DNA of 64,000 bases from Eledone cirrhosa (taxonomy: Eukaryota): NCBI GenBank assembly GCA_964016885.1, contig OZ024743.1, positions 225,928,001 to 225,992,000 on the forward strand, in the 5' to 3' direction. The notes beneath the pieces are model-generated. The model was not told the DNA's origin. It saw nothing but the letters and a program-made list of their open reading frames with translations, and made no database searches. The stretch's first letter is position 1. Each line of letters starts with the position of its first letter. Of this stretch, positions 1 to 64,000 are shown piece after piece. The position numbers and the translations under genes were made by a program.

Positions 1-12925: not shown

Positions 12926-15236
12926 TTCCCTTGCTTTTATCGAGAATCTAATTGTAATACGTGACGTATTCTATTCTATAGCGATTAGGTCTTCAAAATG
13001 TTTATTATAAACATACAGAATATTCTCGAATATTCTATGTCTATATTCACATATATATCGCTATTTCAGAGCATTTATTCCAATTTCTAATTTCTGCCGG
13101 ACCGGCAACCGCTCTTTCAAACCAGTTCCTGTACACAGCTAAGTATTCTATAAGTCTCTAGCTGTGTCATTCTCGATAAAAGCACTGGATATGTAGTCCT
13201 GATGATTTCTAACAAGAATGAAACGCGTAGATTACTTCCCTTGCTTTTATCGAGAATCTAATTGTAATACGTGACGTATTCTATTCTATAGCGATTAGGT
13301 CTTCAAAATGTTTATTATAAACATACAGAATATTCTCGAATATTCTATGTCTATATTCACATATATATCGCTATTTCAGAGCATTTATTCCAATTTCTAA
13401 TTTCTGCCGGACCGGCAACCGCTCTTTCAAACCAGTTCCTGTACACAGCTAAGTATTCTATAAGTCTCTAGCTGTGTCATTCTCGATAAAAGCACTGGAT
13501 ATGTAGTCCTGATGATTTCTAACAAGAATGAAACGCGTAGATTACTTCCCTTGCTTTTATCGAGAATCTAATTGTAATACGTGACGTATTCTATTCTATA
13601 GCGATTAGGTCTTCAAAATGTTTATTATAAACATACAGAATATTCTCGAATATTCTATGTCTATATTCACATATATATCGCTATTTCAGAGCATTTATTC
13701 CAATTTCTAATTTCTGCCGGACCGGCAACCGCTCTTTCAAACCAGTTCCTGTACACAGCTAAGTATTCTATAAGTCTCTAGCTGTGTCATTCTCGATAAA
13801 AGCACTGGATATGTAGTCCTGATGATTTCTAACAAGAATGAAACGCGTAGATTACTTCCCTTGCTTTTATCGAGAATCTAATTGTAATACGTGACGTATT
13901 CTATTCTATAGCGATTAGGTCTTCAAAATGTTTATTATAAACATACAGAATATTCTCGAATATTCTATGTCTATATTCACATATATATCGCTATTTCAGA
14001 GCATTTATTCCAATTTCTAATTTCTGCCGGACCGGCAACCGCTCTTTCAAACCAGTTCCTGTACACAGCTAAGTATTCTATAAGTCTCTAGCTGTGTCAT
14101 TCTCGATAAAAGCACTGGATATGTAGTCCTGATGATTTCTAACAAGAATGAAACGCGTAGATTACTTCCCTTGCTTTTATCGAGAATCTAATTGTAATAC
14201 GTGACGTATTCTATTCTATAGCGATTAGGTCTTCAAAATGTTTATTATAAACATACAGAATATTCTCGAATATTCTATGTCTATATTCACATATATATCG
14301 CTATTTCAGAGCATTTATTCCAATTTCTAATTTCTGCCGGACCGGCAACCGCTCTTTCAAACCAGTTCCTGTACACAGCTAAGTATTCTATAAGTCTCTA
14401 GCTGTGTCATTCTCGATAAAAGCACTGGATATGTAGTCCTGATGATTTCTAACAAGAATGAAACGCGTAGATTACTTCCCTTGCTTTTATCGAGAATCTA
14501 ATTGTAATACGTGACGTATTCTATTCTATAGCGATTAGGTCTTCAAAATGTTTATTATAAACATACAGAATATTCTCGAATATTCTATGTCTATATTCAC
14601 ATATATATCGCTATTTCAGAGCATTTATTCCAATTTCTAATTTCTGCCGGACCGGCAACCGCTCTTTCAAACCAGTTCCTGTACACAGCTAAGTATTCTA
14701 TAAGTCTCTAGCTGTGTCATTCTCGATAAAAGCACTGGATATGTAGTCCTGATGATTTCTAACAAGAATGAAACGCGTAGATTACTTCCCTTGCTTTTAT
14801 CGAGAATCTAATTGTAATACGTGACGTATTCTATTCTATAGCGATTAGGTCTTCAAAATGTTTATTATAAACATACAGAATATTCTCGAATATTCTATGT
14901 CTATATTCACATATATATCGCTATTTCAGAGCATTTATTCCAATTTCTAATTTCTGCCGGACCGGCAACCGCTCTTTCAAACCAGTTCCTGTACACAGCT
15001 AAGTATTCTATAAGTCTCTAGCTGTGTCATTCTCGATAAAAGCACTGGATATGTAGTCCTGATGATTTCTAACAAGAATGAAACGCGTAGATTACTTCCC
15101 TTGCTTTTATCGAGAATCTAATTGTAATACGTGACGTATTCTATTCTATAGCGATTAGGTCTTCAAAATGTTTATTATAAACATACAGAATATTCTCGAA
15201 TATTCTATGTCTATATTCATATATATATATATATAT

Positions 15237-15337
<101 letters not shown>

Positions 15338-15359
15338 TATATATATATATACACACATA

Positions 15360-15414
<55 letters not shown>

Positions 15415-15572
15415 ATACTTTGGGAGGGTCATGTTGCCAATAAGAAACACACGCACCAGTTGCTTTCACTTCAATTTATTATATATTTATAAATTTATAA
15501 ATTTACAAATCTACAAACTTATAAATTTCTGGTTGGTTGGTTGGTTCCACAACCAGATAGTTGTTTATATAT

Positions 15573-15617
15573 AGTCATAGTCCTTTCGTCACACACTCTG
15601 TGACCTCTTCAGTGACT
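15573..15617 (-). ncRNA. Minimal type I HHR
   Basis: Reverse complement reads AGTCA CTGAAGA G GTCACA-GAGTG-TGTGAC GAAA GGAC TA TGACT. Confidence 0.85.
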
Positions 15618-15825
15618 GGGGATTCCTTTCTTTGTTTCTGTGCCTTTCCTTTCTTCTATCCTACGCCATTTTGTTTCTGTGTGTGTGTTGTGTGCTCAGT
15701 TTGCGCATGCGCCACATCCGGGTGTCTGTGTGTTTTTCTGTTCATTTATCTATTTGTTTATTTATTTATTTATTTATTGTTGGTTGGTTGTTTGTTCTAT
15801 GTCTGTGTGTGTTTTCATTTTGTCC

Positions 15826-16240
15826 TTAATTGTAAGTTGTGATGTTGCTGTTCCACTCATATTTTCTATTTAATTTTGGTTGTAATTCTTTTATGCTTAC
15901 TGCATCTGTAATTTGCCTAAACATTGCATCTTTTCTGTGTGTGGATTCTATTTTTATTTCTATGTTCTCTAATCTACCCCTGTGTTCTATCTTAGCATGT
16001 TGGTAGAGCACAGATGATTCTTTATTATCTTGAAGGTCTCGCCAGTGTTCATTTATTCGTTCCCCTATACTACGAGCTGTCTCACCTATGTACACTATAT
16101 TTTTGTTTCTACATTGTCCTTCAGTACATCATATGCTATACACTACATTTCTAGTTTTACAGTTAATATGGAGGCTTATTTTACAGGTTATACATTTCTT
16201 ATCTATACATGAGGGTCTTTGGAACGGGTATGTCTTGCTA
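15826..16240 (-). pseudogene. PLE GIY-YIG endonuclease fragment
   Basis: Cys-rich linker, NVVY...YIGETARSIGERINEH...RQITDAV...LNRKYEW, with an internal stop upstream of YIG; partial inverted copy at 16253-16442 (+). Confidence 0.88.
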
Positions 16241-16641
16241 ATAAGTGTTTTTATCTGTACTCTACCAACATGCTAAGATAGAACACAAGGGTAAATTAGA
16301 GAACATAGAAATAAAAATAGAATCTACACACAGAAAAGACGCAATGTTTAGACAAATTACAGAGGCAATAAACATAAAAGAATTACAACCAAAATTAAAT
16401 AGAAAATATGAGTGGAACAGCAACATCACAACTTACAATTAAGGACAAAATGAAAACACACACACACATAGAACAAACAACCAACCAGTAACATGTAAAT
16501 AAACAAATAAATAAATGAACATAAACACACATGACACCCGGATGTGGCGCATGCGCAGACTGAGCACACAACACACGCACAGAAACAAAATGGCATAGGA
16601 CAGAACAAAGGAGAGGCACATAAACAAAGAAAGGAATCCCC

Positions 16642-16686
16642 AGTCACTGAAGAGGTCACAGAGTGTGTGACGAAAGAACTATGACT
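16642..16686 (+). ncRNA. Minimal type I HHR
   Basis: AGTCA CTGAAGA G GTCACA-GAGTG-TGTGAC GAAA GAAC TA TGACT. Confidence 0.85.
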
Positions 16687-16886
16687 ATATATAAACAACT
16701 ATCTGGTTGTGGAACCAACCAACCAGAAATTTATAAATTTATAAATCTATAAATCTATAATAAATTGAAGTGAAAGCAACTGGTGCGTGTGTTTCTTATT
16801 GGCAACATGACCCTCCCAAAGTATAACAATATCGGTTTCAACACACGATTTCAGATAAAGAATCTTGCTAAACAAATTCAGAAACG

Positions 16887-16922
<36 letters not shown>

Positions 16923-17029
16923 ATATATATATATATTTTAGGAGACGATCGACTTTCGTCAAATCGGACCGAGGGAACAATGTTTCCGTTGGTCTTTCCA
17001 ATTGCTAATACTATCTATCGGTCGCAACT

Positions 17030-17160
17030 CCAGGTAGAAGGAGCAATGTGAAATAAAGTGTCTTGCTCAAGGACATAACGCATCGCCTGGTCCAGGAATC
17101 GAACTCACAACCTTACAATTGCGAATCCAATTCTCTAACCACTCAGCCACACGCCTTCAC
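17030..17160 (-). mobile_element. tRNA-derived SINE (CORE-like) 5' fragment
   Basis: Reverse complement shows A box TGGCTGAGTGG, B box GTTCGATTC, then TGTCCTTGAGCAAGACACTT. Confidence 0.75.
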
Positions 17161-17401
17161 AAATATATATATATATAGTAGAATAATCGAGTATCGAAAA
17201 ATCGGCGCACGAGTTCACGATAAACAAAATTCGACATGAGTGGCAGAGGGCTCAATAATTCAGATAAATCAGAGCTATAACTATCGTTAAAATACCAACA
17301 CACATAGATTATGTCTAAAATCAACCATACGACCGAAAAATTACGACCAGGAAGATTCGGGTCACTCAGATAAAATATCAATAAATCAATAAATCATGTG
17401 A

Positions 17402-17433
<32 letters not shown>

Positions 17434-17628
17434 AAAAAAAAAGAAAAGAGAAAACACGCTGACTACAATTATAACAGGAGGGAGGTAATGTTCTGCTGTA
17501 GTAGTATTTCGAAATGTTCTTGGATTTAGGTTCATTTGTTGAGAATGTACTAGAATGTACTTAATAATTATATTTCTGTGGTGGTTCGTGGATATCCTAA
17601 GTTGAAAGCTAAGTTACGTCGGTTCGAT

Positions 17629-20031
17629 TCACGGAGACTTAAATCTTGTGAATTTAGTGGCAATCCTGTGTCTGCAGAAGATTGATCTTTCTATCTTGTT
17701 GCCGAGTATCCTTTTTACATTTTTTAGGATATATAATAATTCTAAATCACAGAACCTACAGTGGGACATACCGGTACTGCAGGTCTTTGCGGTCGACAAC
17801 CTCGACCAGTTGATATTGTAGTTGGTGTTATTGTCCTTAAGTTCCCAGATTTTTTTGGCGAGCGTTGTAGAACTCATAAGTGCACGATTTTTCATCGAGT
17901 GTCCGTGCACATACCATCTTTTTTTAAAAGTACCCGCGGTGGATCCAATGTAATGCCAAGTGGAGTTGTCTGAATTGACCGTACACATGTACACTAGGCT
18001 CGAATCAAGGCATCTATTCGCCAACGGGCACCTATCCGATAGGTGACGGTTACAGTTTGAGGTGTTATTTCGTGCAGCTTCCACACTGCTGTTTTGTACA
18101 CTGCTATAAGTGGGTTGTGATTTATGCCCGTTGGAGTTTTGTTGCTGCGTGCTTGTATGCGCTTGCGGTTGTGATACTGTGATGTGTTTATGTTTATAAT
18201 TTGGTGCTATGTTGCGCATAGGTGGGGCGGATTCCCTAGAGATATTTCTGTGGTTGATTTTGCGTATGTGCGATTCTATATTTGCTGCTGTAGAGTATGA
18301 GTTTTATAGTTTTTCTATTGAGTATTTTATGATATCTGTGTGAAATAGGGAAGTGTTTATCTATTAGTTTAAAGAATGTAGAAGGCAGTCTGGTTTTTAC
18401 AGAGGAGTTGAAGATTGGATTGAACCATTGGTATTTTCTTTCTCTGATTCTTCTATTGATTCTAGGGTTTACATTATTGGTGTTTGGACCATTTACTCTA
18501 GGTGCTACGTGCCTAACTCTATGTCTAGTCCTGTTACTTCTATTTTTGTGTGAGCGGTTGGTGTAATGGCTAGTAGGTTTGTTTAAGTTGTCTTTATTCG
18601 CTATAAACTGCAGTTTATCTTTATGTCCAGCCCTATGTAATGCTGCGTTATAATAGTTAGCATGTTTATTAAAAATTTCTAGGTTTAGGTATAAGCGGGA
18701 TATTCTAAGGGATATACTACGTGCTATGGATCTGATTATGGATTTGGGGTGGTTTGACTTATAACTAATGTAGGCCAGATTCTCATTATTTTTGTGGAAG
18801 GGTTCTATTAATCCCGTATTTAGATTTCGAGTCACATCTAGAAAGTTTACCGTTTTATGGTTCAGTTCGTAGGTAATACTTAGGCCTAGTTTTTTGAAGA
18901 ATGTTCTAATGTTTTTTCTTAATCTTTCCATGCTCTGGTTGTTTAAGTTCCTAGCTATAAGGAGCGTGTCGTCTCTGTAAATCCCTCCTTGGAGGTTACT
19001 GAATTCCTTATGTAGGTTGTGTGCTATAAATAGCCCCATGACGTCAGTGATTTGCACAGAATCATTTGATCCCATTGTGATATCGAAGCTGTTTATCCTA
19101 TCTTTTCTTACCCAGTAGCTACTTTCAAATTTTATGATAGTCCTTCTAGCCGCTATTATTATTTCAATTTCCTCAGGGGTAAGATCGGAGTTATTTTGGG
19201 CAAATATAAGCGCTTTATCTAGGGTGGCTGGGGATATGGATGCATAGTAATCGTTTATATCGAATTGTATGAAGTTACATGTCTCCCTATTTCGTATTTT
19301 ATTGAACCATTCAATCGCCTCGTTAGTGTTACCCCATAAATTGATTTCTAGTTTACCCTTTATTTGTGCGATTACCCTATCTAGAATGTTCTTGCTAATG
19401 TTACCTATATCTGACTTAGATGGGCATATTAATCTGATAGTAGGGTTTGTTTCAAAATTATTTTTGTGATCCTTCAGGTTAAATGTGGGGTTGCATGGGG
19501 TTAGAGGCTCGGTCCTATCAGGTATTCCGAGTTTATTTACTATCCTAAGGCCCTCCATGTTAATGCTGGTGAGTGTGGATTCGTTTGTTTTTTTTTGTAT
19601 TTTTTGTGTAGTTCACGCTGAATAAAATTATTGTATGTGTTAAGGTCCATAGAGTATACGTTTGATGTTTTGTCTGCCTTTACTATGATACCGTTAGTGT
19701 CTTTTAGTTTTTTTAGTAGTGTATTGATGCCATTTTGTAATTTGTTGTGGTGTGTTCTTTTTTTAAATTTAGTTCCACTTATCATATTCATAAGGTCCAG
19801 CTCGAAGGCATCGAGTGTAGGGTTGTTTGGAGGGTTTTTGCAGGATTTGAATCCGTAATTCTCCTTAGAAAATTCTCTTGCGTTAATAGCTGGTCCTTTG
19901 TCGAAGTGGGAAGCCTTCCAACGGACCCTACGGATGAAATCATTAGTCCGTTGTATCATGCCCAGCGTATAGTCCTTATTTGTAGGTATAGGTATGTTTT
20001 TCAGTGACATTCCTATACGGTGCTTGTCCAT
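17629..20031 (-). pseudogene. PLE reverse transcriptase plus GIY-YIG endonuclease (2 frameshifts)
   Basis: SLKNIP, ADKT, LKDHK, FDINDYY, FDITMGSND, IYRDD, NFLDV, SNHP, CPL..C, YIGST, FCRH across three consecutive ORFs. Confidence 0.93.
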
Positions 20032-20750
20032 GTTGTTGCCGTGCGTTAATGGTGTTGCTCAACCAGGTGGGAGCTAAGTATACGGGGTAACAGATTATTG
20101 TTATAGGTAGTCCACTTAAGTGTAGTCCAGTTATGGTACTCCAAGTAGTGGATGATATCAACGCTTGGTTAAGTTTGACTCAACAAGGCGTTTCCATAGT
20201 GATGCTGCGAGTACGCGGTAATTTCTATGTTGTAAACACTTGGAGTAATGATAAATCAGGAAAGAAGAGTGACACGGTTTGCTATACAAAAACGGTTTTT
20301 AATCTCATTGCTGACAATTGTTTCTCTGAACTGGTAGGTCTAGAGATCGCTACCCGCTTGTTTTCACGTCATTCGATCACCAATACATAATTGTAATCAG
20401 TCAATTCATCGGAGCTTGTGAGAATGAAAGGAATATACAGGATGGCTACTATATATAGTAGTAATGGCATTCAATCAGAACAATAACAACAATACTAATA
20501 CCGGCTTATCTTTACACTATATATAATACACCCATGACAGCTTTTACATGTCAATTTTATACATCTGCCTCATGTCAGCTAGTTTTACACGCTAAAATAG
20601 TAGATATACTATATTTCTCACCTAGATTGATGTTGTGATTATTTCCAATAATTTATTGCTAGCATTGTTAGTATTGTTGTTATTGTTCTGATTGAATGCC
20701 ATTACTACTATATATAGTAACCATCCTGTATATTCCTTTCATTCTCACAA

Positions 20751-20856
20751 GCTCCGATGAATTGACTGGTTACAACTAAGTATTGGTGATCGAATGACGT
20801 GAAAACAAGCGGGTAGCGATCTCTAGACCTACCAGTTCAGAGAAACAATTGTCAGC
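20751..20856 (+). ncRNA. Putative variant HHR (CCGAUGA core, long stem II); inverse copy at 20310-20415
   Basis: GCT CCGATGA [GACTGGT...ACCAGTT] GAAA CAATTG TC AGC. Confidence 0.5.
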
Positions 20857-21082
20857 AATGAGATTAAAAACCTCTTTTGTATAGCAAACCGTGTCACTCT
20901 TCTTTCCTGATTTATCATTAATCCAAGTGTTTACAACATAGAAATTACCGCGTACTCGCAGCATCCCTATGGAAACGCCTTGTTGAGTCAAACTTAGCCA
21001 AGCGTTGATATCATCCACTACTCGGAGTACCATAACTGGACTACACTTAAGTGGACTACCTATAACAATAATCTGTTACCCC

Positions 21083-21160
<78 letters not shown>

Positions 21161-21190
21161 GTGGTTACACAACAGTTAGTTCACCATACC

Positions 21191-21226
21191 GAGAACAATT
21201 GTTTCACCTTAGCGGATCCTCAGCTC
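21191..21226 (-). ncRNA. Minimal type I HHR
   Basis: Reverse complement reads GAG CTGAGGA TCC-GCTAA-GGT GAAA CAATTG TT CTC. Confidence 0.75.
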
Positions 21227-21402
21227 TTAATGGATATGGTTATACGGAACAGGAAGGACAACCGTACGAGCGCGCATGCGCAGAAACGATCACTTCATAC
21301 AGGCAATACGAAATTGCCTGTATGAAGTGATATGTGTAATGGAGATAACTGCGAAAGTCCGAAAGTTTCTAGTTGATAAGAAAATTAGGATGTTGTTGTA
21401 AT

Positions 21403-23506
21403 TCAATCCGGAGCTTTGTAGTTATGTAAGAGGTGTTTCCAGACGTGTGGACAACGTGTGAAGAATTCATTTCTCGTGTTTAGGCAATCACTATTGCGTA
21501 TTCTCTTTAGAATATTTATTCGTTCATCAATACATAGTCCACACGACGGATTTCCCCATGCGTATGGCTTGGACTTAGTGATGGCTTTCCATTGAATGGA
21601 GTAGTCTATACGTGAGTCCTTGAGGGACCATACGTGGCTGGCGAGTTTCGTGGATAAACGTCTGTCCGGGTACCTAAAGGTCGACTGGTGATTCAGGAAG
21701 CGTTCCTTAAATCGGCCCTCCACCATACCAACATAGGATTTGACCTCCTGTGGTTGATTTGGTCAGTTGGAAGTGGCCACAGCTTTATAAACTACAGCGG
21801 GTGTGTTGCATTACTGTTGAAGGAGGACAAGCGTCGGGCTTACGACAAGAGCACCCTGGTGGGGGTGTTGCTCTTAGGGCTGTTGGTGATGTGGGCCTTC
21901 ATGTTCTTAGCGCCGGAGTATCCTAGTTTTACTTTGTGTCGGTTAAAGATGGAGCGGTATTTATGATCTATGGGAAAGTGTCTACCTAAGATGGCTAGAA
22001 ATTTTTTGCCTACATTGGTTTTAACGTTGAGTGAGAAGGGAGAAGAACACCAGATAGTTTGTCTATTGTTATGCTTTCTTTTCTTATTGTTGTTGTTAGT
22101 GGGAGAGTAAGTGATAGGTTGCGAGAAGCCATTGTTAGCTAACGCCGTGTTATAGTAGGGTGCCGCCCTGTCAAAGATAGCCTTATTAGAGGAGAGGTTT
22201 GAGATTCTAGTACTGATATTATTTACGAAGTTTCTAAAAACCGTGGGAGGGTGGCATGAGTCCTTGTGAATATAATTGAGTTTTTCGTTTAGCTTATGGA
22301 AGGCTCTGTAGGTGTGTGTGCGAAGGTCTAAATTAATGTCTAAGAAATTTACTCTAGAGAAGTTGGTAGCTACTGTTATCCTAAGTCCTAACTCATTGAA
22401 GGTAGAACCTAAGTCTTTTTTAAACCGGTCGAGGTCGTGACCACTTTTATGGCTCGATAAGGTCAGTCCATCGTCGCGGTATATTCCCGTGTAGAAGTCC
22501 GGGAATCTAACACGTAATATGTCTAAAATAAATAGGTCAACCAAGTAGCATACGTCAGCACAGTCAAACGATCCCATGGAGACGTCGAATAGGTCTGAAG
22601 TTGTTGACTTCTTTGCCCAGGCTACTCCGTTGTTGAAGAGGAGGCTTTTCCGGCAGTGAGCGATGATTTCCCTGTCTAAACCATCGACGGTAGTGTAAGT
22701 GGTAGCAAAGTCCAACGCTTTGTTTAACAGGGTCTCTGAGATCGACGGGTAAAAATCAACAATGTAAAACTGTGTGAACTTCTCTTTTTTGTATTTGAAG
22801 GAGTTAAACCACTTAATTACGGAGTCTCTGTTCTCTCACTGGGGCAGGTTGGACTTGGTACTAATGCTCTTAACTATGTTTATAAGTATGGCCTTACTGA
22901 CTAGTCCCGTATCTGTGCCTGCCAGGTTTATTAGTCTACATGTGGGGTTAGAAGTAGTCTACCTTGTGATCTTTCAGAGTGAGGAACGCCTCCAGCTTAG
23001 CTAGAGATTGTAGCTTCTTATCTACCTTAAGGGAGGCGGCAAGTTCTTTGGCTTCTGTATTAATGTCGCGGTAGGTCATAGGGTTAGCTTTCTTATATTT
23101 GGAAGTAATAGCGTCGTTAAGGGCCAAGTGGCGGAAAGTGGTGTTGTCGACTTCGTAAATATTATTAGTTTTGTCGGAAAGAAAGAAAGTGTTATTAGAA
23201 GACCTAAATTTCTTAATATCATTTCTAAGTTTAGTTTGAAAGGTGTTAGGGTGTTTTCGAAAGGAAATGTTAGCGACTAAGTCAAGAAGGTCCGCCTAGA
23301 AAGGAACAAGTTTAGTTACCTTAGGAGGGTAGTTTCGATTTCAGGTTGAAGGTGTTATGGGTGCTTGTAATTTTGCCGTCAAAAGCTTGGGCTCGCCATC
23401 TTAAGCGTCTGACGATATCTTCCGCTTTTTGTAGAAGCTTTTGGTAAACATGGTTGGAGGGAGTGGGAATGTTCTTCAGGGAGTAATCCAGTTCGTATAA
23501 ATCCAT
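21403..23506 (-). pseudogene. PLE RT plus GIY-YIG (stops and frameshifts)
   Basis: YSLKNIP, FDVSMGSFD, IYRDDG, NFLDI, SCHP, IFNRHKVKLGYS, FKERFLNH, CGLCIDE, CPH. Confidence 0.92.
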
Positions 23507-23541
23507 ACTGACGTTGATGAGACAGAAAAATGTATATATAC

Positions 23542-23572
<31 letters not shown>

Positions 23573-23575
23573 CAA

Positions 23576-24606
23576 AATTAAAATTAAAGGTTGTCATGTC
23601 TGAGAGACATGCGCCATATCCACTGTAGAATAAGATCAAAGATTCCAATGAACAGATCTGAGCATTACATATCAACTAGAAATAGATTGATATATATATA
23701 TAAAATAAACATATGAAACAATCACAGGGAATAATTTGTAAAGAATGTAAGCACACATAGCTAGGTAGGTAACTAATTAAAGTTAAACTAGAACTTCAAA
23801 TATAGATACCTTTTAAAATGATTAATCTCCTTTGTATATATTTCTTTAAGTAAGAAATATATTTCACCAATTAATCCGTAAATCACAGCAGTCAAATATA
23901 GGATGGTCACCAAAGGAGAAGAAGATAACTATCTGCGTTTACAAAGCAAATGCAAATCTGTGAATGACTCGAACCACGTGTTGCATTTAAAAAAAAAAAA
24001 ATACACACATTCTTTACAAATTATTCCCTGTGATTGTTTTATATGTTTATTTTATATATATATATGTCAATCTATTTCTAGTTGATATGTAATGCTCAGA
24101 TCTGTTCATTGGAATCTTTGAGCTTCTTCTACAGTGGATATGGCGCATGTCTCTCAGACATGACAACCCTTAATTTTAATTGATTGTTGAGCTAATTCAG
24201 TTGAATGGACTCGGCTGCTATTTCTGGCTGTCGATGGTCCTATTTACGCCACTGGGATGACGTTGTGCAATGTGTGTATTTTAAAAAAAAATGCAACACG
24301 TGGTTTGAGTCATTCACAGATTTGCATTTGTTTTGTAAACGCAGATAGTTAGCTTCTTCTCCTTTGGTGACCATCCGATATTTGACTGCTGTGATTTACA
24401 GATTAATTGGTGAAATATATTTCTTACTTAAAGAAATATATACAAAGGAGATTAATCATTTTAAAAGGTATCTATATTTGAAGTCCTAGTTAAACTTTAA
24501 TTAGTTACCTACCTAGCTATGTGTGCTTACATTCTTTACAAATTATTCCCTGTGATTGTTTCATATGTTTATTTTATATATATATATATGTCAATCTATT
24601 TCTTGT

Positions 24607-24610
<4 letters not shown>
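23576..24610. mobile_element. Non-coding 522-bp circularly permuted unit in head-to-head inverted arrangement (retrozyme/pLTR-like)
   Basis: The right arm repeats with period 522 (24007 and 24529); the left arm 23576-24011 is the inverse of the same unit read across the wrap point; (TA)n flanks. Confidence 0.85.
24358..24451 (+). ncRNA. Type I HHR with G3-C8 swapped core and full stem III; inverse copy at 23826-23919
   Basis: TCTCCTTTG GTGACCA T-CCGAT...ATTGG-T GAAA TATATTTCT-TACTTAA-AGAAATATA TA CAAAGGAGA: perfect 9-bp stems I and III. Confidence 0.8.
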
Positions 24611-24669
<59 letters not shown>

Positions 24670-25732
24670 TTAAAACAATGAAATAAAAAATCAAGTCATT
24701 AGAGATATACTTCACTGCTTTACGATCGTTTCTAGATGGTGATAATACATTGTATCTATACTCAGTTATTGATCTATGTAAGTTTACAAACTATCATATA
24801 GAGAGAATATTTACTTACATGCATATCACCAGCTGTTTTCAAAAGCAATCAAGGGTTGGATGCGTCGTCACTGAACAAGTCATTACTTATTCAGAGCTAC
24901 TGGCCTCTAAGGCAAACCAGCGTCTCCATCTCGTTTATATATATATACTCCCTCACTCGACACAATGCATTTGGTGCAATTTATTCCAGAACCAAGGACG
25001 TTGTCATGTCTTTGACATATAAAAAGAGTTCTCTCTATCTTTTCTTTGGCAGACTTACTAAAACTGTTCACAAATACATCGTGGAAAATCATAGAAGTAT
25101 ATTGTGTTGCCAAAGCATTACGGATGAACATAGAGGTTGTCTGTGTTCACAAATGCATTAGAAAAGAACATGGAGGAATTGTACGGTGAAAAATGTACCA
25201 TGAAGGAACATGGGGGTATTGTATCATTGTGAAAAAGATTATGAGGAGACATAGAAGCTTTTTGCTTTGTTTATTGATGACCATAACCAAATTGTTGAAC
25301 ATCTGGGATACATTTAATGGACGTATATGTACATCTGAAGATAATCGGGTGTATTTTTGTAAAGCTAAAATGCATTATGATAGAAAGGATTATTTCATCG
25401 TTACATTTGTGACAAGAGAAAATAAACATCACATCATTAATCGATATGTATAAATGTTTTTTTTTATTTATCTCGGAGAAATATGATAGAAATAAAATTA
25501 AAAATAATTACAAGGCGAGCTCATATTTAAAATCAAAACTACATTATTAAGATAATTACTTGATAATTTGATGGTGATTAGGAAGAAAATTACTGCCAAT
25601 GCTGGTTTTTGCTAATCACTTTTGGCAAAAGTTATTTGAAACTAAAACATTTCAATATTTTCTCATCTTTCAATTGTTCGAATATTTTTATTTTAGCGAT
25701 TGTTTCTTTTTAGTGAGGCTTAATTTGATGTA

Positions 25733-25815
<83 letters not shown>

Positions 25816-26154
25816 GTATGTGTGTATATATATACATATATATTTGTGTGTGTGCACATATATACATATACAGACACACATATATACCTATATAAATATA
25901 TATTTGTATACACGTATATGCATATATAGACGCACACACTCCTATACACACACACATTCACACAAAAAATATACACGTAGATGAGCGCAGGCGTGTGTCG
26001 GTATGTCCTGTATGTGCGTATTTGTAAATGAGGATAGAAATTCAATATTCACATTTGTAAGCATTTTTATTTTATACACATGTTTTTTGTCTCTCCATAC
26101 GTGCATAGAGTCTTATATACATACATACATACATACATACATACATACACACAT

Positions 26155-26340
26155 GTTTGGACCAAAGTATGACTGAACTTGGATTTGCGGACAAAGAGCG
26201 CAGCTCCCTAATTCATAGTCTACAAATGGCTGCGATAGCTGGCACCTTCAAAATTTGCAAAACATTCTTACGATTCAAGGGATGACAATTTCTTTTCTTT
26301 TACAACCTTGCCACCAGGAAGGTGGCCGGTCAAAAAATAT
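26155..26340 (+). mobile_element. 3' fragment of a restriction-like-endonuclease non-LTR retrotransposon (R4/Dong-like) in (TACA)n
   Basis: Translates to ELGFADKERSSLIHSLQMAAIAGTFKICKTFLRFKG*, resembling the RLE C-terminal QxAxxxGTxxI motif. Confidence 0.55.
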
Positions 26341-26759
26341 ACTCGAAATTAAGAGAAAGAGATAACATACGTACATAAATACATACATACATACATACAT
26401 ACATACATACATACACACATAAATACATACATACATACGTACATAAATACATACATACATACATACATAAATATATACGTACTTGCATGCATACATATAA
26501 ATATTGATAAACATGCGCATATATACACCTATATACATACACACCTATATACATACATACACGTACACTTATATATGCAAATTTAATGAAAAACATACAA
26601 ATTCACACACGCCATAACATGCATGAATGCAAACACTTACACAAACATAACTTTCTCTCTCTCTATCTCTCTCTCACTTTCTCTCTTTCTCTATTCCACC
26701 CCTCTCTCTCTCTCTCTACACACACACACATATATATATGTATGTATGTATATATATGT

Positions 26760-27372
26760 ATGTCGGATCACTCTTGAGTGTTACTGGTAACATGTAACCC
26801 AGTACAACCTGTCGCATGGTCGGGTCGTCGGCGACTAAACCGGTAACCCCACCAAGTTTACTTGGTGAGGATGGTGATTTTGGACACCCTGCAGGACAAA
26901 AAACAAAACCTGACAAAGGGCGGAAGAACTCATAAGAGTCAACGGTCATCCAAATGTGTGTAAATATGGATATGCACATGTATATATATGTGTATATATA
27001 TGGGTGCATGTGTATGTATATGCGCGGGGACATATAAATAGTCGGGCTGGACACCCGATCGCGCGGTTAAACCACTGGGAGTGAAGGACCCCTCACCTTT
27101 GTCAGGGCATTCTTCTAGGAGAAGGCAATTCAGGAAACTGGGATAACTCCGATATAAAACCTGCGGCTCAGTAGTTACCGATGATGTTGATCTTTTCTTC
27201 TTTTCGGTTTATAGCTACTGTCGCTCAGAGAGTGGGATTGGCTCAGTGCACAGTCTTTCCTCACTTAAAAAAATATCTTCACGCACATGCATTGCACGAT
27301 AGAATTAATTAATAATTATTAATAATGGTATTTCATGCAATGGCCATACTCGATAACGTGGGGGCAGCCATC
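26760..27372. mobile_element. Probable RTE-type LINE 5'UTR-derived non-autonomous fragments
   Basis: GC-richer blocks with a TCTAGGAGAAGG...AAACC motif typical of RTE 5' UTRs; no ORF. Confidence 0.35.
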
Positions 27373-27882
27373 ATATATGTATGTACGTGTGTGTGTTTTT
27401 GTGTGTATACACCTACATATATTTATATATGCAAGACCATAAACATGATGTCCTGTGTTTGACTTCGCGGCGTAGCTCCTTGGGCAAGTGTCTTTGATCT
27501 GGGATTAAACATCAACAACTCCGTTGAGCTGAATTTCACCCAAATTACACTTGACTGTCTTGATTATATATCTGCATGCCTAGATGAATAACAAAACAGC
27601 AACAATAACTGATTAGTGTCATGTTGTTTGAGTAAGTGTTGAATAGAAGATGGGTCTTGAGAAATATGGGAAGGAAAGAGTATGATATATGTTCATGTAG
27701 TGTTGTTGCTAAGGCGACGAATTAGCATAGTTTATAGGACGTTGGATACCAGGATTTGCGGTAATCGTTGCGGTCATCATCGCTCTGATATCAAATCCAG
27801 CGAGGTCAACTTTTAAATAAAGTTCTAACCTAGTACTGGGATTGATTCTTACTCTATATGTCTCACTCTCTTACTCACTCAC

Positions 27883-27959
<77 letters not shown>

Positions 27960-29639
27960 GTCTGGACGAAATTGGTTGTATTCAAACTAGAAGAGGTTTA
28001 AAAATGCTTAAGAAAAGCTGCATCTTACGTGGGCACCCCGATGACTTCATTACATGGTGAAGGCTCATTGATGGATGAATGAATTGTTGTTGTTGCTGTT
28101 GTGTAGATCGAAGTAAGCTTTATTATTGAGAAAAGAACCTTCGTGTAGTGTACGTATTTCAGTTTGGTGGAAATAATTCACACTGAAAATATGTACAGAG
28201 TGGTGTACTTGATCTCAGATCAGAAATGTAAAATGTCTGCAGAGGATTTGAACTTGAATTTTAGCAGCACATTGCTGCAGAATAAATACCACACCACACA
28301 GAGACAGACGGACACATATGCACACACGCATACACACATACAGCACACACAGAAACATATATAAATGTATATATAAATGTATATATAAATGTATATATAA
28401 ATGTATATATATATAATTATATATATATGTATATGTAAAATTATATATGTATATGTATAATTATATATGTATATGTATTTATGTGTATAATTGTATATAT
28501 GTATATATGTATATAATATATATATACATGTATATATATATATAATTATATATGTATAATTTGTATAATTATATATATATGTGTATGTATGTATATATAA
28601 TATATATATATATATATACGAACACCTACATACAAACACATAATATATATATATATATATACGAACACCTACATACAAACACATACATACAAGCACATAT
28701 ATACATGCATATATGTATATACAAGCACATATATACATGCATATATGTATATACAAGCACATATATACTTGCATATATGTATATAAAAGCAAACATATAA
28801 ATGCACACACCCACATTTCTCCAATCAACCATGAAGCCAACTAAATCTCAATTTATTCTGAATGATGTAATTTCTGCGATATTCGATGGGAATTAACCAA
28901 TTCTATCAACCAATTCCAGTGCGGTTTCAAGGCTACTTTGGCTCACACACACACACGCACACGCACATACGCAAACACACACACACACATACGCACACGC
29001 ACACAAACACGCACACACAGACACACACACAAACACACACATATACACATACATACACAGGCACAATGTCCAATATCTCACACTGGGAGATATATGCGAT
29101 TCATGTGGAAAAAGCGCCCAACCAGACCAGACCAGATCAAACCAAACTAAACCTAACCAATCCAATACGCGACCCACACGTACACATAATTCTCTTCCTT
29201 TCTAATTTTTCTCTTTCTCTCGAGTTCTTGTTTGTTTGTGATTAACGCTAATGAGATTACAAGTTTCGCCCCTCCTCTTCTAAATTGGTGTGAAATAATG
29301 GTGTGTAATAATATTGGAATAATGGCGATTGGGAAGTGATTGCAAACGATGGTGTATTAGTAACGACTCAATGGTATATATTCACTAATGCTGTATTGTC
29401 TAGAATAAATGGATTGTTGTGCCCACCAATTACTATTAAAGTACGTATACACGGCCACCAACAACCTACCACTACCAATATATTACTGTAGTTGTAGCTG
29501 TAATAGCTGTAGATATGGCTATGCTTTACGAATGTTTGCGACATCTAGCTCTCTCTCCCCTCTCTCTCTCTCTGTCTCCTCCTCTCTCCTCTCTCTCTCT
29601 CTCTATATATATATATACACATACATATATACATATATA

Positions 29640-29723
<84 letters not shown>

Positions 29724-29768
29724 TAGATATATTTATACACACAAACACAGACAGATATATTTATATAA

Positions 29769-29858
<90 letters not shown>

Positions 29859-29873
29859 GTGTGTGTGTGTGTA

Positions 29874-29924
<51 letters not shown>

Positions 29925-30073
29925 TTATATTGATATTGATTTGTATTCACTTCTTTATCGCATTTTCTCCGGATTGATTTTATATATCTATATTATATAG
30001 AGATAGGTAAAATCTCGATTGCGGTACCAAGCGACACTCCCATGATTAGTAGTCTATCCGGACTCAACCCCGC

Positions 30074-30155
<82 letters not shown>

Positions 30156-30409
30156 TAACAGATTGAAGTTTAAGCAAAGAATCGCGGCTTTCACTCTTAA
30201 CGGGATCTTCTGAAACTAAAAAGAATCAATCTGTGAACGCAGAAGTAAACATTTCGATAAACGTTGCAACTGAAGGGAAACAGGAAGACGATGCAGAATT
30301 CTTATATATTTAATATATATTTATCCTTATGGAGCCCTCTTTGGATTTTAGTCTTCACATTTATTATCATTACTATGTATATATGTATATTTATATATAT
30401 ATTTAAAAA

Positions 30410-30622
30410 AATAGAGGTGTAACACACGAGTTGTGATATATTGGTAAAAGGAAAAGAAAATGCTGACAAATTGTTCCCAGTGAAAAATAGTTTAATTAGG
30501 AATAAGTATAAATTAGTAATAAGTATTGGTTAGTATTCAGTTTTAGTTTTAAGTTTTTACCGGTTGCGCATTTCTAATGCTTTTCAAAAATAATTTTGAG
30601 ATAGAGCGCCCGTGATGTTTGC
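30410..30622 (-). mobile_element. pLTR-like fragment (family also at 33785-33962, at 52565-52738 inverted, and diverged at 55720-55880)
   Basis: Sequence identity among the copies; contains an HHR-like motif at 30555-30590. Confidence 0.8.
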
Positions 30623-30803
30623 TCAAACATCGAAACCAACTTCTGTCGGACAGCGTATCAACTGAAATGGCTAACCGCCATCCAAAACAACACCGAGATC
30701 GATTACAACCCCACAACCCACCCCACACTTCCCACGTACCACCTCGACAACCCACTCCACCCCCCCACCCACCAACCACGAACTTGACACTAAACTACTC
30801 AGG

Positions 30804-32593
30804 TTGAAACATTCTATCTCTAACATCCTTTCCCAACACACACACACACACAATAAACACAACCTCACCAATGTACAATTTAATACTCTCACCAACCTAA
30901 GATCCAGGAACCTTGTTTACCTTCCCTCTGACAAGGGGAAAGAATTCTGTGTCATCTCGAGAGAGACCTACAACAACTTAGCTCTCCAACATCTTAATGA
31001 CGACAGCCTCTACTCGAAAGTCACAGGGACCTCCTCGACTCTAATCGAGGAAGGCATTAACACCATATGGACTAACATCTGTGTCCAACGACAACTGCCA
31101 AAGAAGGTAAAAGATAACATAATGACTCGAAACAGCAAACTACCCACCTTCTACCACCTGGTGAAAACCCATAAACAAGGACCCGATTTGAAAATTAGGC
31201 CCATTGTCTCTAGCGTGGAGGGCCCACTTTACAAAATATCGTGGCTGCTCTCCACACTACTGAAACCCATTCTACACACACTACCAGCCCACGTCTGCAG
31301 CTCAAAGGAGGTCTTGGAGCGACTACACCATCTGGCGCCCAACACCAGAAAGCACAACGGATATGCCTTTAGTCTTGATGTGGTCGCCCTTTATACCTCC
31401 GTACCAGCATCCCCAGCCGTCGACCTGTTGACCGAACGAGTCCGAGCATCTAACTTACACTGCTTCGGACTCACACACACGGACATCCACCAACTCCTCT
31501 CCTTCGTTGTGGATAATGCATTCTTCAATTTCCTCGACCACACGTACAAACAGATCTCTGGGCTACCTATGGGCATAGTCTGTCCGGCATACTTGCGATC
31601 TCGTACATGGACCACCTGAAACGCAAGGCACTCAACACCTGCCAACCCAACGCCGTCGCCTTCTACTCCAGATACGTTGATGACATACTGATACTCACTT
31701 CTTCCCGGGAGATGGCGAATGAAATTCACCAAATCTTTAACGACACTGACCATCACGTCGATTTCACCATCGAACACCCTGAAGAAGACGGGTCACTCGC
31801 CCTCCTCGACTTCCGTATCAACATCTCGGAAGAAGGAGACATAAACACCACCTTCTACCGCAAGGCAGCGTGCAAGGACTTATTTGTGCATTACAACTCA
31901 GCCCTCCCCAACAACGCTAAGAGAGGCTATGTCCTAAATGAACTTACACGGATCACTAATAGATGCAGCGACCCGATGGGTGGTCTCACCCATACCACGC
32001 AATTCCGTAATCTACTCAAGTCTAATGGATATCCCAAGCGACTGATTAACGGAATTAGAGACCCCAGACCCAATAGACAGACACCCACTAGAAACTTAGA
32101 TAAAAGCAGGTGCTTCTTTAAAATCCCCCACCTGAGTGAATATACCACGAACGCCATCCGCAGGGCCATACGGAGGGAGGGACTTGACATACATTTGGCC
32201 CACACAGGACCTTCGCTCCGAAGATGCCTTTCCACCAAACCCGACGAGTCAGATGGGACGTGTTCCCTCAGCAACTGCCCGATACGGGGGGCAGATTGCC
32301 TACGCACCTATGTCGTATATAAGATTCAATGCGATAAATGTAACAAGTTTTACATAGGTAGCACCATCCGACCCCTACATGTTCGTATCAAGGAACATGT
32401 CAACACCAACGCATCTTCCTTCCGTAAACACATCCTTAAATGCGGAAACCCACAGGGCAGACCTTTGGTCACAGTCCTAGCGACTGAACGCAGCATCGGA
32501 TCCTTAAGGATAAAGGAAGCACTTGTTATTAAGAACCTCAGACCCCCACTTAACAGCCGGGCTGAGAGAAATGAGCTGACATGGCTAATTTAA
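30804..32593 (+). pseudogene. PLE RT plus GIY-YIG (one frameshift near 31575)
   Basis: SDKG, KTHK, IRPIVS, SLDVVALYT, GLPMG, RYVDD, LLD, FYRK, NGYP, VVYKIQC..C..YIGST, RIKEH, RIKEAL. Confidence 0.93.
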
Positions 32594-32646
32594 CCATAGT
32601 GACCAGTAACAGCCTATTATCTTTCACACACATGCACTTATATGTA

Positions 32647-32735
<89 letters not shown>

Positions 32736-33074
32736 ATCTATATTTATACACGCACACATGTTTATACAACCTACCACCTTTCACACCCTTTGAATTCCAG
32801 CTTCTACGGCCCACTATCTTTCACACACACACACTCACATACATACACACATACACATATACACACATATATATTTACACACACATATTTTACGGCTTTC
32901 ACACGCTAGCTCACCCTAATGATTTAACCCAATTGGTCAGTAGCTTTTGCCACAGCCTATCACGCGCACGCGCATTCTTTCCCTCGTTTGAATTTTCCCC
33001 ATAACGGCATTCCTATGTTTTAACAACAATACAACTTTCTCCGGCTTAGCCTCTTCCCCCCCTTTTGGAACTTT

Positions 33075-33108
33075 CCCCCGTTGATGGGCGTGAGCCCGAA
33101 ATATTGGG
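33075..33108 (+). ncRNA. Degenerate minimal HHR
   Basis: CCC CCGTTGA T GGGC-GTGA-GCCC GAAA TA TT GGG; two core mismatches. Confidence 0.55.
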
Positions 33109-33292
33109 ATTAAATCTCCACTACGGTAACCCTTCTACCTTTGTTTTGTTTTCCTTTTTCGTTTCTCTCAATTTTCACTTTTCTCCTATTTCTCACTCAT
33201 TTCCCACCTCGAGATTTCCCATCTGCATTGTTGTGGCTTTATAAACTACATATTTTATATATTTCACAATGCTTCAAGCAAACTTTAACACC

Positions 33293-33345
<53 letters not shown>

Positions 33346-33467
33346 TTAGGGTAAATATTGATGCAATTCAATTCAAGCACTCAACGTACTTTTTCCACAT
33401 AGGAGTGACGGAGTAAATATCGAATAAGTAAAAGCGAAGTAGTTTCAGATGTTCAAGTCCTTTAATA

Positions 33468-33655
33468 ATAATTGTTTCTATTTTTGGCACAAGACCAGCA
33501 ATTACCCAGTACATTACTGGTACTTTATTTTATCGACCCCGTAAGGATGAAAGGCAAAGTTAACCTCGACGGGATTTGAACTCAGACCATAAAGGGACGT
33601 AACTATGCTAGAAAGCATGGCGTCCAACACTCTACCGATACTGCCAATTCACCGT
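33468..33655 (-). mobile_element. tRNA-derived Nin-domain SINE
   Basis: Reverse complement shows A box TGGCAGTATCGG, B box GAGTTCAAATCC, then GCCTTTCATCCTTACGGGGTCGATAAAATAAAGTACCAG. Confidence 0.85.
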
Positions 33656-34032
33656 GATATATATTTCAATGACGACACTGGCCACACTGTTCTGTGTGCG
33701 AGTGTTGTGACATCATCAGACAGCTTGTTACATAATAAGGTTATGTTTCCGAGGCAATCCAAGTTGAATCGACATGGGAACGTAGTAAAAGGAAAATAAA
33801 ATGCTGACACATTTTTCCCAGTGAAAAATAGCTTAATTAGGAATAATTATAAATTAGTAATATGTATTGGTTAGTATTCAGTTTTAGTTTTAATTTTTTA
33901 CCGGTTGCGCATTTCTAATGCTTTTCAAAAATAATTTTGAGATAGAGCGCTCGTGATGTTTGCACTAATATATATATACATATATATAGATAGATAAATA
34001 TACACGGGTGTGTATGATTGTGTATAGAAGAT

Positions 34033-34423
34033 TATATTAATAAAAGGAATTCTAACTTTGTCTGATTTACTCGTTTTATTTACAATCCTTTGAAATTTAT
34101 AATGGTATTAGACTGAAATAGTATGGTGGAATATTAAATGTTAAGTGTTAATTGAACAAGTACTTTTATGCTTTCGCAATCTTCAGGTTCATAATGTGTG
34201 GTGACAGTCAAGTTTGTAATTTTCAACTGATGAAAATTACAAACTTGACTGTCACCACACATTATGAACCTGAAGATTGCGAAAGCATGAAAGTACTTGT
34301 TCAATTAACACTTAACATTTAATATTCCACCATACTATTTCATTCTAATACCATTATAAATTTCAAAGGATTGTAAATAAAACGAGTAAATCAGACAAAG
34401 TTGGAATTCCTTTTATTAATATA
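34033..34423. mobile_element. Solo pLTR fold-back palindrome (~192-bp arms, 5-bp spacer)
   Basis: 34033-34225 is the inverse of 34231-34423; HHR motif in each arm. Confidence 0.9.
34265..34303 (+). ncRNA. Minimal type I HHR (the inverse copy at 34153-34191 has a GAAA>TAAA mutation)
   Basis: TGAAC CTGAAGA TTGC-GAAA-GCAT GAAA GTAC TT GTTCA. Confidence 0.9.
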
Positions 34424-34425
34424 TA

Positions 34426-34528
<103 letters not shown>

Positions 34529-34544
34529 TTGTATATATATATAC

Positions 34545-34660
34545 ATGGTGTCGTAGGCCTCATTATTTAGGGGGTTGTGTGTGGAGATGCATGGCAGGGC
34601 TTTCAGTTTCGATTCATTCTTTAGTTTGGGGTGTCTAAGTTCCTGGATACAGAGTTTATA
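34545..34660 (-). pseudogene. Short internal PLE ORF fragment between microsatellites
   Basis: IQELRHPK...LPCISTHNP resembles the PLE post-thumb region. Confidence 0.4.
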
Positions 34661-34676
34661 GACACACACACACGCG

Positions 34677-34809
<133 letters not shown>

Positions 34810-35412
34810 TCTTCTTCGTTCAGTTATTCCTGATTCGAGAGTGGTTGGAACAGTGTTATCACACACCACTTCTAGAGGGTCCAATGAGAAGCAAAATTTC
34901 TGAATGATCTCGTTAGAACGCTAAGCGATACCAGTCAAACTTATGAATGTTATCTAATCAGCTTACTCATAGTTTACCTCTCGGTCTCCTTCTGGTGGAC
35001 CTTACCTGTAAAATCTGTCCAATGATTCTTTCTTTAGAGATTTAAGCCACGGAGCTGAAATCTCTCGACGCGGAGAAATAGCGGCTCTATCTGGAGCTGA
35101 TTTCTGAGCTACGCAATCTGTCGACTAACGTTATTTAAACTCGGAGAGGTTTGTCTTCCCCCAGAGCTGCACCACATGTTCATCAGATGTTGTGATCGGG
35201 CGGATTGGACAGTAATTGATTTTTTTTATTGTCTATGACCTTTCTGATTCTTTGCTGGATGATCATGTTAAGAGATGGGCTGTACTCTCAAGTAATAATC
35301 ATTTAAATATCTGCAACTTGAGCCTTCCTAAGCCAAGAAAACCTACAAAACTGGCAGGTCTAGCTCGATCTTTAGAATAGTTTGGGAAGCGTTGAAGGAA
35401 GGGGGCGTCAGG

Positions 35413-35518
<106 letters not shown>

Positions 35519-35519
35519 T

Positions 35520-35564
<45 letters not shown>

Positions 35565-35792
35565 ATATCTATCTATCTATCTATCTTCCTATCTATCTAT
35601 CTCGGAGAAGATAGACGTTTTTGATTCGCTCCTGCATTTTGTCGAAATTTATTACGAGAAGCGGTGGGTTTGTTTAAATAACTTGTTATTTGTTGTGTGT
35701 AACCCCTCGCCTGGGCCTGCAGACGCTGGGTAAAATTTTTGGGGCGAAGTTTAATAGTTATAAGTTGTCGATGAAAGGTCGTTTAGTGACAA

Positions 35793-37440
35793 TGGACGCC
35801 ATTAATACGACGCATGCCACGCGCCCCAAGGAAAGTGATAGAGAGAAGGTAGCAGCACAACGCTGTAAGCCTTCCCTCCTCACTCCCGCAAAAGACACCA
35901 CGGATCAAAAGAAAAAATTGTGGAAATGGGTGAAAACCCCAAAAGTAACAATTACACAAACAAGAACAACAATGACAATAACAGCACAACCAACAACAGA
36001 AACAATGACAATAACAACACAACCAACAACAGCAACAATGACAATAGCAACACAACCAACAACAGAAACAATGACAATAACAACACAACCAACAACAGCA
36101 ATAATGACAACACCAACAAAGGAAAAAGCAAGCCAACACGAATAACAACAACAACAACAATGATAACAACACGAAAGAAAATGGACCCACAGCTGCAGTC
36201 TCCTTCGCACAGGCGGTCCGAGAAACGCAGACATACAAGGCACTGGACATCTCCCCCGAAGAAATTAGAAGGGACACAGTCCTGAGGACTGTAATCTTTA
36301 GGACAGTTTCCAACATGACTAGGAAACCGGCTCAATTGTCCCAAAGCGAAATTGAGCTGGTCCTAAGTAGTGCCTGGAAGGATATCACATTCATACAGAA
36401 AGGGAAACTGTATGGAAGCATATCTGTTTTAATGCAAGATGAATTGGCGGCACCGAAATATTCTGTGTCGCCAATTGCATCCAAAGCATACACCTTTTGC
36501 CCCACATATTTGGGGAAAAGAACTCAAAAGATAAGAATCTCGGGCATCAGGCCAAATGCGAGCATTTGGTGGGTGCTGACGGGATTTTTAGGAGATGAGG
36601 ACACAATCTTTTCGATAGGCGAATCCACCGGGGGCGTATTCGGCAGCAATAGCCTTGAAGTTCTGGTCCAAATGAGACCAGAACGGATAGCAAGAATACC
36701 GCAGCGTGTGTCCCTGGATGGAGTCGCCTTCATAAACATTTCTGTTGAGGGCAGGCGGCCTTCATGCTACCATTGTTCAAGAAGTGGTCACCTGAGGGCT
36801 TCCTGTCCCCTTTTCGATGCCCCCCAAAAGAAAGACGCTTCTGCCCACCCTCACACACAACAACACAACCACCACCACCACCACCACCATCATCACCACC
36901 ACCACCACAACCACAACAACCACAACAACACGAAAAAATAACAACACAAGACACTGTCCTCCCCCAACCTAAAACAAATACAAAAGCAACCACAACAAAA
37001 CCCCAAAATATACCCCTCCCCAACAACACGGACGAGGACCCCTTATCAACGTCACCCAGTGACGACGAGGGAGAACCCTTTCAACCGGTAAAAAGAAGGA
37101 AAAGAAGGCACCACATTAATAAAAATGCAACAAACACACAACCACCAGCACAAACAGAACAAACATCAAAAAACAAAAAAACCACCCCTCCCGAAAACAT
37201 AACACATACTACAAAACGCAAACTCACACAAGAAGAACAAACAAAAACAAACACAACACAACAAAAACAGTACACATACATCAACACAAACAACAAAACA
37301 CTTGTGCAAACAATAGACAAAGAAAATGTTCACCAACGCGGCGACTAAACCGCATTTAAAAATGATTAGGGTCCCAAGGGACACCTACGCAATGCTCAAA
37401 CAGAACTTTCCCGAGGACGTGGGGAACCCCTGTACTAGAC
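35793..37440 (+). pseudogene. Tx1 ORF1 (gag-like zinc knuckle), frameshifted
   Basis: CYHCSRSGHLRASC preceded by VEGRRPS; low-complexity T/Q/N linkers. Confidence 0.8.
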
Positions 37441-37628
37441 CTATCGACCGCGTCCTCTTGAAATGTCCCACCCCACACCACACACTAATGTCCCCACCAC
37501 ATCCCAAACCACCACCCCACCAAACAACCCCGCCGACAACCGCATGGAAATTGTGCAGCCTGGTCCCCAGTAGAAGGACAGGTAGGTGTCTTTTCCTTTT
37601 TCTCCACTCTAAACTCTTCACCACCAAA

Positions 37629-40600
37629 ATGGCTGTTATAAGAGTTGGATGTTTAAATGTGCGTGGCCTGGGGGTGTCCTGGAAGCAGGGCAAACTCTTA
37701 AATAACTTCAGGTCGCACAGAATGGATGTGATAGCTATTTGCGAGTCCGGGATCAGCAGCGAGCACCAACTGGCCCCCATCTTCGACTACTTTGAGATCT
37801 ATGCATCTCTCTGTCAGCCGGAGGTGGGGGCGGGGTGGTCGTTCTGCTGCGAAAACACCTGGGCCTCGCAACACGGAAGGTACACCTGGACCCAGAGGGT
37901 CGACTGGTGGTTCTAGACGTCGGCATTAGTGAGGTGGAGCCTTCAGGCTGGTGGCAGCGTATGCCCCATCTGGGACACGGCGCCCAGACTTCTTCCAACG
38001 CCTAGAGACTTTTCTGGGAACGTCTCGCTCCTTGCTTTTAGTGGGGGACTGGAATGGTATCCTGGATGCACGTTTGGACTATGTAGGGGCATGTCCCGAT
38101 AGAGGGGGGTGTAACAGCCTCAAACGGTTAATCGGCCGATTTGATCTGGCCGAAAGATATCGACTAGATTTTCCGACTGTGCCACTGCGGACGTGGACTA
38201 ATGGTAGCGGAATATATAGGTCGTACCTAGATAGGTTCCTAGTTAGAAATAAGGATAGGCACATATTAAGCTGTCCACGAATTTTCATGGTTGACTATTC
38301 GGATCACAAGTTGGTGATCTTAGTGGTCAACCTTGATAGAACCCATAGACAAGGACCCGGTTAATGGAAGCTAAGCTTGTCCTTACCGACAAACAAAGGT
38401 TACAGTAAGCGGATTAGCACTCTAGTTAAGCAGCGGTTGACTGGGGCAATTGTCAACAGCAGGTGGTGGGGCTCTCTCAAGAGAGAAATTAGAATAGAAT
38501 CGATAGGTTTTAGTAAAGAATTAGCATCAGATAGGAATAGAACTGAAAGGGAATTGATAGATAGAGTAGAAGAGGCGATTAGGTGTGGCAACGTGGCCGG
38601 CGTGCTGGCGTCAAAAACGGCTCTAGACCAGTTCTTTGACGCGAAGTACGATGGATGCGTTGTCAGGAGTAAAATACGTGCTCTGGGAAACGAGGGAGCC
38701 AAAGCCGTTAGCTGGGCCTGAGTGACAGAGGCACAAAATGGAAAAAATCCACGATTCGGTCTTTGAAGGAGCAGGATGGACGCGTGATCCTTGAACCTGA
38801 GCGGATGTGCGCGGCCTTTCAACGGCGCTTTGCACGACTGTTCGGGAGGGGCAGCAAGCCGGGTGAGGCCATGGATTTCGGTCCATACCTCGACGGTCTA
38901 CCGCGGCTCTCGGACGGGGAGGCGAAGTCCTGCAAGAGGCTGATTTCAGCCGCTGAAATAGGGGCAGCGCTCAGCCAATGCGGCAAACGCAAATCTCCGG
39001 GTCCCGATGGTCTACCATACGAACTTTATGTAGCGTTGCGGGGCTTGTTCTCCGGTCTCCTCGAGGCGGTCTACTGCAACTGGCAACAGAACGGGAGAAT
39101 TCCCGGTTCTGTGACCAAGGGCGTATTCACGCTGGTGATGAGGAAGGACGAGAACAAGGAGGATGACATAGATAACTTCAGGCCCATAACTCTGCTAAAC
39201 ACAGAGTTAAATATTTTGGCCAAGGTGTTAGCGAAGAGGATGGCGCTTGTCGCCGGGAACCTGGTGGGAGAAGCGCAGACATGCGCAATCCCGTCCAGGT
39301 CCATACACGACAACCTCCATCTCATGCGATACATCGTAGAGAGGGTAGGGAACGAACCCGGCTTTGGTGGGGCCCTGATTAACTTGGATCAATCTAAGGC
39401 GTTCGATAGGGTCGACCATCGGTACCTGGATGCGGTGCTCGCGGCGGCAGGCTGCGGGCCCGTTTTCAGGGGCTGGAGTGCTGCAATGCACAGCAGCAAC
39501 ACCTGCTCGAGGGTCAAGGTGAACGGCTACCTCTCGGAGCCGTTCCAAATCACGCGATCCATCCGACAGAGATGCCCTCTCTCCCCCCTCCTGTATGTGC
39601 TGGCTCTCGAGCCACTATTGCGGAAGTTGGAGCTGTTGCAGGGAATCCCATTGGAACCGGGATTGCGGAAAGCGGTGTCGGCCTTCGCCGATCACGTGAC
39701 AGTAATGGTGTCGTACGCCTCAGAAATCGGGCAGATCGGTACCTTACTAGAGGAATACGAAAGGTTTACAGGAGCCAAGCTGAACCGGGACAAGTCCGTC
39801 GGTTTGCAACTCGGAACGTGGAGAGGCAAACCGATGCCCTCCGACGGCGTCGTCGGACGCTGGACGGAGGGACCGGTGAAGTTGCTCGGGGTCTGGTTCG
39901 GACCGGACCTCCAGGTTGAGAAAAGCTGGGACGAGGTTACGGGCAGGGTGTTTGCACTCGCCCAGAAGTGGGCCGAGTGCAAACTATCCCTGAAAGGTCG
40001 AACGGAGGTGGCGAACACTTATATAGCGTCCGTCATCTACTACCGCTTGACCGTCGTGCCTTGCCCATCGAAAACGATCACCAAAATGGAGTGCGCGCTC
40101 TTCCGATTCCTTTGGAAGAAGCGGGCCCCTTTGGTGAGAAGATCCACCTGCTGTAAGCACCCTTCGAACGGAGGCCTGAGGATGCCATGGCTGACGATGC
40201 GTAGGCACGCATTAAGGCTACGGCACTTCCAGGTATTCCTCACCGGTTAGCCGGTGTGTGCCCCTTTTATGAGGCGAGCCTTTCCGAGCCTCGTCTCACT
40301 CACCGAGCTGCAATCCTGAGTCAAGCAAAGACCGAGAAAAGTGGGCGACTGGCACATTGAATGTGCCCAGGCGCTCACGGCCCTCTGGCAAGCCGATCCG
40401 GCAATCAGTGGAGACTCAACCTCAACATTCTATAGAGGGTGGGTGCGCAGCAAGTGCGACAACGTTCTCGGAGAGGCTCTGGGCATGGAGGAAGACGAGC
40501 TAGCCAGTATGTTCGGTAGGACGTTTGGCTCGGGACCGATGGACAACTTCCAAAAGTCCCTGGCTTGGCAGTGCTACCGAGGAGCTCTACCCGTTCCGGA

Positions 40601-41063
40601 CAAGCTCTACAGACACGGGCGCCCAGGTAGGGACCCCTCGAAGATCTGTCCGAGATGCGTGCGTGATGAGGAAACCGCCGCGCACGCATTCGTACACTGC
40701 CCGGGCGTTGCTGACCTGTGGGGCTATGTGGAACGACTACTGTCACGGGTGGGACCAATCTGGTTGACCACCGAGTACATTGTCACGATCAAACAGCCTC
40801 CCCCCCTTCAAAAACGTAGGAGAGGCGGTTTTCCTCTGTGTGATAATTATAGCGAAAGAGGTTGAATGGTGGACGAGGTTTAAAGGTCTGAGGACAGACA
40901 CCTTTCTCTCCGGCGAACAACTGGTCCTTTTTTCAAGTACCATTTTAGAAGAAGGATCAGAATGGAGAGAGAGGTGCTCTACCCCAGCAAGTTTTATGAA
41001 AGGTGGGTGAAAGTGGCGAGAATGGCCCGAGTGAATGGGCCTTCTCTCTATATCAGCCTGTAG
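37629..41063 (+). pseudogene. Tx1 ORF2: APE endonuclease, RT and C-terminal zinc finger (stops and frameshifts)
   Basis: CLNVRGL, YAP, GDWN, YLDR, SDH; KSPGPDGL, FRPITLLN, DQSKAFDRV, RQRCPLSP, FADH (YADD mutated), CPRC..EETAAHAF.HC. Confidence 0.93.
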
Positions 41064-41319
41064 GTGAGAGAGGAGAAGAAGGAGGAGAGGAAAGGAGCAC
41101 CCGCTCTTTGTGTTCCTGAGGAGGAGAGTTGCACATTTTTTTCGGGGGTGTGTGCGACCCACGTCAACGCCCCCTCCCTATTGAGCCCTCCGATTGTTGA
41201 ATTTGATTTGTTATATGTTTTTACACGTCCTTTGAAATGTATGTAAACCCCCCCACCTTGTATTTGTCCCAATCTTTGATGCCTGGTGGCAAATAAATAG
41301 AAATTTATCTATCTATCTA

Positions 41320-41399
<80 letters not shown>

Positions 41400-41406
<7 letters not shown>

Positions 41407-41550
41407 ATAATTGGGGAGGGTCGTATTGTTATAATATTGCCAGAAATAATAATAAAACTGTCTCACTGTTTGATTTCGATTGATTTTCGCTTCTGTAGCT
41501 TTTATAACTCCAAAGTTCTTTCATCACACACCTGTGACATCATCAATGGT
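41400..41550 (-). mobile_element. pLTR fragment with degenerate HHR (41510-41549), related to the 15408 and 59940 families
   Basis: TTGTTATAATTGGGGAGGGTC terminus at (TA)n; reverse complement reads CCA TTGATGA T GTCACA..TGTGAT GAAA GAAC TT TGG. Confidence 0.7.
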
Positions 41551-41554
41551 ACTA

Positions 41555-42985
41555 TTATGTTGATGATGGTGATTTTGATGATGATGACGATTTTAAAGAT
41601 GATGTTGATTTAGCTGATGACGATGGTGATTTTGCTGCTGCTGTTGCTACTGCTGCTGATGATGATGATGACGATGATGAGTTTAATGGTGATGGTGATT
41701 TTGATGACGATGGTGATTTTGATCATGATTGTGATAATGACGATAATGGTGATGATGACGAAGGCAACGACGACGACGACGATGACGATGATGACGATGA
41801 TAATGATGATGATGACGATGATAATGATGATGATGATGATGATGATGATAATGATGATAATGATGATGTTGATAATTGATACTACATATGTTTATGTGTA
41901 AATGTATGTATGCACACACAAACAGACACATAGACACACAGACATAAACACACACACAGACATAAACACACACACATACATAAACACACAAACAGACACA
42001 TAGACACACAGATATAAACACACACACAGACATAAACACACACACAGACATAAACACACACACAGACATAAACACGCAAACAGACACATAGACACACAGA
42101 CATAAACACACACACAGACATAAACACACACACAGACATAAACACACACACAGACATAAACACGCAAACAGACACATAGACACACAGACATAAACACGCA
42201 CACAGACATAAACACACACACAGACATAAACACACACACAGACATAAACACACAAACAGACACATAGACACACAGACATAAACACACACACAAATATTAT
42301 TTTTTTTCATTTTTCTGAGCTTCGTTCCATTAGTTTTATTCTCCTAGAGGGCAACAACGTTGTCATAATGTAAAAATAATAGTGGAAAGTTGAAGATGTT
42401 GCTGATGATGGTGATGGTGATGGTGGGGATGATGGTGATGGCGGTGATGGTGATGATGATGGTAATGGCGGTGATGGTGATGATGGTGATGGCGGTGATG
42501 GTGATGGCGGTGATGATGATGGTAATGGCGGTGATGGTGATGGTGATGGTGATGGTGATGATGGTGATGGCGGTGATGGTGATGGCGGTGATGGTGATGA
42601 TGATGGTAATGGCGGTGATGGTGATGGTGATGGTGATGGTGGTGATGGCGGTGATGGTGATGGCCGTGATGGTGATGATGATAGTAATGGCGGTGATGGT
42701 GATGGGATGATGGTGATGGCCGTGGTGGTGATGATGATGGTAATGGCAGTGATGGTGATGGTGATGATGATGGTGATGCTGATGGTGTTGGGGATGATGG
42801 TGATGGCGGTGATGGTTGCGCTGATGGTGGTGGTGATGGTGATGATGGCGGTGATGGTGATGATGACGGTGATGGGGATGAATGAAGATGATGACGACTA
42901 CGGAGACGATGGTGATGATGAATGATGATGATGATTTTGATGATGATGATGACGACGATGTTGACGATAATGATCATGATGTTCC
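41555..42985. repeat. (GAT/GGT)n low-complexity tracts interrupted by an 18-36-bp CACAGACATAAACACACA minisatellite (41915-42290)
   Basis: Direct inspection. Confidence 0.9.
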
Positions 42986-43001
42986 TGAAGCTGCTGATGT
43001 T

Positions 43002-43172
43002 AATAATTGTTTCTCCTTTAGGCACAAGGCCAGCAATTACCCAGTACATTACTGGTACTTTATTTTATCGACCCCGGAAGGATGAAAGGCAAAGTTAACC
43101 TCGGCGGGATTTGAACTCAGAATGGCAAGGGCCGTAACTCTATGCGTCAAAGCATGGCGTCCGACCCTCTAC
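43002..43172 (-). mobile_element. tRNA-derived Nin-domain SINE
   Basis: Same family as 33468-33655. Confidence 0.85.
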
Positions 43173-43304
43173 CGATACTGCCAATACACCTGATAATAAT
43201 GATGGCAATTGTGTGTGTGTGGGAAGTGATGATGTTGAAGGCGGTGATAAAAATGTTTGTGATGAAAATGACGATGGTGATGAAGACAGCGATGATGATG
43301 ACGG

Positions 43305-44510
43305 CCGTCTAGATCGTAAATAGATAGGTTTTTCGTTAGGTTAGCAGATAGGAATAGAATAGGTTGTCCACAATTCCAAACGGTCGCTTATTCAGATCAC
43401 AAATTTGTGATTTGAATATTCGACCAAGTTAAAACACATAGGCAAGTATCTCGTTACTGGAAGTATAATGTATTATTCCCGGTGCGTAAAACCTAGCGAG
43501 ACCAGTCCACCGGCATAAGTTGACAGGGGCTGTCGTCAACAACAGATGATGGGTGTTCTCAAGAGAGAAATGAGAGTAGTTCCAATAGCATTTAGTAAAG
43601 AAGTAGCTCTAGAAAAACATAGAAAGGAGGGGAGCTGGTAGCTCAATTAGAAGAAGCAATTAGAAGTGGCATTGCAACTAATGCGCAAACGGCGAGAATG
43701 GCGTTAGACCATTTCTTTAATTCGAAACACGAAAGTTGCATTGTCAGAGCTATGACACGTGCTCTTAATAACGAGGGTACGAAAGCTGTTTGATGGGCCC
43801 GAGTGGCAGAGGTGCAGTCTGGTAATAAAACCACGATTCAGTCTTTGACGGACCGAAATGAATGCGCGGTGGACGATTTCAGGCAGATATGTGCGGCCTT
43901 TCGCCAGCATTTTGCTCGATTGTTCGGGTGCCGGAGACGGTAACGGACTTTAGTTCCTACCTTGACGGCCTGCTGCGACTCTGGCTAGTTGATGCGGATA
44001 ACATCTCGATATTCGGGATACTCTGCTCGTCTGTACGAGGCGCAAGCCAGCCGGTTTCAATTTTCTGCCCTACAAGTTTTACTTAGACATGCCAGATTTG
44101 TTCCCCGATCTCCTCGAAGCCGTCTACTGGTAACTGAACGGTAGTATTCCCAGCCCTGTGATACGGGGCGCAAAAAAGCTGATGAGGAAAGATGAGAACA
44201 ATAGGGACACTGTAGATAATTTCCTCATCAAACTATTCCTTTCCCACTTGGAAAGGAAGGTGAGGGTGGAAAGGGAACTGCTGTTCCACAGTACATTTGT
44301 TAAAAGGTGTGAAGAATGTTGCGAGAATGGCCCGTGTGAATGGGCCTATTCTAACCAAACTGGTTGGTTTGAAGAGCTGAGGGGTGTCCTCTCAGTGTGC
44401 TCTTGGAGCCTCTGGTGGTTTAGGATTTGTGGGGTTCCTAAGTCACCCCTGGATGGGGCTCTCCCTGTTGGGGAATTTTATTGTTCTAATTGTATTGTTA
44501 TTTGTTAAAA
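43305..44510 (+). mobile_element. Older, internally deleted Tx1 ORF2 relic related to 35603-41305
   Basis: Colinear similarity to 38220-39180, then a jump to 40920-41230 (e.g. TTGACAGGGGCTGTCGTCAACAACAG, GAGAATGGCCCGTGTGAATGGGCCT). Confidence 0.8.
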
Positions 44511-44589
44511 ATCTTTTGACTGGATTTCATGTCGGGCCCTGTAACACTATTGCTCTGGCAGATGTTATACCAACACTATACCAAAAGAG

Positions 44590-44880
44590 ATAGCCATAAG
44601 CCTATAGCCAAAGGTCCTTTGGGTCATTCCTTCTACTTCATCTTTCTAACACCTTCCTTAGAAACCTCGCTGTTCCTAACAAGGCTGTTTTCTGCAACAA
44701 TCCCGTCCATGGGGTAATTCCTAGCTTCTGAAGCCATGCATCTAACCTTCTAATAACTGCTCCTAGTGTGCCAACCACAATCGGTACCACGTCAACGTGT
44801 CTGATTCTCCATAGTTTCTTGATTTCCCTCTTCAGCTCCTGGTATGTCTCAACTTCCTCACCTTCCTTCTCATTCACCTG
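44590..44880 (-). mobile_element. R4/Dong-clade non-LTR retrotransposon 3' fragment (RLE domain)
   Basis: YQELKREIKKLW...VVPIVVGTLG...LQKTALLGTARFLRKVL. Confidence 0.85.
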
Positions 44881-44984
44881 TTATCGTTGGAGCCTCTGCT
44901 GATTAACGTGACGATGAAAATAATGATAAAGGTGAAGATTGTAACAAAACTAATTTTAATAATATCAAATAATAATGACCAAAA

Positions 44985-45800
44985 GAATCCTGATTCCTAA
45001 TTTAGGTTCATGGCTAGCAAGTGGTTGGGGTGTGGAGTGAGGGAAAGACATCGATTATATAGACCCAGCATTTAACTGCTATTTAATTTTATCGACCCCT
45101 TCCCGAAATGGTGAAAGGCAAATTTAATTTCGACGGGATTTGGACACAAATCAAAGTAATGTTTTTTTAATTTTGGTTCAAGGCCAGCAATTTTAGGTGG
45201 AAGTGAAAGTCAATTACATTTACCCATTACTCAACGGGTACTTTATTTTACCAACCTCGGAAGGAGGAAAGAAAATGTTGACCTCGGCGGGATTTGAACA
45301 CAAAACGTAAAGGGGCCAAATACTGTTAAACATTTATCCCATGTTCTAACGACTCTGCCAATCCACTGCTCTAATAGAAATCATAATAAAGGTTTCTGAT
45401 TTAAGCACAAGGCCAACAATTTTAGGGGAGGGGGAAGTCGCTTAAATCGACCCCAGTGTATTGCTGGTACTTTCTTTCATCGCCCTCGTAAAGATGAAAG
45501 GCAAAGTTAACTTCGGCTGGATTTGAACTCAAACAGTAAAGCGGCGTAACTCTATGCTGCAAAGCATGGCGTCCAACCCTCTACCGATACTGCCAATCCA
45601 ATCATAATAATTGTTTCTACTTTTGGCACAAGGCCAGCAATCACCCAGTACATTACTGGTACTTTATTTTATCGACCCCGTAAGGATGAAAGGCAAAGTT
45701 AACCTCGGCGCGATTTGAACTCAGAATGGCAAGGGGCGTAACTCTATGCGTTAAAGCATGGCGTCCGACCCTTCTACCGATACTGCCAATCCAAATCATA
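44985..45800 (-). mobile_element. Head-to-tail cluster of about 4 Nin-domain SINEs
   Basis: Repeated GGCACAAGGCCAGCAA...GAAAGGCAAAGTTAACCTCGGCGGGATTTGAAC...CTGCCAATCCA units. Confidence 0.85.
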
Positions 45801-45929
45801 ATAATAATAATAAGATTTATATCAATAACAACAACATCGATTACAACAACAACAGTAAGAATAAGGCTTAACTACCCGGAACATATGAAATTTACGCAAT
45901 TCTAATAAGGTAAAATATCAGTGTGCATA

Positions 45930-46400
45930 ACCATCTATCTTCACCGCCATCAAACTATCACCAACACCACCAGCACCACCAGCAGCACTACAACCATCTA
46001 TCTCCACTATCACCCCCTCCACACTATCTATGTTCACCACCACCACCACCACCACAACCATCCATCTCCACTATCACCACCACCACCACCACAACCATCC
46101 ATCTCCACTATCACCACCACCACCACCACAAACATCCATCGTCACCATCATCCATATTCACCAGCAGCAGCAGCAGCAGCACCACCACCACCACCACCAA
46201 CACCACCACCACCACCGTCAACAACAACATCATCCATCTCCACTAGCATCCATTTTGACCACCACCACCATCATTACCACCACCACCGCCACCATCACCA
46301 CCACAACCACCATCCATCTCCACCCCAACCAACATTGTCCACCACCTTCTATCTTCACCATCTCCACCACCACCACCACCATCAGCCTCCCCCTCTCACC
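45930..46400. repeat. (CAC/CAT)n low-complexity tract
   Basis: Direct inspection. Confidence 0.9.
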
Positions 46401-47059
46401 TCCGGCCACTACGCTTACCCTCACTGTTACTCTCACTGAAGAGTTATTTGGTCACAGAAAACAACAAAAACACAAACACAATCAGCCTCCCCCTCCCCCA
46501 CCTCCTTCTCCTACTCCCCCTCATCCCCATCCTCCTCCTCGTCCTTATCCTTTCTCTCTAAACCAGCTGTGACCAGATTATATGAGACTTTTATGTGATG
46601 TACACCCGCCATCTCTTTCACCCTCCCCCTCATAACACCCCCCCCCCCTCATCCCTCTCCTCATCATCTATTTAGTAGTGTATGAGTGTTTATGTTTATA
46701 TTGATGATGCATTGCTTTGGTGTCTATTCTTGTTTGTTTTTCGTTTAAATCTCCCCCCCCTCCCTATTACACTGTTGTGGGAGGAGTTGATTAAATCTTG
46801 TAATTTTTCCTGCTTTTTTTATGGTTGCATGGTTTTATGTTTTTTTGTGGATATGGTGGTGGTTGGGTTGATGAGAGGGCGGTGTTTTTTTTTTTCATTA
46901 ACCAATAACTTCGTCAACCTTTTAAGGTAATTATATGTATATATGTATATATATATGTGTGTGTATATATCCATATATACATAGATACATACATAGATAC
47001 ATACACACATGCATAAAACATACATACACTCATGGTTATTCATATACACTCATACTTGA

Positions 47060-47102
47060 TTGTATGTATGCATGTATGTATGTATGTACATATGTATTTA
47101 TG

Positions 47103-47133
<31 letters not shown>

Positions 47134-47563
47134 ATATGTATGTGTATATATATGTATGTATATGTATATATGTATGTATGTATGTATGTATATGTATATA
47201 TGTATGTATGTATATGTATATATGTATGTATGTATATATATAGGTATGTATATATGTATATATGTATGTATGTATGTATATATGTATGTGTATATATATG
47301 TATGTATATGTATATATGTATGTATGTATATGTATATATGTATGTATGTATGTATATGTATATATGTATGTATGTATATATATAGGTATGTATATATGTA
47401 TATATGTATGTATGTATGTATGTATATATGTATGTGTATATATATGTATGTATATGTATGTATGTATGTATGTATATGTATATATGTATGTATGTATGTA
47501 TATGTATATATGTATGTATGTATATATATAGGTATGTATATATGTATATATGTATGTATGTAT
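47060..47563. repeat. (TATG/TA)n compound microsatellite
   Basis: Direct inspection. Confidence 0.9.
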
Positions 47564-47964
47564 TACAGAGTTCTGGAATAGAAAACTACCTCATTATAGA
47601 CTAAAAGGTAATTTCTTCCTCTCTCTCTTTCTCACTCTTTCTCTCTCTCTTCCTCGTTCACTAACTCTCTCTCTCTCACTCTATCTCGCCCTCTCTGTCA
47701 CGTATAATCATAGCTATATCTGATATGATGTCTAACGTCAGCTGGTGTCATCCCACTGCAACTATTTTGATAATTCTTATAAACGTTATTGCATCATATC
47801 GTTTATAACTATGTCTATTATCAATTTGGAATACCTGCGGCTATAAGAACACAATGTTAACAACAACAAAAACGGCAGCAACCACCACCATCACCACAAC
47901 CACCACCACCACCACCACCATCACCTCAACAACAACAGCAACAGTAACAATAATAATAATAAAT

Positions 47965-48115
47965 ATTATTATTTCTACTCTTGGCACAAGGCCAGCAATA
48001 TTTTGGGAAGGGAAAGCCGATTAAATCGTGCATTACTGGTGCTTTATTTTATCGAACCCGTAAAGATGAAAGGCAAAGATAACCTCAGCGGGATTTGAAC
48101 TCAGTGCGTAACGAT
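47965..48115 (-). mobile_element. Nin-domain SINE, truncated
   Basis: Same motifs as the other copies. Confidence 0.75.
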
Positions 48116-49358
48116 AACAATAATTATAATAATTATTATTTCTATTTTTGGCCCATTTCTATTTTTGACTAATTGAAGGGAAGAGGAAAGATAATTATAT
48201 TGACCTCAGTACCTAACTGGTACTTTATTGAACTCGGAGGGATTTGATGACCGAAGATAATATGCGGAACAAATACTACAAGGCAATTTCTCCGATCCTC
48301 TCACGGTTCTGTCAAATACGATTTCAGACGGAAGCTGAATGCCACTCCTTTGGAGTAAGAGTAAATTGTGAACTACGGTTTTGTAGTAAGCAACGCAGTG
48401 TGAACATTGTGGTGTAGTAAACAATGAGGTATTGTATGTCACTGTGAACGAATGGAGTGTTCCTGTGGTTTACTCTGTTCACAGTGGTGTTATAAGGTTT
48501 GGTATGGTGTAGTGTAGTCAGGCTTAGTGTTGTTTGATGTAATATGGTCTGAGGTGGACCAGTATGGCGTAGCGAACACTGCATTAGCATAAGACACAGT
48601 AATAGGATACAATGTTTATGTGATTCACCTCGTTGTATCTTGGGTCAGCTCAATAGACTAGACATCTTCTGTAAGGAAACACACTAATAAAATGTGTAAA
48701 GCAACAGCAATAACAACAACAACAACAAAAGCGACACCCCTGGACAACAACAACAAGAACAAAATCAACAACAGCAACAACAGTATTCATAAGCATAATA
48801 ATGTGTTTTATGGCCTATAACATCGTATTGGGGCCTAGTTGATGCATAAGTTAACATTTAATGGGTAATGCTGTTATTTGAAGATAATGGTTAATGGCCA
48901 CACTGCCGGACGGCGTGGTGTGTAGGAAGAGATCGAAGGGTGTGTCAATATATCAGGAAGAAGCGACTGAGAGGGTATGGTTATAATTATCATTATGTCA
49001 CTGTGTATATATATAGGTGGACATTACACGTATAACTTCACTAAAACATATGCTCATACATGTATAGTTATACATATACATACACATGTATGTATGTATG
49101 TATGTATGTATGTATGTATGTATGTATGTATGTATGTATGTATGTATGTATGTATGTATGTATGTATGCATGTTTGTATGTATGGATACACACGCACATG
49201 CACATATATATATATATATATATATATATACGTATATAAATATATATACATATGCAAGAGAGAAAGAGAGAGAGAGAGAGTAAGAGAGAGAGTGAGAGAG
49301 AGAGAGAGAAAGAAAGAAAGAGAAAGAGAGAGGGGGACTGGGAGAGAGAGAGAGAGAC

Positions 49359-49395
<37 letters not shown>

Positions 49396-49640
49396 GAATA
49401 AAGAGAGAGACAGAGATATCTAAAACTCCTTACGGGGAATGACTAAGGTAAAGCACATTTTAGATATCACGGTTAAAAAATATATTTTTCTCACTTTGAC
49501 CAGAAATAGATTTACACCTCTTCACAAGAACTTAATTCGTCCATTCTAATTTGCATAAGAGTTGAACATGCAAATTAGTTAATTAATTGAAGTACTACAC
49601 AGCAGTGAGCTTGTGAATGAATAGGGAGGCAATTAAGCAA

Positions 49641-49828
49641 ATAATTGTTTCTACTTTTGGCCCAAGGCCAGCAATTACCCAGTGCATTACTGGTACTTTA
49701 TTTTATCGACCCCGTAAGGATGAAAGGCAAAGTTAACCTAGGCGGGATTTGAACTCAGATCATAAAGGGCCGTAACTCTATGCTGCAAAGCATGGTGTCC
49801 GACCCTCTACCGATACTGCCAATCCACA
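49641..49828 (-). mobile_element. Nin-domain SINE
   Basis: Complete A box, B box, Nin domain and tail. Confidence 0.85.
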
Positions 49829-50010
49829 TAATAGTGTGTAGTGTTCTATAAATTTAAACACTTTGCCAAGACTTACGCTACATGTAAATAAACATACATA
49901 GCCACCCCCCCACACACACATACACACGTACATATTTTCATATTTACGGATGATTCAAGTACACTTACGAGTCTCAAAAACTAGGCCTTATTAAAAAAGG
50001 TAAAGAAGAG

Positions 50011-50087
<77 letters not shown>

Positions 50088-50102
50088 TACACACACACAC
50101 AC

Positions 50103-50139
<37 letters not shown>

Positions 50140-50310
50140 CGTGAACTCTCTTGTTATATCCCCATAGGGAAAACACAATCAACCTAAGGCGACCATCTTT
50201 GTCTTTCATTTTTCTCATGACAGGCTGACAAAATAGGGGCCCAGAACCCAACGAACTTGAGTACCTCTCTATGTCACTGTTGTAGTTATTTATATATATA
50301 CATATATATA

Positions 50311-50657
50311 TATTTCGTTTCTGAATTTGTTTAGCAAGTTTCTTTATCTGATATCGTGTGTTGAAACCAATATTGTTATACTTTGGGAGGGTCATGTTGC
50401 CAATAAGAAACACACGCACCAGCTGCTTTACTTCAATTTATTATAATAAATTTATAAATTTAGGAATTTATAAATTTATAAATTTATAAATATATAAATT
50501 TCTGGTTGGTTGGTTCCACAACCAGATAGTTGTTATATATTGTCAAAGTTATTTCGTCACACATTCTGTGACCTCTTCAGTGACTGTGGATTCTTTTCTT
50601 TGTTTTTGTGCCTCTCCTTTGTTCTGTCCTACGCCATGAAAATGGCGTAGGACAGAA
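50311..50657 (-). mobile_element. pLTR of the 15408 family with HHR (50542-50584), ending in a fold-back hairpin
   Basis: Inverse of 16590-16890; hairpin TTCTGTCCTACGCCAT-GAAA-ATGGCGTAGGACAGAA. Confidence 0.88.
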
Positions 50658-50803
50658 ATATTATATGGAGTAGCGAAACAATTGTAACCGGACATTATTA
50701 TTATTAATATTATTATTATTATTATTATTCTCTACATTCCTTACATCAAACTAAAATATGTTGACAATCTTTTAATGTCTTCCTTGTGAAGACATTATTA
50801 TAA

Positions 50804-51489
<686 letters not shown>

Positions 51490-51493
<4 letters not shown>

Positions 51494-64000: not shown

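Follow-up and report, generated by a model that had tools for sequence, protein, structure and literature searches.

The window analysed here, a stretch of 64,000 nucleotides of Eledone cirrhosa DNA, contains a hammerhead motif carried by a non-coding, Penelope-type repeat of ~545 nt that is inserted in (TA)n. The features of this insertion are listed below, with monomer positions counted from the predicted cut and the source of each assignment in brackets.

23533-23572, no strand: target-site (TA)n at the left 3' end (repeat scan)
23576-24010, minus strand: left arm, a 5'-truncated inverted copy (monomer 374-542, then 1-~265) with the long 3' end, or tail (blastn)
23826-23919, minus strand: mirror hammerhead copy in the left arm, with G3 at 23910 (sequence search)
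24005-24613, plus strand: right arm, 1.1 units (monomer 87-542, then 1-173) with the short 3' end (blastn of a natural monomer)
24334-24352, plus strand: 5' flank strand of a long covarying helix (fold, covariation)
24358-24366, plus strand: stem I, 5' strand (sequence, fold)
24367-24373, plus strand: core G3 U4 G5 A6 C7 C8 A9, GUGACCA (sequence, genome counts)
24374-24376, plus strand: U10.1 and CC, the latter the 5' strand of a short stem II (58-row alignment)
24382-24400, plus strand: loop II strand pairing with the 5' flank (fold, covariation)
24409-24415, plus strand: GG (stem II, 3' strand), U11.1, G12 A13 A14 and A15.1 (flank-anchored copies)
24415-24441, plus strand: stem III, 11 bp, with a 5-nt loop (fold)
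24442-24443, plus strand: predicted cleavage site, after A17 of the UA (hammerhead numbering)
24443-24451, plus strand: stem I, 3' strand (sequence, fold)
24609-24667, no strand: target-site (TA)n at the right 3' end (repeat scan)

The right arm contains a direct repeat (24007/24529). The preliminary description of this DNA was right in reporting the same core in both window copies, but since these are the arms of a single head-to-head inverted insertion between two (TA)n tracts, their agreement is not independent evidence.

The hammerhead motif

The perfect 9-bp stem I, the GUGACCA core, the GAA-A (24412-24415 in the right arm) and the UA site (U16.1-A17, 24441-24442) are confirmed from the sequence as first described. 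Stem III, in contrast, had been given as 9 bp and has 11 (24415-24425/24431-24441), of which 8 are kept family-wide, and its loop is non-palindromic; the point that a stable stem III sets this motif apart from the minimal, dimer-type PLE hammerheads, in which that stem is absent or a palindrome of 1-2 bp, is thereby upheld. Two aspects of the preliminary description need revision. The 5-bp stem II (CCGAT/ATTGG) is a private state of the window's right copy and not a family trait: only CC/GG is kept across the 58 aligned copies (the two pairs form in 57 and 56 of them), together with a U10.1·U11.1 mismatch. In addition, a covarying helix of ~20 bp between the 5' flank and loop II had been overlooked.

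Across the family, the three helices stand in type I order, and each of the stems (I, II and III) is paired in 97% of cells, stem II being only 2 bp long. The 5' half of the core was preset by the genome search patterns and is largely intact in loci anchored on their 3' side, while the 3' half was read in 274 copies anchored on their flanks. There, U11.1, G12, A13, A14 and A15.1 are each retained in 262-268 of the 274 copies, and position 17 is an A in 265. The consensus C3 and G8 are absent from the window hammerhead, which has G3 and C8, and present in 53 older relatives.

The fold of the 94-mer beats 200 of 200 shuffles (z -4.4). The bare GUGANCA..GAAA pattern occurs in the window at chance level (3 matches against 3.6 expected), so the significance of the motif is carried by its stems and by the family. 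No Rfam hammerhead was obtained at the gathering threshold in the whole window, nor at E<=10 in 22000-27000; as the gathering scan also missed the CUGANGA hammerheads of the window, this miss says little about the swap.

Core pair 3-8 across the genome

A genome pattern consisting of the stem I arm, with positions 3, 7 and 8 left free, gave 529 matches, against 4 for a reversed-pattern control. G3-C8 is found in 407 of them and C3-G8 in 53; the remaining 69, all of which were fetched, comprise 9 unrelated chance matches and 60 homologous copies, with U3-A8 (9), G·U (12), C·A (9), G·A, C·C and A·C (7 each), C·U (4), U·C (2) and G·G, A·G and U·G (1 each). All 30 C3-G8 loci that were fetched, out of the 53, align to the same ~545-nt unit. 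A further, U3-A8 sister branch was found through 3'-anchored loci; its stem I has changed on both strands, the changes compensating each other, and the corresponding pattern gave 1,335 matches, 1,305 of them U3-A8, with all 30 fetched loci being homologous.

Pair 3-8 therefore covaries among three Watson-Crick states (C-G, U-A and G-C) in one lineage, which bears out the compensatory swap initially proposed for it. Conservation of the core across the family, set beforehand as the test of that proposal, is seen in the 407 G3-C8 matches, with N7 as the one free core position, variable in every branch. Single mismatches in the G3-C8 background amount to 3.2% and 3.9% per site, which corresponds to neutral decay (median 3.4%).

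These data also bear on the simplest alternative, a chance likeness in which a look-alike word would happen to lie in an AT-rich foldback repeat. The Rfam result and the chance frequency of the bare core pattern are what this reading would expect; however, older relatives hold a textbook CUGANGA core in the same frame, and we consider it ruled out, with hardly any probability left to it, by these C3-G8 relatives together with the three-state covariation.

It was likewise correctly foreseen that CUGANGA searches would miss such cores: any hammerhead census bound to that consensus would pass over ~1,700 copies in the source genome alone. Pair 3-8 was formerly supported by the crystal structure and by rescue mutants, with C-G and U-A known in nature, and a G-C clade of 400 copies beside C-G and U-A relatives gives it phylogenetic support.

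Two side observations concern these branches. The U3-A8 sister branch (loci L249-L278; G000) is three times larger than the G3-C8 clade, and its flank/loop II helix is fast-evolving and fully compensated, making it the better set for covariation statistics. Separately, three near-identical copies with a G3·U8 wobble (L100, L101 and L103) represent either a small propagated lineage or segmental duplicates.

Insertion layout and mobilisation

The unit has a low GC content (0.33-0.34) and no ORF, the longest ATG-started frame in three monomers being of 43-69 codons. Tandem hammerheads are spaced by 526-561 nt in 6 of 8 distinct pairs, and by 431 and 669 nt in the others. Among 60 G3-C8 loci, taken in genome order, an inverted partner is present in 23 and a tandem partner in 5. 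In loci L001-L189, the 3' ends cluster at two points ~90 nt apart, with 56 and 98 ends, nearly all of them followed by TA repeats. Two such 3' ends, each followed by (TA)n, match the tail of the PLEs (PMC11167929 and PMC8557442, in the parts available), whose layout is described as including inversion, an optional tail and (TA)n targets, the last especially in the Hydra clade (PMC8557442, likewise in part), and whose tail has been explained by two internal starts of reverse transcription (PMC11167929, in the portion available). Thus, the hallmarks of PLE mobilisation are all found here: an inverted 5'-truncated partner, an optional 3' tail and a microsatellite target. No pile-up of 5' ends is seen at the predicted cut, where 1 of the first 100 joins exactly. 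The inversion junction of locus L173 (G000:C1:345105975) falls exactly at the predicted cut; it is 1 of the first 100 listed, which is no enrichment.

Rather than a coding PLE, the element is a retrozyme-like unit that is non-autonomous: autonomous PLEs are defined by an RT plus GIY-YIG ORF between pLTRs, and the unit has no ORF. A tblastn search of 278 loci found RT/EN fragments near ~30; where inspected (the window and L163), these are separate insertions. Two candidate relationships were rejected. A coding parent near the loci was discarded on the one upstream case inspected, L163, in which (TA)n separates the repeat from the RT/EN sequence; and the hammerhead is not the pLTR of the adjacent RT gene of the window, since (TA)n lies between them and that gene has a CUGAGGA hammerhead of its own.

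That gene belongs to a broken Penelope element of the Hydra clade at 21191-23509 (minus strand), with RWR, DKT and RDD motifs, a C-terminal endonuclease-like piece and a (TA)n flank. Its broken ORF, from 23509 to 21403 (minus strand), resembles by eye the published Hydra-1_Obim protein, and its minimal CUGAGGA hammerhead (21191-21226) has the same U-CC..GG-U stem II base as the window motif. This element is a separate insertion, and we regard it as a candidate for the type of helper involved, not as the parent. A second, divergent Hydra-like RT/EN element lies at 17629-20058 (minus strand), with RWK, DKT and RDD, 33% identical to the broken one, and beside it there is an inverted repeat (~20090-20450 and 20720-21080). 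No Pfam family was found in five ORF pieces of the two elements, both being assigned to the PLEs by their motifs and by the visual match to Hydra-1_Obim.

Lineage history of the core pair

A FastTree tree was made from the trimmed alignment without columns 3, 7 and 8, with 186 of 203 copies, short or untrimmable rows being excluded; a first tree, which contained non-homologous flanks, was distorted and was redone on the trimmed copies. In the tree of trimmed copies, 104 of 105 G3-C8 rows fall in one clade. In a subsample of 97 rows, also with positions 3, 7 and 8 dropped, all 34 G3-C8 rows form one clade (SH-aLRT 92), and the large U3-A8 branch forms a second one (23 rows, support 100). Both clades emerge from a poorly resolved intermediate group containing C-G, U-A, C·A and G·A states, which in turn joins the older C3-G8 group; a starred clade within this intermediate group probably owes its support to shared short 3' ends. 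The trees have no outgroup and their direction is taken from age, measured as nearest-neighbour distance: 0.127 in the old group, 0.059 in the intermediate one, 0.047 in U-A and 0.041 in G-C.

Among the intermediate copies with A7-A8 (n=18), position 3 is U in 10, one of which is a tandem partner, C in 5 and G in 3. Thus 8 of the 18 are off-pair, against 4.6% from decay (p about 6e-7), which means that mismatched cores could be copied; they seem indeed to have been copied, an intact pair not being needed for every round. The excess is consistent with stepwise change from C-G through C·A, U-A and G·A to G-C, a series whose steps the tree cannot order, and the C·A copies could alternatively derive from C-G ones.

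The same observations can be taken to mean that the G3-C8 form is a nearly dead hammerhead, which would have spread without cleavage, with its core kept as a fold (for protein binding, for example) or simply owing to the youth of the lineage. The over-representation of C3·A8 and G3·A8 in the intermediate group speaks for this, as do the missing 5'-end footprint at the cut site and the similarity of the closest dispersed copies, 92-94% identical to the window copy in a family whose copies are 3-5% diverged. However, both expanded branches ended on Watson-Crick pairs, each requiring change at both positions, and U4-A6, A9, G12-A15.1, U16.1 and A17 are fixed across subfamilies 23-32% apart while N7 is free. 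The chemistry cuts both ways: what position 8 contributes to catalysis is its 2'-OH (PMC6155905, in part), and C3G partly rescues the cleavage of G8C, PLE hammerhead included (PMC11167929 and PMC8495972, in part), so that a G3-C8 core can work, although the rescue by the swap is only partial. Weighing these points, we find a nearly dead hammerhead improbable, and the swapped G3-C8 form is likely a working self-cutting RNA that standard searches miss, as judged from its sequence record.

A long helix between the 5' flank and loop II

In all subfamilies, ~20 bp form between the 5' flank and loop II, which is 30-39 nt long. Within this helix, two column pairs have compensated changes, seen in 8 and in 10 of 58 rows, G·U exchanges are numerous, and an insertion in one strand has its counterpart in the other. 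Over the 58 rows, pairing amounts to 92% for the structure as a whole and to 37-52% after sliding. The number of pairs with two-sided change, 6, is not above the 6.4 of the shuffles, the rows being related: the covariation counts represent few events inherited by many rows. The comparison between branches is a stronger test of the helix than these counts: the flank/loop duplex has -14 to -20 kcal/mol when both strands come from the same branch, and -7 to -15 when G3-C8 and U3-A8 strands are crossed. In the window copy, some of the base pairs closest to the stems are no longer formed. The distal half of the loop strand is deleted in two of 30 U3-A8 copies, which have this deletion in common, and this hints that the proximal half may be enough.

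The helix most likely forms a pseudoknot, which would brace stems I and II. Its topology matches the pseudoknot of Perreault et al. (2011), and in the available parts of that report (PMC3088659) pseudoknots with a stem II of 1-2 bp are functional and needed for fast cleavage, and U10.1·U11.1 is described. Three points speak against this reading. The nested-folding weight of the hammerhead is low (0.06 in the 94-mer, 0.02 with flanks and <=3e-4 in the eight other copies computed), in a model that cannot hold a pseudoknot; G12-A14 can be captured by loop II in a conserved rival hairpin; and the 8-13 nt of loop II outside the helix would, by our estimate, barely suffice to span its 20 bp.

It is also conceivable, if unlikely, that the hammerhead is real and able to cut, and that the long helix is an off-switch, or belongs to a rod-like circle fold, until a Penelope protein or refolding opens the RNA. 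When the 3' strand of stem I is left out, most of the 64 copies shown have the long hairpin as their most stable fold. Circular folding is strong in 3 of 4 monomers (z -4.4 to -5.4, against -2.0 in a 660-nt monomer), with a non-hammerhead core in the one fold printed, and the PAc hammerhead needed protein (PMC11167929, in part). Against the off-switch, the ends of the helix coincide with the tips of stems I and II in all subfamilies, despite insertions on both strands, and the core is left uninvaded; its topology is that of activating pseudoknots; and by a rough sum of helix energies, with loop penalties excluded, the pseudoknotted fold is more stable than the nested minimum by 13-18 kcal/mol.

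Proposed mechanism

Our preferred reading, which we hold to be reasonably probable, is that of a type I G3-C8 hammerhead on a non-coding, ~545-nt Penelope-type repeat, cutting itself after A17 as a monomer and braced by the predicted pseudoknot. Monomer cleavage would be structurally allowed by the long stem III and its non-palindromic loop. In tandem or read-through transcripts, the flank/loop II helix would fold first, holding stems I and II side by side, which is the job of the loop-loop contacts in classical hammerheads, and hiding a UUUAC that could otherwise pair with G12-A14. C8, held by G3, would give its 2'-OH as G8 does, at a rate presumably below that of C3-G8. Cuts one unit apart would set free monomers of ~545 nt, which would probably be joined into circles in the manner of the non-LTR retrozymes; these are reported to cut tandem RNA into units (PMC7229834, in part). 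Finally, the RT/endonuclease of a Hydra-clade Penelope would copy the monomers in trans into (TA)n, reverse copying starting at either of two internal sites. It speaks against this reading that in a Poseidon PLE hammerhead cleavage needed protein and, in vitro, could be dispensed with for insertion (PMC11167929, in the part available).

A bolder version, to which we give somewhat less than even chances, is that the active site is so well buffered by the long pseudoknot that pair 3-8 could move from C-G to U-A and on to G-C via single mismatches, every step of which can still be read in this one genome, and that the family, a retrozyme family of cephalopod type, holds the first natural active G3-C8 hammerhead. 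If true, a hidden class of swapped-core hammerheads with long pseudoknots would exist in animal repeats, missed by CUGANGA searches. We found no natural G3-C8 hammerhead in the literature searched, a coverage that lacks key core-variant work, so that priority is not established: it appears there as an engineered variant (PMC11167929 and PMC8495972, in part), and no natural case is present in the available portions of PMC7151607, PMC10085705, PMC11014351, PMC6765202, PMC2920678 and 10.64898/2026.07.22.740005.

Relation to known hammerheads and retrozymes

The following comparisons refer to the accessible parts of the cited works. The element resembles the metazoan non-LTR retrozymes (PMC7229834; 10.64898/2026.07.22.740005), with which it shares a non-coding, low-GC unit with one type I hammerhead, tandem copies, strong circle self-pairing and a link to the PLEs. 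There are, however, important differences: (i) the reported units are of 170-400 nt, against 526-561 nt here; (ii) instead of long arrays, we find mostly 1-2 units with inversions, and tandem copies in 5 of 60 loci; (iii) stem III is long, and a predicted pseudoknot replaces the loop-loop contacts; (iv) the core is G3-C8 or U3-A8; and (v) the unit is known from DNA copies, its circles being only predicted.

With the hammerheads of the Hydra-clade PLEs (Craig et al. 2021, PMC8557442, File S2), the element shares (TA)n targets, an inverted 5'-truncated partner, an optional tail and, as in many of their members, a U·U at the stem II base; this insertion anatomy ties the retrozyme-like unit to Hydra-clade Penelope mobilisation. 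In contrast, the Hydra rows of that file all have a CUGANGA core and a stem III of 3-4 bp, whereas the unit described here has no ORF, a stem III of 8-11 bp and a tail of ~90 nt instead of 30-40.

Concerning the core, natural U3-A8 variants (Perreault et al. 2011, PMC3088659; the Schistosoma Cercyon PLE of Cervera and de la Pena 2014, PMC4209133) share the Watson-Crick covariation of pair 3-8, in the Cercyon case also in a PLE context. As far as these texts go, those variants involve C-G to U-A only (two transitions), while here a clade of 400 copies has G-C as well, and one lineage contains all three states. The same core pair is found in engineered double mutants of the C3G/G8C type (Martick and Scott 2006, cited via PMC11167929 and PMC8495972), but these are laboratory constructs with partial activity, whereas the window form is natural and amplified. 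As for the periphery, the pseudoknot-stabilised hammerheads (PMC3088659) share a stem II of 1-2 bp and a Watson-Crick helix joining post-stem-II sequence to the periphery of stem I; the example tested is a type II hammerhead from a metagenome, with a 6-bp pseudoknot, and the present one belongs to type I, sits in an animal repeat and has a helix of ~20 bp. The three-state family is a natural series for how peripheral structure sets the tolerance to core changes. Taken together, this is a real natural G3-C8 hammerhead variant, unusually well backed by comparison, in a retrozyme-like PLE satellite that probably forms a long pseudoknot.

Other repeats in the window

At 8402-12808 (minus strand) and 12823-15228 (plus strand), a 310-nt unit is repeated 22 times at 99% identity; the array is inverted at ~12815 and has (TA)n on its flanks. 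A canonical type I hammerhead with a CUGAUGA core, whose stem III is palindromic, is present in every unit, and the unit folds well as a circle (z -4.3). This array is a very recent non-LTR retrozyme with a PLE-type inversion. At the end of the window, a minisatellite (61478-64000) with units of 28-30 bp, at least 85 in number, runs off the last position.
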